Source: Mobula hypostoma (taxonomy: Eukaryota). Taken from it: a DNA stretch of 64,000 nt. The stretch covers positions 744,001 through 808,000 of the forward strand of contig NC_086097.1 in NCBI RefSeq assembly GCF_963921235.1. The letters are read 5' to 3'. The position numbers and the translations under genes were made by a program. This document shows, piece by piece, positions 1 through 64,000 of this stretch. Each line of letters starts with the position of its first letter. The stretch's first letter is position 1. Below the pieces are notes generated by a model. It did not search any database and was not told the DNA's origin. It was given only the letters and a program-made list of their open reading frames with translations.

Positions 1-652
1 CTCCCGATGTGGCCTTCTATATACTGGTGAGACCCGACGCAGACTGGGAGACCGCTTTGCTGAACACCTACGCTCTGTCCGCCAGAGAAAGCAGGATCTC
101 CCAGTGGCCACACATTTTAATTCCACATCCCATTCCCATTCTGACATGTCTATCCATGGCCTCCTCTACTCTAAAGATGAAGCCACACTCAGGTTGGAGG
201 AACAACACCTTATATTCCGTCTCCAACCTGATGGTATGAACATCGACTTCTCTAACTTCCACTAATGCCCCACCTCCCCCTCGTACCCCATCCGTTATTT
301 ATTTTTATACACACATTCTTTCTCTCACTCTCCTTTTTCTCCCTCTGTCCCTCTGACTATACCCCTTGCCCATCCTCTGGGTTCCCCTCCCCACCTGTCT
401 TTCTCCCCGGACCTCCTGTCCCATGATCCTCTCATATCCCCTTTGCCAATCACCTGTCCAGCTCTTGGCTCCATCCCTCGCCCTCCTGTCTTCTCCTATC
501 ATTTTGGATCTCCCCCTCCCCCTCCCACTTTCAAATCTCTTACTAACTCTTCCTTCAGTTAGTTCTGACGAAGGGTCTCGGCCTGAAACGTCGACTGTAC
601 CTCTTCCTAGAGATGCTGCCTGGCCTGCTGCGTTCACCAGCAACTTTGATGG
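1..652 (+). mobile_element. Penelope-like retroelement 3' portion (GIY-YIG endonuclease C-terminus plus pyrimidine-rich 3' UTR/pLTR)
   Basis: Frame from base 2 reads SRCGLLYTGETRRRLGDRFAEHLRSVRQRKQDLPVATHFN...EEQHLIFRLQPDGMNIDFSNFH* (stop near 265), the YIG-E-T-x-R...R-F-x-E-H pattern of PLE GIY-YIG domains. The UTR recurs at 16695-17130 and 31264-31748. Confidence 0.85.
561..596 (+). ncRNA. Minimal type I hammerhead ribozyme in the Penelope UTR
   Basis: agtt-CTGACGA-agggtctcggcct-GAAA-cGTC-gact: intact catalytic core, stem I agtt/gact, short stem II, palindromic ACGT stem III, GUC cleavage triplet. Confidence 0.75.
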
Positions 653-2205
653 CTGAGGTCTTATAAGCATTTATGATACCCCACGGAGTATTGTGAGCAG
701 TTTTAGGCTTCTTATTTAAGAAATTATAGAAACATAGAAACATAGAAAATAGGTGCAGGAGTAGGCCATTCGGCCCTTCGAGCCTGCACCGCCATTTATT
801 ATGATCATGGCTGATCATCCAACTCAGAACCCAGCCTTCCCTCCATACCCCCTGACCCCTGTAGCCACAAGGGCCATATCTAACTTCCTTTTAAACATAG
901 CTAATGAACTGGCCTCAACAGTTTGCTGTGGCAGAGAATTCCACAGATTCACCACTCTCTGTGTGAAGAAGTTTTTCCTAATCTCGGTCCTAAAAGGCTT
1001 CCCCTCTATCCTCAAACTGTGACCCCTCGTTCTGGACCTCCCCAACATCGGGAACAATCTTCCCGCATCTAGCCTGTCCAATCGCTTTAGGATCTTATAC
1101 GTTTCAATCAGATCCCCCCTCACTCTTCTAAATTCCAACGAGTACAAGCCCAGTTCATCCAGTCTTTCTTCATATGAAAGACCTGCCATCCCAGGAATCA
1201 ATCTGGTGAACCTTCTTTGTACTCCCTCTATGGCAAAGATGTCTTTCCTCAGATTAGGGGACCAAAACTGCACACAATACTCCAGGTGTGGTCTCACCAA
1301 GGCCTTGTACAACTGCAGTAGTACCTCCCTGCTCCTGTACTCGAATCCTCTCGCTATAAATGCCAGCATACCATTCGCCTTTTTCACCGCCTGCTGTACC
1401 TGCATGCCCACTTTCAATGACTGGTGTATAATGACACCCAGGTCTCGTTGCACCTCCCCTTTTCCTAATCGGCCACCATTCAGATAATAATCTGTTTTCC
1501 TATTTTTGCCACCAAAGTGGATAACTTCACATTTATCCACATTAAATTGCATCTGCCATGAGTTTGCCCACTCACCCAACCTATCCAAGTCACCCTGCAT
1601 CCTCTTAGCATCCTCCTCACTGCTAACACTGCCACCCAGCTTCGTGTCATCCGCAAACTTGGAGATGCTGCATTTAATTCCCTCATCCAAGTCATTAATA
1701 TATATTGTAAACAACTGGGGTCCCAGCACTGGCGTTGGACAGAATCCAGAGGAGGTTCACGAGAATCATCCCAGGAATGAAAGAGTTAATATATGAGGAG
1801 CAATTGATGGTCCTGCCCCGTACTAGCTGGAATTTAGAAGAACAAGGGGATATCACATTGAAATTTGATACAATAGATGTGGAGAGGATGTTTCATATAG
1901 CGGGTGAGCCCAGGACCAGCGAGCGCAGCTTCAGAATTGAAGAACACTCATTTAGAATGGAGATGAACAAAAGATTTCCTTAGCCCGAGGATGGTGAATA
2001 AGTGGAATTCTTTGCCACAGTGCAGGCCAAGTCATTGGACATATTTAAGGTGAGGGTTGATAAGTTCTTGAATAATCAAATGATCAAAAATTAGAGAGAA
2101 GGCAGAAGAATGGGGCTGAGAGGAAAATGGATGTGATGAAGTGGCAGAGCAAACTCGCTGAGCCAAATGGCCTAATTCTGCTCCTAGGTCTTATTTATGG
2201 TGTTA
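653..2205 (+). mobile_element. Old CR1 LINE 3' fragment split by a younger CR1
   Basis: Degenerate LYKA..PH.EYCEQF..YLRK at 653-723 resumes at 1731 with LDRIQRRFTRIIPGM; CR1 3' UTR and tail near 2200. Confidence 0.75.
724..1730 (-). mobile_element. Young 5'-truncated CR1 LINE (RT C-terminus, uninterrupted 301-aa frame)
   Basis: ORF 824-1729 with LGPQLFTIYINDLD...KFADDTK...RPHLEYCVQFW; (TTCTATGT)n tail at 725-748; near-identical to 40465-41475. Confidence 0.95.
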
Positions 2206-2219
2206 TGCCACTCTAACCA

Positions 2220-2585
2220 CAAGCGACAAGATTTAGGAGCAGAATTAGGCCATTTGGCCCATCGTGTCTGTTTCACCATTTCATCATAGTTAATTTATTA
2301 TCCTTCTCAATCCCATTCTTCTGTCTTCTCCCTGTAATCTTTGACACCCTGTCTAATCAAGAACCTATGCACCTCTGCCTTAAATATACCTAATAACCTG
2401 GCCTACACCAGCCATATGGTGGCAACTAATTCCACAGGTTCACCACCCACTGGCTAAAGAAATTCCTCCTCATCTCTGTTCTAAATGGACAGCCCTCCAT
2501 TCTAAAGCTGTGCCCTCTGGTCTTAGACTCCTCCACTTGGAGACATTCTCTCCACATCCACTCTATCTAGGTCCTTCACATTAGT
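2220..2585 (-). mobile_element. CR1 3' fragment
   Basis: CR1 3' UTR (ggagcagaattaggccatttggccc) and decayed DLDRVDVERM coding remnant. Confidence 0.75.
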
Positions 2586-2654
2586 GAAAATGTAACTCCT
2601 GTTGGAAAATGACTTTGACATGATCAGCTGACCCAAACTATAATTTGGGTCACT

Positions 2655-3365
2655 GAGACGCATGGGAATCCTCATGAAGGATTCCCCAAAGGTTAATTTG
2701 CATATTGAGTCAGCAGTGAGTAAAACAAATGCAACGTTAGCATTCATTTTGAGGGGCCTAGAATATGAAAGCAAGGTTGTAATGCTGAGTTTTATAAGGC
2801 ACTGGTAAGACCTCATGGAGTATTGTGAGCAGTTTTGGACCCCTTATCTAAGAAATGATGTGTTGAGATTGGAGAGGGTACTGGGGAGGTTCACGAGAAT
2901 GATTCCGGGAATGAAAGGTTTACCATTGAGGAGTGTTTGATGGCTCTGGGCCTGTACTTGTTGGAATTCAGAACAATGGGGGGGGGCGGAATCTCATGGA
3001 AACCTATTGAATATTGAAAGGCCTAGATAGAGTGGATGTGGAGAGGATGTTTTCTAATGCCTAGGACCAGAACACATAATCAGAGTGGAGAGGCGTCCAT
3101 TTAGAACAAAGATGAGGATGAATTTCTTTAGCCAGAAGGTGATGAATCTGTGTGATTCGTTGCTACAAGCGGCTGTGGAGGCCAGGTCATTGGGTGTTTT
3201 AAGGCAGAGCTTGATAGATTCTTGATTTGTAAAGGCGTGAAAGATTACGGGGAGAAAGCAGGAGAATGGAATTAAGAGGGAAATGGAAAAGCCATGATCA
3301 AATGGAAGAGCAGACCCAATGGGACGAATGGCCTAATTCTGCTCCTACGTCTTATGGTCTTATAA
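2655..3365 (+). mobile_element. Decayed CR1 3' fragment
   Basis: RT C-terminal remnants, 3' UTR ending cttatggtcttat. Confidence 0.8.
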
Positions 3366-3539
3366 TGAGAACACTACACTGCAATAGGGCACATCAGACA
3401 AGTTATGAGGAGGTAGATGGTCCGTTTCCCAATGAGCTGGACTTCCAGTGATAACAGCTACAAGCAGTTCAAATGTGCAAACCACATTTTATTCATTAAT
3501 AATACCTGAAGACAGGCACGGGTTCTACATTATTGTAAT

Positions 3540-3730
3540 TGAAAAACAAAAAGTATTAGAAAACTTAGCAAATGAGGTATAATCTGCAGAGTAGAAAATA
3601 GAATTAATATTCTGTAGGACTGACAAAAGATCATTGACCTGAAATATTAATTCTGATTTTTACTCCACAGATGTTGCTAACCTGCAGAGCGTTGTCAGAA
3701 TTCTCTGTCTTAACTTTGCATTAACATCTA
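3540..3730. mobile_element. Old fold-back Penelope-UTR remnant
   Basis: Degenerate inverted arms around ctgacaa-aagatcattgacct-gaaatatt, a decayed hammerhead-like core. Confidence 0.45.
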
Positions 3731-3806
3731 CAGTATTTGGTTTTGTAACCTATTCTATCAGAACACCCGGAACAGATCAAACCAGAATAAATTAGTAAAT
3801 GCATAC

Positions 3807-4010
3807 CAGCCAGAGGATGAAATTAATGGTAAGTACAGTGGGAACGCCTCCAAATGGCAGCCCCTGAAGGACAGTGCTATGGGATCGCGCACTGTAGCAA
3901 TGTTCCACTGTTTCATTGGTCAGCGAGTCGAGGAAGCTGAGGAAACCCAGGTTATGTTCAGGTCTGCTGCTTAGAGCTTGTGGGGAAAGCTGGAGTGTAG
4001 AGCCGTCCAT
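3807..4010 (-). CDS. TMEM63C: First coding exon of a TMEM63/CSC1-like (OSCA family) mechanosensitive cation channel, most similar to TMEM63C
   Basis: 68 codons MDGSTLQ...[38 protein letters not shown]. The [18 protein letters not shown] motif is the TMEM63 N-terminal signature, and the following N-x-x-L-W pattern fits the C paralogue. Phase-0 donor CTG|GTATGC after 3807; acceptor tttgtctgcacag|G at 4045; in-frame TAG immediately before the ATG. Confidence 0.88.
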
Positions 4011-4694
4011 CTAAAGTCCACTGCCAACGTCACAAGCTGGCGTACCTGTGCAGACAAATGTTTTATACGGAGGTCAATATGGATCATGGGTGAGTCTGGG
4101 CAGCTAGACCAGTACAGAGACATAGAAACTCCACGCCATGGTCTTCTACAGCTACCTTGGGAAGTGTCCTTTTCCTGTACTTTTCTATCTTCTATGTTCT
4201 AGATGTCAATATGGAATGTGAGTGAGTCCAGGTAGCCAGACCAGTAGAAAATCACAGAAATGTACAACACAGAATCCCAGTGCTTCCATCCTGAACATGA
4301 TGTCCATCTACACTATCCATGGGGAAGTTCACAATATAATGAGCGAGGTGTTGAATGCCTTAAAATGTATCTCTAAGGCTTGACCAGGTATATCCAACAA
4401 CACTGTGGAGGGCTAGAGAAGAAATTGTGGGATCCCCGGCTGAAATACTTGCATCACCATTAGCCATGAGTGAAGCGTTAGAAGATCAGAGGGTAGTGAA
4501 TACTGTGCCTTTTATTTAAGAAAATGGTAAAGAAAAACCTTGGAAATATAGACTAGTAAGTCTAACATCTATGATAGGTAAGTTAATGGAGAGTATTCTG
4601 AGGGATAAAACATACATAAATCAGGAAAAACTTTGGTTGATTAGAGGAATTCAGCATGGCCCTGTGCACAGGAGATCATATCTTACAAATTTGA

Positions 4695-4812
4695 TGCTGG
4701 AGGAACTCAGCAGGTCTATGGAGAGGAATAAGTGATTGATGTTTTGGGCTGAGACACTTCATCAGGACTGGAAAGGAAGTGGAAAGAAGCAGAATAAGAA
4801 GGGGGAGGGTGC
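4695..4812 (-). mobile_element. Penelope UTR fragment with degenerate hammerhead
   Basis: Reverse complement cagtc-CTGATGA-agtgtctcagccc-AAAA-catc; tgctggaggaactcagcagg terminus. Confidence 0.65.
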
Positions 4813-4844
4813 CGTATGAAGGTCCACATACCTCCTCTGTAAAC

Positions 4845-5445
4845 AGAGTTTTTAGAGCACCAAGTTCCTGGAGTTCACATCACAGGTGACCTCACCTGGT
4901 CTCTAAATATCACCACCATGAACAAGAAGGCACAGCAACATCACCACAAGCAATGCTCCCCTCCCCCCTCCCCACCATCTTAACTGCATTTTACAGGCAC
5001 ACCATTAAGAGCATCCTGACAAGTTGCATCTCCATTTGGTATGGGAGCAGCTGTGCATCAGACTGGAAGTGCCCACAAAGGACCATGAGAACGGCTGAGA
5101 GGATCATAGGGGTCTCTCTACTATCCACTGGGGGCATTTTATTAGGAGTGCAGCATACGCAGGCCTTTAGCATTATTAAGGATCCCACCCATCTATCCAG
5201 CATCCTCTTTGACTTTCTAACATCAGGCAGGAGACTCCGGTTTGAATAAACAAAAAAAGTCTGGACAGTAAACAGTTTCTTCCTTAGGCCATTAGGCTTC
5301 TACACTCCACGCTGCATCACATTCAAAGTATTACTGGTTGATCTGTTCTATACGTTACAACATTTAATTTATGCATTTTAGTTTGTCATTTATGTGCGAT
5401 TCATCAGATTTTATTCTTACTTTCATAACTTGTAACAAAACACAC
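4845..5445 (+). mobile_element. Rex1/Babar-type LINE 3' fragment
   Basis: KFLGVHIT.DLTWS remnant and ILTAFYRHTIKSILTSCISIWYGS...QRTMRTAERIIG, typical of the Rex1/Babar RT C-terminus. Confidence 0.75.
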
Positions 5446-5937
5446 TGATGGATGTAACAAAACTCACTGATGAAGGTAGAACAATAGATGTAGTGTATAT
5501 GGATTTCAGTACGGCATTTGATAAGGTTCCCCATGCAAGGCTCCTTCAAAAAGTACAGAGGCATGGGATCCAAGGAGACCTTGCTTTGTGGATCCAGAAT
5601 TGGCTTATCCAAAAAGGCAAAGGGTGGTTGGAGATGGTTTGTATTCTGCATGAAGGTCGGTGACCAGTGGTGTTCCACAGGGATCTGTTCTGGGACCCCT
5701 CCTCTTTGTGATTTTTATAAATGACCTGGATGAAGAAGTAGAAGGGTGGGTTAGTAAGTTTGCTGATGACACAAAGGTTGGGGGTGTTGTGGATAGTCTG
5801 TAGTGTTGTCAGAGGTTACAGTGGGACATTCATAGGATGTAGAACTGGGCTGACAAGTGGCAGATGGACTTCAACCCAGATAAGTGTGAAGTGGTTCACT
5901 TTGGTAGGTCTAATTTGAAGACAGAATATAATATAAG

Positions 5938-8781
5938 ACAGTAAGGTAGAAGGGCTGAAATGTATGTACCTCAATGCAAGAAGCATCAGGAACAAAGGTG
6001 ATGAACTGAGAGCTTGGATACATACATGGAATTATGATGTAGTGGCCATTACAGAGACTTGGCTGGCACCAGGGCAGGAATGGATTCTCAAAATTCCTGG
6101 ATTTCAATGCTTTAAAAGGGATAGAGAGGGCGGAAAAAGGGGAGGAGGGGTGGCATTACTGGTCAGGGATACTATTACAGCTACAGAAAGGGTGGGTAAT
6201 GCAGCAGGATCCTCTTTTGAGTCAATATGGGTGGAAGTCAGGAACAGGAAGGGAGAAGTTACTCTATTGGGGGTATTCTATAGGCCCCCTGGTAGCAGCA
6301 GAGATACAGAGGAGCAGATTGGGAGGCAGATTTTGGAAAGGTGTAAAAATAACAGGGTTGTTATCATGGGTGACTTTAACTTCCCTAATATTGATTGGCA
6401 CCTGATTAGTTCCAAGGGTTTAGATGGGGCAGAATTTGTTAAGTGTGTCCAGGATGGATTCCTGTCACAGTATGTGGACAGGCCGACTAGGGGGAATGCC
6501 ATACTAAATCTCGTACAAGGTAATGAACCGGGTCAGGTCACAGATCTTTCAGTGGGTGAGCATCTGGGAGACAGTGACCACCGCTCCCTGGCCTTTATAA
6601 TTATCATGGAAAAGGATAGAATCAAAGAGGACAGGAAAATTTTTAATTGGGGAAAGGCAAATAATGAGGCTATAAGGGTAGAACTTGCGGGTGTGAATTG
6701 AGATGATGTTTTTGCAGGGAAATGTACTATGGACATGTGGTCATGTTTAGAGATCTCTTGCGAGATGTAAGGGATAAATTTGTCCCAGTGAGGAAGATAA
6801 AGAATGGTAGGGTGAAGGAACCATGGGTGACAAGTGAGGTGGAAAATCTAGTCAGGAGGAAGAAGGCAGCATACATGAGGTTTAGGAAGCAAGGATCAGA
6901 TGGGTCTATTGAGGAATATAGGGAAGCAAGAAAGGAGCTTAAGAAGGGGCTGAGAAGAGCAAGAAGGGGGCATGAGAAGGCCTTGGCGAGTAGGGTAAAG
7001 GAAAACCCCAAGGCGTTCTTCACATGTGAAGAAAAAAAGGATGACAGGAGTGAAGGTAGGACTGATTAGTGATAAAGCTGGGAAGATGCGCCTGGAGGCT
7101 GTACAAGTGAGCGAGGTCCTCAATGAATGCTTCTCTTCAGTATTCACCAATGAGAGGGAACTTGAGGATGGTGAGGACAATATGAGTGAGGTTGATGTTC
7201 TGGAGCATGTTGATATTAAGGGAGAGGAGGTGTTGGAGTTGTTAAAATACATTAGGACAGATAAGTCCCCGGGGCCTGACGGAATATTCCCCAGGCTGCT
7301 CCACGAGGTGAGAGAAGAGATTGCTGAGCCTCTGGCTAGGATCTTTATGTCCTCGTTGTCCACGGGAATGGTACTGGAGGATTGGAGGGAGGCGAATGTT
7401 GTTCCCTTGTTCAAAAAAAATAGTCGGGATAGTCCGGGTAATTATAGACCAGTGAGCCTTACGTCTGTGGTGGGAAAGCTGTTGGAAAAGATTCTTAGAG
7501 ATAGGATCTATAGGCATTTAGAGAATCATGGTCTGATCAGGGACAGTCAGCATGGCTTTGTGAAGGGCAGATCGTGTCTAACAAGCCTGATCGAGTTCTT
7601 TGAGGTGACCAGGCATATAGATGAGCGTAGTGCAGTGGATGTGATCTATATGGATTTTAGTAAGGCATTTGACAAGGTTCCACACGGTAGGCTTTTTCAG
7701 AAAGTTAGAAGGCATGGGATCCAGGGAAGTTTGGCCAGGTGGATTCAGGATTGGCTTGCCTGCAGAAGTACATTCAGATTGGAGGATTGTGACTAGTGGT
7801 GTCCCACAAGGATCTGTTCTGGGACCTCTACTTTTCGTGATTTTTATTAACGACCTGGATGTGGGGGTAGAAGGGTGGGTTGGCAAGTTTGTAGACGACA
7901 CAAAAGTTGGTGGTGTTGTAGATAGTGTAGAGGATTGTCAAAGATTGCAGAGAGACATTGATAGGATGCAGAAGTGGGCTGAGAAGTGGCAGATGGAGTT
8001 CAACCCGGAGACGTGTGAGGTGGTACACTTTGGAAGGACAAACTCCAAGGCAGAGTACAAAGTAAATGGCAGGATGCTTGGTAGTGTGGAGGAGCAGAGG
8101 GATCTCGGGGTACGTATCCACAGATCCCTGAAAGTTGCCTCACAGGTGGATAGGGTAGTTAAGAAAGCTTATGGGGAGTTAGCTTTCGTAAGTCGAGAGA
8201 TAGAGTTTAAGAGTTGTGATGTAATGATGAAGCTCTATAAAATTCTGGTCAGGCCACACTTGGAGTATTGTGTCCAGTTCTGGTCACCTCACTATGGGAA
8301 GGATGTGGAAGCATTGGAAAGGGTACAGAGGAGATTTACCAGGATGCTGCCTGGTTTAGAAAGTATGGATTATGATCAGAGATTAAGGGAGCTCGGGCTT
8401 TACTCCTTGGAGAGAAGGAGGATAAGAGGAGACAAGATAGAGGTGTACAAGATAATAAGAAGAATAGATAGAGTGGATAGCCAGCGCCTCTTCCCCAGGG
8501 CACTACTGCTCAATACAAGAGGACATGGCTTTAAGGTAAGAAGTGGGAAGTTCAAGGGGGATATTAGAGGAAGGTGTTTTACTCAGTGGTTGGTGTGTGG
8601 AATGCACTGCCTGAGGCAGTGGTGGAGGCAGGTACACTAGTGAAGTTTGAGAGACTACTAGACAGGTATATGGAGGAATTTAAGGTGGGGGCTTATATGG
8701 GAGGCAGGGTTTGTGGGTCAGCACAACATTGTGGGCCGAAGGGCCTGTACTGTGCTGTACTGTTCTATGTTCTATGTTCTA
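5938..8781 (+). mobile_element. CR1 LINE, nearly whole ORF2 (APE + RT), frameshifted
   Basis: ORFs 5964-6701 (YLNARS, ITETWL, GDFN, SDH), 7026-7796 and 7669-8640; (TTCTATG)n tail. Same subfamily as 18711-21110, 34176-36020 and 47986-51077. Confidence 0.95.
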
Positions 8782-9836
8782 AAATAGGGCAAAGCCAACA
8801 TGGTTTCCTTAAGGGAAAATATTACCTTCCAAATCTGTTGGAATTCTTTGAAGAAATAACAAGCAGGATAGACAAAGGTGAATCAGAGCATGTTGTGTAT
8901 TTGGATTTTCAGATGGCCTTTGACAAGGTGCCATGAATGAGATTGCTCAACTTATGTAGGTTGATTAACTTATCAGAGACTTATGGAGAAGAGGAGTTCA
9001 GTGGGTAATAAAATGGACGAGTTCACGGTGCTAGCCAGGAGTCAGAGAACATTTCGGGAGTGCACTGTTATGTGTTTCACTGGAATGGGGCTGCACGAGG
9101 ACATACCCAATCAAATCTTTTCCATGGACGGCTTCCAGACCATTCGGGCTGACCGGAAGTGCACTGAGAGCGGTAAGCGTAAAGGAGTTGGGTGCTTACT
9201 GTTCTGGTTAACAACGGATGGTGCAATCTGGGTCATATTACGATCGAGGAACGTGTTTGTAGACCGGATATTGAACTTTTTGCTGTTGGACTTTGGCCAT
9301 ATTCCACCAAGATACAACACTGGGCGGCACGGGAGGTCATTCCTGCCTATGGCCATCGAACTTGCAGCTCCTCCCGTGGAGGGTCAGACACCCTGAGCCA
9401 ATAGGCTGGTCCTGGACTTATTCTCCATCTGGCATAGTTTGCATTTTGTTGTTTGATTGTTTGTGGTTTTTGTATTGCTATATTTATGTTCTCTTCTTGG
9501 TTGGTGTGGCTGTAACGAAACCCAATTTCCCTTGGGATCAATAAAGTATATCTATCTATCTATCTATCTACCTATCTATCTACCTATCTATCTAACATGT
9601 TAACAGCCCATGGTATTACAAGAAAGATTCTGGCATGGATAGAGAATTGGCTGATTTGCAGGAGGCGAAGTGTGGGAATAAAGTGAGCCCTTTCTGGTTG
9701 GCTGTGGGAGGATACTTATGTTCCACAGGGGTCTGTGTTGGGACTGCTTCTTTTTACATTTTAATGATTTGGATGACAGAATTGATGGTTTGTGGCCAGG
9801 TTTGCAGACAATATGAAGATAGTAGAGGGAAAGGTA
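8782..9836 (+). mobile_element. CR1 RT fragment split by a Rex/Babar insert
   Basis: IGQSQHGFLKGK...VVYLDFQMAFDKVP at 8782-8960 resumes near 9597 with AHGIT. Confidence 0.75.
8962..9596 (+). mobile_element. Internally deleted Rex1/Babar-type element
   Basis: APE N-terminus (SVGNKMDEF...RECTVMCFT...DGFQTIRADR...SGKRKG) joined near 9302 to the extreme RT C-terminus (PRYNTGRHGRSFLP), 3' UTR, AATAAA and (TATC)n tail. Confidence 0.75.
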
Positions 9837-9837
9837 G

Positions 9838-11604
9838 TTGGCCTCCACAGCTGCGTGTAGCAACAAATTCCACAGATTCACCACTCTCTGGCTTAAGAAA
9901 TACCTTCTCATCTCCATTCTAAAAAGGCACCCCTCTACTCTAAGGCTGTGACTTCTAGTCTTAGACTCTCGCACCATAGGAAACATCCTCTCCACATCCA
10001 ATCTATTAATGTCTTTCACTATTCGATAGGTTTCAATGAGGTCACCCCTCATTCTTCTGAATTTCAGTGAATGCAGTCCCAGAGCCATCAAACACTCTTC
10101 ATATGACAAACCATTCAATCCTGGAATCATTTTCATGAACCTCTTTTGAATCCTCTCCAGTTTCAGCACATCCTTTCTAAGATAAGGGGCCCAAGCCTAC
10201 TCACAATACTCACCAGTGCTTTATAAAGTCTCAACATTACGTCCTTGCTTTTATATTCTATTCCTCTTAAAATGACTGCTAACATCATCATCACAGACCC
10301 AACCTGCAAATTAGGAAATCCTGCACAAGGATTCTCAAGTTATTCCCAAGTTCCTTTGCACCCCAGTTTTTTTATATTTTCTCTCCATTTAGAAAATAGT
10401 CAACCCTTTCATTTCTTCTACGAAAGGGCATAACGATACACTTCCCAGCACTGTATTCCACTTATTTCTTTGACCATTCTCCTAAAATAAGTCCTCCTAA
10501 AGCCTGACTACTTGCTCAAAACTACCTGCCTCTCCATCTATCTTCATATCACCCACAAACTTTGCTAAGCCTCCTTTTATTCCCACTCTTTGCCTCCTGC
10601 CAATCAGCCACTGCTTATCCAAGTTAGAACCTCTCCTGTAATACCATGTGCTCATAGCTTGTTAAGTACCTTCAAGTGTGGCACTTCTCAAAGGCCTTCT
10701 GAAAATCCTTGTTGGGGTAATGGTGGTATAATTTGTCCAGCTGTGCTGATCACCCCATCCTTAACTAAGCTGTTCCACCGTGAACATGATCTGTTATGAG
10801 TCAACATGATGCTTTCAGATCAGGTCATGCACAGCACATACCTCCGCCGCACTGCTCAGGTGTGTTTCTGGGGTACAGGGGCTAGCGACCCTTGTGCCTG
10901 TTCTATGCTGAGCAGCAGTGAACCATCTGATTGGCCTATCAGAGTTCTCTTTGGGAACTAGTTAACCTGATCAGCATTTCTGCTCTGGCCATTGTTCACG
11001 ATTGCACTTAATTTTTAAAAAAAAGTACACAACATCGACCGATTCTTTCTTGTCTATCCTGCTTGATACTTCTTCAAATAATTCCAACAGATTCGTCAGG
11101 CAATATTTTTCCTTGAGAAAACCATGCTGACTATGGCCTATTTTATCATGTGCCCCCATTTACCCCAAGACCTTATCCTTAATAATCGACTTCAACATCC
11201 TCCCAATCACTGAAGTCAGACTAACAGGGTAGTTTCCTTTCTTCTGTGTCTCTCCCTTCTTGGAAAGTGAATGTCATTTGTAATTTTCCAGTCTTCCAGA
11301 ACCATCCCAGAATTCAGCGATTCTTGGAAGTTCATTACTAGTGCATCCATGATCTCTTCAGCCACCTCTTTCAGAACTCTGGGCATTACACTCTCTGGTC
11401 CAGACCTTTAAGTTTCCCCAAGATCCTTCTCTCTAGTTATGTAACTTCACACACTTCATGCCTCGATACCTGGAACTTCCACCATACTGCTAGTGTCTAC
11501 CACAGTGAAGACTGATGCAAATACTTATTCAGTTCGTCCGTTATTTTGTTGCCCCCATTACTGCCTCTCCAGCATTGTTTTCCAGCAGTCCAATGTCCAC
11601 TCTG
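9838..11604 (-). mobile_element. Decayed CR1 RT region
   Basis: ERIQKRFMKMIPGL and HSQHGFLKEKYCLTNLLE remnants; interrupted at 10710-11020. Confidence 0.8.
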
Positions 11605-11853
11605 AAGAAACCAGAGATAGAGGGTGGTGAATCTGTGGAATTCTTTGCCATAGGCGGATGTGGAGGCTGAGTCTTCACATATACGTACTTAAGGCAGAGG
11701 TTGATACATTCTTGATCATTCCAGGTGTAAAAAGTTACAGGGAGAAGGAGAGAGATTGGTCTGACAGAGAAATGGATCAGCCATGATGAAATGGTGGAGC
11801 AGACTCGATGGGTCAAATGGCCTAATTCTGCTCCTATATCTTATGGTCTTATG
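11605..11853 (+). mobile_element. CR1 3' end
   Basis: gagggtggtgaatctgtggaattc...ctcctatatcttatggtcttatg tail. Confidence 0.75.
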
Positions 11854-12264
11854 TTCATATTACAGATCACTCAGGACAATGGGGCAGTGTAGATAACAGA
11901 CACTGTGGGGAGTGCGGCAAAGTGGATAGTGGGACAGTGTGGATAACGGATCTGTACTGAAGAACTCGGGCGCAGAGTAACTGGAGACGGGTATAAAACA
12001 CTGCTGACAGCTTATTCAAAGAATCAACAAAGATGCACAGGTCATTTGGAATGAACGTCGCTATGGAAAGTCTCGTTCAAGACTGAGAAACAAGTGCTGA
12101 GTTGCGTAACCTAAACAGTACAAGATCACATGAGTAAACTTCAGAGAGCAATTAACAGGTAAAACAAGCCACAATTAGGTAAATTAACGATATTCAGGTG
12201 AAGTAAAGTGCCGAGGTCTGGGGCCCTTGGGAGACTCCTGCTGATTCAAAGGGTCTATGACAAG

Positions 12265-12405
12265 ATCACCCCCACCTACTTATTCTGGCTTCCTCCTTTC
12301 TTCCTAGTCCTGAAAAAGGGTCTCAACCCAAAATGTTGACTGTTTATTCATTTCCATATATGCTGCCTGACCTGCTAGGTTCCTGCAGCATTTTGTCTGT
12401 GTCCA
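12265..12405 (+). mobile_element. Penelope UTR fragment
   Basis: agtcctgaaaaagggtctcaacccaaaatgttgactg (decayed hammerhead) followed by tgctgcctgacctgct...cagcattttg. Confidence 0.6.
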
Positions 12406-13242
12406 CAGTGAGATTAGTTTGGGACTACTGATGTAGGGTCAGGCAGAGAGATGAGCAGCATAATTTCACAGACAGACAGACAGACACATACACACACACG
12501 AACATTCTAAAATCAATGGCCTCTTGGTTGTCATTTGAAACAAGTGATCAGAATCCGATTCATTACATGGACTTATTTGTTGCTTTGAGTGGAAAGACAT
12601 AAAAGAAAGGGCTTGTTTTGCTGCTGTTGTTGTATGTTGGGTATGTGCTATTCCGCTGGACATTGCGAGTGTGCTACGTCGGATCTGGAGTGTGTTGCAA
12701 CACTTGGTGGCTGCCCGCAGCACATCTTTGAGTGATCGTTAATGCAAACAATGCATTTTCCTATATGTTTTGATGTACATGTTATTAATAAATATAAAAC
12801 TAAGAACACCCTTGTGATTAAATAGGCACATATTTTGAACGTGGGAGCATTCTGTGAAATTTGCAAGCCAACCAACAACCTCAATGCACCAATTAACAAA
12901 TATTGGACACAGAGCGAAGAATAGTCAGGTGACTTCTGGGAAAGTAGTGAGGCAACATCTGTGCAAACTAGGAATCAGTCTGGCAGGATGTGGGCTATAA
13001 AAGAAGCAGCTGAAGCTTGACAGTAATCTGACAGAACAAGGTTGCCTTCGCTTCAGGGCACCAGTTTGCTTCTATTGCTTGAACAAGTCCTATTTCTCCA
13101 TGATGAAATTGCACAGTGCTGACGGGCATGTTTGTACTTGGAAAGGCAGGTGCAGATTAGGGACAATCACCAAGGTTTTTGTGTGGAGAAAATCCTGTCT
13201 TACTGATTTTCTAAAGAGGTAAAAACAAGTGACATACCTAGA

Positions 13243-13620
13243 GAAAATGCTGGAGGAACTCAGCTGTCTCCTCTTTCATTCCAGTCCTGTTGAAAGGTCT
13301 CAGCCTGAAACATCAACAGTTTCATTTCTATAGATGGTGCCTGAGCTGCTGAGTTCTTCCAGCATTTTGTTTTTATTTTATTTTTATTTATTAAGATATA
13401 GTGTGGAATAGGCCCTTATGGCTCTTCAAGACATACCACCCAGTAATCTCCCAATTTAAGTTTAGCCTAATCACAGGAAAATTACAATGACTAATTAATC
13501 TACCAACTGGTACATCGTTAGACTATGGGAGGAAACCGGATCACCTGGAGGAAACTCACACAGTGTCACATGGATTACATGTGTTGCTCTAGATTTCCAG
13601 CATCTGTTGAATCTCTTGTA
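13243..13620. mobile_element. Fold-back Penelope UTR stub with central hammerhead-like core, interrupted by a SINE
   Basis: Inverted arms aaaatgctggaggaactcagc / gctgagttcttccagcatttt around ctgttga-aaggtctcagcct-gaaa-catc; UTR end resumes near 13580 (gtgttgctctagatttccagcatctg). Confidence 0.65.
13371..13570 (-). mobile_element. V-domain SINE fragment (HE1-like elasmobranch SINE)
   Basis: gggaggaaaccggatcacctggaggaaactcac is the reverse complement of the V-SINE core GTGGGTTTCCTCCGGGTGCTCCGGTTTCCTCCC; CR1-like 3' end and (TAAAA)n tail. Confidence 0.65.
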
Positions 13621-13889
13621 TAAAATTCAGGTGAACCCTGCATTGCATACAGTATATTTAGGCAACAGAAACACAACCAAAAATATTTGAGATAGAGAAT
13701 AAAATTTACTATCATGGAATTTATGTGATAAAGTAAGTGCATAAACACAAAACTAATTGTTTTTCAACTTGTGTTTCTTAATGCATTCTCAGAAGACACA
13801 GCTTCAGATAATGAAAACTCATAATATGAATTGATTTCTCACATTGCAACCCCCACCCCCTTGCCCTGGTAACACAGGTCTTCACCTGT

Positions 13890-14920
13890 AAGCAGACTGA
13901 TGAAGGCAGGGTAGTAGGCATTGTCTTTCTGGACTTTAGTAAGCTGTTTGGCAAGGATTCACATGGTAGACTGGTCCAGAAGTTTAAGGTACATAGGTTT
14001 CAAGGTCAGCTGCAAAACTGGATCCAAGATGGCTTGGTGAATGGAGGTAGAAGATAGTGATATAAGGTGCTACTCTGACTGGAAGCCAATGCCTAGTGGT
14101 GTGCCATAGGGACCAGTACTGGGACCCATGTTGTTTGACTTGGTTGTGAATGTTGAGGTAAGTTTGCAGGCAACAGAAATATTGGTGTTGTGCTGTCTAA
14201 AGTTACATTAGGATATGGTTCAGATTTTAAATTGTACAGAGGACTGGCAGATGGAAGATAATCTCATGAGTGTGAGTTAATGCATTTTGGAAATCAAATA
14301 GGCATAGGATACAATACATTAAATGGTAGGGCCTAAGAAATATTGGTGAACAGGTAGACCTTGGGGTTCAAGTACGTAATTCCCTGAAAGTGGCAACACA
14401 GGTGGATAGGGTGGTCAAGAAGGCAAATGCCATGCTTGCCTTCATTAATCAAAGCTTGGAATATAAGAGTTAAGATCTTATGTTCCAACTTCACAAAGTA
14501 TCTATAAGGGCACTCTTGGAGTACTGTGTGTTGTTCTGATCACCTCAGTATAGGAACAATGTGATGACCCTGCAGAGAGTTCAGAGGACATTCACCAGGA
14601 TGTTGTCTGGATTGGAGGACTTCAATTATGGGGAGAGATTGGACAGGCTGGGCTTGTTTTCCCTGCAGTGAAGGACGCTTAAGGGTGACCTGATAAAGGA
14701 GCATAGACATTTAAATAGGGTGGATATTCAGTACCTTATGGGGAGTAGAAGTAGTCTTAAAGGGGTTTTGTAAGCAAGGTTTATTCTACATAGAGAATGG
14801 TTGATATTTGAAACTTACTTACCACAAGAGGTGGTGGAATCAGTAAATTTAAGAGATATTTAGATAAATGGGCATGGCCAAAAAAGGATGGGGGCCTAAG
14901 GTGGCAAATGGGATAAGTGT
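13890..14920 (+). mobile_element. Old CR1 RT/3' region
   Basis: Heavily decayed DFSKLFGK, SGVP.GPVLGP, LEYCV and QRTFTRML motifs. Confidence 0.75.
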
Positions 14921-15724
14921 GAAGTCATTGGTGTATCAATTTGTGTATTTGGGGAGCAGACAACTTTTCATAAACACAAGAATATTGATTATAGAATAGA
15001 ATATTGAACAAAAAAGCATAGGAACAGGCCTTTCAGCCCATGATGTCTATGCCAACCATGACGCCAAATGAAACTAATCCCATCTGCCTACACATTTTCC
15101 ATAACTTCCATTCCCTTTCGTACATGTGTCTGTCTAAATATTGTTTCTGCTCCCATCTCCACCCTGGCAGCGCATTCCAGACAGCACTTTTGGTGGAAAG
15201 AACTTGCCCTGTACATCTCCCTCCACAAACAAGAGAAAATCTACAAATGCTGGAAATTGTGTGTGTTGTTGAACACACAGTTTTACCCTCAGGTATTTGA
15301 CAGATATAGTGTTTCTGCAGATACTGGACACAAAATACTGAAGGAACTCAGCAGGTCAGGCAGCATCTATGGAAATGAATAAACAGTCACTGTTTCATCG
15401 TGACGTGACTCTCCGGGTCTGATTTTCAGTTGGGCATGTGTATCACTTACTCAACAGACAAAAGGAGTGGAACACAAGAGAAGCAAATTTAGCCTTAGCT
15501 CTGAACTGCAATGATACCTTAGTATCTGGGTACGTCAGCCAGTGGTTTCCTGCTGATGCTGACTGCACTGATATTAGCAGTAGTCTGTCAGCCATTGTAT
15601 TACCCTTCTATTAACAACAACCATTCACAGATGATCAAAGTCAAGTTTTCTAACTACAGGGTCAATGCATTTTACCAATCTCGACTGCTTCTGATGCCAT
15701 TATTTATGTAAATCAACACACAGA

Positions 15725-16655
15725 TAGGCATCTATCTATCGGAAACCCACTCACACAAACTTATACCTCAACAATAACAGCCACCATCACACTTCCTAAC
15801 GTAGAACAGTTGTTTCTACTTTGATTAACCATATGAAAACTATTTTGGACTCGGCCAGTCTCCCCGACGAAATAAGACAATTACACATGACATTCCTACA
15901 GAATAGCTACAAGGTGAAGGAAGTTAATTGGGCCTTTAATAGGGCTGACAGAGAAACCAGGAAAACTAACACTGACGAGGAACCTGTCTCTACCACCTAT
16001 CTTCCCTATATTTCCATGTTTTCTGTAAGGATTGATTGCCAAAATCCTGAAGAAATACCAGATTAATACTATCCACAAACCCGTAAGGAAGCTCAAATCA
16101 CAGTTTATGTGGGTCAAAGATGACCTGGGGATCAGGTCGACTGGCATTGACAGTATTCCCTGCGATGCGGAGTGGTGCATATTGGCCAGATGGCTGATAT
16201 ACACCACTACAGAAAGGGATCTTGGCACATCAAGGAGCACAGGAGGTTTATCTGTTTTGGTTACCCGGAGAAATCAGCGACAGCAGAACACTGAATTCGT
16301 GATGATCATAGGATTGACTTCAACAGCAGAAAACTACTGTGCTAAGCCAATGGCTTTTGGGACCACCTGGTAAAGGAAGCAATTGAAATAAAACTAGAGG
16401 AAAAGAATTTTAACAAAGTCAAAGGTCTCACTCTAAATAAGAACTGGCATTTGATTGTAAACAAGTTGGCAGAACGGAATCCTGATTGGATGAGACCTAA
16501 CCAATCAGGAGGGAGGGACTACGAGGGTATAAACAGCACCGGACTAGACATGCCCAAGCATCCTCCCTGATGAAGATGCAGTGTCTGTCATCAAAACATC
16601 GGTTATAATCGATACCCGTACCTGGCAGTAGTTCGAGAATAATTTATTCGAACAA
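15725..16655 (+). mobile_element. Second Penelope-like family: RT C-terminus, GIY-YIG and 3' UTR with hammerhead
   Basis: IYRKPTHTNLYLNNNSHH, YLPYIS, GIDSIPC remnants; CTGATGA-agatgcagtgtctgtcatc-AAAA-catc at 16567-16600. Confidence 0.8.
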
Positions 16656-16694
16656 TTCCTCCATGCTCGGTAAATTTGTAGAATAAATATTCAA

Positions 16695-17250
16695 ACACGA
16701 GAAAATCTGCAGATGCTGGAATTTCAAGCAACACACATCAAAGTTGCTGGTGAACGCAGCAAGCCAGGCAGCATCTCTAGGAAGAGGTACAGTCGACGCT
16801 TCAGGCCAAAACCCTTTGTCAGGACTAACTGAAAGAAGAGATAGAAAGAGATTTGAAAGTGGAAGGGGGAGATCTGAAATGATAGGAGAAGGCAGCAGGG
16901 GGAGGGATGAAGCTAAGAGCTGGAAAGTTGATTGGCAAAAGGGATACAGAGTTGGAGAAGGGGGCGGATCATGGGACAGGAGGCTTAGAGAGAAAGAAAG
17001 GGGGAGGGGTACGCAGAAGAAGATGGAGACCAGGCAAGGAGTGATTGTGAGAAGGACAGAGAGAGAAAGAAGAAAGAAAAAATAAATAGATAGCTAGATA
17101 GATAAATAAATAAATATTGATGTTTCAGGCCTCGTACAATTCTGATGCAGAGTCACTAACTTGGAATGTTATCCGCTTTTCTTTCCATAGATGCTGCTTG
17201 AACTGCTATTTCCAACATTTTTTTAAATTTTAGATTTCCATCATCTGCAA
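16695..17250 (-). mobile_element. Penelope UTR (minus) abutting an older inverted UTR fragment (17140-17250, plus)
   Basis: 16740-17110 is the reverse complement of the 290-652 UTR; cagttagtc-CTGACAA-agggttttggcct-GAAG-cgtcgact core. Confidence 0.75.
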
Positions 17251-17589
17251 TGGATCCACAAGATGCTACAGATGCAGACTCGTGTCTCCACTGTACTACT
17301 CCACTATAAAGTCTGTCTAAGGTATACTGGTAGCAGAAGATTTTTTCCTTTCTCTGAAGGAACTTCTGTGAGAATGTCTTTCACTGCTTCCATCTTGGTT
17401 TCTACTGTTGACCAGCTCTTGAACTATGTTCTTATCATGACCCACTACAACAGACACATGTCATTCCTCAGTACCTGCCTTTGCTGCCATCTTGTCCACA
17501 GTTTCCAGATCTTTCCAGAAAAGTCTGTATGCAACCGGAGGAGATAGCAGAGGTACTTAATGAATACTTTGCTTCAGTATTCGCTAGAG

Positions 17590-17922
17590 AATAGTCATAG
17601 TCATAGTCATACTTTATTGATCCCGGGGGAAATTGGTTTTCATTACAGTTGCACCATAAATAATAAATAGTAATAGAACCATGAATAGTTAAATAGTAAT
17701 ATGTAAATTATGCCAGGAAATAAGTCCAGGACCAGCCTATTGGCTCAGGGTGTCTGACCCTCCAAGTTGTAAAGTTTGATGGCACAGGCAGGAATGACTT
17801 CCTATGACGCTCTGTGTTGCATCTCGGTGGAATGAGTCTCTGGCTGAATGTACTCCTGTGCCCACCTAGTACATTATGTAGTGGATGGGAGACATTCTTC
17901 AAGATGGCATGCAACTGCAACT
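17590..17922 (-). mobile_element. Rex1/Babar-type 3' end
   Basis: HAILKNVSHPLH...FSQRLIPPRCNTERHRKSFLP; UTR shared with 9300-9545; (ATGACT)n tail. Confidence 0.8.
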
Positions 17923-18710
17923 CCAAAGGACCTTGGTGGTTGTAGGGATGAGTTAATGCGGATTTAAAAGCTTCAGCATATAGACATTAAGAAAGAGGAT
18001 GCGCTGGAGCTTTTGGAAAGCATCAAGTTGGATAAGTCACCGGGACCGGACAAGATGTACCCCAGGCTATTTGGGAAGGCAAAGGAGGAGTTGCTGAGCA
18101 TCTGGCAATGATCTTTGCGTCATCCATGGGGATGGGAGCGGTTGCAGAGGATTGGAGGGTTGCGGATGTTGTTCCCTTATTCAAGACAGGGAGTAGAGAT
18201 AGCCCAGGAAATTATAGACCAGTGAGTCTTACTTCAGTGGTTGGTAAGTTGACGGAGAAAGTCCTGAGAGGCAAGATTTCTGAACGTTTGGAGAGGCATA
18301 ATATGATTAGGAATAGTCAGCATGGCTTTGTCAAAGGCAGGTCATGCCTTATGAGCCCGATTGAATTTTTTAAGGATGTGACTAAGAGGCATGGGATCCA
18401 AGGGGACATTGCTTTACGGATCCAGAATTGTCTTGTCCACAGAAGGCAAAGAACAGTTGTAGACGGCTCATATTCCGCATGGAGGTCGCTGACCAGTGGC
18501 GTGCCTCAGGGATCTGTTCTGGGAACCCTACTATGCGTGATTTTTTATAAATGACCTGGATGAGGAAGTGGAGGGATGAGTTAGTAAATTTGCTGATGAC
18601 ACAAGGTTGGGGGTGTTGTGGATAGTGTGGAGAGCTGTCAGGGGTTATAGTAGAATATTGATAGGATGCAAAACTGGGCTGAGAAGTGGCAGATGGAGTT
18701 CAACCCAGAT

Positions 18711-21110
18711 AACATAGAACATAGAATAGTACAGCACAGTACAGGCTCTTCGGCCCGCAATGTTGTGCCGACCCTTATACCCTGACTTCCATATAACCAC
18801 CTACCTTAAATTCCTCCATATACCTGTCTCTTAAATTTCACTAGTGTATCTGCCTCCACCACTGACACAGGCAGTACTTCCCACGCACCAACCACTCTCT
18901 GAGTAAAAAACCGTCCTCTAATATCCCCCTTGAACTTTCCACCACTTACCTTAAAGCCATGTCCTCTTGTATTGAGCAGTGGTGCCCTGGGGAAGAGGCG
19001 CTGGCTATCCACTCTATCTATTCCTCTTATTATCTTGTACACCTCTATCATGTCTCCTCTCATCCTCCTTCTCTCCAAAGAGTAAAGCCCTAGCGCCCTT
19101 AATCTCTGATCATAATTCATACTCTCTAAACCAGGCAGCATCCTGGTAAATCTCTTCTGTACCCTTTCAAATGCTTCCACATCCTTTCTATAGTAAGGCG
19201 ATCAGAACTGGACACAGTACTCCAAGTATGGCCTAACCAGAGTTTTATAGAGCTGCATCATTACCCCGTGAATCTTAAACTCTATCCCTCAACTTATGAA
19301 ACCTAACTCCCCATAAGGTTTCTTAACTACCCTATCTACCTGTGAGGCAACTTTCAGGGATCTGTGGATATGTACCCCCAGATCCCTCTGCTCCTCCACA
19401 CTACCAAGTATCCTGCCATATACTTTGTACTCTGCCTTGGAGTTTGTCCTTCCAAAGTGTACCACCTCATACTTCTCCGGGTTGAACTCCATCTGCCACT
19501 TCTCAGCCCATTTCTGCATCCTATCAATGTCTCTCTGCAATCTCAGCCCACTTCTGCATCCTATCAATGTCTCTCTGCAATCTTCGACAATCCTCTACAA
19601 TATTCACAACACCACCAACCTTTGTTTCGTCTGCAAACTTGCCAACCCATCCTTCTACCCTTACATCCAGGTCGTTAATAAAAATCACGAAAAGTAGAGG
19701 TCCCAGAACAGATCCTTGTGGGATACCACTAGGCACAATCCTCCAATCTGAATGTACTCCCTCCACCACGACCTTCTGCCTTCTGCAGGCAAGCCAATTC
19801 TGAATCCACCTGGCCAAATTTCCCTGGATCCATTGCCTTCTGACTTTCTGAATAAGCCTACCGTGTAGAACCTTGTCAAATGCCTTACTAAAATCCATGT
19901 AGATCATATCCACTGCACTACCCTCATCTATATGCCTGGTCACCTCCTCAAAGAACTCTATCAGGCTTGTTAGACACGATCTGCCCTTCACAAAGCCATG
20001 CTGACTGTCCCTGATCAGACCATGATTCTCTAAATGCCCAGAGATCCTGTCTCTAAGAATCTTTTCCAACAGCTTTCCCACCACAGTCATAAGGCTCACT
20101 GGTCTATAATTACCCAGACTATCCCTACTACCTTTTTTGAACAAGGCGACAACATTCACTTCCCTCCAATCCTCCGGTACCATTCCCGTGGACAATGAGG
20201 ACATAAGGATTCTAGCCAGAGGCTCTGCAATCTCTTCCCTCGCCTCGTGGAGCAGCCTGGGGAATATTCCATCAGGCCCCAGGGATTTATCAGTCCTATG
20301 TATTTTAACAACTCCAACACCTCCTCTCCCTTAATATCAACATGCTCCAGAATATAAACCTCAATCATATTGTCCTCACCATCATCAAGTTCCCTCTCAT
20401 TGGTGAATACCGAAGAGAAGAATTCATTGAGGACCTCGCTCACTTCCACAGCCTCCAAGCACATCTTCCCACCTTTATCTCTGTTCGGTCCTATCCTCAC
20501 TCCTGTCGACCTTTTGTTCTTCACATAATTGAAGAATGCCTTGGGGTTTTCCCTTACCCTACTCGCCAAGGCCTTCTCATGCCCCTTTCTTGCTCTTCTC
20601 AGCCCCTTCTTAAGTTCCTTTCTTGCTATCCAATATTCCTCAATAGACTGATCTGAACCTTCCTAAACCTCACGTATGCTGTCTTCTTCCATCTGACTAG
20701 ATTTTCCACCTCATTTGTCACCCATGGTTCCTTCACCCTACCATTCTTTATCTTCCTCACTGGGACAAATTGAACCCTAACACCCTGCAAGAGATCCCTA
20801 AATATCGACCACATGTCCATAGTACATTTCCCTGCAAAAACATCATCCCAATTCACACCCGCAAGTCTTATAGCTTCATACTTTGCCATTCCCCAACTAA
20901 AAATTTTCCTATCCTCTATGATTCTATCCTTTTCCATGACAATGTTAAAGGCCAGGGAGGGGTGGTCACTGTCCCCCAGATGCTCACCCATTGAGAGATC
21001 TGTGACCTGACCCGGTTCGTTACCAAATAGCAGATTTAGTATGGCATTCCCCCTAGTCAGCATGTCAATATACTGTGACAGGAATCCGTCCTGGACACAC
21101 TTAACAAACT
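18711..21110 (-). mobile_element. 5'-truncated CR1 LINE
   Basis: ORF pieces 20626-21063, 20156-20569, 19524-20204, 19289-19567 and 18806-19180; tail at 18711-18727; internal ~39-bp tandem duplication near 19500-19580. Confidence 0.95.
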
Positions 21111-22079
21111 CGTGTGAGGTGGTTCATTTTGGTAGGTCAAATAATGAAGGCAGAATTTAGTATTAATGGTAAGACTGTTGGCAGTGTGGAGGATCAGAGG
21201 GATCTTGGGGTCCAAGTCCATAGGACTCTCAAAGCTGCTGCGCAGGTTGACTCTGTGGTTAAGAAGGCATATGGTGTATTGGCCTTCATCAATCGAGGGA
21301 TTGAGTTTAAGGGCCAAGAGGTAATGTTACAGCTATATAGGACCCTGGTCAGGCCCCACTTGGAGTACTGTGCTCAGTTCTGGTTACCCCACTACAGGAA
21401 GGATGTGCAAACCATAAAAAAGGTGCACAGGATATTTACAAGGATGTTGCCTGGACTGGGACGCATGCCTTATGAGAACAGGTTGAGTGAACACCCGCTC
21501 TATAAAACTGTCTCCTTTTAAACTCTTCTCACTGTTCTACCTGGCTGACGTCCATGCACTTGCGCAGTCGTGTTCCAATCAAATCGCTAAAGAAATAACC
21601 GTCTCCTTTTTAACTCTTGTAATCCTTGTTTTCTTAATATATCTGTAGAATATCTGTAGGATTGCACATGGTCGGCAGAAAATTATCTACTCGAAGACAA
21701 GGCAGTGGGTGCAGAACAGAAAAGTTATGGAGTGGACTACTGTGTTTTAAATGTCTAATCCGCAAACAAGGGGACAAAGCATTAAAAAGCAAATGGAGCC
21801 CATTGGCAACAACCCAGATTGGAATTTGTCACTTTAATCTCTGCCAGATCACTCACTAAAACTAATCTGTTAATAATGGAGCTTTACTGACAAAAGCAAC
21901 AATTATACAAGTTGGAATTTACCCAACCAGTCACAATATCACACCCATAGATGTCAATCACACTCTGCAGGTGAAGAACCATATGCCTCAGGTCATTTAC
22001 TGTGAAATGTCAATGGTGATTTATGTGGGAATACTTAAAAGTTAAACTGCAAACTGGGATCAACAAATCTTGTTCTCTT

Positions 22080-22400
22080 TAGAAACATAGAAAAGCTCCA
22101 GCACAATATAGGCCCTTCAGCTCACAATGCTGTGCCAAACATATACTTAGAAATTAACTAGGGTTACCCATAGCCCATGTACTTATCCAGAAGTCTCTTA
22201 AAAGATCCAATCGTATCCGCCTCCACCACCATCGCCAGCAGCCCATTCCACACATTCACCACTCTCTGTGTAAAAAACTTACCCGACATCTCCTCTGTAC
22301 CTACTTCCAAGCACCTTAAAACTCTGCCCTCTCGTGCTAGCCATTTCAGCCTCTGGCTATCCACACAGTCAATGTCTCTCATCATTTTATACACCTCTTT
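22080..22400 (-). mobile_element. CR1 3' fragment
   Basis: KFFTQRVVNVWNGL...SFKRLLDKYM; tagaaacatagaaa tail. Confidence 0.75.
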
Positions 22401-22676
22401 GTTCTGACCAATCTTCAATCTTCTCTAAGATTAGTTTCTCACTCTAGTCTATAATGTCATCAATCCAAAATATTAAGTGCTTCTCTTTTTACAAATGTTC
22501 TCTGACATGCTGAGTATTTCCAGCACATTCTGTTCTCATTTTCAATGTCCAGCACCTTTCTTTTCCCTAGCCCAAACCTGGCCACAGCTGGCTGAGCATC
22601 CTGAGATTCTTTCCAGTCAATGATCCAAAGCGTTGGACATGGAACAACAAGGGTGCACAAATCCCCCACACAACAC

Positions 22677-25600
22677 TAATATCTGAGATGCAAAGGAAAT
22701 TGGGAGTCCTTGTGCAGAACACCCTTAAGGTTAACTTGCAGGTTGAGTCAGTGGTAAGGAAAGCAAAAGCCACGTTAGCATTCATTTCAAGAGATCTAGA
22801 ATACAAGAGCAAGGATGTGATGCTGAGGCTTTATAAGGCACTGGTGAGGCCACACCTTAAGTATTGTGAAAAATTTTGGGCCCCTCATCTTAGAAAAGAT
22901 GTACTGGTATTGGACAGGATCCAGAGGAGGCTCACAGGGATAATTCCAGGAATGAAAGGGTTATCATACAAGACCATAAGACCATAAGACCATAAGACAA
23001 AGGAGCAGAAGTCGGCCATTCGGCCCATTGAGTCTGCTCCGCCATTTTATCATGAGCTGATCCATTCTCCCATTTAGTCCCACTCCTCCGCCTTCTCACC
23101 ATAACCTTCGATGCCCTGGTTACTCAGGTACCTATCAATCTCTGCCTTAAATACACCCAATGACTTGGCCTCCACTGCTGCCCGTGGCAACAAATTCCAT
23201 AGATTCACCACCCTCTGATTAAAAAAACTTCTTCGTATTTCTGTTCTGAATGGGCGCCCTTCAATCCTTAAGTCATGCCCTCTCGTACTAGACTCCTCCA
23301 TCATGGGAAACAACTTTGCCACATCCACTCTGTCCATGCCTTTCAACATTCGAAATGTTTCTATGAGGTCTCCCCTCATTCTTCTAAACTCCAAGGAATA
23401 CAGTCCAAGAGCGGACAAACGTTCCTCATATGTTAACCCTCTCATTCCCGTAACCATTCTAGTGAATCTTCTCTGTACCCTCTCCAACGTCAGCACATCC
23501 TTTCTTAAATAAGGAGACCAAAACTGCCCACAGTACTCCAAGTGAGGTCTCACCAGCACCTTATAGAGCCTCAACATCACATCCCTGCTCCTATACTCTA
23601 TTCCTCTAGAAGTGAATGCCAACATTGCATTCGCCTTCTTCACTACTGACTCAACCTGGAGGTTAACTTTAAGAATATCCTGTACGAGGATTCCCAAGTC
23701 CCGTTGCATCTCCGAACTTTGAATCCTTTCGCCATTTAAATAATAGTCTGCCCATTTCTTTTTTCTGCCAAAGTGCATAACCATACACTTTCCAACATTG
23801 TACTTCATTTGCCACTTCTCTGCCCATTCTTCCAATTTATCCAAGTCTCTCTGCAGACTCTCCATTTCCTCAGCACTAATGGCCCCTCCACCTATCTTCG
23901 TATCGTCATTAAACTTAGCCACAAAGCCATCTATTCCATAACCCAAATCGTTGATGTACAATGTAAAAAGAAGCGGCCCCAACACGGACCCCTGTGGAAC
24001 ACCACTGGTAACCGGCAGCCAACCAGAATAGGATCCCTTTATTCCCACTCTCTGTTTCCTGCCAATCAGCCAACACTCTATCCACGTATGTAACTTTCCC
24101 TTAATTCCATGGGCTCTTATCTTGTTAAGTAGTCTCATGTGTGGCACCTTGTCAAAGGCCTTCTGAAAATCCAAATATACAACATCTACTGCATCTCCCT
24201 TGTCTAGCCTGCTGGTAAAATCCTCAAAAAATTGTAATAGGTTTGTCAGGCAGGATTTTCCTTTAAGGAACCCATGCTGAGTTCTGCCTATCTTGTCATA
24301 TGCCTCCAGGTACTCTGTAACCCCATCCTTGACAATCAACTCCAACAACTTCCCAACCACTGATATCAAGCTAACAGGTCTATAATTTCCTTTTTGCTTC
24401 CTTGCCCCCTTCTTAAATAGCGGAGGGACATTTGCAATCTTCCAGTCCTCCGGAACCATGCCAGAATCTATCGACTGTTGAAAGACCATCGCTAATGCCT
24501 CCGCAATCTCCACAGCTACTTCCTTCAGAACACGCGGGTGCATTCCATCTGGTCCGGGAGATTTATCTACCTTTAGACTATTCAGCTTCCTGAGTACTTT
24601 CTCTGTCGTAATTGTGACTGCGCACACTTCTCTTCCCTGCTACCCTTGAGTGTCTGGTATACTGCTGATATCTTCCTCAGTGAAGACTGATGCAAAATAC
24701 TCGTTCAGTTCCTCTGCCATCTCCTTATCTCCCATTACAATTTCTCCAGCATCATTTTCTATCGGTCCTATATCTACTCTCACCTGTTTTTTACTCTTTA
24801 TATACTTGAAAAAGCTTTTAGTATCCTCTTTGATATTATTTGCTAGCTTCTTTTCATAGTTAATCTTTTCCCTCTTAATGACCTTCTTGGTTTCCTTTTG
24901 TAAGGTTTTAAAAACTTCCCAATCCTCTGTCTTCCCACTAATTTTTGCTTCATTGTATGCCCTCTCCTTTGCTTTAACTTTGGCTTTGACTTCTCTTGTC
25001 AACCATGGCTGCATCCTTTTTCCACTCGAAAATTTCTTCTTTTTTGGAATATACCTGTCTTGCACCTTCCTCACTTCTCCATAAACTCCAGCCACTGCTG
25101 CTCTGCTGTCTTTCCCGCCAGTGACCCTTTCCAGTCAACTTTGGCCAGTTCTTCTCTCATGCCACTGTAATTTCCTTTACTCCACTGAAATACCGACACA
25201 TCAGATTTCGGCTTCTGTTTTTCAAATTTCACAGTGAACTCAATCATGTTATGATCACTGCCTCCTAAGGGTTCCTTCACCTCAATCTCTCTAATCACCT
25301 CCGGTTCATTACACAATACCCAATCCAGTACAGCCAATCCCCTGGTGGGCTCAACAACAAGCTGCTCTAAAAAGTTATCTCACAGACATTCTACAAATTC
25401 TCTCTCTTGAGATCCAGTGCCGACCTGATTTTCCCAATCCACTCGCATGTTAAAATCCCCCACAATTATCATAACACTGCCATTCTGGCAAGCCTTTTCT
25501 ATTTCCTGTTGTATTTTGTAGTCCACATCAATGCAGCTGTTTGGAGGCCTATAAATAACTGCCATCAGGGTCATTTTACCCCTGCTATTTCTTAGCTCAA

Positions 25601-26568
25601 CCCATAAAGATTCTGCACCTTCCGATCCTATATCCCCTCTTTCTAATGATTTAATATCATTTCTTACCAATAAAGCCATGCCTCCCACTCTGCCTACCTT
25701 CCTATCCTTCCGATACACCGTGTATCCTTGGACGTTCAGCTCCCAGGGACATGCATCCTTTAGCCAGGTCTCAGTGATGGCCACAATATCATACCTGCCA
25801 ATCTGTAGCTGTACGACAAGATCATCCACCTTATTCCTTATGCTGCGTGCATTTAAGTATAACATCTTAAGACCAGTATTTGATACTTTCCACTTTGATT
25901 TCACTGCAACTTTATTACACTGCAACTCATCCCAATGGCTACAAATTTGCCCCATCACCCGCCTGTCTTTCCTGACATCTTTATCTTTCCTGACATCTTT
26001 ACTGCTCACTATCTTAGATTTATTTCTGTTTTCCCCTTCCTCCGCTCTGTCATTCCGGTTCCCATCCCCCTGCCAAATTAGTTTAAACCCTCCCTAACAG
26101 CTCTATTAAACTTTCCTGCCAGGAACGTTTGATGGCTCTCGGTCTGTACTCACTGGAATTTAGAAGGATAAGAGGGGATCTCATTGAAACATTTCGAATA
26201 TTGAAAGGCCTAGACAGAATAGATGTGGAAAGGATGTTTCCCATGGTGGGAGACTCTAGGACAAGAGGGCACAGCCTCAGGATTGAGGGGCGCCCTTTCA
26301 AAACAGAGATGTGGAGAAATTTCTTTAACCAAAGGGTAACTGAATTTGTGGAATTTGTTGCCACATACAGCTGTGGAGGCCAGGTCATTGGGTGTATTTA
26401 AGGCAGAGATTGTTAGGTTCTTGATTGGAGATGGCATCAAAGGTTACGGGGAGAAGACCAGGAATTGAAGTTAAGGAGGAGAAGAGAAAAGGATCAGCCA
26501 TGATTGAATGGCGGAGCAGACTTGATGGGCCAGATGGCCTAATTCTGCTCCGATGTCTTATGGGCTAA
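22677..26568 (+). mobile_element. CR1 3' region split by a 3.15-kb antisense CR1
   Basis: ...IPGMKGLSY at 22968 resumes as ERLMALGLYSLEFRR at 26121. Confidence 0.85.
22969..26120 (-). mobile_element. CR1 LINE with ORF1 end and complete but interrupted ORF2
   Basis: ORF1 end (LAGKFNRAVREGLN*), APE 25380-26009, RT 23074-24627 (517 aa); (TTATGGTC)n tail. Confidence 0.95.
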
Positions 26569-27860
26569 TATGGCAAGGGATGGGAAACAGTATGATAGAG
26601 CTGAGGATGTGCCAGCAGGTTTACAAGAAGATGCTACATGTAACATGAAAGTAAGGAAGGACAAGCCAATGACTGGATACAAATGCAGACAGAGCAAAGA
26701 GTTAAATTGTACCACTGAGGCAAAATTCAAAAGGGCGAAAAATGCAGGACTCAAGTTGCTATATTTAAAGGTGCATAGCGTTCGGAGTAAGGTGGACAAA
26801 CTCGTGGTGTAAGAGATTGGTCGGTATGGTGTTGTGAGCATCACTGAGTCATGGCTGAAAGAGGGCCATAGTTGGGAGCTTAACATCAAAGGATACACAG
26901 GCAGGAAGGCATAGGCGGTGGTATGGCTCTGTCGGTAAAAGATGGAATTACATGTTTAGAAAGAGGTGGCATGGGGTCAAAGAATGTTGAATCTTTGTGG
27001 GTGGAGTCAAGAAACTGCAAGGGTTAAAAACCATATATAGGCCTCCAAACGGTAGTTAAGCTGTGGGGTTGAGATTGCATAGGGAGCTGCAAAAGGCATG
27101 TAGTAAGGGTAATGACACAATTGGTATGGGGGACTTCAATATGCAGGGGATTGGGATAATCAGGCTGGTGTCAGATTGTAGGAGAGGGAATTTGTTGAAT
27201 GTTACAAAATGGCTTTCTAGAGCAGCTTGTGCTTGAACCTACTCGGGGAAATGCTATCTTAGACTGGGTGTTGCATAATAGCCAGGAACCTATCAGGGAG
27301 TGTAATGTAAAGGAAACCTTAGGAGGCAGTGATCAACAAAGGACTGAATTCATACTGCAGTTTGAGAGAGAGAAGCATAAGTCACATGTGTCAGTATCAC
27401 AATGGAATAAAGGGAATTACAGAGGCATGAAAGGAGTTTGCCCAGCTGGAATGAAGGATACTAGGAGGATGACGACTGAGTAGAGATGGCTGAAGCTTCT
27501 GGGAATAGTTCACAAGATGCAGGATAGATATGTCCCACAGAGGAACAAGTTCTCAAATGGCTAGGGTAGGCAACCGTGGCTGACAAAGGAAGTTAAGGAC
27601 TGAATAAAAGCCAAGGAAAGGGCAAATAAGGTAGCAAAAGTGAGTGGGAAGTTGGACGATGGGGAAGCTTTTAAACTCCAACAAAAGGCAACTAAAAAAG
27701 CTATAAGAAGGGAAAAGATGAAATATGAGGGCAGACTAGCCAATAACATAAAGTGGGATATCAAAAGTATTAAAGTAAGTACATGTTCAACACAGCATTG
27801 TGGGCCAAAGGGCTTGTATTGTGCTGTAGATTTTCTATGTTTCTGAATTTTTTTCAGTTC

Positions 27861-29321
27861 TATAAGACCATAAGACAAAGGAGTAGAAGACGACCATTCG
27901 GCCCATCGATCTTCTCTGCCATTTTATCATGAGCTGATCCATTCTCCCATTTAGTCCCACTCCCCAGCCTTCTCACCATAACCTTTGATGCCCTGGCTAC
28001 TCAGATACCTATCAATCTCTGCCTTAAATACACCCAATAACTTGGCCTCCACTGCCGCCCATGGCAACAAATTCCATAGATTCACCACCCTCTGGCTAAA
28101 AAAAATTTCTTCGCATCTCTGTTCTGACTGGGCGTCCTTCAATCCTTAAGTCATACCCTCTCGTACTAGACTCCCCCACCATGGGAACAACTTTGACACA
28201 TCCAATCTGTCCATGCCTTTCAACATTCGAAATGTTTCTATGAGGACCCCCCTCATTCTTCTAAACTCCAAGGAATACAGTCCAAGAGCGGTCAAACGTT
28301 CCTCATATGTTAACCCTCTCATCCCCGGAATCATTCTAGTGAATCTTCTCTGAAACCTCTCCAACTTTAGCACGTCCTTTCTTAAATAAGGGAGCCCAAA
28401 ACTGCACACAGTACTCCAAGTGAGGTCTTACCAGTGCCTTATACAGCCTCAACATCACATCCCTGCTCCTATACTCTATTCCTCTAGGAATGAATGCCAA
28501 CATTGCATTCACCTTCTTCACCACCGTCTCAGCCTGGAGGTTAACCTTAAGGGTATCCTGCACGAGGACTTCCAAGTCCTGTTGCATCTCAGAACTTTGA
28601 ATTCTCTCCCCACTTAAATAACAGTCTGTCCATTTATTTCTTCTAACAAAATGCGTAACCATACACTTTCCAACATTGTATTTCATTTGCCACTTCTCTG
28701 CCCATTCTCCCAATCTATCCAAGTCTCTCTGCAGACTCTGTTTCCTCAGCACTACTGGCCCCTGCACCTATCTTTGTATCATCAGCAAACTTAGCCACAA
28801 AGCCATCTATTCCATAATCCAAATCATTGATGCACAACGTAAAAGGAAGCAGCCCCAACACGGACCCCTGTGGAACACCACTGGTAACCGGTAGACAACC
28901 AGAATGGGATCCCTTTATTCCCACTCTCTGTTTCCTGCCAATCAGCCAACGCTCTATCCAGGTATGTAACTTTCCCGTATTTTCATGGGCTCTTATCTTG
29001 TTAAACAGACTCATGTGCGGCACCTTGTCAAAGGCCTCCTGAACATCCAAATACACAACATCTCCTGCATCTCCCTTGTCTAGCCTATTTGTAATTTCCT
29101 CAAAAAATTGCAATAGGTTTGTCAGGCAGGATTTTCCTTTAAGGAAACCATGCTGAGTTCTGCCTATCTTGTCGTATGCCTCCAGGTACTCCGTAACTTC
29201 ATCCTTGACAATCAAGTTCAACAACTTCCCAATCACCGATGTCAAGCTTACAGGTCTATAATTTCCTTTTTGCTTCCTTGCCTCCTTCTTAAATAGCAGA
29301 GTGACATTTGCAATCTTCCAA
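27861..29321 (-). mobile_element. 5'-truncated CR1 (same subfamily as 22969-26120)
   Basis: DWKIANVT...KFADDTK...RPHLEYCVQF; tail ataagaccataagac. Confidence 0.9.
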
Positions 29322-29410
29322 TCTTTGCAATAAAGAGTAAAAGGGAGGTGAGAGTTGATACTGATATTGGACCACAGGAAAATGATGTTGGTGAGGTAGT
29401 AATGGGAGAC

Positions 29411-29733
29411 ATGTGAAGACAGACTCCGGAGGATTGAGCGGATGAGACCTATGGAAGGTCCAACGGTCAAGAAGGCGGTCTCTGCAAGCATCGTGGAACA
29501 TGTAGAGCAGGACAAGACACAGAAGACGTCCCAGTCATCCACTGCGCCTAGTCCCATCCCCAGCCGCCTAGACTCTGTCTTGCCGCTGGATCCAGATGGG
29601 AATTGGGAAGAGAGAGTGAGGCTGACGCTGCGCAACTCTCCCTCACTTAAATCCAAATCACGCACTAGTCTTGACACCATCATAATGGTGTCGAGGTCCT
29701 CATTGACGTCAACGACGCACGATCAACAACAAC
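29411..29733 (+). mobile_element. RTE-clade LINE 3' UTR (or RTE-mobilised SINE) with 10-bp TSD
   Basis: TSD AATGGGAGAC at 29401-29410 and 29734-29743; (CAA)n tail; GACACCAT-cata-ATGGTGTC hairpin; gagagtgaggctga...cctcacttaaatccaa motif. Confidence 0.75.
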
Positions 29734-29908
29734 AATGGGAGACGAAGAAATGGCAGATGAACTTAATGGGTATTTTGCATCTGTCCTCACTGTGGAAGAC
29801 ACTAGCAGTGTGCTAGAGGTCCGTGAGTGTCAGGGAGCAGGAGTGAGTGCCTTTGCTATTACAAAGGAAAAAGTGCTAGGCAAACTCAAAGGTCTTAAGG
29901 TGGATAAG

Positions 29909-29996
29909 CAAGAGAAAATCTGCAGAACTGGTAATTCAAGTAACACACACAAAATGCTGCCTGGTCTGCTGAGTTCCTCCACCATTTTGTGTGTAT
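29909..29996. mobile_element. 88-bp fold-back Penelope terminus with 14-bp TSD
   Basis: TTAAGGTGGATAAG at 29895-29908 and 29997-30010; arms acacacaaaatg / cattttgtgtgt. Confidence 0.75.
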
Positions 29997-31263
29997 TTAA
30001 GGTGGATAAGTCACCTGAACCACATGGACTACATCCCAGACCCTAAGAGACACTGCTGAAGAGATAACAAATGCATTGGTCATGATCTTTCAAGAATCAC
30101 TTGATTCTGGCATGGTCTCAGAGGACTGGAAAATTGCAAATGTCACTCTACTCTTTAAGAAGGGAGGAAGACAAAAGAAAGTAAGTTATAGGCCGGTTAG
30201 TCTAACCTCAGTAGTTAGGAAAGTGTTGCAATCTAGTATTAAAGATGAGGTTTCGAGGTACTAATGATAAAATAAGTCAAAGTCAGCATGGTTTCTGTAA
30301 AGGGAAATCTTGCCTGACAAACCTGTTAAGAGTTCTTCAAGGAGTAACAAGCATGATGGACAAAGAAGAGGCAGTGGATGTCATTTACTTGGATTTTCAG
30401 AAGGTGTTTGGTAAGATGCCACACGAGGCCACTTAACAAGATAAAATCCTATGGTGTTACAGGAAAGAACTGGCTTAGATAGAGGAATTGCTGACAGGCA
30501 GGAGGGAATAAAAGGGGCTTTTTCTGTTTGGCTGCCAGTGACTAGAGGTGTTCCTCAGGGGTCAGTATTGGGACTATTTTTCACATTGTTTGTCAATTAT
30601 TTGGATAATGAAGTTGATAGTTGTGTGGCAAAGTTTGCGGATGATATGAAGACAGGTGGAGGGGTAGGTATTGCTGAGGAAGCATGGCAATTATTGCAGG
30701 ACTTAGACAAATTGGAAGAATGGATAAAAAAGTGGCAGATAGAATGCAGTGTTGGGAAATGTATGATAATGCATGTTAGTAAAAGGAATAATAATGCGGA
30801 CTATTATCTAAATGGGGAGAAAGTTCAAACATCAGGGGTGCAGAGGGACTCATGAAAGACTCCCAGAAGGTTAACTTACAGGTTGAGTCTGTGGTAGAGA
30901 CGACAAATGCAATGTTGGCATTTATTTTAAGGGGAAAAGAACATAACAGCAAGGAAATAATGCTGAGCCTTTATAAGACACCAGTCAGGCTGCACTTAGA
31001 ATATTGTCAACAGTTTTGGGCTCCATATCTCGGAAAGAACGTGTTGTCATTGGAGAGGGTCCAGAGGAGGTTCATAAGTTTTGGGTCTGTACTCGCTGGA
31101 ATTTAGATGAATGCAGGAACATCTCATTGAACCTTACCAAATGTTGAAAGGGCTAGATAGGGTGAACGTGCAGATGATGTTTCCTATGGTTAGGGTATCC
31201 AGAAGTACAGGGCACAGCCTCAAAAATTGTGGGGGCAACCTTTTAGAACAGAGGTAAGGAGGA

Positions 31264-31748
31264 ACACACACTAAATGCTGGAGGAACTCAGCAGGCCAAG
31301 CAGCATCTATGAAAAGAGTACAGTTGATGTTTTTGGCTGAGACTCTATGGCAGGACTGGAGAAAAAAAGCTGAGGAGTAGATTAAAAGGTGGGGAGAGGG
31401 GAGAGAGAAACACAAGATGACAAGTGAAATCTGAAGGGAGAGGAATGAAGTAAAGAGCTGGAAAGTTGATTGGTGAAAGAGATACAGGGCTGAAGAAGGG
31501 AGACTCTGAAAGAAGAGGACAGAAGGCCATGGAAGAAAGAAGAGGGGGGAAGAGTACCAAAGGGAGGCAAGTAGCAGGCAAAGAGATAAGGTGAGAGAGG
31601 AAAAAGTGGATGGGAATGGTAAAAGAGAGTGGGGGTGGGATATTACCGGAAGTTTAAGAAATCAATGTTGCTGCCATTAGGTTGGAGGCTACCCAAACAG
31701 AATATAGGGTGTTGTTCCTCCAACCTAAGTGTGGACTCATCACAACAT
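31264..31748 (-). mobile_element. Penelope-like 3' end
   Basis: Reverse complement of the 180-652 region (LEEQH...NIDF motif, UTR, decayed hammerhead). Confidence 0.75.
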
Positions 31749-31749
31749 T

Positions 31750-33806
31750 ATTTATAAAAACTCAACTCAATTTCATATCTATTGCTGCTGGTGCGTAACA
31801 AAAATTGGGGGCTCATCCAGGATTATGAACAAATTTGGAGCTTATTGATTGTTTAATTATCGACCTGATTGGGGATAAGGGACATACCCGATTCCTCTTG
31901 TTTGATTGGTTTGTGTGTGGTAATCAGCAGCAATGGATGTTGGGAGCTTTCTGGAATCACCAACTCCTACGGCATTAGGGAAAGCGAAAAAGGGTGCGGT
32001 GCTGGAAATTGCTAAGGAACTGAAGCTTACAGGGATAACGATGGCTACTACAAGGCCAGAGATTCAGAGGAAAATAGCTGAGCATTATATAGGTATGAAG
32101 TTGTTTGATGAAGAGGTTTTAGAGAAGTTTCCTGTAAGTAAAGATGTGATCTGGTTACAGCTAGAACAAATAGCGTTAGATAAACTTAAAATAGAGGCTG
32201 AGTTGGAACGAAGTCGATTAGAAGCTGCAGAGAAACAGGCAATATGATGCTAGAGAAACTGACAGACAGAGGGAAGAAGCTGAAAGACAGAGGGTGTTTG
32301 AGCTAGAAAAGATATAGAAATTGAAGCAAAGAGGTCTAGCGGGAGACTCTGGTGCACCATTTGTTGCTTGTCAGGAAGTTAAATTGGATCCTCCATTTAA
32401 TGAGGCAGATGTTGATAAATACTTCCACCATTTTGAGAAAGTTGCTCAGAGTTCACAGTGGCCGAAAAAGGGCTGGCTTGTCCTTTTACAACGTATATTT
32501 AAAGGTAAAGCACAACAGGTTTATACGGCCTTAAACAGTGAACAGGCAGCTGATTATGATACCGTGAAGCAGGTTAGACTTAAAGCTTATGAATTGGTTC
32601 CGGAAGCTTATAGACAGAGATTTAGGAGTCTGAAGAAATCTCTGAACCAGACTTATATGGAATTTGCCTATGACAAATCTGTGTGTTTTGAGCGTTGGTG
32701 CACCTCTAAAAATGTGAGTGGAGAGTATGACAACTTGAAAGAGTTGGTTTTAATAGAGAAATTTACAAGGTACATCCCTGATGGCATAAAGGCATATTTG
32801 GATGAAAAGGACCCTGCCACGTTGCCAAAGTCTGCTAAATTAGCAGATGAGTTTGTTCTCACCCACAAGAGTAAATTTACTCCGAGTAAGACTTTCCAAA
32901 AGAGCAGCATGGATAGTCAGGGTAAACCGGGAATTAAAACGGAAGCTCATGATAAGGGTAAGAATGAAGGGAAGCAAGTGAAGAAAAAACATTTTGGTCC
33001 TATTTGTCACTGTTGTAGGAAATCTGGTCATGTAATGGCTAACTGTTTCTGTCTGAAGAAGAAGGAAAAGGAGGCAGTTCCAGATGCCTGTGTCCAACAC
33101 TTTAAAATACCCGTAAACCTGCAGGGTTCGGGACATTCAAAGAAAGCTCTGACAAGGTCTGACCGAGATAGGAAGGGATTCGATCATTTTATGTCAGAGG
33201 GATTTGCTTCCATGAATGAAGGGTCCACTCAAGTACCAATAAAAATTCTTCGGGTTACTGGGGCTTCTCAGTCACTTATGTTAGACAGAGTTTAGTGATG
33301 AGACTGACATTGGTGAAGTAAATCTTATACAAGGTATTGAGGGCAACCTTATGCCTGCACCTCTGCACAAAGTAGTTTTAAAGTCAGGGATAGTTTCAGG
33401 ACCTGTTAAAATCGGACTATGACCCAGTTTACTGGTGGATAGTGTTTCTTTATTGTTGGGGAATGACCTAGCAGATGGAAAAGTTGTTCCTGCAGGGCAG
33501 CTGACAACTAAGCCGATCACTGATGATCCAAAAATGTATTCTAACATGTATCCCTCCTGTGCAGTAACCCGAGCTATGGAAAAAAAGTCTGCCGAGGCAG
33601 GTGGTTCTGTGCAGCATGGGTCTACTACCCATGACAGCTCAAATTGGGATTCAGATTCTGATGATTTGTCAGGAACTTTCCTACCTTCCTTGTTTGATCA
33701 AGATCCTTGTAGTGAGTCTGACCATAAAGACTTGTCTTTGTCTAGGAAGGAGATTATAGCGGAGCAGAGCAGGAATCCTGAGATTGCCACCTTGAGAGAG
33801 AATGCT
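31750..33806 (+). mobile_element. Truncated Gypsy LTR retrotransposon, Gmr1-like with SCAN-type gag
   Basis: LTR end ...gtaaca at 31800, then a primer-binding site (PBS). Gag PPFNEADVDKYFHHFEKVA...WP...GKAQ...AYELVPEAYRQRFR...LVLIEKF, CCHC knuckle CHCCRKSGHVMANC, protease ILRVTGASQS (catalytic D changed to V) and LLLGNDL. Confidence 0.85.
31806..31823 (+). promoter_or_regulatory. tRNA-Pro primer-binding site
   Basis: TGGGGGCTCATCCAGGAT versus canonical TGGGGGCTCGTCCGGGAT (2 mismatches, both CpG transitions), just after the LTR end. Confidence 0.8.
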
Positions 33807-33807
33807 C

Positions 33808-34172
33808 TCCCCAATAACCTCCCGAACGATCCAGAGTCCATCCAGTTCCAGCTCCAGCTCCTTAACGCCAATTGTTAGAAGCTGCAGCTGGATGCACTTC
33901 TTCCAATTGCAGTCGTCAGGGATGCTGGAGGTCTCCCTGCCTTCCCACATCCCGCAAGAGCAGAGCAGACATAAAGAAGAGAAAGGAAAAAAAAACTTAA
34001 CTTTGTGCTTTTCCTTCCTTTAATTCCTCTGACTGAAGCTTCCCTTTGTTGAAGCCTCAAAGAGCTAAAGCCTCAAGATCACCACTCTCACTCCACCAAT
34101 GCAGATGACGGCTGCTGCGACGATGGCCACTACGCTTGCCCTGCCTTCCTTTAATCTGCTCTTGCTAATCAA
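33808..34172 (-). mobile_element. CR1 5' end: 5' UTR and ORF1 zinc-finger/leucine-zipper start
   Basis: C-x-SCGMWEGRETSSIPDDCNWKKCIQLQLLTIGVKELELELDGLWIVRE. Confidence 0.7.
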
Positions 34173-34175
34173 TCC

Positions 34176-36020
34176 AAAACATAGAACATAGAATAGTACA
34201 GCACAGTACAGGCCTTACGGCCCACAATGTTGTGTCGACCCTTAAACCCTGCCTCCCATATAACCCCCCCACCCTAAATTCCTCCATATGCCTGTCTAGT
34301 AGTCTCTTAAATTTCATTAGTGTATCTGCCTCCACCACTGACTCAGGCAGTGCATTCCACGCACCAACCACTCTCTGAGAAAAAAACGTTCCTCGAATAT
34401 CCCTCTTGAAATTCCCACCCCTTACCTTAAAGCCATGTCCTCTTGTATTGGGCAGTGGTGCCCTGGGGAAGAGGCGCTGACTGTCTACTCTATCTATTCC
34501 TATTAATATCTTGTATACCTCTATCATGTCTCCTCTCATCCTCCTTCACTCCAAAGAGTAAAGTCCTAGCTCCCTTAATCTCTGATCATAATGCACACTC
34601 TCTAAACCAGGCAGTATCCTGGTAAATCTCCTCTGTACCCTTTCCAATGCTTCCACATTCTTCCTATAGTGAAGCGATAAGAAATGGACACAGTACTCCA
34701 AGTGTGGCCTAACCAGCGTTTAATAGAGCTGCATCATTACCTCGTGACTCTTAAACTCTATCCCTCAACTTATGATGGCTAACACCCCATAAGCTTTCTT
34801 AACTACCCTATTTACCTGTGAGGCAACTTTCAGGGGTCTGTGGACATGTACCCCCAGATCCCTCTGGTCCTCCACACTACCAAGTATCCTGCCATTTACT
34901 TTGTACCCTGCCTTGGAGTTTGTCCTTCCAAAGTGTACCACCTCACACTTCTCCAGGTTGAACGCCATCTGCCACTTCTCAGCCCACTTCTTCATCCTAT
35001 CAATGCCTCTCTGCAATCTTCGACAATCCTCTACACTATCTACAACACCATCAACCTTTGTGTCGTCTGCAAACTTGCCAACCCACCCTTCTACCCCCAC
35101 ATCCAGGTCGTTAATAAATGTAGAGGTCCCAGAACTGATTCTTGTGGACACCACTAGTCACAACCCTCCAATTCGAATTTACTCCCTCGACCACAACCCT
35201 CTGCCTTCTGCAGGGAAGCCAATTCTGAATCCACCTGGCCAAACTTCCCTGGATCCAATGCCTTCTGACTTTCTAAATAAGCCTACCATGTGGAACCTTG
35301 TCAAGTGCCTTACTAAAATCCATATAGATCACATCCACTGCACTACCCTCATCTATAAGCCTGGTCACCTCCTCAAAGAACTCGATCAGGCTTGTTAGAC
35401 ACGATCTGCCCTTCACAAAGCCATGCTGACTGTCCCTGATCAGACCATGATTCTCTAAATGCCCAGAGATCCTATCTCTAAGAATCTTTTCCAACAGCTT
35501 TCCCAGCACAGACATAAGGCTCACTGGTCTATAATTACCCAGACTATCCCTACTACCTTTTTTGAACAAAGGGACAACATTCACTTCCCTCCAATCCTCC
35601 GGTACCATTCCCATGGACAACGAGGACATAAAAATCCTAGCCAGAGGCTCAGCAATCTCTTCCCTCGCCTTGTGGAGCAGCCTGGGGAATATTCCGTCAG
35701 GCCCCTGGGACTTATCCACCCTAATGTATTTTAACAACCCCAACACCACTTCTCCCTTAATATCAACATGCTCCAGAACATCAACCTCACTCATAATGTC
35801 CTCACCGTCATCAATCTCCCCCTCATTGGTGAATACCGAAGAGAAGTATTCATTGAGGACCTCGCTCACTTCCACAGCCTCCAGGCACATCTTCCAACCT
35901 TTATCTCTGTTTGGTCCTATCTTCACTCCTGTCAACCTTTTGTTCTTCACATAATTGAAGAATGCCTTGGGGTTTTCCTTCACCCTACTCACCAAGGCCT
36001 TCTCATGCCCCCTTCTTGCC
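34176..36020 (-). mobile_element. 5'-truncated CR1 LINE
   Basis: ORFs 35273-36076, 34765-35154 and 34165-34539; acatagaacatagaa tail. Confidence 0.95.
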
Positions 36021-36225
36021 AATTGGTCATTGCTCAAAGCTTTTTTGCTATAGTGACCCACTGCTGGCTTTTCCACTCAGGCGATGGACCTGAGTGAAAT
36101 CCCCTCCATCCGATGTCCAGTTTGGTCGCTGCTCAAAGCTCTTTTTATATGATACTATTTGCCTATGATTATGCTATAAATAAGTTTTCCATTGCACCTT
36201 CACACATATACTTGTGCAGATGACT

Positions 36226-37135
36226 ATAACCATATAACCATATAACAATTACAGCACGGAAACAGGCCACCTCAGCCCTTCTAGTCTGTGCCAAACTCTT
36301 ACTCTCACCTGGTCCCACCGACCTGCACTCGGCCCATAACCCTCCATTCCTTTCCTGTCCATATATCTATCCAATTTAACTTTAAGTGACATCGAACCTG
36401 CCTCAAGCACTTCTGCTGGAAGCTCATTCCACACAGCTACCACTCTCTGAGTAAAGAAGTTCCCCCTCGTGTTACCCCTAAACTTTTGCCCTTTAACTCT
36501 CAACTCATGTCTTCTTGTTTGAATCTCTCCCATTCTCAATAGAAAAAGCCTATCCACGTCAACTCTATCAATCCCCCTCATAATTTTAAACACCTCTATC
36601 AATTCCCCCCTCAATCTTCTATGCTCCAAAGAATAAAGACCTAACTTGTTCAACCTTTCTCTGTAACTTAGGAGATGAAACCCAGGCAATATTTTAGTAA
36701 ATCTCCTCTGTACTCTCTCAATTTTATTGACATCTTTCCTATAATTCAGTGACCAGAACTGTACACAATAAACAACTTTTTTTTCCTACTTTTGACCTCA
36801 CACCTGCCTGGATTAAATTCTATCTGCTATTCCTTTACCCATATCTGTGACTGATCTTCTACCCTGCTGTATTCTTTGATCACTCTATACTGTCCACAAC
36901 TCCACCAATGTTTGAGCCATCTGCAAATTTATAAAACACCCTTCTACACTTTCATCCAAGACATTTTATATATCACAAAAAAACAGTTGACCCAGCACTG
37001 ATACACATTAGTTACATATCTCCAGCCAGAATAACATTCTCCTGCCATTTCTCTGTCTGTTATGGGCAAGCTAATTCTCAATCCAAACTACCATGTCTTC
37101 ATGGATCCCATGCATCCTAATCTTCTGGATCAGTT
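36226..37135 (-). mobile_element. CR1 3' fragment ((ATATGGTT)n tail subfamily) abutting an older CR1 fragment at ~36770
   Basis: ORF 36249-36689 LSYRERLNKLGLYSLEHRRLRG...FFTQRVVAVWNELP. Confidence 0.85.
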
Positions 37136-37723
37136 GATATCTTGCATCAGGAAGGAACAAAGTGAAATTTCTGTTTCTCAAAGTTTTGCGATAGAATTTT
37201 CTGTGCAAGATGTGTTCCTGAATTAGGCTCTTTTGTCTGCAATTTACCCCTATATCCCTCTAAACCTTTCCTATCCATGTACCTGTTTAAATACCTTTTA
37301 AACAACGTGAAGCATCTTTGGCAGCTCGTTCCATATGTGGTCCACCATAAATCCAAATAGTCAGCATCATTGCACTATGCCAGCACACGAGCAGGTGTGG
37401 CTGTATCCGTTCACTAATTGGTCATGGGGCAGCTGCCGTGATAAGCACAACACAGAAACTGAGACGTAACAGGAAATTCATGTCTCATGTAAATCAATAC
37501 CATGGAAAAGCTGGAGCGGATGAAAAGCTTATTTCATGTTCTACCTTCTGCTTCCTGTTCTAAGGCCTACTGCCTCATTGGCAGATAGTCATTGTACAAG
37601 AATAGACGCCTCTGAAGTGAAATTTTCTACCTTCTTTCCACTCTATTCAAATCCACCTGTCATAAACACACAGATAGGATATTCCCCTGCATCTCTCCCC
37701 AGATCTTTACATCAGCAACTCAC

Positions 37724-37940
37724 CCTTGGTGGAGACAACTGACTGGAGCTGAGCTGCAGAGAGGCTGAAGAAGTAGCACAACTGATGCACAACGATACAC
37801 CCTTCTCTCTGCAATCAATAACCATGCAGCACCACACGTAGATCAGAATGAGAGCTCCACTCTTGCCAGTTCCTGACGGCTTGTTAGCTGCTTTCTGTCG
37901 ATGTTTCTCTGCCTCTCAGCCTGAGTCATCGTGCCGCAGG
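37724..37940 (-). other. Candidate non-coding 5' exon of TMEM63C
   Basis: Non-repetitive island with a strong minus-strand donor AGG|GTGAGT after 37724, on the same strand as the coding exon. The 5' boundary is a guess. Confidence 0.35.
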
Positions 37941-38174
37941 CTGCTGAGTAATAATTGTGTTAATGCAGCTTGCTGCACACACAATACTGCTTCAGGCCAA
38001 GAGTGAGTCAGCACTTCACTGATTTTAATACAAACCAATTAGCACTGATGGTTTCTCTGTCAGACCAGCCCACAAGGTCCGAAACTGTTCAATCATTTGT
38101 CTGGAGGGTTTCAAAACAAAACTATGGGAACAGTTTTGCAGCAAATTCATGGAACATAGAACAGTTCACTACAG

Positions 38175-38404
38175 TGTTATCTATTTAATATTTCAGTAAT
38201 ATTGTAAATATATTTTTTGATTTAGCATTCTTTGATGTTTAAATAATTCATTACTAGTTTAGACGTAAAAGTATGTGAATGGCATACATCATTACGCCGC
38301 ATCATAAATACACTCCTCACTAAAAATAAAAACCTACACAAGTTACCCTGACTTCATGTTTTTCTTTTAATTAGTTTTATAATTTGGAGTTACAAAACAT
38401 AACA
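38175..38404 (+). repeat. 5' LTR (230 bp)
   Basis: TGTTAT...ATAACA termini, AATAAA, followed by a gtggtaaagagg PBS-like site; homologous to 43222-43330. Confidence 0.75.
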
Positions 38405-39012
38405 GTGGTAAAGAGGTATTTTTGAAATGAACCAGAGACAACTACCTACCAGTTGAAGCGCAGTGAGACATTCCAGTTTTTAAAAAGCGCAGTGTGCTTT
38501 CTTTGCAAGAGGAGAAGCCTTCCAGTTTAAAAAAAGGCAGAAAACAGACAAATTCATGGGTTCATAAACAGTGAGTACTGGGTGATAATAATCATAAATT
38601 CAAAAAAGAACAAAAATGACTGGCTACATCGGAAAGATAGGCACATTGGATTGCACAGAACATTACTGGTTGATGTATACGGAATGAACTGAGCAGTATT
38701 TTGATGTAAATTAAATAGCAAATGAACGAGTGCCAGCTTTGCTGAGTACCTTGGTTAGAAAAGCATACAGTTTGCTAGAAGTTCGACTGCTTCAACCAAA
38801 ACAGCTTAAGTGAGCTTTACTGATATCATGAAAGTACTGCAAGAACATTTAGAACTGAAACCATTGTTGATTGCAGATGCTTTAGCTTTCATAAGCGGAA
38901 TCAAAAGAAAGGGGAGTTCATTTCAGTTTACATAGCTGAATTGAAGATTGTCTGAGCATTCCCAGTTCAGTGATAGGCTTAATGATACACTGAGAGATCA
39001 TTTAGTTTGTGG

Positions 39013-41580
39013 CTCCTGGAGAGCAGCTGGTGGAGTGACGCAGCTTGCAGCGGCCACTCCGGTGGTGATGTGCGTTATCTGTCAAGTAGGGTGCCGTGCA
39101 CAATCCTGATTTGATGGAGACGGACGTGACAGCACGGAGGAACAGCTGGTGAAACTTCTAAAATGCCTGCTTCACTGCTGCTGCTACTGTGTGGTCTAGA
39201 ATCTCCGGAGGGGAAGGCCCCGAGTCCTCGACTTTGCTTGTTGCTCGGCGGTCGGGGCGGGGTCGAAGCGCTCGGCAGAAGATGGTGCTTGGAGAGGCTG
39301 TGTCGGAGGGGCTGGTCAGAGGCTCGAAGTTTTCAGACGGACTCGGAGTCCACTGCAGTCGGGTGCTTCCAATGGTGCTGCGTCGGCAAGTTTGCGGCGC
39401 TTGGAGGTTCATCGCAGGGAGAGTTTCTCCCTTCTACCGCCTGCATGAGATGATGAGGCTATCGAGACCTTGAGACTTTTTTTTACCGTGCCCATGGTCT
39501 GCTCTTTATCAAATTATGGTATTGCTTTGCACTGGTATAACTATATATTATAATTATGTGGTTCTGTAAGTTTTAGTCTTGGATTGTCCTGTGTTTTTCT
39601 TGCGATAAAAACGGACTGTAAAAGCTTTTATAGATATGTAAAAAGGAAAAGACTGGTAAAGACAAATGTAGGTCCCCTGCAGACAGAAACAGGTGAATTG
39701 ATTATGGGGAGCAAGGACATGGCAGACCAATTGAATAATTACTTTGGTTCTGTCTTCACTAAGGAGGACATAAATAATCTTCCAGAAATAGTAAGGGACA
39801 GAGGGTCCAGTGAGATGGAGGAACTGAGCGAAATACATGTTAGTAGGGAAGTGATGTTAGGTAAATTGAAGGGATTGAAGGCAGATAAATCCCCAGGGCC
39901 AGATGGTCTGCATCCCAGAGTGCTTAAGGAAGTAGCCCAAGAAATAGTGGATGCATTAGTGATAATTTTTCAAAACTCGTTAGATTCTGGACTAGTTCCT
40001 GAGGATTGGAGGGTGGTTAATGTAACCCCACTTTTTAAAAAAGGAGGGAGAGAAAAACCGGGGAATTATAGACCGGTTAGCCTAACGTCAGTGGTGGGGA
40101 AACTGCTGGAGTCAGTTATCAAGGATGTGATAACAGCACATTTGGAAAGCGGTGAAATGATCGGACAAAGTCAGCATGGATTTGTGAAAGGAAAATCATG
40201 TCTGACGAATCTCATAGAATTTTTTGAAGATGTAACTAGTAGAGTGGATAGGGGAGAACCAGTGGATGTGGTATATTTGGATTTTCAAAAGGCTTTTGAC
40301 AAGGTCCCACACAGGAGATTAGTGTGCAAACTTAAAGCACACGGTATTGGGGGTAAGGTATTGGTGTGGGTGGCGAATTGGTTAGCAGACAGGAAGCAAA
40401 GAGTGGGAATAAACGGGACCTTTTCAGAATGGCAGGCGGTGACTAGTGGGGTACCGCAAGGCTCAGTGCTGGGACCCCAGTTGTTTACAATATATATTAA
40501 TGACTTGGATGAGGGAATTAAATGCAGCATCTCCAAGTTTGCGGATGACACGAAGCTGGGTGGCAGTGTTAGCAGTGAGGAGGATGCTAAGAGGATGCAG
40601 GGTGACTTGGATAGGTTGGGTGAGTGGGCAAATTCATGGCAGATGCAATTTAATGTGGATAAATGTGAAGTTATCCACTTTGGTGGCAAAAATAGGAAAA
40701 CAGATTATTATCTGAATGGTGGCCGATTAGGAAAAGGGGAGGTGCAACGAGACCTGGGTGTCATTATACACCAGTCATTGAAAGTGGGCATGCAGGTACA
40801 GCAGGCGGTGAAAAAGGCAAATGGATGCTGGCATTTATAGCAAGAGGATTCGAGTACAGGAGCAGGGAGGTACTACTGCAGTTGTACAAGGCCTTGGTGA
40901 GACCACACCTGGAGTATTGTGTGCAGTTTTGGTCCCCTAATCTGAGGAAAGACATCTTTGCCATAGAGGGAGTACAAAGAAGGTTCACCAGATTGATTCC
41001 TGGGATGGCAGGACTTTCATATGAAGAAAGACTGGATGAACTGGGCTTGTACTCGTTGGAATTTAGAAGATTGAGGGGGGATCTGATTGAAACGTATAAG
41101 ATCCTAAAGGGATTGGACAGGCTAGATGCAGGAAGATTGTTCCCGATGTTGGGGAAGTCCAGAACGAGGGGCCACAGTTTGAGGATAGAGGGGAAGCCTT
41201 TTAGGACCGAGATTAGGAAAAACTTCTTCACACAGAGAGTGGTGAATCTGTGGAATTCTCTGCCACAGGAAACAGTTGAGGCCAGTTCATTGGCTATATT
41301 TAAGAGGGAGTTAGATATGGCCCTTGTGGCTACGGGGGTCAGGGGGTATGGAGGGAAGGCTGGGGCGGGGTTCTTAGTTGGATGATCAGCCATGATCATA
41401 ATAAATGGTGGTGCAGGCTCGAAGGGCCGAGTGGCCTACTCCTGCACCTATTTTCTATGTTTCTATGTTTCTATGATATCACTCTGGAGAAACATTGCAT
41501 CATTTTTTAATACATGCATTTCTAAATAACAATAAACGACGACTGAGTGTCCTCATAATCTAATCTAATCTAATCTAATT
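39013..41580 (+). mobile_element. Unclassified GC-rich non-autonomous retroposon, copy 1 (39013-39607 plus 41475-41580)
   Basis: Homologous to 51077-51570 and 47836-47985; ends AATAAA...(AATCT)n; no recognisable protein motifs. Confidence 0.7.
39604..41475 (+). mobile_element. Young 5'-truncated CR1 LINE
   Basis: RT ORFs 39584-40840 and 40825-41385 separated by one frameshift; (TTCTATGT)n tail. Confidence 0.95.
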
Positions 41581-43957
41581 GAAGCACAATTTACATTTAA
41601 AAGAGCAGTTGAAATACTGAATCAATGGAAACAGCAGACAGAGACAATTGAGTTGTAGTCAGGAATGAAAGTGAGTGTGAACAAAATTGCAATGTCTAAA
41701 CAGAAACGTGCTTAGCCAAACAAATTGTGTTACAGTTGTGGAGAGACAGACATACACCAGACCAATGCAGGTTTAAAGGTGAAATTTGCGAAAAATGTAA
41801 CAAAGTAGGACACATACAAGAGCCTATCAGGCAGACAAAAATAGAAGGACTGTACAGGGAAGAGATAAAGATAAAAAGTCAAGTTGCAGTTTCAAAAAAA
41901 AAGAAGCACTAATGAGCGCGCTGTTGATGAAAAATCTAATAATGATGAGAGTGACAAAGGACTGATAGCCTTGAGATTTATAATGTGAAAACATTAGACA
42001 AGTAATATGGCTTACAGCAAATTAATTAAAATGGAATTGGATATTGGGTCAGCTGTTTCAGTCACTCCACAAAACCTCATTTCAATGATACTAAACTAAA
42101 GCCTGCAGATATTCAACTAAGAACTCATACTGGAAAAAAGATAAATCCTGTGAAAATGACATTCATAACAGTGAAATCCAACAACCAACAATCCACATTG
42201 GGTTTGCATTTGATAAAAACAGGAGGACCAGCATTATGGGGTCATGATTGACTGAGACCACTACAACTTGATTGGAGACCCATCCACCATGCCACATCCC
42301 CTGTAATAGAATTAACTGAAAGCCAATTTTAATAAGTACTGGATGATATCATAGTAGTGTTTGAGGACTGCATTGGAAAACTCAAACATATCAAGGGTAA
42401 AATACTGTAAAATGAAAATGGCACACCCAAATTTTACAAAGCTTTTATGATTCCTTATACCATCTGTGATAAAGTACCCAGTGAGCTAAATCACATGGAG
42501 GCTGAAGGAATTCTTTCCAAAGTTGAGTGGAGCCCATGGGCCACGCCAGTGGTCCCAGTAGCCAAGTCTATCAAGATCTGTGATGATTTTGAGGTCACCA
42601 TCAACCCAGTACCGAAAGTAGATCAATACCTTCTTCCCAAGATAGAGGATATCTTTGCAAACCTTTCTATGGAGGAAAACACATCAGCAAAGCGGATTTA
42701 GCTGACGCCTACCTACAGATGGAGATAGTAGAAGAATCCAAAGTGTTTCTCATGATCATTCACAAAGAGCTTTATTGCTATTATAGGCTTATTTTTGGAG
42801 GAGCACCTGCACCTACACTCTGACAGAAAGCTATAGACCGGGAGCTGCAAGGCTGCCCCAGCCCTCAGTGTTACCTGGGTGACATTGTTATTACCGGTAA
42901 CAATGACAAGGAGCTCCACCAAAATCTTAAGCAGTGTTAAAAATATTAGAAGATTATAGGCTCAGAGCACAATGTCAGTGTGAATTCTTTAAACCACTTA
43001 ATGTGGTCACATCATTAATACACAAGATTTACATAAGGGTCTAGGCCTGAAATATTGACTGTTTACTCTTTTCCATAGTTCGCACCTGGCCTGCTGAGTT
43101 CCTCCAGCATTTTGTGTGTGTGGCATTGAGAAAATTCAAACAGGCTGAGGACATGTCACAGTTGTGATCCTTTTTAGGATTTCTCAATTACTATAACAGG
43201 TTGCTGTCAAACCTGACTACTGTTTTGTTAGATCAAACATTCTTTGCTGCAAAAATAATTAATTACTGGTTATATGTAAAAGTGCATGAATAACATACGT
43301 CATTATTTCAACATGTCATGATTTTGCACCTACAAGACCATAAGATATAGGAGCAGAATTAGACCATTTGGCCCGTCAAGTCAGCTCCGCCATTTCATCA
43401 TGGCCGATCTAATTTTCCTCTAAGCCCCAATCCCCTGCCTTCTCCCTATTTCCCTTCATGCCTTAACGAATCAAGAATCTACCAATCTCTGCCTTAAATA
43501 TACATAAAGCCTGTGGCACAGAATTCCATAGATTCACCACTCTCTGGCTAAATAAATTCTTCCTCATCTCCATTCTAAAAGGATGCCCCTCAATTATGAG
43601 GCTTTGACTTCTGGTCTTAGACTCTCCCACCATAGGAAACATCCTCTCCACACCCACCCTATCAGGGCCTTTCACCATTTCATAGGTTTCAATTAGGTCT
43701 CTCCTCATTCTTCTGAATTCCAGTGAATACACACCCAAAGCCATCAAACACTCTTCATGACAAGCCATTCAGTCCTGGAATCATTTTCATGAAGTTCCTT
43801 TCAACCCTCTCCTGTTTCAGCACATCCTTTCAAAGATAAGAGGCCCAAACCTGCTCACAATACTCCAACTGAGACATCACCAGTGCTTTATAAAGGTTCA
43901 ACATTCCATCCTTACTTTTATACTCTAGTCCTCTTCAAAGGAATGTTAATATTGCAT

Positions 43958-46900
43958 GGTTACACTTGAACTACAGGGGGACCAATATCCTTTCCGGAAG
44001 GTTTGTTAGTGCTGTTGGAGAGGCTTTAAACTAGATTTGCAGGGGGATGGGAATCAAGAGTGCCAGAGCTGACAGTGTGGCTGGGGTGAAAATAAATGAT
44101 GTTAAAAGTTCAAGCAAATCCACTAATAGAAAGGTTGTGAGTGGTGGTAAAAATCTTCTGAGCCGTATATATTTCAATGCTAGGAGTATTGCGGGGAAGG
44201 CGGATGAGTTGAGGGCATGGATTGACACGTGGAATTATGACGTTATAGCAATTAGTGAAACTTGGCTACAGGAGGGGCAGGACTGGCAGCTTAATATTCC
44301 AGGGTTCCGATGTTTCAGATGAGATCGAGGCAGAGGAATGAAAGGTGGGGGAGTAGCATTGCTTGTTAGGGAAAATATTACAGCAGTGCTCAGGCAGGAC
44401 AGATTAGAGGGCTTGTCTACTGAGTCCTTATGGGTGGAGCTGAGAAACAGGAAAGGTATGGCCATATTAGTGGGATTGTATTACAGACCACCCAATAGTC
44501 AACGAGAATTGGAAGAGCAAATCTGCAGCGAGATAGCAGGCAACTGCAGGAAACATAAAGTTGTGGGGGTAAGGGATTTTAATTTTCCATATATTGATTG
44601 GGACTCCCATACTGTTAGGGGTCTAGATGGTTTAGAGTTTGTAAAATGTGTTCAGGAAAGTTTTCTAAATCAATATATAGAGGGACCAACTAGAGGGGAT
44701 GCGATATTGAATCTCCTGTTAGGAAACGAGTTAGGACAAGTGCTCCTGTGTAGGGGAGCACTTTGGTTCCAGTGATCATAACACCATTACTTTCAACTTG
44801 ATCATGGACAAGGATAGATCTGGTCCTAGGGCTGAGGTTCTGAACTGGAAGAAGGCCAAATTTGAAGAAATGAGAAAGGATCTAAAAAGCGTGGATTGGG
44901 ACAGGTTGTTCTCTGGCAAAGATGTGATCGGTAGGTGGGAAGCCTTCAAAGGAGAAATTTTGAGAGTGCAGAATTTGTATGTTCCTGTCAGGATTAAAGG
45001 CAAAGTGAATAGGAATAAGGAACCTTGGTTCTCAAGGGATATTACAACTCTGATAAAGAAGAAGAGGGAGTTGTATGACATGTATAGGAAACAGGGAGTA
45101 AATAAAGTGCTTGAGGAGTATAAGAAGTGCAATAAAATACTTAAGAAAGAAATCAGGAAGGCTAAAAGACATAAGGTTGCCTTGGCAGTCAAGGTGAAGG
45201 ATAATCCAAAGAGCCTTTACAGGTATATTAAGAGCAAAAGGATTGTAAGGGATAGAATTGGTCCTCTTGAGATCAGAGTGGTCGGCCATGTGCGGAACCA
45301 AAGGAAATGGGGGAGATCTTAAATAGGTTTTTTGCGTCTGTATTTACTAAGGAAACTGGCATGAAGCCTATGGAATTAAGGGAAACAAGTAGTGAGATCA
45401 TGGAAACTGTACAGATCGAAAAGGAGGAGGTGCTTGCTGTCTTGAGGAAAATTAAAGTGGATAAATCCCCGGGACCTGACAGGGTGTTCCCTCAGACCTT
45501 GAAGGAGACTAGTGTTGAAATTGCAGGGGCCCTGGCAGAAATATTTAAAATGTCGCTGTCTACAGGTGAGGTGCCGGAGGATTGGAGAGTGGCTAATGTT
45601 GTTCCGTTGTTTAAAAAAGGATCGAAAAGTAATCCGGGAAATTATAGGCCAGTAAGTTTAACATCAGTAGTAGGTAAGTTATTGGAGGGAGTACTTAGAG
45701 ACAGAATCTACAAGCATTTGGATAGACAGGGACTTATTAGGGAGAGTCAACATGGCTTTGTGTGTGGTAGATCATGTTTGACCAATCTATTGGAGTTTTT
45801 CGAGGAGGTTACCAGGAAAGTCGATGAAGGGAAGGCAGTGGATATTGTCTACATAGACTTCAGTAAGGCTTTTGACAAGGTCCCGCATGGGAGGTGAGTT
45901 AGGAAGATTCAGTCGCTAGGTATACATGGAGAGGTGGTAAATTGGATTAGACATTGGCTCAATGGAAGAAGACAAAGAGTGGTAGTAGAAAATTGCTTCT
46001 CCGAGTGGAGGCCTGTGACTAGTGGTGTGCCACAGGGATCAGTGCTAGGTCGATTGTTATTTGTCATCTATATCAATGATCAGGATGATAATGTGGTAAA
46101 TTGGATCAGAAAATTTGCTGATGATACAAAGATTGGAGGTGTAGTAGACAGTGAGGAAGGTTTTCAGAGCCTGCAGAGGGAGTTGGACCAGCTGGAAAAA
46201 TGGGCTGAAAAATGGCAGATGGAGTTTAATACTGACAAGTGTGAGGTATTGCATGTTGGAAGGACAAACCAAGGTAGAACATACAGGGTTAATGTTAAGG
46301 CACTGAGGAGTGCAGTAGAACAGAGGGATCTGGGAATACAGATACAAAATTCCCTAAAAGTGATGTCACAGGTAGATAGGGTCGTAAAGAGAGCTTTTGG
46401 TACATGGGCCTTTATTAATCAAAGTATTGAGTATAAGAGCTGGAATGTTATGATGAGGTTGTATAAGGCATTGGTGAGGCCGAATCTGGAGTATTGTGTT
46501 CAGTTTTGGCCACCAAATTACAGAGAGGATATTAATAAGGTTGAAAGAGTGCAGAGAAGGTTTACAAGGATGTTGCCAGGACTTGAGAAACTCAGTTACA
46601 GAGAAAGGTTGAATAGGTTAGGACTTTATTCCCTGGAGCATAGAAGAATAAGGGGAGATTTGGTAGAGGTATATAAAATTATGATGGGTATAGATAGAGT
46701 GAATGCAAGCAGGCTTTTTCCACTGAGGCAAGGGAAGGAAAAAACCAGAGGACATGGGTTAAGGGTGAGGGGGGAAAAGTTTAAAGGGAACATTAGCGGA
46801 GGCTTCTTCACACAGAGAGTGGTGGGAGTATGGAATGAGCTGCCAGATAAGGTGGTAAATGCGGGTTCTTTTTTAACATTTAAGAATAAATTGGACAGAT

Positions 46901-47020
46901 ACATGGATGGGAGGTGTATGGAGGGATATGGTCTGTGTGCAGGTCAGTGGGACTAGGCAGAAAATGGTTCGGCACAGCCAAGAAGGGCCAAAGGGCCTGT
47001 TTCTGTGCTGTAGTTTCTAT
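43958..47020 (+). mobile_element. CR1 LINE with ORF1 esterase C-terminus and whole ORF2 (interrupted)
   Basis: GLHLNYRGTNILSGRFVSAVGEALN* (stop 44032), APE 44047-44775, RT 45307-46956. Confidence 0.95.
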
Positions 47021-47835
47021 TGTTTGTCTTCCTCACCACAGACTCAACAAGGATTCCCAAGTCCCTTTGCACCTCAGTTTTTTTTTGTATTTACTCCCCA
47101 TTTAGAAAATAGTCAACCCCTTCATTTCTTGTAGCAAAGTGCATGACCATACACTTCCTGACACTGCAGTCCATCTGTCATTTCATTGCCCATTCTCTAA
47201 TTCTATCGAAGCCTTTCTGTAGCCTCTAGTTCCTCAAAGCTACCTACCACTCCACCTGAGTATCATATGCAAGCTATGCAACAAAGCCATCAACTCCATC
47301 ATCCAAATCATTGACATATAACGTAAAAAGAATCAGTCCCAACACAGACCCTTGTGGAACACCACCAGTCACTGGCAGCTAGCCAGAAAAGGCTCCCTTT
47401 ATTCCCACTCTTTGCCTCCTGCCAATCAGTCACAGCTTTATCCATGCTAGTCTTTCTTGTAATACCATGGGCTCATAGCTTGCTAAGCAGCCTCATGTGT
47501 GGCACCTTGTCAAAGGCCTTCTGAAAATCCAAGTACACTATATCCACTGATATTCCTTTGTCTATCCTGCTTGCTATTTCTTCAAAGAATTTCAACTGAT
47601 TTGTCAGGCATGATTTTCCGTTCAGGAAATCATGTTGACTAAGGCCCTTTTTATTATGTGCCTGCAAGTACCCTGAAACCCCATCCTTAATAATCAACAC
47701 CAACCACAGAGGTCAGACTAACTGGCGTATAATTCCCCTTCTTCGCTCCCTTCTTGAAGAGTGGAGTGACATTTGCAATTTTCCAGTCTTCTGGAACCAT
47801 TCCAGAATCTAGTGATTATAAAAAGGTCATTACTA

Positions 47836-50800
47836 ATTAGATTAGATTAGATTAGATTATGAGGACATGCAGTCCTCTTTTATTGTCATTTAGTAATGCA
47901 TGCATTAAGAAATGATACGTTTTTCCAGAATGATATCACAGAAACACATGACAAATGGACATAAAAACTAACAAAACCACATAACCTGTACAGATTGGAT
48001 TGGTTGCACCTGAACCCGAGGGGGAGCAGTATCCTTGCAGGTAGGTTTGCTAGCATGGTTCGGGAGGGTTTAAACTAATTTGCAAGTGGGATGGGACCCG
48101 GAGCGATAGAGCAGTGAAAGAAGTGCATGGAGTAAAGCCAGATCTAACATACAGAGAGGCTTTGAGGAAAGAGAAGCAGAATAAAGGGTGTAAAGGTAGG
48201 AAGGCAGAAAGCCTGAAGTGTGTGTACCTCAATGCAAGAAGCATCAGGAACAAAGGTGATGAACTGAGAGCTTGGATACATACATGGAATTATGATGTAG
48301 TGGCCATTGCAGAGATTTGGCTGGTACCAGGGCAGGAATGGATTATCAATATTCCTGGATTTCAGTGCTTTAAAAGGGATAGTGGTGGGGGGGGGGAAGG
48401 GGAGGAGGGGTGGCATTACTGGTCAGAGATACTATTACAGCTACAGAAGGGGTGGGTAATGTAGCAGGATCCTCTTTTGAGTCAGTATGGCTGGAAGTCA
48501 GGAACAGGAAGGGAGCAGTTACTCTATTGGGGGTATTCCATAGGCCTCCTGGTAGCAGCAGAGATACAGAGGAGCAGATTGGGAGGCAGATTTTGGAAAG
48601 GTTCAAAAATAACAGGGTTGTTATCATGGGTGACTTTAACTTCCCTAATATTGATTGGCACCTGATTAGTTCCAAGGGTTTAGATGGGGCACAGTTTGTT
48701 AAGTGTGTCCAGGACAGATTCCTGTCACAGTATGTGGACAGGTCGACTAGGGGGAATGCCATACTAGATCTAGTACTAGGTAATGAACCGGGTTAGGTCA
48801 CAGATCTCTCAGTGGGTGAGCATCCGGGGGTCAGTGACCACCGCTCCCTGTTCTTCAGCATTATCATGGAAAAGGATAGAATCAGAGAGGACAGGAAAAT
48901 TTTTAATTGGGGAAGGGCAAATTATGAAGCTATTCGGCTAGAACTTGCGGGTGTGAATTGGGATGATGTTTTTGCAGGGAAATGTACTATGGACATGTGG
49001 TCGAAGTTTAGAGATCTCTTGCAGGATGTTAGGGTTAAATTTGCCCCAGTGAGGAAGATAAAGAATGGTAGGGTGAAGGAACCATGGGTGACAAGTGAGG
49101 TGGAAAATCTAGTCAGGTGGAAGAAGGCATCATACATGAGGTTTAGGAAGCAAGGATCAGATGGGTCTATTGAGGAATATATAGGGAAGCAAGAAAGGAG
49201 CTTAAGAAGGGGCTGAGAAGAGCAAGAAGGGGTCATGAGAAGGCCTTGGCAAGTAGGGTAAAGGAAAACCCCAAGGCATTCTTCAACTATGTGAAGAACA
49301 AAAGGATGACAGGAATGAAGGTAGGACCCATTAGAGATAACGGTGGGAAGATGTGCCTGGAGGCTGTGGAAGTGAGCGAGGTCCTCAATGAATACTTCTC
49401 TTTGGTATTCACCAATGAGAGGGAACTTGATGATGGTGAGGACAATATGAGTCAGGTTGATGTTCTGGAGCATGTTAATATTAAAGGAAAGGAGGTGTCG
49501 GAGTTCTTAAAACACATTAGGACGGATAAGTCCCCGGGGCCTGACAGAATATTCCCCAGAATGCTCCATGAGGCGAGGGAAGAGATTGCTGAGCCTCTGG
49601 CTAGGATCTTTATGTCCTCGTTGTCCATGGGAATGGTACCGGAGGATTGGAGGGAGGCGAATGTTGTCCCCTTGTTAAAAAGAGGTAGTAGGGATAGTCC
49701 GGGTAATTATACACCAGTGAGCCTTACGTCTGTGGTGGGAAAGCTGTTGGAAAAGATTCTTAGAGATAGGATCTCTGGGCATTTAGAGAATCATGGTCTG
49801 ATCAGGGACAGTCTGCATGGCTTTGTGAAGGACAGATCGTGTCTAACAAGCCTGATAGAGTTCTTTGAGGAGGTGACCAGGCATATAGATGAGGGTAGTG
49901 CAGTGGATGTGATCTATATGGATTTTAATAAGGCACTTGACAAGGTTCCACATGGTAGGCTTATTCAGAAAGTCAGAAGGCATGGGATCCAGGGAAGTTT
50001 GGCCAGGTGGATTCAGAATTGACTTGCCTGCAGAAGGCAGAGGGTGGTGGTGGAGGGAGTACATTCAGACTGGAGGATTGTGACTAGTGGTGTTCCACAA
50101 GGATCTGTTCTGGAACCTCTACTTTTCGTGATTTTTATTAACGATCTGGATGTGGGGGTAGAGGGGTGGGTTGGCAAGTTTGCAGATGACACAAAGGTCG
50201 GTGGTGTTGTGGATAGTGTAGAGGATTGTCGAAGATTGCAGAGAGACATTGATAGGATGCAGAAGTGGGCTGAGAAGTGGCAGATGGAGTTCAACCCCGA
50301 GAAGTGTGAGGTGGTACACTTTGGAAGGACAAACTCCAAGGCAGAGTACAAAGTAAATGGCAGGATACTTGATAGTGTGGAGGAGCAGAGGGATCTGGGG
50401 GTACATGTCCACATATCCCTGAAAGTTGCCTCACAGGTAGATAGGGTAGTTAAGAAACCTTATGGGGAGTTAGCTTTCATAAGTCGAGGGATAGAGTTTA
50501 AGAGTCGCGATGTGATGATGCAGCTCTATAAAACTCTGGTTAGGCCACACTTGGAGTACTGTGTCCAGTTCTGGTCGCCTCAATATGGGAAGGATGTGGA
50601 AGCATTGGAAAGGGTACAGAGGAGATTTACCAGGATGCTGCCTGGTTTAGAGAGTATGCATTATGATCAGAGATTAAGGGAGCTAGGGCTTTACTCTTTG
50701 GAGAGAAGGAGGATGAGAGGAGACATGATAGAGGTGTACAAGATATTAAGAGGATTAGATAGAGTGGATAGCCAGCGCCTCTTCCCCAGGGCACCACTGC

Positions 50801-51570
50801 TCAATACAAGAGGACATGGCTTGAAGGAAAGGAGTGGGAAGTTCAAGGGGGATATTAGAGGAAGGTTTTTTACTCAGAGAATGGTTGGTGCATGGAATGC
50901 ACTGCCTGAGTCAGTGGTGGAGGCAGATACACTAGTGAAGTTTAAGAGACTACTAGACAGGTATATGGAGGAATTTAAGGTGGGAGGTTATGTGGGAGGC
51001 AGGGTTTGAGGGTCGGCACAACATTGTGGGCCGAAGGGCCTGTAATGTGCTGTACTATTCCATGTTCTATGTTCTGTTATAACATATAGTTACAACAGTG
51101 CAAAGCAATACTGTAATTTGATAAGAACAGACCATGGCACGGTAAAAGTCTCAAAGTCTCTTGAAAGTCCCATCATCTGACGCAGACGGTAAACCTCCAG
51201 TGCCGCAAACTTGCCGATGCAGTATACTGGAAGCATCCGACCACAGTCCGACTCCGAGTCCGTCCGAAAACTCCAAGCCTCCAGCCAGCCCTCCGACACT
51301 GAGCACTGACCACCATCTCTGCCAAGCACTTCAACACCGGCCCCAGCAACAGGGAATAGGCAAAGCCGAGGATTCGGGGCTTGCCCCTCCGGAGATTCTC
51401 GATCACACAGTAGCAGCAGCAGCAAAGCAGGCATTTCAGAAATTCCTCCAGGTGTTCCTCCATGCTTCTCACGGCTGTCTCCATCAAATCAGGATTATGC
51501 ACGGCCCCCGAGTTAACACATACGATATTCATTCGGAACGGCCATGCGTGCCGCCATCTCCTCCTCCCTC
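47836..51570 (-). mobile_element. Unclassified GC-rich non-autonomous retroposon, copy 2 (51077-51570 plus 47836-47985)
   Basis: Begins ggaggagATGGCGGC on its sense strand; (ATTAG)n tail at 47836-47860; homologous to copy 1. Confidence 0.7.
47986..51077 (+). mobile_element. CR1 LINE with ORF1 esterase C-terminus and whole ORF2 (interrupted)
   Basis: LYRLDWLHLNPRGSSILAGRFASMVREGLN* (stop 48076), APE from 48114, RT 49246-51009, (TTCTATG)n tail. Confidence 0.95.
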
Positions 51571-52313
51571 TGATGCTATAATGCCTCCACAATCTCTTCA
51601 GTCACCTCTTTCAGAACCCTGGGCTGTATACTATCTTGTCCAGGAGACTTGTCTACCTTCAGACCTTTCAATTGAACCTTCTACTTATGGTAACTTCACA
51701 CACTTCATACCCCCGGACACTTGGAATTTCCACCATACAGCAAGTGTCTCCCACAGTGAAGACTAATGCAAAATACTTATACAATTCGTCGCCATTTACT
51801 TGTCCCCATTACTACTTCTCCTTCATCATTTTCCAGTGGTCCAATATCTACTGTAGCCTCTTTAACACTTTATGTAAATGAAAGAACTTTTGGTATCCTC
51901 CTTAATATTATTGACTAGCTTACCTTTGTATTCCATCATTTCTCTCTTTATGACTTTTTTAGTTGCCTTCTGTTGGATTATAAAAGCTTCCGAATCCTCC
52001 AACTTCCCACTAATTTTTCCTCAATTATATGGCCCCTTTTTGTCTTTTATGGTCGCTTTGGCTTCTCCTGTTAGTCATGGTGGTGTCATCTTTCCTTTGG
52101 AATACTATTTCCTCTTCGGGATGTATATATCCTGTGCCTTCCAATTTGCTTCCACAAATTCCAGACATCACTGCTCCTCTGTCGTCCCTGCCAGTGTTCT
52201 TTACCAATCAATTCTGGCCACCTCCTCTCCTATGCCTCTGTAATTCCCTTTACTTCACTGTAATACTGATACGTAGCTTCTCCTCCTCAAATTTCAGGAT
52301 GAATTCGAATATA

Positions 52314-55300
52314 TGGGTCAGGACGGCACACTGATGGGCTGTAGTTACAAGTGGGTTAGAGTGACACACTGATGGGCTGTAATTACATGTGGGTTAGAGT
52401 GACACACTGATGGGCTGTAATTACATGTGGGTTAGAGTGACACACTGATGGGCTGTAGTTACAAGTGGGTTACAGTGGCACACTGATGGGCTGTAGTTAC
52501 ATGTGGGTTAGAGTGACACACTGATGGGCTGTAATTACATGTGGGTTAGAGTGACACACTGATGGGCTGTAGTTACAAGTGGGTTACAGTGGCACACTGA
52601 TGGGCTGTAGTTACAAGTGGGTTAGAGTGACACACTGATGGGCTGTAATTACATGTGGGTTAGAGTGACACACTGATGGGCTGTAGTTACAAGTAGGTTA
52701 CAGTGACACACTGATGGACTGTAGTTACAAGTGGGTTAGAGTGACACACTGATGGGCTGTAATTACATGTGGGTTAGAGTGACACACTGATGGGCTGTAG
52801 TTACAAGTGGGTTAGAGTGACACACTGATGGGCTGTAATTACATGTGGGTTAGAGTGACACACTGATGGAATGTAGTTACAAGTGGATTAGAGTGACACA
52901 CTGATGGGCTGTAGTTACAAGTGGGTTACAGTGACACACTGATGGGCTGTAGTTACATGTGGGTCAGTTTGACACACTGATGGACAGTAGTTACACGTGG
53001 GTCAGTTTGACACACTGCTGGACTGTAGTTACAAGTGGGTTAGAGTGACACACTGATGGGCTGTACTTACAAGTGGGTTAGAGTGACACATTGATGGGCT
53101 GTAGTTACAAGTGGGTTAGAGTGACACACTGATGAGCTGTAGTTACAAGGGGGTTACAGTGACACACTGATGGGCTGCAGTTACATGTGGGTTAGAGTGG
53201 CACAGTGCTGGACTGTAGTTACAAGTTGGTTACATTGGGATACTGAGGGACTGTAGTTACATGTGGGTTACAGTGACACACTGATGGGCTGTAGTTACAT
53301 GTTGGGGCAGTTTGACACACTGATGGGCTGTACTAATATGGGTTAAGTGGCACACTGATGGACTGTAGTTACATGTTGGGGCAGTTTGACACACTGATGG
53401 GCTGTAGTTATATGGGTTAAGTGGCACACTGATGGACTGTAGTTACATGTGGGTTACAGTGACACACTGATGGACTGTAGTTACAAGTGGGATAGACAGA
53501 CACACGGATGGGCAGTAATTACAATTGGGTTACAGTGGCACACTGATGGACTGTACTTACATGTGGGTTAGAGTGGCACACTGATGGGTTGTAGTTACAA
53601 GTGGGATAGAGTGACAAACTGATGGGCAGTAGTGACAAGTGGGTAAGACTGGCACACTGATGGGCTGTAGTTACAAGTGGGTTACAGTGGCACACTGATG
53701 GGCAGTAGTTACAAGTGGGTAAGACTGGCACACTGATGGGCTGTAGTTACAAGTGGGTTACAGTGGCACACTGATGGGCTGTAGATACAAGTGGGTAAGA
53801 CTGGCACACTGATGGGCTGTAGTTACAAGTGGGTAAGACTGGCACACTGATGGGCTGTAGATACAAGTGGGTTAGAGTGGCACACTGATCAACTGTAGTT
53901 ACATGTGGGTTAGAGTGGCACACTGATGGGCTGTAGTTACAAGTGGGTTACAGTGACACACTGATGGACTGTAGTTACAAGTGGGTTACAGTGGCACACT
54001 GATGGACTGTACTTACATGTGGGTTAGAGTGGGACACTGATGGGTTGTAGTTACAAGTGGGTTAGAGTGTCACACTGATGGACTATAGTTACATGTGGGT
54101 TAGAGTGGGGCACTGATGGGCTGTAGTTACAAGTTGGTTAGAGTGGCACACTGATGGGCTGTAGTTACAAGTGGGTTACAGAGGCACACTGATGGGCTGT
54201 AGTTACAAGTTGGTTAGAGTGGCACACTGATGGGCTGTAGTTACAAGTCGGTTACAGTGGCACACTGATGGACTGTAGTTACATGTGGGTCAGTTTGACA
54301 CACTGATGGGCGGTAGTTACAAGTGGGTCAGTTTGACACACTGATGGCCTGTAGTTACATATGGGTTAGAGTGACACACTGATGGACTGTAGTTACATGT
54401 GGATTACAGTGGCACACTGATGGACTGTAGTTACAAGAGAGTTAGAGTGACACACTGATGGGCTGTAGTTACAAGTGGGTTACAGTGACACACAGATGGA
54501 CTGTAGTTACAAGTGGGTTACAGAGGCACACTGATGGACTGTAGTTACATGTGGGTCAGTTTGACACACTGATGGGCGGTAGTTACAAGTGGGTCAGTTT
54601 GACACACTGATGGCCTGTAGTTACATATGGGTTAGAGTGACACACTGATGGACTGTAGTTACATGTGGATTACAGTGGCACACTGATGGACTGTAGTTAC
54701 AAGAGAGTTAGAGTGACACACTGATGGGCTGTAGTTACAAGTGGGTTACAGTGACACACTGATGGATTGTAGTTACAAGTGGGTTACAGTGGCACACTGA
54801 TCAACTGTAGTTACATGTGTGTTACAATGGCACACCGATGGTCTGTAGTTACAAGTCGGTTAGAGTGACACACTAATGGGCTGTAGTTATAGGTGGGTTG
54901 CAGTGACACACTGATGGACTGTAGTTTCATGTGTGTCAGTTTGACACACTGATGGGCGGTAGTTACAAGTGGGTCAGTTTGACACACTGATGGCCTGTAG
55001 TTACATGTGGGTTAGAGTGACACACTGATGGGCTGTAGTTACAAGTGGGTTACAGTGACACACTGATGGATTGTAGTTACAAGTGGGTTACAGTGGCACA
55101 CTGATCAACTGTAGTTACATGTGGGTTACAATGGCACACCGATGGACTGTAGTTACAAGTCGGTTAGAGTGACACACTAATGGGCTGTAGTTACAAGTGG
55201 GTTGCAGTGACACACTGATGGGCTGTAGTTACAAGTGGGTTACAGTGGCACACTGATGGGCTGTAGTTACAAGTGGGTCAGTTTGACACACTGATGGACT

Positions 55301-58300
55301 GTAGTTACATGTGGGTTGCAGTGACACACTGATCGACTGTAGTCACAAGTGGGTCAGTTTGACACACTGATGGACTGTAGTAACAAGTGGGTCAGTTTGA
55401 CACACTGATGGACTGTAGTTACAAGTGGGTTACAGTGGCACACTGATGGACTGTAGTAACAAGTGGGTGAGTTTGACACACTGATGGACTGTAGTTACAA
55501 GTGGGTTACAGTGGCACACTGATGGACTATAGTTGCATGTCGGTTAGAGTGACAAACTGATGGACTAGTTACAAGTGGGTTACTGTGGCACACTGATGGG
55601 CTGTAGTTACAAGTGGGTTGCAGTGACACACTGATGGGAGGTAGTTACAAGTGGGTTACAGTGGCACACTGATGGACTGTAGTTACAAGTGGGTCAGTTT
55701 GACACACTGATGGACTGTAGTTACAAGTGGGTTACAGTGACACACTGATGGACTATAGTTGCATGTCGGTTAGAGTGACAAACTGATGGACTAGTTACAA
55801 GTGGGTTACAGTGGCACACTGATGGGCTGTAGTTTTGAGTGGGTTACAGTGACACACTGATGGGCTGTAGTTACAAGTGGGTTACAGTGGCACACTGATG
55901 GGCTGTAGTTTTGAGTGGGTTACAGTGACACACTGATGGGCTGTAGTTACAAGTGGGTTACAGTGACACACTGATGGACTGTAGTTACATGTGGGTTACA
56001 GTGACACACTGATGGACTGTAGTTACAAGTGGGATAGAGAGACACACGGATGGGCAGTAATTACAATTGGGTTACAGTGGCACACTGATGGACTGTACTT
56101 ACATGTGGGTTAGAGTAGCACACTGATGGGTTGTCGTTACAAGTGGATTAGAGTGACACACTGATGGGTTGTAGTTACAAGTGGGTTACAGTGGCACACT
56201 GATGGGCTGTAGTTTCAAGTGGGTTACAGTGACACACTGATGGACTATAGTTACATGTGGGTTAGAGTGGGACACTGATGGGCTGTAGTTACAAGTCGGT
56301 TAGCACACTGATGGGCTGTAGTTACATGTGGGTTGGAGTGACACACTGATGGAATGTAGTTACAAGTGGGTTACAGTGACACACTGATGGACTGTAGTTA
56401 CAAGTGGGTTACAGTGGCACACTGATGGACTGTAGTTACATGTGGTCTACAGTGGCACACTGATGGGCTGTAGTTACAAGAGGGTTAGAGTGGCACACTG
56501 ATGGACTGTAGTTACATGTGGTTTAGAGTGGCACACTGATGGAATGTAGTTACAAGTGGGTTACAGTGACACACTGATGGACTGTAGTTACAAGTGGGTT
56601 ACAGTGGCACACTGATGGGCTGTAGTTACAAGTCGGTTAGAGTGACACACTGATGGGTTGTAGTTACATGTGGTTTACAGAGGCAAACTGATCAACTGTA
56701 GTTACATGTGGGTTACAATGGCACACCGATGGACTGTAGTTACATGTGCGTTAGAGTGGCACACTGATGGACTGTAGTTACATGTGGGTTAGAGTGGCAC
56801 ACTAATGGTCTGTAGTTACAAGTGGTTTAGAGTGACACAGTGATGGGCGGTAGTTACAAGTGGGTCAGTTTGATACACTGATGGACTGTAGTTACATGTG
56901 GGTTAGAGTGGGACACTGATGAGCTGTAGTTACAAGGGGGTTACAGTGACACACTGATGGGCTGCAGTTACATGTGGGTTAGAGTGGCACAGTGCTGGAC
57001 TGTAGTTACAAGTTGGTTACATTGGGATACTGAGGGACTGTAGTTACATGTGGGTTACAGTGACACACTGATGGGCTGTAGTTACATGTTGGGGCAGTTT
57101 GACACACTGATGGGCTGTACTAATATGGGTTAAGTGGCACACTGATGGACTGTAGTTACATGTTGGGGCAGTTTGACACACTGATGGGCTGTAGTTATAT
57201 GGGTTAAGTGGCACACTGATGGACTGTAGTTACATGTGGGTTACAGTGACACACTGATGGACTGTAGTTACAAGTGGGATAGAGAGACACACTGATGGGC
57301 TGTAGTTACAAGTGGGTTGCAGTGGCACACTGATGGACTGTACTTACATGTGGGTTAGAGTGGCACACTGATGGGTTGTAGTTACAAGTGGGATAGAGTG
57401 ACAAACTGATGGGCAGTAGTGACAAGTGGGTTACAGTGGCACACTGATGGGCTGTAGTTACAAGTGGGTAAGACTGGCACACTGATGGGCTGTAGTTACA
57501 AGTGGGTTACAGTGGCACACTGATGGGCTGTAGATACAAGTGGGTAAGACTGGCACACTGATGGGCTGTAGATACAAGTGGGTTACAGTGGCACACTGAT
57601 GGGCTGTAGATACAAGTGGGTAAGACTGGCACACTGATGGGCTGTAGTTACAAGTGGGTTACAGTGGCACACTGATGGGCTGTAGATACAAGTGGGTAAG
57701 ACTGGCACACTGATGGGCTGTAGTTACAAGTGGGTAAGACTGGCACACTGATGGGCTGTAGTTACAAGTGGGTAAGACTGGCACACTGATGGGCTGTAGA
57801 TACAAGTGGGTTAGAGTGGCACACTGATCAACTGTAGTTACATGTGGGTTAGAGTGGCACACTGATGGGCTGTAGTTACAAGTGGGTTACAGTGACACAC
57901 TGATGGACTGTAGTTACAAGTGGGTTACAGTGGCACACTGATGGACTGTACTTACATGTGGGTTAGAGTGGCACACTGATGGGTTGTAGTTACAAGTGGG
58001 TTAGAGTGTCACACTGATGGACTATAGTTACATGTGGGTTAGAGTGGGGCACTGATGGGCTGTAGTTACAAGTTGGTTAGAGTGGCACACTGATGGGCTG
58101 TAGTTACAAGTGGGTTACAGAGGCACACTGATGGACTGTAGTTACATGTGGGTCAGTTTGACACACTGATGGGCGGTAGTTACAAGTGGGTCAGTTTGAC
58201 ACACTGATGGCCTGTAGTTACATATGGGTTAGAGTGACACACTGATGGACTGTAGTTACATGTGGATTACAGTGGCACACTGATGGACTGTAGTTACAAG

Positions 58301-61300
58301 AGAGTTAGAGTGACACACTGATGGGCTGTAGTTACAAGTGGGTTACAGTGACACACAGATGGACTGTAGTTACAAGTGGGTTACAGAGGCACACTGATGG
58401 ACTGTAGTTACATGTGGGTCAGTTTGACACACTGATGGGCGGTAGTTACAAGTGGGTCAGTTTGACACACTGATGGCCTGTAGTTACATATGGGTTAGAG
58501 TGACACACTGATGGACTGTAGTTACATGTGGATTACAGTGGCACACTGATGGACTGTAGTTACAAGAGAGTTAGAGTGACACACTGATGGGCTGTAGTTA
58601 CAAGTGGGTTACAGTGACACACTGATGGATTGTAGTTACAAGTGGGTTACAGTGGCACACTGATCAACTGTAGTTACATGTGTGTTACAATGGCACACCG
58701 ATGGACTGTAGTTACAAGTCGGTTAGAGTGACACACTAATGGGCTGTAGTTACAGGTGGGTTGCAGTGACACACTGATGGACTGTAGTTTCATGTGTGTC
58801 AGTTTGACACACTGATGGGCGGTAGTTACAAGTGGGTCAGTTTGACACACTGATGGCCTGTAGTTACATGTGGGTTAGAGTGACACACTGATGGGCTGTA
58901 GTTACAAGTGGGTTACAGTGACACACTGATGGATTGTAGTTACAAGTGGGTTACAGTGGCACACTGATCAACTGTAGTTACATGTGGGTTACAATGGCAC
59001 ACCGATGGACTGTAGTTACAAGTCGGTTAGAGTGACACACTAATGGGCTGTAGTTACAAGTGGGTTGCAGTGACACACTGATGGGCTGTAGTTACAAGTG
59101 GGTTACAGTGGCACACTGATGGGCTGTAGTTACAAGTGGGTCAGTTTGACACACTGATGGACTGTAGTTACATGTGGGTTGCAGTGACACACTGATCGAC
59201 TGTAGTCACAAGTGGGTCAGTTTGACACACTGATGGACTGTAGTAACAAGTGGGTCAGTTTGACACACTGATGGACTGTAGTTACAAGTGGGTTACAGTG
59301 GCACACTGATGGACTGTAGTAACAAGTGGGTCAGTTTGACACACTGATGGACTGTAGTTACAAGTGGGTTACAGTGGCACACTGATGGACTATAGTTGCA
59401 TGTCGGTTAGAGTGACAAACTGATGGACTAGTTACAAGTGGGTTACTGTGGCACACTGATGGGCTGTAGTTACAAGTGGGTTGCAGTGACACACTGATGG
59501 GAGGTAGTTACAAGTGGGTTACAGTGGCACACTGATGGACTGTAGTTACAAGTGGGTTACAGTGGCACACTGATGGACTATAGTTGCATGTCGGTTAGAG
59601 TGACAAACTGATGGACTAGTTACAAGTGGGTTACAGTGGCACACTGATGGGCTGTAGTTTTGAGTGGGTTACAGTGACACACTGATGGGCTGTAGTTACA
59701 AGTGGGTTACAGTGGCACACTGATGGGCTGTAGTTTTGAGTGGGTTACAGTGACACACTGATGGGCTGTAGTTATAAGTGGGTTGCAGTGGCACACTGAT
59801 GGACTGTAGTTACATGTGGGTTAGAGTGACACACTGATGGGTTGTCGTTACAAGTGGATTAGAGTGACACACTGATGGGTTGTAGTTACAAGTGGGTTAC
59901 AGTGGCACACTGATGGGCTGTAGTTTCAAGTGGGTTACAGTGACACACTGATGGACTATAGTTACATGTGGGTTAGAGTGGGACACTGATGGGCTGTAGT
60001 TACAAGTCGGTTAGCACACTGATGGGCTGTAGTTACATGTGGGTTGGAGTGACACACTGATGGACTGTAGTTACATGTGGGTTACAGTGGCACACTGATG
60101 GAATGTAGTTACAAGTGGGTTACAGTGACACACTGATGGACTGTAGTTACAAGTGGGTTACAGTGGCACACTGATGGGCTGTAGTTACAAGTCGGTTAGA
60201 GTGACACACTGATGGGTTGTAGTTACATGTGGGTTACAGTGACACACTGATGGGCTGTAGTTACAAGTCGGTTAGAGTGACACACTGATGGGTTGTAGTT
60301 ACATGTGGGTTACAGTGGCACACTGATGGGCTGTAGTTACAAGTCGGTTAGAGTGACACACTGATGGGTTGTAGTTACAAGTGGGTTACAGTGACACACT
60401 GATGGACTGTAGTTACAAGTGGGTTACAGTGGCACACTGATGGGCTGTAGTTACAAGTCGGTTAGAGTGACACACTGATGGGTTGTAGTTACATGTGGTT
60501 TACAGAGGCAAACTGATCAACTGTAGTTACATGTGGGTTACAATGGCACACCGATGGACTGTAGTTACATGTGCGTTAGAGTGGCACACTGATGGACTGT
60601 AGTTACATGTGCGTTAGAGTGGCACACTGATGGACTGTAGTTACATGTGGGTTAGAGTGGCACACTGATGGTCTGTAGTTACAAGTGGTTTAGAGTGACA
60701 CACTGATGGGCGGTAGTTACAAGTGGGTCAGTTTGATACACTGATGGACTGTAGTTACATGTGCGTTAGAGTGGCACACTGATGGACTGTAGTTACATGT
60801 GGGTTAGAGTGGCACACTGATGGTCTGTAGTTACAAGTGGTTTAGAGTGACACACTGATGGGCGGTAGTTACAAGTGGGTCAGTTTGATACACTGATGGA
60901 CTGTAGTTACATGTGCGTTAGAGTGGCACACTGATGGACTGTAGTTACATGTGGGTTAGAGTGGCACACTGATGGTCTGTAGTTACAAGTGGTTTAGAGT
61001 GACACACTGATGGGCGGTAGTTACAAGTGGGTCAGTTTGATACACTGATGGGCTGTAGTTACATGTGGGTTGGAGTGACACACTGATGGGTTGTAGTTAC
61101 ATGTGGTTTACAGAGGCAAACTGATCAACTGTAGTTACATGTGGGTTACAATGGCACACCGATGGACTGTAGTTACATGTGCGTTAGAGTGGCACACTGA
61201 TGGACTGTAGTTACATGTGGGTTAGAGTGGCACACTAATGGTCTGTAGTTACAAGTGGTTTAGAGTGACACACTGATGGGCGGTAGTTACAAGTGGGTCA

Positions 61301-64000
61301 GTTTGATACACTGATGGACTGTAGTTACATGTGGGTTAGAGTGGGACACTGATGGACTGTAGTTACATGTGGACTACAGTGGCACACTGATGGACTGTAG
61401 TTACAAGAGGGTTAGAGTGACACACTGATGGAATGTAGTTACAAGTGGATTAGAGTGGCACACTAATGGGCTGTAGTTACAAGTGGGTTACAGTGACACA
61501 CTGATGGGCTGTAGTTACAAGTGGGTTGCAGTGACACACTGATGGGCTGTACTTACAAGTGGGTTACAGTGACACACTGATGGGCTGTAGTTACAAGTGG
61601 GTTACAGTGGCACACTGATCAACTGTAGTTACATGTGGGTTACAATGGCACACCGATGGACTGTAGTTACAAGTCGGTTAGAGTGACACACTAATGGGCT
61701 GTAGTTACATGTGGGTTGCAGTGACACACTGATCGACTGTAGTCACAAGTGGGTCAGTTTGACACACTGATGGACTGTAGTAACAAGTGGGTCAGTTTGA
61801 CACACTGATGGACTGTAGTTACAAGTGGGTTACAGTGGCACACTGATGGACTGTAGTAACAAGTGGGTCAGTTTGACACACTGATGGACTGTAGTTACAA
61901 GTGGGTTACAGTGGCACACTGATGGACTATAGTTGCATGTCGGTTAGAGTGACAAACTGATGGACTAGTTACAAGTGGGTTACAGTGGCACACTGATGGG
62001 CTGTAGTTACATGTGGGTTACAATGACACACTGATGGACTGTAGTTACAAGTGGGTTACAGTGGCACACTGATGGGCTGTAGTTACAAGTGGGTTACAGT
62101 GGCACACTGATGGGCTGTAGTTACAAGTCGGTTAGAGTGACACACTGATGGAATGTAGTTACAAGTGGGTTACAGTGACACACTGATGGACTGTAGTTAC
62201 AAGTGGGTTACAGTGGCACACTGATGGGCTGTAGTTACAAGTCGGTTAGAGTGACGCACTGATGGATTGTAGTTACATGTGGTTTACAGAGGCACACTGA
62301 TCAACTGTAGTTACATGTGGGTTACAATGGCACACTGATGGACTGTAGTTACAAGTCGGTTAGAGTGACACACTAATGGGCTGTAGTTACAGGTGGGTTG
62401 CAGTGACACACTGATGGACTGTAGTTTCATGTGTGTCAGTTTGACACACTGATGGGCGGTAGTTACAAGTGGGTCAGTTTGACACACTGATGGCCTGTAG
62501 TTACATGTGGGTTAGAGTGACACACTGATGGGCTGTAGTTACAAGTGGGTTACAGTGACACACTGATGGATTGTAGTTACAAGTGGGTTACAGTGGCACA
62601 CTGATCAACTGTAGTTACATGTGGGTTACAATGGCACACCGATGGACTGTAGTTACAAGTCGGTTAGAGTGACACACTAATGGGCTGTAGTTACAAGTGG
62701 GTTGCAGTGACACACTGATGGGCTGTAGTTACAAGTGGGTTACAGTGGCACACTGATGGGCTGTAGTTACAAGTGGGTCAGTTTGACACACTGATGGACT
62801 GTAGTTACATGTGGGTTGCAGTGACACACTGATCGACTGTAGTCACAAGTGGGTCAGTTTGACACACTGATGGACTGTAGTAACAAGTGGGTCAGTTTGA
62901 CACACTGATGGACTGTAGTTACAAGTGGGTTACAGTGGCACACTGATGGACTGTAGTAACAAGTGGGTCAGTTTGACACACTGATGGACTGTAGTTACAA
63001 GTGGGTTACAGTGGCACACTGATGGACTGTAGTTGCATGTCGGTCAGAGTGACAAACTGATGGACTAGTTACAAGTGGGTTACAGTGGCACACTGATGGG
63101 CTGTAGTTACAAGTGGGTTGCAGTGACACACTGATGGGCGGTAGTTACAAGTGGGTTACAGTGGCACACTGATGGACTGTAGTTACAAGTGGGTCAGTTT
63201 GACACACTGATGGACTGTAGTTACAAGTGGGTTACAGTGACACACTGATGGACTATAGTTGCATGTCGGTTAGAGTGACAAACTGATGGACTAGTTACAA
63301 GTGGGTTACAGTGGCACACTGATGGGCTGTAGTTTTGAGTGGGTTACAGTGACACACTGATGGGCTGTAGTTACAAGTGGGTTACAGTGGCACACTGATG
63401 GGCTGTAGTTTTGAGTGGGTTACAGTGACACACTGATGGGCTGTAGTTATAAGTGGGTTGCAGTGGCACACTGATGGACTGTACTTACATGTGGGTTAGA
63501 GTAGCACACTGATGGGTTGTAGTTACAAGTGGGTTACAGTGGCACACTGATGGGCTGTAGTTTCAAGTGGGTTACAGTGACACACTGATGGACTATAGTT
63601 ACATGTGGGTTAGAGTGGGACACTGATGGGCTGTAGTTACAAGTCGGTTAGCACACTGATGGGCTGTAGTTACATGTGGGTTGGAGTGACACACTGATGG
63701 ACTGTAGTTACATGTGGGTTACAGTGGCACACTGATGGAATGTAGTTACAAGTGGGTTACAGTGACACACTGATGGACTGTAGTTACAAGTGGGTTACAG
63801 TGGCACACTGATGGGCTGTACTTACAAGTCAGTTAGAGTGACACACTGATGGGTTGTAGTTACATGTGGTTTACAGAGGCACACTGATCAACTGTAGTTA
63901 CATGTGGGTTACAATGGCACACCGATGGACTGTAGTTACATGTGCGTTAGAGTGGCACACTGATGGACTATAGTTACATGTGGGTTAGAGTGGCACACTA
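52314..64000. repeat. 38-bp tandem satellite (about 300 monomers, runs off the window end)
   Basis: Consensus CACACTGATGGRCTGTAGTTACAWGTGGGTTASAGTGR; CTGATG recurs at 52331, 52369 and onward. Confidence 0.98.

What the first reader, a model, noticed from the sequence alone, without database searches (positions are those of the whole stretch)
48061..48240. Candidate programmed -1 ribosomal frameshift joining CR1 ORF1 to ORF2 (U_UUA_AAC directly before the ORF1 stop)
Seen: ORF1 ends GAG GGT TTA AAC TAA, so two overlapping X_XXY_YYZ heptamers (G_GGT_TTA at 48066-48072 and T_TTA_AAC at 48069-48075) sit exactly in ORF1 codon phase. The -1 frame (CTA ATT TGC AAG TGG GAT...) runs open from 48075 into the APE motif CVYLNARS with no AUG on the way. 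The nearby ATG at 48091 is out of frame and stops within 9 codons. Established: U_UUA_AAC is the coronavirus-type -1 slippery site, and gag-pol-style fusions are typical of LTR elements and viruses; LINE ORF2 is usually explained by re-initiation. Inference: these CR1s may make an ORF1-ORF2 fusion protein by frameshifting, stimulated by the adjacent stop codon and/or the G-rich tract GGGGGATGGGA downstream. I cannot confirm whether this is already documented for CR1.
Basis: partly seen in the sequence, partly recalled or inferred. Interest (0 to 1): 0.8.

Follow-up and report, generated by a model that had tools for sequence, protein, structure and literature searches.

The report
Conserved CR1 LINE ORF1–ORF2 junction signal
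The site is the junction between the two genes of a dead CR1 jumping-gene copy, and it carries a slippery-sequence-plus-stop signal that related elements from sharks to crocodiles also keep, so it probably controls how the second gene is translated.

Summary
At 48064-48078 an upstream frame ends GAG GGT TTA AAC TAA, so T_TTA_AAC lies in codon phase directly before the stop. The endonuclease/RT frame is -1 and stays open from 48054 to 48464 without an ATG.

This copy is a 5'-truncated fossil with only about 31 ORF1 codons, so nothing is made at this locus.

The signal itself is real and old. All 3 junction-bearing copies in the window carry TTTAAAC, a stop, a 10-nt spacer and GGGGGATGGG. So do 16 published CR1 consensus sequences from 10 species, from chimaera to crocodile. 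The residue before Leu-Asn varies, yet its codon always ends in T, which points to selection on the nucleotides.

ORF2 is -1 in every reliable case: window copies, shark consensi, and bird and frog ORFs.

Several points count against classic frameshifting:
- No downstream RNA structure is predicted.
- The stop always abuts the heptamer.
- Some shark lineages have a TAATG stop-start overlap.

I rate a -1 slip at about 0.4 and termination-coupled restart at about 0.35; sequence alone cannot decide. My literature searches found no description of this motif.

The parts
47984..51075 (+). Copy A: 5'-truncated, frame-broken CR1 LINE (ORF1 stub, APE and RT ORF2, CR1-type 3' end)
   Evidence: Self-BLAST. 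Pfam finds Exo_endo_phos and RVT_1 on the ORF2 pieces. Contig depth rises at 47989, and loose ends lie before 47984. 3' end shown.
47984..48078 (+). Last ~31 codons and stop of ORF1 (…LDWLHLNPRGSSILAGRFASMVREGLN*). It resembles the DxxH block at the C-terminus of the esterase-type CR1 ORF1.
   Evidence: Translations. Alignment with copies B and C. Read by eye against AllMis_CR1-6a, SquAca_CR1-17a, HypSab_CR1-6b and PriPec_CR1-7. Pfam and PDB searches on the stub found nothing significant.
48069..48075 (+). T_TTA_AAC heptamer in ORF1 phase; the conserved one
   Evidence: supplement rows.
48066..48072 (+). G_GGT_TTA, a second overlapping heptamer. It is lineage-specific: broken in copy B and in crocodilian consensi (GCT).
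48076..48078 (+). ORF1 stop TAA directly behind the heptamer. It is TAG in copy B and TGA in a lizard consensus.
48086..48096 (+). G-tract GTGGGATGGGA; the family majority is GGGGGATGGGA. It starts 10 nt after the heptamer.
   Evidence: 48087 T>G in 97% of contig depth. The same 10-nt spacing is seen.
48091..48117 (+). ATG in the ORF1 frame inside the G-tract; 8 codons, then TGA. It is out of frame with ORF2.
48054..48464 (+). First open stretch of the ORF2 frame (-1 relative to ORF1). The endonuclease begins near 48213 (LKCVYLNARS). The frame breaks at the poly-G run around 48383-48396.
   Evidence: Indels among family copies cluster at 48383-48396.
51020..51075 (+). CR1-type 3' end: hairpin GGGCCGAAGGGCC followed by ATGTTCT repeats, no poly(A)
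43957..46956 (+). Copy B, an older and diverged CR1. Junction at 44025-44034 (TTTAAACTAG). ORF2 appears in frame with ORF1 only because of a private 1-nt insertion after the G-tract.
   Evidence: P0007 (MQGDGNRSSRADS…) joins B's -1 frame and 0 frame.
23074..26124 (-). Copy C, a nearly intact ORF2. Junction TTTAAACTAA at 26078-26087. ORF2 is -1 and open from 26093.

Best explanation
The finding is the ORF1-end/ORF2-start junction of a 5'-truncated, dead CR1 LINE copy.

In full-length relatives, an esterase-type ORF1 ends ...Leu-Asn-stop on the nucleotides U_UUA_AAC-UAR. A G-tract (GGGGGAUGGG) follows after a fixed 10-nt spacer. ORF2 (endonuclease and reverse transcriptase) lies in the -1 frame and opens at the heptamer.

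Most likely, a small share of ribosomes finishing ORF1 slip back one base on U_UUA_AAC. Slow decoding of the abutting stop codon would help, and perhaps the G-tract too. Those ribosomes then read CUA... into ORF2. This gives an ORF1-ORF2 product in gag-pol style, while most ribosomes terminate.

- Shown here: the anatomy, the phase, the -1 relation, and the deep nucleotide-level conservation.
- Inferred: that slippage happens at all, how often, what the G-tract does, and whether the product is a fusion.
- At this locus nothing is made, because ORF1 is missing and ORF2 is broken.
For: 1. Heptamer, stop, 10-nt spacer and G-tract are identical in 3 of 3 junction-bearing copies in the window. Their flanks are only 64-78% alike.
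2. Family contigs from 4 runs show no indel at 5% share or more between 47923 and 48382, so the -1 relation is the family norm. Copies continue upstream of 47984 with a shared sequence: 66, 69 and 7 contigs in X1, X4 and X16.
3. In Suppl. Table 2 of PMC13343379, 16 of 23 occurrences of TTTAAACTA lie at a CR1 ORF1/ORF2 junction, in 10 species from chimaera, sharks and rays to coelacanth, bowfin, frog and crocodilians.
4. All 7 CR1 rows found through the downstream anchor GGGGATGGG carry the motif. All 9 CR1 rows with a visible esterase tail carry it.
5. The residue before Leu-Asn varies (GGT, GCT, GAT, CTT, TGT), but its third base is always T and Leu is always TTA. That is the pattern expected if UUU-AAA must be kept.
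6. ORF2 is -1 in window copies A and C, in B's intact relative P0007, in ScyCan_CR1-1a and SquAca_CR1-6c (read by eye), in bird ORFs P0036 and P0151, and in frog ORFs P0016 and P0152.
7. The very abundant ray families have no ORF2-frame ATG before the endonuclease.
Against: - No stable or conserved structure follows the site. The consensus fold is -4.5 kcal/mol with 0 compensatory pairs. Single folds give z = -2.08, -0.06 and +1.14.
- The stop codon always abuts the heptamer, which classic frameshifting does not require.
- TAATG puts an ORF2-frame ATG over the stop in ScyCan_CR1-1a, SquAca_CR1-6c and SquAca_CR1-17a. ORF2 proteins P0007 and P0005 start M-QGDGN and M-PGDGN. Gene callers favour copies that have an ATG, so this second point is biased.
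- Experimentally studied LINEs (SART1, human L1) use ORF1-dependent restart, according to passages of PMC2881922 and PMC3708506.
- Three amniote consensi read by eye as +1 or fused: AllMis_CR1-1b, PogVit_CR1-2 and AquChr_CR1-5.
- ScyCan_CR1-13 lacks the stop.
- Frog ORFs read V-K-L, which implies GTTAAAC.
- There is no transframe peptide or ribosome-profiling evidence.
Confidence: 0.4

Rival explanations
1. Termination-coupled restart (stop-start coupling). Ribosomes terminate ORF1 at the UAR. The small subunit, or an unrecycled 80S, stays on the RNA. Translation restarts within a few nucleotides in the -1 frame. The start would be an overlapping AUG where one exists (UAAUG), and otherwise a near-cognate or non-AUG codon such as AUU in this family. 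This gives a separate ORF2 protein. The G-tract would be the tethering or positioning signal.
For: - The stop codon sits in the same position in all lineages while its identity varies: TAA, TAG or TGA.
- UAAUG occurs in ScyCan_CR1-1a, SquAca_CR1-6c and SquAca_CR1-17a.
- ORF2 proteins start at a Met just before GDGN: P0005 and P0007.
- There is precedent. SART1 uses UAAUG, and ORF2 translation depends on ORF1 translation in SART1 and human L1 (passages of PMC2881922, PMC3708506 and PMC3894237).
- Restart after long ORFs can use near-cognate codons, and unrecycled 80S ribosomes can resume without initiation (passages of PMC10275272).
Against: - It gives no reason for a perfect in-phase X_XXY_YYZ heptamer kept at synonymous sites for hundreds of millions of years.
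- Most lineages, including the most abundant ray families, have no AUG at the stop.
- A well-placed ATG inside the G-tract is out of frame with ORF2 and would divert scanning subunits.
- No downstream structure of the SART1 kind was found.
- TAATG in 2-3 of about 12 lineages is close to the chance expectation of 1 in 16 per lineage.
Confidence: 0.35
2. The motif is conserved for a reason unrelated to how ribosomes enter ORF2. Examples would be an RNA or DNA element for packaging, dimerisation (TTTAAA is a palindrome), transcription or protein binding. ORF2 would then be translated some other way, by internal entry or from ORF2-only transcripts.
For: - All three window copies end 25-90 nt upstream of the motif.
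- Two catshark consensi (ScyCan_CR1-14 and ScyCan_CR1-1b) begin in or at the motif.
- ORF1-less CR1-group elements are common (PMC13343379, section 15).
- The G-tract keeps its letters even where the ATG within it is lost: GGGGGAGGG in CroPor_CR1-3a and SquAca_CR1-22.
Against: The motif sits exactly on the ORF1 stop, in a fixed codon phase, and at the opening of the ORF2 frame. That would be a large coincidence for an element unrelated to translation. No Rfam family matches the region.
Confidence: 0.15
3. There is no function. The heptamer is a chance by-product of a conserved ...Leu-Asn C-terminus, and copies are alike because they are young.
For: Within the A family, copies are young and similar, so within-family constancy says little on its own.
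Against: The same nucleotides recur in lineages whose ORF2 DNA is only about 65% identical within the window, and in species separated since the origin of jawed vertebrates. TTA is one of six Leu codons. The preceding residue varies while its third base does not.
Confidence: 0.05

Closest known systems
U_UUA_AAC -1 frameshift sites of coronaviruses and sobemoviruses (recalled; the heptamer is named in the finding and in PMC5009743, listed)
   Same: Identical heptamer in the zero-frame phase. The downstream ORF encoding the polymerase is in the -1 frame.
   Different: Those sites rely on a pseudoknot or stem-loop 5-9 nt downstream, and their zero-frame stop is not adjacent. Here no structure is predicted, the stop abuts the heptamer, and a G-tract follows at 10 nt.
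Luteovirus and dianthovirus shifty sites followed directly by the ORF1 stop codon (recalled, not checked in a paper here)
   Same: A slippery heptamer immediately followed by the zero-frame stop, with a polymerase in the -1 frame.
   Different: Different heptamers. Those viruses use bulged stem-loops and long-range pairing; nothing comparable was found here.
SART1 LINE UAAUG stop-start coupling (Kojima et al. 2005, seen only as cited in PMC3708506, PMC3894237 and PMC10275272)
   Same: A LINE whose ORF2 is -1, with an AUG overlapping the ORF1 stop. The same pentamer occurs in three shark CR1 consensi.
   Different: The window's family has UAAUU, and most lineages have no AUG there. SART1 needs a downstream structure. 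No slippery heptamer is described for SART1 in the passages I read.
Human L1 unconventional ORF2 translation (Alisch et al. 2006, seen only as cited; PMC2881922 passage)
   Same: ORF2 translation depends on ORF1 translation and does not follow ordinary initiation rules.
   Different: As I recall, L1 has an inter-ORF spacer and an ORF2 AUG, with no overlap and no heptamer.
gag-pol -1 frameshifting of LTR retrotransposons and retroviruses (PMC5009743 passages)
   Same: A structural or accessory ORF is followed by pol in the -1 frame with a tandem-slippage heptamer, giving a fixed low ratio of fusion product.
   Different: A different class of element. That review's passages on non-LTR elements mention only HeT-A and TART. 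No LINE ORF1-ORF2 frameshift fusion is documented in what I could read.

Membership tests
CR1 LINE (canonical CR1 with esterase-type ORF1) | ORF2 with an apurinic-type endonuclease followed by a reverse transcriptase | tested here: met
   Pfam: Exo_endo_phos and Exo_endo_phos_2 on 48383-48796; RVT_1 on 49174-50022 and 50023-51009.
CR1 LINE (canonical CR1 with esterase-type ORF1) | 3' end with a short hairpin and short tandem repeats, no poly(A) | tested here: met
   GGGCCGAAGGGCC followed by ATGTTCT repeats at 51020-51075. That this defines CR1 is recalled. PMC13343379 states that poly(A) is unique to Zenon among CR1-group elements.
CR1 LINE (canonical CR1 with esterase-type ORF1) | ORF1 of the esterase (SGNH) type | tested here: inconclusive
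   Only 31 codons remain, with a D-x-x-H-like LDWLH. Pfam and PDB searches gave nothing significant. Published ray and sawfish consensi that continue upstream read GTND...DGLH by eye. PMC13343379 says esterase is the only ORF1 type identified in CR1.
Canonical -1 programmed ribosomal frameshift signal | X_XXY_YYZ heptamer in the zero-frame phase | tested here: met
   T_TTA_AAC at 48069-48075 in the ORF1 phase.
Canonical -1 programmed ribosomal frameshift signal | -1 frame open across the site and leading into the downstream gene | tested here: met
   ORF 48054-48464. The same holds in copy C, open from 26093.
Canonical -1 programmed ribosomal frameshift signal | Stable stem-loop or pseudoknot starting 5-9 nt downstream | tested here: not met
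   RNAalifold gives -4.5 kcal/mol with no compensatory pair. Folds of 100 nt give z = -2.08, -0.06 and +1.14. Pseudoknots, G-quadruplexes and long-range pairs were not modelled.
Canonical -1 programmed ribosomal frameshift signal | Heptamer conserved at synonymous positions among diverged relatives | tested here: met
   3 of 3 window copies. 16 junction rows from 10 species. Exceptions: AquChr_CR1-5 (TTTAAATAG), ScyCan_CR1-13 (no stop), and frog ORFs that imply GTTAAAC.
Canonical -1 programmed ribosomal frameshift signal | A transframe protein or ribosome footprints changing frame at the site | not testable with these tools
   No proteomic or ribosome-profiling data were available.
Stop-start (termination-reinitiation) junction of the SART1 or calicivirus type | Start codon of the downstream ORF overlapping or within a few nt of the upstream stop | tested here: not met
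   This copy and its family have TAATT with no ORF2-frame ATG. It is met in ScyCan_CR1-1a, SquAca_CR1-6c and SquAca_CR1-17a, which have TAATG.
Stop-start (termination-reinitiation) junction of the SART1 or calicivirus type | A nearby RNA element required for restart (an upstream element pairing with 18S rRNA, or a downstream structure) | tested here: inconclusive
   No structure was found. The G-tract contains UGGGA, which I recall as the core of the calicivirus motif, but it lies downstream of the stop here. Pairing to rRNA was not tested.

The most novel reading that the evidence does not exclude
CR1 LINEs of jawed vertebrates have kept one recoding signal for more than 400 million years: U_UUA_AAC, an abutting stop, and a G-tract 10 nt further on. 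Through it, ribosomes ending the esterase ORF1 shift -1 into ORF2. This could happen before peptide release, giving a gag-pol-like esterase-endonuclease-RT fusion. Or it could happen just after release, with the Asn tRNA re-pairing on AAA, so that ORF2 translation resumes without a start codon or initiator tRNA. Either would be the first frameshift-type expression strategy shown for a LINE, and a structure-free, stop-assisted stimulator.
Probability: 0.4. Interest if true: 0.85.

Novelty: new variant of a known kind. Interest (0 to 1): 0.62.

Why it matters
How LINE ORF2 is translated from a bicistronic RNA is a long-standing open question. It has been studied experimentally in only a few elements (SART1, L1).

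CR1-group elements are the dominant retrotransposons of most vertebrates and make up 22-34% of shark and ray genomes (PMC13343379).

A short junction signal with fixed spacing, kept from chimaeras to crocodilians, gives a concrete handle of about 40 nt that can be tested in reporters. If slippage is confirmed, it extends gag-pol-type frameshifting to non-LTR elements. It would also add a stimulator that is not an obvious RNA structure. If restart is confirmed, it defines a new restart signal.

The motif also has a practical use. It marks the true ORF1/ORF2 boundary, and so the ORF2 start, for annotating CR1 elements that have no ORF2 ATG.

Tried and rejected
**Sources that gave nothing**
- The window's own genome is not held.
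- Exact-pattern scans of metagenome, genome and viral contig collections found 0 loci each.
- Earlier findings of this scan: nothing in 3 look-ups.
- Rfam at the permissive threshold gave only a chance-level RAGATH-19 match (E = 0.72) upstream on the other strand. The idea of a 5' HDV-like ribozyme or another known RNA family was dropped.
- Word-indexed protein searches: the ORF2 N-terminus gave 1 hit. The ORF1-stub alignment gave 0 of 131 candidates.
- Pfam and PDB searches on the ORF1 stub gave nothing significant.
- Pfam found no esterase in the partial frog gene model P0011.
- The loose-end consensus is not present elsewhere in the window, so no ORF1 body lies in these 64 kb.

**Readings I gave up**
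- 'Single-ORF element, and the motif lies in a 5' UTR.' This was my first reading, from three copies that all start just upstream. I rejected it because family contigs continue upstream and published consensi carry an esterase ORF1 there.
- 'Copy B shows an in-frame ORF1/ORF2 arrangement.' I rejected this because P0007, 86% identical to B, joins B's -1 and 0 frames. B therefore has a private 1-nt insertion.
- 'Amniote CR1 has ORF2 in +1, so the mechanism must be frame-independent.' I downgraded this. It rests on three low-confidence consensi parsed by eye. Real bird ORFs P0036 and P0151 are -1.

**Not tested or not seen**
- A G-quadruplex formed by the G-tracts was considered but not tested. 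The upstream G-runs are not conserved in crocodilian consensi.
- Papers not held: Kojima 2005, Alisch 2006 and Skabkin 2013. The classic CR1 papers (Haas 1997, Kajikawa 1997, Kapitonov and Jurka 2003) were not seen, and they may describe the junction.
Junctions of full-length consensi could therefore not be seen.
Full report
**What is at the site**

- One frame ends GAG GGT TTA AAC TAA at 48064-48078, so T_TTA_AAC (48069-75) and G_GGT_TTA (48066-72) are in codon phase.
- The -1 frame is open from 48054 to 48464. It runs into LKCVYLNARSIRNK, the start of an apurinic-type endonuclease, with no ATG on the way.
- The ATG at 48091 is in the upstream frame and stops after 8 codons.
- The element continues through a reverse transcriptase (Pfam RVT_1).
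- It ends at about 51075 with a GGGCCGAAGGGCC hairpin and ATGTTCT repeats and no poly(A). It is a CR1-type LINE.

**This copy is a fossil**

No long ORF1 lies upstream. Similarity to other copies starts at about 47984, about 31 codons before the stop. I first read this as a single-ORF element with a short leader, because all three junction-bearing copies in the window (A at 48069, B at 44025, C at 26087 on the minus strand) begin 25-90 nt upstream of the motif.

Laying contigs of four runs on 47800-48600 (22371, 20053, 1231 and 816 contigs laid) overturned that reading.
- Depth is low at 47962-47988 and rises from 47989.
- 66, 69 and 7 contigs (X1, X4, X16) continue upstream of 47984 with one shared sequence.
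- That sequence closely resembles a published stingray consensus, HypSab_CR1-6b. Like the sawfish consensus PriPec_CR1-7, it reads upstream as an SGNH-esterase-like ORF1 (…GTND…DGLH…). This is my reading by eye of Suppl. Table 2 of PMC13343379.
- The paper states that esterase is the only ORF1 type identified in CR1 (section 15).

So the 'ORF1 end' is real, but here it is a 31-codon stub (…LDWLHLNPRGSSILAGRFASMVREGLN*). ORF2 is also broken at the poly-G run around 48383-48396, where family copies differ most by indels. Pfam and PDB searches on the stub gave nothing significant.

**The motif is conserved far beyond this family**
- In the window, copies A, B and C are only 64-78% identical around the junction. 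All three nevertheless keep TTTAAAC, a stop, a 10-nt spacer and GGGGGATGGG. The T at 48087 in copy A is private: 97% of family depth has G.
- TTTAAACTA occurs 3 times in 64 kb against 0.65 expected, each time at a CR1 junction.
- In the published consensus table (first 400 letters of each entry visible), TTTAAACTA occurs 23 times. Of these, 16 are at a CR1 ORF1-end/ORF2-start junction. The species are alligator, crocodile, bowfin, bullfrog, elephant shark, stingray, coelacanth, sawfish, catshark and dogfish.
- Anchoring on the downstream GGGGATGGG gives 7 CR1 rows, and all 7 carry the upstream motif.
- Anchoring on esterase-tail strings gives 9 CR1 rows with the ORF1 end visible, and all 9 carry it. 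These anchors were taken from rows already known to have the motif, so they favour similar lineages.
- A lizard consensus has GCT TTA AAC TGA.
- Exceptions: an eagle consensus reads TTTAAATAG, a catshark consensus (ScyCan_CR1-13) has no stop behind the heptamer, and two poison-frog ORFs read V-K-L, which implies GTTAAAC.

The codon before Leu-Asn encodes G, A, D, L or C in different lineages yet always ends in T. Leu is always TTA. The stop varies (TAA, TAG, TGA) but not its position. The constraint is therefore on nucleotides and on the stop position, not on the ORF1 protein.

**Frame relation**

ORF2 is -1 in copies A and C. Family contigs show no indel at 5% share or more between 47923 and 48382, so -1 is the norm for the A family. 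The common substitutions listed there create no ATG or stop in the ORF2 frame.

Copy B looks in-frame. However, protein P0007, found with copy C's ORF2 N-terminus, is 86% identical to B. It begins MQGDGNRSSRADS…, which joins B's -1 frame (LQGDGN) to B's 0 frame (…SARADS). B therefore has a private 1-nt insertion.

Read by eye:
- ScyCan_CR1-1a and SquAca_CR1-6c are -1 and open from the heptamer to the endonuclease.
- PriPec_CR1-7 is -1 and open over the visible 100 nt.

Real ORFs agree:
- two godwit copies (P0036 and P0151, …WQVFKLDVKGEGG…LKCLYTNARS);
- two poison-frog species (P0016 and P0152).

All four are continuous from the F/V-K-L reading of the heptamer into the endonuclease.

Against this, three low-confidence amniote consensi parse as +1 (AllMis_CR1-1b, PogVit_CR1-2) or as fused (AquChr_CR1-5). 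A single miscounted base in a homopolymer run would explain each. I weight the real ORFs more.

**Frameshift or restart**

For a -1 slip:
- a canonical heptamer in phase, kept at synonymous sites over a very long time;
- a general -1 relation;
- no ORF2 ATG in the most successful ray families.

Against a classic frameshift:
- no stable or covarying downstream structure;
- an invariably adjacent stop;
- TAATG, a stop-start overlap of the SART1 kind, in ScyCan_CR1-1a, SquAca_CR1-6c and SquAca_CR1-17a;
- ORF2 proteins that begin at a Met just before GDGN (P0005 and P0007). Gene callers select copies that have an ATG, so this point is biased;
- the LINEs studied experimentally use ORF1-dependent restart (passages of PMC2881922, PMC3708506, PMC3894237 and PMC10275272).

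TAATG in 2-3 of about 12 lineages is near chance. The adjacent stop fits a stop-assisted slip as well as it fits restart.

The G-tract at a fixed 10 nt keeps its G-richness even where its internal ATG is lost (GGGGGAGGG in CroPor_CR1-3a and SquAca_CR1-22). That ATG is out of frame with ORF2 in cartilaginous fish. The tract therefore looks like an RNA signal rather than a start codon. What it does is unknown.

I put a -1 slip at about 0.4, termination-coupled restart at about 0.35, an unrelated role at about 0.15, and chance at about 0.05.

**Is it known**

Eight full-text searches found no description of a slippery site or of this motif at the CR1 junction.

I also read passages of these papers:
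- the frameshifting review PMC5009743, which for non-LTR elements mentions only HeT-A and TART;
- the non-LTR translation papers PMC3708506 and PMC3894237;
- the CR1 papers PMC4316615 and PMC13343379.

None describes it. The novelty claim is limited to what I could search.

**Verdict**

The locus itself is dead. The signal it preserves is an old, sharply defined and apparently undescribed junction element of CR1 LINEs, and it can be tested directly with reporters.

Noticed in passing
47984 (copy A), ~43957 (copy B), ~26124 minus strand (copy C): All three junction-bearing CR1 copies in the window are 5'-truncated within 25-90 nt upstream of the ORF1 stop. Two catshark consensi in the published table (ScyCan_CR1-14 and ScyCan_CR1-1b) begin in or at the motif. 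This could be chance, a preferred stop of reverse transcription, or ORF2-only transcripts.
   Followed up: partly
26087-26401 (+ strand ORF) and about 43400-43800: Directly upstream of copies C and B lie inverted fragments of a CR1 3' coding end (…LGLYSLEFRRIRGDL…FNQRV…). Sense copies therefore abut antisense CR1 tails. This may be nested insertions or an inversion made at integration.
   Followed up: no
47854-47907: A short stretch next to a (GATTA)n run has about ten times the summed contig depth of the CR1 body in all four runs. It is the end of another very high-copy repeat.
   Followed up: no
48383-48396: The poly-G run in the endonuclease region is where family copies differ most by 1-4-nt deletions. 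It is also where copy A's ORF2 frame breaks.
   Followed up: partly
48091-48093 and the same place in copies B (44047) and C: The ATG inside GGGGGATGGG has a strong initiation context and is kept from sharks to crocodilians. In cartilaginous-fish CR1 it is out of frame with ORF2 and opens only an 8-18-codon ORF. Bird, lizard and some crocodile and dogfish sequences have GAG in place of GAT there.
   Followed up: partly
P0036, P0151, P0089 (database proteins): Bird proteins named 'mitochondrial fission process protein 1' by their sources are N-terminal CR1 ORF2 (endonuclease) fragments (Pfam). The name is probably a mis-annotation.
   Followed up: partly
P0016, P0152 (frogs) and P0036, P0151 (godwit): In these gene models the ORF2 frame stays open for 21-48 codons upstream of the heptamer, overlapping the ORF1 tail, and begins with an ATG (MVQTTRIW…, MPLSKGEE…). 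In the window's copies that frame is closed by a TAG six codons upstream of the heptamer.
   Followed up: no

What the first reader, a model, noticed from the sequence alone, without database searches (positions are those of the whole stretch)
48061..48240. Candidate programmed -1 ribosomal frameshift joining CR1 ORF1 to ORF2 (U_UUA_AAC directly before the ORF1 stop)
Seen: ORF1 ends GAG GGT TTA AAC TAA, so two overlapping X_XXY_YYZ heptamers (G_GGT_TTA at 48066-48072 and T_TTA_AAC at 48069-48075) sit exactly in ORF1 codon phase. The -1 frame (CTA ATT TGC AAG TGG GAT...) runs open from 48075 into the APE motif CVYLNARS with no AUG on the way. The nearby ATG at 48091 is out of frame and stops within 9 codons. 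Established: U_UUA_AAC is the coronavirus-type -1 slippery site, and gag-pol-style fusions are typical of LTR elements and viruses; LINE ORF2 is usually explained by re-initiation. Inference: these CR1s may make an ORF1-ORF2 fusion protein by frameshifting, stimulated by the adjacent stop codon and/or the G-rich tract GGGGGATGGGA downstream. I cannot confirm whether this is already documented for CR1.
Basis: partly seen in the sequence, partly recalled or inferred. Interest (0 to 1): 0.8.

Follow-up and report, generated by a model that had tools for sequence, protein, structure and literature searches.

The report
Conserved frameshift site in CR1 retrotransposons
A CR1-type jumping gene ends its first gene with a seven-letter slippery sequence, kept in relatives from sharks to birds, that most likely lets ribosomes slip back one base to make the enzyme of the second gene, which has no start codon of its own.

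Summary
GAG GGT TTA AAC TAA lies at 48064-48078, and the APE-RT frame is -1 with no AUG before the endonuclease motif. The window copy is a dead, 5'-truncated CR1-like LINE. Full-length relatives in the same genome have a 311-aa ORF1 with an SGNH esterase domain that ends exactly there.

U_UUA_AAC followed directly by a stop is kept in four families of this genome. Their ORF2 N-terminal parts are only 38-50% identical where compared (three families). The codon before UUA differs (GCU, GGU, ACU) but always ends in U.

Of 95 apparently complete ORF1p homologues from other organisms, 46 end in ..LN and 8 in ..QGN. Unnamed metagenome contigs confirmed CAG GGA AAC TAG (G_GGA_AAC), again with a -1 APE-RT ORF.

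A sister clade has ORF2 in frame behind UGA-C (twice UGA CUA G). That mirrors the two retroviral gag-pol strategies.

No conserved hairpin follows the site. Instead a G tract (G4-6, 1-4 nt, G3-4) lies 7-12 nt downstream in 11 of 11 -1 junctions and in 0 of 5 in-frame junctions.

Best reading: programmed -1 frameshifting that makes an ORF1-ORF2 fusion (0.65), untested at the bench. My literature searches found no description of this for CR1.

The parts
47984..48075 (+). Remnant of ORF1 (about the last 31 codons, ...DWLHLNPRGSSILAGRFASMVREGLN) of a 5'-truncated CR1-like LINE, here called family B
   Evidence: 39 of 39 other scored genome matches start at query position 24-26, which is about window 47984. 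Other copies continue upstream into a full esterase ORF1.
48069..48075 (+). Slippery heptamer T_TTA_AAC in ORF1 phase. It forms the last 7 nt of ORF1.
   Evidence: TTTAAAC plus stop is kept in 88 of 90 copies of families A, B and C, in family D, and in 6 metagenome junctions.
48066..48072 (+). Second in-phase heptamer G_GGT_TTA. It is not conserved.
   Evidence: Present in families B and C only. Family A has GGCTTTA and family D has GACTTTA.
48076..48078 (+). ORF1 stop codon TAA, directly after the heptamer
   Evidence: The stop is adjacent in 13 of 13 -1 junctions seen at nucleotide level: TAG 11 times, TAA twice, never TGA.
48086..48096 (+). G tract, 10 nt after the heptamer. This copy reads GTGGGATGGGA; the family form is GGGGGATGGGA.
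   Evidence: G4-6 N1-4 G3-4 occurs at +7 to +12 in 11 of 11 -1 junctions and in 0 of 5 in-frame junctions.
48054..51009 (+). ORF2 (APE endonuclease and reverse transcriptase), -1 relative to ORF1. In this copy it is broken by several frameshifts and stops.
   Evidence: ORF segments. Pfam PF03372 and PF14529 on a full-length family relative.
51010..51075 (+). 3' untranslated end with a GGGCC..GGGCC hairpin-like stretch and short TTCTRTG-like direct repeats. There is no poly(A).
   Evidence: The same layout ends copy A at about 46957-47030.
44025..44052 (+). Junction of family A copy: TTTAAAC (44025-31), TAG (44032-34), G tract GGGGGATGGGA (44042-52). A private 1-nt insertion lies at about 44056.
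26060..26087 (-). Junction of family C copy: TTTAAAC (26087-81), TAA (26080-78), G tract GGGGGATGGGA (26070-60)

Best explanation
The site is the recoding signal of a CR1-group LINE. ORF1 encodes a zinc-knuckle-like N-terminus, a coiled coil and an SGNH esterase, and it ends in U_UUA_AAC followed directly by a stop.

A minority of ribosomes slip back one base there. The Leu and Asn tRNAs re-pair from UUA AAC to UUU AAA. The next codon read is CUA, and translation continues into the AUG-less APE-RT frame. The product is an ORF1-ORF2 fusion with the junction ...GLN-LI...

Ribosomes that do not slip terminate at once and make the abundant ORF1p. This is the gag/gag-pol logic. The adjacent stop and a G tract 10 nt downstream are inferred to be part of the signal. 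The slip may happen while the ribosome waits at the stop with the heptamer in the E and P sites.

Shown: the sequence layout, the frames, and conservation across deep divergence. Inferred: that slippage occurs, its efficiency, the fusion product, and the role of the stop and the G tract.
For: 1. The layout is confirmed in the window.

2. ORF1 is real. It is a 311-aa ORF in full-length copies, matching Pfam PF13472 (E 5e-14) and PDB 4c1b, the ZfL2-1 ORF1p esterase (E 1.3e-29). ORF2 has APE and RT domains.

3. Four families of this genome keep the heptamer and stop: A has GCT TTA AAC TAG, B and C have GGT TTA AAC TAA, D has ACT TTA AAC TAG. ORF2 N-terminal identity is 50% (A/B), 38% (A/C) and 39% (B/C).

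4. The APE motif lies in the -1 frame, with the frame open from the heptamer, in 26/30 A copies, 28/30 B copies and 15/29 C copies. Six more C copies have a stop in between, and in 8 the motif was not found.

5. The ORF1/ORF2 overlap is only 13-58 nt in 10 of 12 junctions, and 121 nt in the other 2. The heptamer is the only in-phase canonical slip site common to them. In L106 the -1 frame opens one codon before the heptamer.

6. The first Met of the -1 ORF is at codon 104 in family A and 185 in B, both inside APE. Family D has none in 188 codons.

7. Of the 150 best representatives (50% identity clusters) out of 3091 ORF1p hits, 47 end in LN. Of the 95 I judged C-terminally complete, 61 end in N: 46 xLN, 8 QGN, 2 KN, 2 EN, 2 SN, 1 FN. 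Named ones come from a sawshark, turtles, a snake and a swallow.

8. The prediction that QGN means G_GGA_AAC was confirmed on DNA. L094 has CAG GGA AAC TAG with a -1 ORF of 835 codons holding APE and RT. L096 has GCG GGA AAC TAG.

9. Gene models from a stingray and a stork read ..GGFKLDVQGAG and ..SFKLDLKGEGDN. These are the -1 frame read through TTTAAAC.

10. A sister clade, split with 100/100 support, has ORF2 in frame behind TGA-C in 6 of 6 loci, two of them TGA CTA G. L113 has 830 open codons and no Met before APE. Two alternative elongation-recoding signals at one junction argue for a fusion product.

11. The G tract is present in 11 of 11 -1 junctions. Background is about 0.6% per 6-nt window. 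It is absent from 5 of 5 in-frame junctions. In L097 it sits in another codon phase, so the RNA motif is kept while the peptide is not.
Against: - No conserved RNA structure follows the site. MFE z-scores for +7 to +107 are +0.9 (A), -2.3 (B), +0.3 (C) and +0.6 (D). The RNAalifold consensus of the four shark families is -0.12 kcal/mol with 2 pairs. Bird/turtle-like copies share only a weak hairpin (-6.3 kcal/mol) with no compensatory change.
- Rfam gave no match.
- A two-layer G-quadruplex is predicted in only 3 of 10 junctions.
- The 10-nt spacer is longer than the 5-9 nt usual for structured stimulators (recalled).
- Some lineages do have an ORF2-frame AUG close by: L105 and L115 at codon 4 (also L112), and family C at codon 38 before APE. 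Independent initiation is therefore possible there.
- L097 has G_UUA_AAC, and the sawshark ORF1p ends EELN. The P-site part of the heptamer is not always canonical.
- The test that the residue before LN can take a U-ending codon is only modest: 2 of 47 exceptions against 15% background, binomial 0.02, with rows that are not independent.
- ORF1p of the L2 element ZfL2-1 is dispensable in a HeLa assay (passage in PMC3905857).
- There are no ribosome profiling, protein or reporter data.
Confidence: 0.65

Rival explanations
1. Termination-reinitiation. Ribosomes finish ORF1 at the stop, and the 40S subunit (or the whole ribosome) restarts a few nucleotides away on an AUG or near-cognate codon in the -1 frame. 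This makes a separate ORF2p, as proposed for human L1 and shown for SART1 (UAAUG).
For: The stop is always directly at the junction, in 13 of 13 cases. The fifth -1 frame codon after the heptamer's first base is AUG in L105, L115 and L112, GUG in L110 and UUG in family A. The review PMC3894237 (passages) treats ORF2 initiation in non-LTR elements as open and cites SART1 coupling. L1 reinitiation is recalled.
Against: Reinitiation needs no slippery heptamer. Yet three different homopolymer-type heptamers occupy the same phase and place: UUUAAAC and GGGAAAC seen on DNA, and AAAAAAC inferred from ..SKN ends. The codon before them keeps its third base while its amino acid changes. In families B, C and D the fifth codon is UGC or UGG, which is not near-cognate. 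The sister clade's strict in-frame UGA-C layout (6 of 6) is what readthrough needs, not what reinitiation needs.
Confidence: 0.18
2. Post-termination re-pairing. After peptide release at the stop, the 80S ribosome with deacylated tRNA-Asn in the P site shifts back one base (AAC to AAA) and resumes elongation at CUA. It uses the same heptamer and stop but yields unfused ORF2p.
For: This explains why the stop is always immediately adjacent and why A_AAC is the invariant core (AAAC TA is kept in 11 of 11). The existence of the mechanism is recalled from in-vitro work on post-termination ribosomes. I read no paper on it here.
Against: It does not explain conservation of the first three heptamer positions as a homopolymer that matches the P-site or E-site codon (UUU, GGG). 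The in-frame UGA-C sister clade points to elongation-phase recoding.
Confidence: 0.08
3. There is no recoding signal. ..LN is simply a conserved C-terminal peptide of the esterase ORF1p and G-x-G is a conserved N-terminal peptide of ORF2p. ORF2 would be expressed by some unrelated route, such as an internal entry site or a subgenomic or spliced RNA.
For: The C-terminal N is invariant in alignment A1. G-x-G is kept as a peptide in most -1 lineages.
Against: Peptide conservation does not fix the codon choice (UUA in 10 of 10 and AAC in 13 of 13 junctions seen on DNA), nor the third base of a variable preceding codon. The G tract keeps its nucleotide sequence in L097 although the reading phase, and so the peptide, differs. 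Contigs of four coded runs (guessed to be RNA) cross the junction colinearly without a joint at it. This is weak evidence.
Confidence: 0.05

Closest known systems
Retroviral and LTR-retrotransposon gag-pol expression: -1 PRF at X_XXY_YYZ (RSV, HIV-1, MMTV) and, alternatively, stop readthrough (MLV). The coronavirus ORF1a/1b site U_UUA_AAC.
   Same: A canonical heptamer in phase at the end of the upstream ORF. The polymerase ORF is in the -1 frame without its own start. The predicted fusion is made at a low ratio. Related elements use readthrough of an in-frame stop instead.
   Different: The host element is a non-LTR LINE whose ORF1 is an esterase, not Gag. No hairpin or pseudoknot is conserved. 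The stop is always directly adjacent, and a G tract lies at +7 to +12. The comparison with these viruses is recalled. The Atkins 2016 review passages cover LTR elements.
Dictyostelium TRE5-A and TRE3-A (APE-type LINEs)
   Same: LINEs for which a -1 frameshift is said to be required for ORF2 translation (figure-legend passage in PMC5911963).
   Different: A different LINE clade, host and ORF1 type. I saw no statement of their slip site or of its conservation, and I read no experimental proof.
SART1 (UAAUG stop-start coupling) and human L1 (unconventional termination-reinitiation)
   Same: A bicistronic LINE RNA in which ORF2 translation depends on ribosomes that have translated ORF1.
   Different: Those systems make a separate ORF2p and need no slippery site. 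Here the shark families have no start codon at the stop, and a slippery heptamer is conserved. SART1 is from passages of PMC3894237. L1 is recalled.
Protein-stimulated -1 PRF of arteriviruses and cardioviruses (an unstructured or small motif 10-14 nt after the slip site, bound by a protein)
   Same: A linear motif about 10 nt downstream of the heptamer in place of a closely spaced pseudoknot.
   Different: Here the motif is G-rich (GGGGG N2-4 GGG), and no binding factor is known. The resemblance is recalled and was not tested.

Membership tests
Programmed -1 ribosomal frameshift signal (X_XXY_YYZ type) | Slippery heptamer in the phase of the upstream ORF | tested here: met
   T_TTA_AAC at 48069-48075 in phase with TAA. 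The same holds in families A, C and D. G_GGA_AAC is found in L094 and L096.
Programmed -1 ribosomal frameshift signal (X_XXY_YYZ type) | Downstream ORF in the -1 frame, open across a short overlap, without its own start codon | tested here: met
   The overlap is 13-58 nt in 10 of 12 junctions. There is no Met before APE in families A, B and D. Family C has a Met at codon 38, and L105 and L115 have one at codon 4.
Programmed -1 ribosomal frameshift signal (X_XXY_YYZ type) | Heptamer conserved among diverged relatives, including at synonymous positions | tested here: met
   The preceding codon is GCU, GGU, ACU or UCU while UUA AAC is fixed. ORF2 N-terminal parts are 33-50% identical. 46 of 95 complete ORF1p representatives end xLN.
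Programmed -1 ribosomal frameshift signal (X_XXY_YYZ type) | Stimulatory RNA structure 5-9 nt downstream | tested here: not met
   No conserved hairpin or pseudoknot was found. A conserved G tract lies at +7 to +12 instead.
Programmed -1 ribosomal frameshift signal (X_XXY_YYZ type) | Measured frameshifting or a detected transframe protein | not testable with these tools
   Needs a reporter assay, mass spectrometry or ribosome profiling.
CR1-group LINE (CR1 clade, esterase-type ORF1) | ORF2 with an N-terminal APE endonuclease and a reverse transcriptase | tested here: met
   PF03372 and PF14529 on a family A copy. PF00078, PF03372 and PF14529 on L094, L097 and L115. RT motifs appear in the window ORFs.
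CR1-group LINE (CR1 clade, esterase-type ORF1) | ORF1 with an SGNH esterase domain | tested here: met
   PF13472 at E 5e-14. PDB 4c1b at E 1.3e-29.
CR1-group LINE (CR1 clade, esterase-type ORF1) | 3' end without poly(A), with a hairpin and short direct repeats | tested here: met
   Searches show ..attccatgttctatgttctg.. and no A tail. That this is the CR1 hallmark is recalled.
CR1-group LINE (CR1 clade, esterase-type ORF1) | RT phylogeny placing it with named CR1 reference elements | not tested
   No named reference elements were available. The nearest named ORF1p relatives are from birds, turtles, a snake and elasmobranchs.
Termination-reinitiation (stop-start coupling) | Start codon overlapping the stop or within a few nucleotides of it, in the ORF2 frame | tested here: not met
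   The shark families have none. The feature is met in L105, L115 and L112 only.
Stop-codon readthrough (MLV-type gag-pol) | ORF2 in the same frame as ORF1 behind a leaky stop context | tested here: not met
   Not met for the window's element, which is -1 with TAA or TAG. It is met in the sister clade: TGA-C in 6 of 6 loci, and TGA CTA G in L099 and L101.

The most novel reading that the evidence does not exclude
Esterase-ORF1 LINEs of the CR1/L2 group as a whole express their endonuclease-reverse transcriptase as an ORF1-ORF2 fusion by translational recoding, as retroviruses do. The CR1 clade would use a so far undescribed type of -1 signal. It consists of a slippery X_XXA_AAC heptamer, an obligatory stop codon directly after it, and a linear G tract (GGGGG N2-4 GGG) about 10 nt downstream. 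The G tract would act through a G-tract-binding host factor, a G-quadruplex-like fold or contact with the ribosome, not through a hairpin or pseudoknot. The L2-like clade would use UGA-C(UAG) readthrough. The signal would be older than the split of cartilaginous fishes and amniotes.
Probability: 0.4. Interest if true: 0.82.

Novelty: new variant of a known kind. Interest (0 to 1): 0.68.

Why it matters
CR1-group elements are the dominant LINEs of many vertebrate genomes, including birds, reptiles and many fishes. How any LINE other than L1 or SART1 translates its ORF2 is still described as an open question (passages in PMC3894237).

A conserved heptamer-stop-G-tract signal gives a concrete, testable answer. 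It predicts a Gag-Pol-like ORF1-ORF2 fusion, which would explain cis-preference and the low ORF2p dose.

It also gives annotators a simple rule for telling intact CR1 copies from broken ones. The -1 offset is native and is not a mutation.

It offers a possible new class of frameshift stimulator. The parallel with retroviral gag-pol, where related elements use either frameshifting or readthrough, would be a clear case of convergent or shared expression logic between LTR and non-LTR retroelements.

Tried and rejected
1. Classical stimulator. I ran RNAfold on modal real copies, dinucleotide-shuffle z-scores, RNAalifold on four bird/turtle-like junctions and on the four shark families, and Rfam at E up to 1 (0 matches). 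None gave a conserved structure. One search was the same alifold with a wrong coordinate for one row and is void.

2. G-quadruplex. ViennaRNA with G4 energies predicts a two-layer quadruplex in 3 of 10 junctions (shark C, shark D, L106). It is not general.

3. Role of the ATG inside GGGGGATGGGA. It is in the ORF1 frame, opens only 8-20 codons, and is absent from family D (GGGGGGTGGGA). I rejected it as the ORF2 start.

4. More junction families in the flanks of the 90 fetched loci and in the window. tblastn with 61 ORF1p C-termini found only the central junctions.

5. The first metagenome scan with P0163 alone found nothing. The second, with alignment A1, worked. No DNA was obtained for the ..SKN and ..EN lineages, so A_AAA_AAC and G_GAA_AAC there remain inferred from peptides.

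6. Search for natural long ORF1-ORF2 proteins. It returned 4 hits, and I looked at two, P0151 and P0154. Both are gene models that run on in the -1 frame through the heptamer. P0157 is an internal-deletion chimera. None is evidence for a natural in-frame fusion element.

7. Sequencing runs. Contigs of four coded runs, whose RNA status is only a guess, cover the junction. Records cross it with 0 gaps, and no insertion or deletion is listed at the heptamer. Contigs drop rare variants and DNA may be present, so this neither shows expression nor excludes RNA-level slippage.

8. Papers. The searches found no statement of frameshifting in CR1. A term search of the 2026 CR1-group survey PMC13343379 for frameshift, overlap, slippery, reinitiation, fusion and stop codon gave 0 hits. 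Kapitonov and Jurka 2003 and Nakamura 2012 are not held. The original chicken and turtle CR1 descriptions, Sugano 2006 and Kajikawa 2012 were not available to me. They, or Repbase entry notes, may already mention the -1 overlap.
Full report
**What is in the window.** One search shows GAG GGT TTA AAC TAA at 48064-48078. The -1 frame opens at 48054, just after a TAG. It reads HGSGGFKLICKWDG...LKCVYLNARSIRNKGDELRAW, which is the start of an APE endonuclease, with no ATG. The ATG at 48091 is in the ORF1 frame and stops after 8 codons.

The element is a dead copy. ORF2 is broken into several pieces, and only about 31 codons of ORF1 remain. All 39 other scored matches in the window's own 3.48-Gb genome begin at query position 24-26, which is about 47984. 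The other copies share further sequence upstream of that point.

**ORF1 is real and ends at the heptamer.** In the ORF1 frame, full-length copies encode ...RAVVIGDSIVRGADRRFCG...HVGTNDI...DGLHLN...GRFASMVREGLN*. Copies with long open frames give a 311-aa ORF1 starting at Met. It has a CxxC...CxxC N-terminus, a coiled-coil-like stretch and an SGNH esterase: Pfam PF13472 at E 5e-14 and PDB 4c1b, the esterase of zebrafish ZfL2-1 ORF1p, at E 1.3e-29. The -1 ORF carries PF03372 and PF14529. The 3' ends have no poly(A). They carry a short GC hairpin-like stretch and TTCTRTG-like repeats, which I recall as the CR1 hallmark.

**Four diverged families in one genome keep the signal.**
- The window holds three junctions: family A at 44022-34, family B at 48066-78, and family C at 26078-90 on the minus strand. 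I found a fourth, very young family (D) by walking upstream from the RT fragment at 39554.
- The junctions read GCT TTA AAC TAG (A), GGT TTA AAC TAA (B and C) and ACT TTA AAC TAG (D). The amino acid before Leu differs (Ala, Gly, Thr), but its codon always ends in U. Leu is always UUA and Asn is always AAC.
- GGGTTTA is absent from A and D, so only U_UUA_AAC is conserved.
- The first 560 residues of ORF2 are 50% (A/B), 38% (A/C) and 39% (B/C) identical.
- Among 30 copies fetched per family, TTTAAAC plus stop is intact in 29, 30 and 29. Such retention in dead copies is expected from their low divergence and is not in itself evidence of selection.
- The APE motif is in the -1 frame and reachable without a stop in 26/30 (A), 28/30 (B) and 15/29 (C). 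Six further C copies have a stop in between, and in 8 the motif was not found.
- The window's A copy is the single A copy whose ORF2 looks in frame. This is because of a private 1-nt insertion.
- The first Met in the -1 ORF is at codon 104 (A) and 185 (B), both inside the endonuclease. Family D has none in 188 codons. Family C has one at codon 38, before APE.

**Other organisms.**
- A profile-free search of 1.84 billion cluster representatives with ORF1p gave 3091 hits at E up to 1e-3.
- Of the best 150, 47 end in ..LN.
- I judged 95 to be C-terminally complete: the alignment reaches query residue 290 or beyond, with at most 25 residues after it. Of these, 61 end in Asn: 46 xLN, 8 QGN, 2 KN, 2 EN, 2 SN and 1 FN. 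The other 34 end otherwise.
- Named LN-ending proteins come from a sawshark, three turtles, a snake and a swallow.
- The residue before LN is K, E, Q, M or W, which cannot have a U-ending codon, in 2 of 47 cases. The background in the preceding eight positions is 15% (binomial 0.02, with rows that are not independent).
- Two gene models read on in the -1 frame through the site: stingray ..ARGGFKLDVQGAG.. and stork ..SFKLDLKGEGDN...

**Nucleotide-level test in distant lineages.** A metagenome scan with an alignment of the QGN, SKN and EN group returned 42 loci.
- The prediction that QGN stands for G_GGA_AAC held. L094 reads CAG GGA AAC TAG with a -1 ORF of 835 codons. L096 reads GCG GGA AAC TAG.
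- L103, L105, L106, L110, L115 and L117 read GCT or TCT, then TTA AAC TAG. L097 reads TCG TTA AAC TAG, which is G_UUA_AAC and not fully canonical, with a -1 ORF of 821 codons.
- Pfam confirms APE and RT in the predicted frame for L094, L097 and L115.
- In 13 of 13 -1 junctions the stop follows the heptamer directly. It is TAG 11 times and TAA twice, never TGA.
- The overlap between the frames is 13-58 nt in 10 of 12 junctions and 121 nt in the other 2. In L106 the -1 frame opens one codon before the heptamer, which pins any shift to it.

**A sister clade uses the other retroviral trick.** Loci whose ORF1p ends like ZfL2-1-type proteins (..SKTLHTI, ..TTLRH, ..SRLK, ..SHPN) have ORF2 in the same frame behind TGA followed by C, in 6 of 6 loci. 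L111 and L124 are near-identical. L099 and L101 read TGA CTA G, which I recall as the strongest known vertebrate readthrough context.
- L100 and L113 run 830 codons with APE and RT. L113, L111 and L099 have no Met before APE.
- On an ORF2 tree of 10 rows, the 7 rows with the -1 layout and the 3 in-frame rows are separated by a branch with 100/100 support.
- Two alternative elongation-phase recoding signals at the same junction are what a fusion strategy predicts. Reinitiation does not require them.

**The downstream element.**
- No stable or conserved base-paired structure follows the heptamer. z-scores for +7 to +107 are +0.9, -2.3, +0.3 and +0.6 for A to D. The alifold of the four families gives -0.12 kcal/mol. 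The bird/turtle-like group shares only a -6.3 kcal/mol hairpin without compensatory changes. Rfam gives nothing.
- What is conserved is a G tract: GGGGGAUGGGA (A, B, C), GGGGGGUGGGA (D), GGGGGAAGGGG(A) (L105, L106, L115, L117), GGGGUGAAGGG (L094), GGGGGACAGGG (L096) and GGGGGCGAGGG (L097). It starts 7-12 nt after the heptamer, with a mode of 10, in 11 of 11 junctions examined.
- Two further junctions fall outside that set. L110, a decayed copy, has GGGGG but no second run. L103 ends 5 nt after the stop and cannot be judged.
- The pattern occurs 29 times in 29,473 nt of the same loci, counting the 11 junction cases. That is about 0.6% per 6-nt window. It is absent from 5 of 5 in-frame junctions.
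- In most lineages the tract encodes G-x-G. In L097 it lies in another phase (A-G-A-R-D), so the RNA motif is kept and the peptide is not.
- The AUG inside the tract is lost in family D.
- A two-layer quadruplex is predicted in only 3 of 10 junctions.
- I cannot say how the tract acts. Its spacing fits a structure-like barrier if slippage happens with the stop in the A site (4-9 nt from the stop). It fits a protein-bound motif if slippage is the classical P/A-site event. Both readings rest on recall.

**Mechanism and odds.**
- Most likely (0.65): programmed -1 frameshifting on U_UUA_AAC, giving ORF1p as the main product and a minor ORF1-ORF2 fusion (...GLN-LI...).
- Termination-reinitiation on a nearby AUG or near-cognate codon (0.18). 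This is favoured by the AUG two codons after the stop in L105, L112 and L115.
- Post-termination -1 re-pairing that yields free ORF2p (0.08).
- No recoding at all (0.05).
- Arguments against the first rival: different homopolymer-type heptamers sit in the same phase, the third base of a variable codon is conserved, and the shark families lack start-like codons there.

**What is known.**
- -1 frameshifting for pol is textbook for retroviruses and LTR elements (passages of PMC5009743).
- For LINEs I found one statement, that Dictyostelium TRE5-A and TRE3-A require a -1 frameshift for ORF2 (passage of PMC5911963).
- The 2013 review of non-LTR protein biogenesis calls ORF2 initiation an open question and does not mention frameshifting in CR1 (passages of PMC3894237).
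- The 2026 survey of CR1-group elements contains none of the words frameshift, overlap, slippery, reinitiation, fusion or stop codon (term search).
- The searches gave nothing on CR1.
- The library lacks the original chicken and turtle CR1 papers, Kapitonov and Jurka 2003, and the ZfL2-1 papers. The bare -1 overlap may therefore have been noted before.
- The conservation analysis, the alternative heptamers, the obligatory adjacent stop, the G tract and the contrast with UGA-C readthrough in the sister clade appear not to be in print, as far as these searches reach.

**Verdict.** It is a new variant of a known kind, of real interest to people who work on transposons and recoding, and it can be tested with a simple reporter.

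Noticed in passing
L099, L100, L101, L111, L113, L124 (metagenome contigs): Esterase-ORF1 LINEs of a sister, ZfL2-1-like clade have ORF2 in frame behind TGA followed by C (twice TGA CTA G), mostly with no Met before APE. This is a candidate for programmed stop-codon readthrough.
   Followed up: partly
window 44049-44060: The family A copy has a private 1-nt insertion just after the G tract. Its ORF2 therefore appears to be in the same frame as ORF1, which could mislead a reader who compares only the window's copies.
   Followed up: yes
window 43338-43950 (+) and 26140-26562 (-): The same unclassified repeat (begins ..ccataagacatcggagcagaattaggccat..) lies directly upstream of both the A and the C copy, in the same relative orientation but broken at different points. 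This could be chance, a preferred target, or 5' junction microhomology.
   Followed up: no
window 47839-47860: A (GATTA)n microsatellite lies between a minus-strand RT fragment (47250-47830) and the truncated family B copy.
   Followed up: no
window 32318-33295 and 42400-43000: One ORF has a CCHC zinc knuckle (..CHCCRKSGHVMANCF..) and looks Gag-like, and a separate stretch looks like an RT-like fragment. Both appear to come from an LTR-type retroelement unrelated to the CR1 copies.
   Followed up: no
L037:1566 (loose ends in coded runs X15-X18): Many contigs (11-27 per run) match family A only from the heptamer onward. Upstream they read ..GCTGCACGGTGGGG, which points to a further family ending ..GGT TTA AAC. 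Similarity between families resumes exactly at the heptamer.
   Followed up: no
P0101, P0106, P0067 (ORF1p representatives): A small group of ORF1p homologues ends ..FFR or ..FFH. This may hide a U-rich slip site (UUU UUY) one codon before the stop. No DNA was available to check.
   Followed up: no
L105, L112, L115 (metagenome contigs): In some bird/turtle-like CR1 copies an AUG sits in the ORF2 frame two codons after the ORF1 stop (UAG NNA UGA AGG GGG). These lineages might add, or have switched to, stop-proximal initiation.
   Followed up: partly
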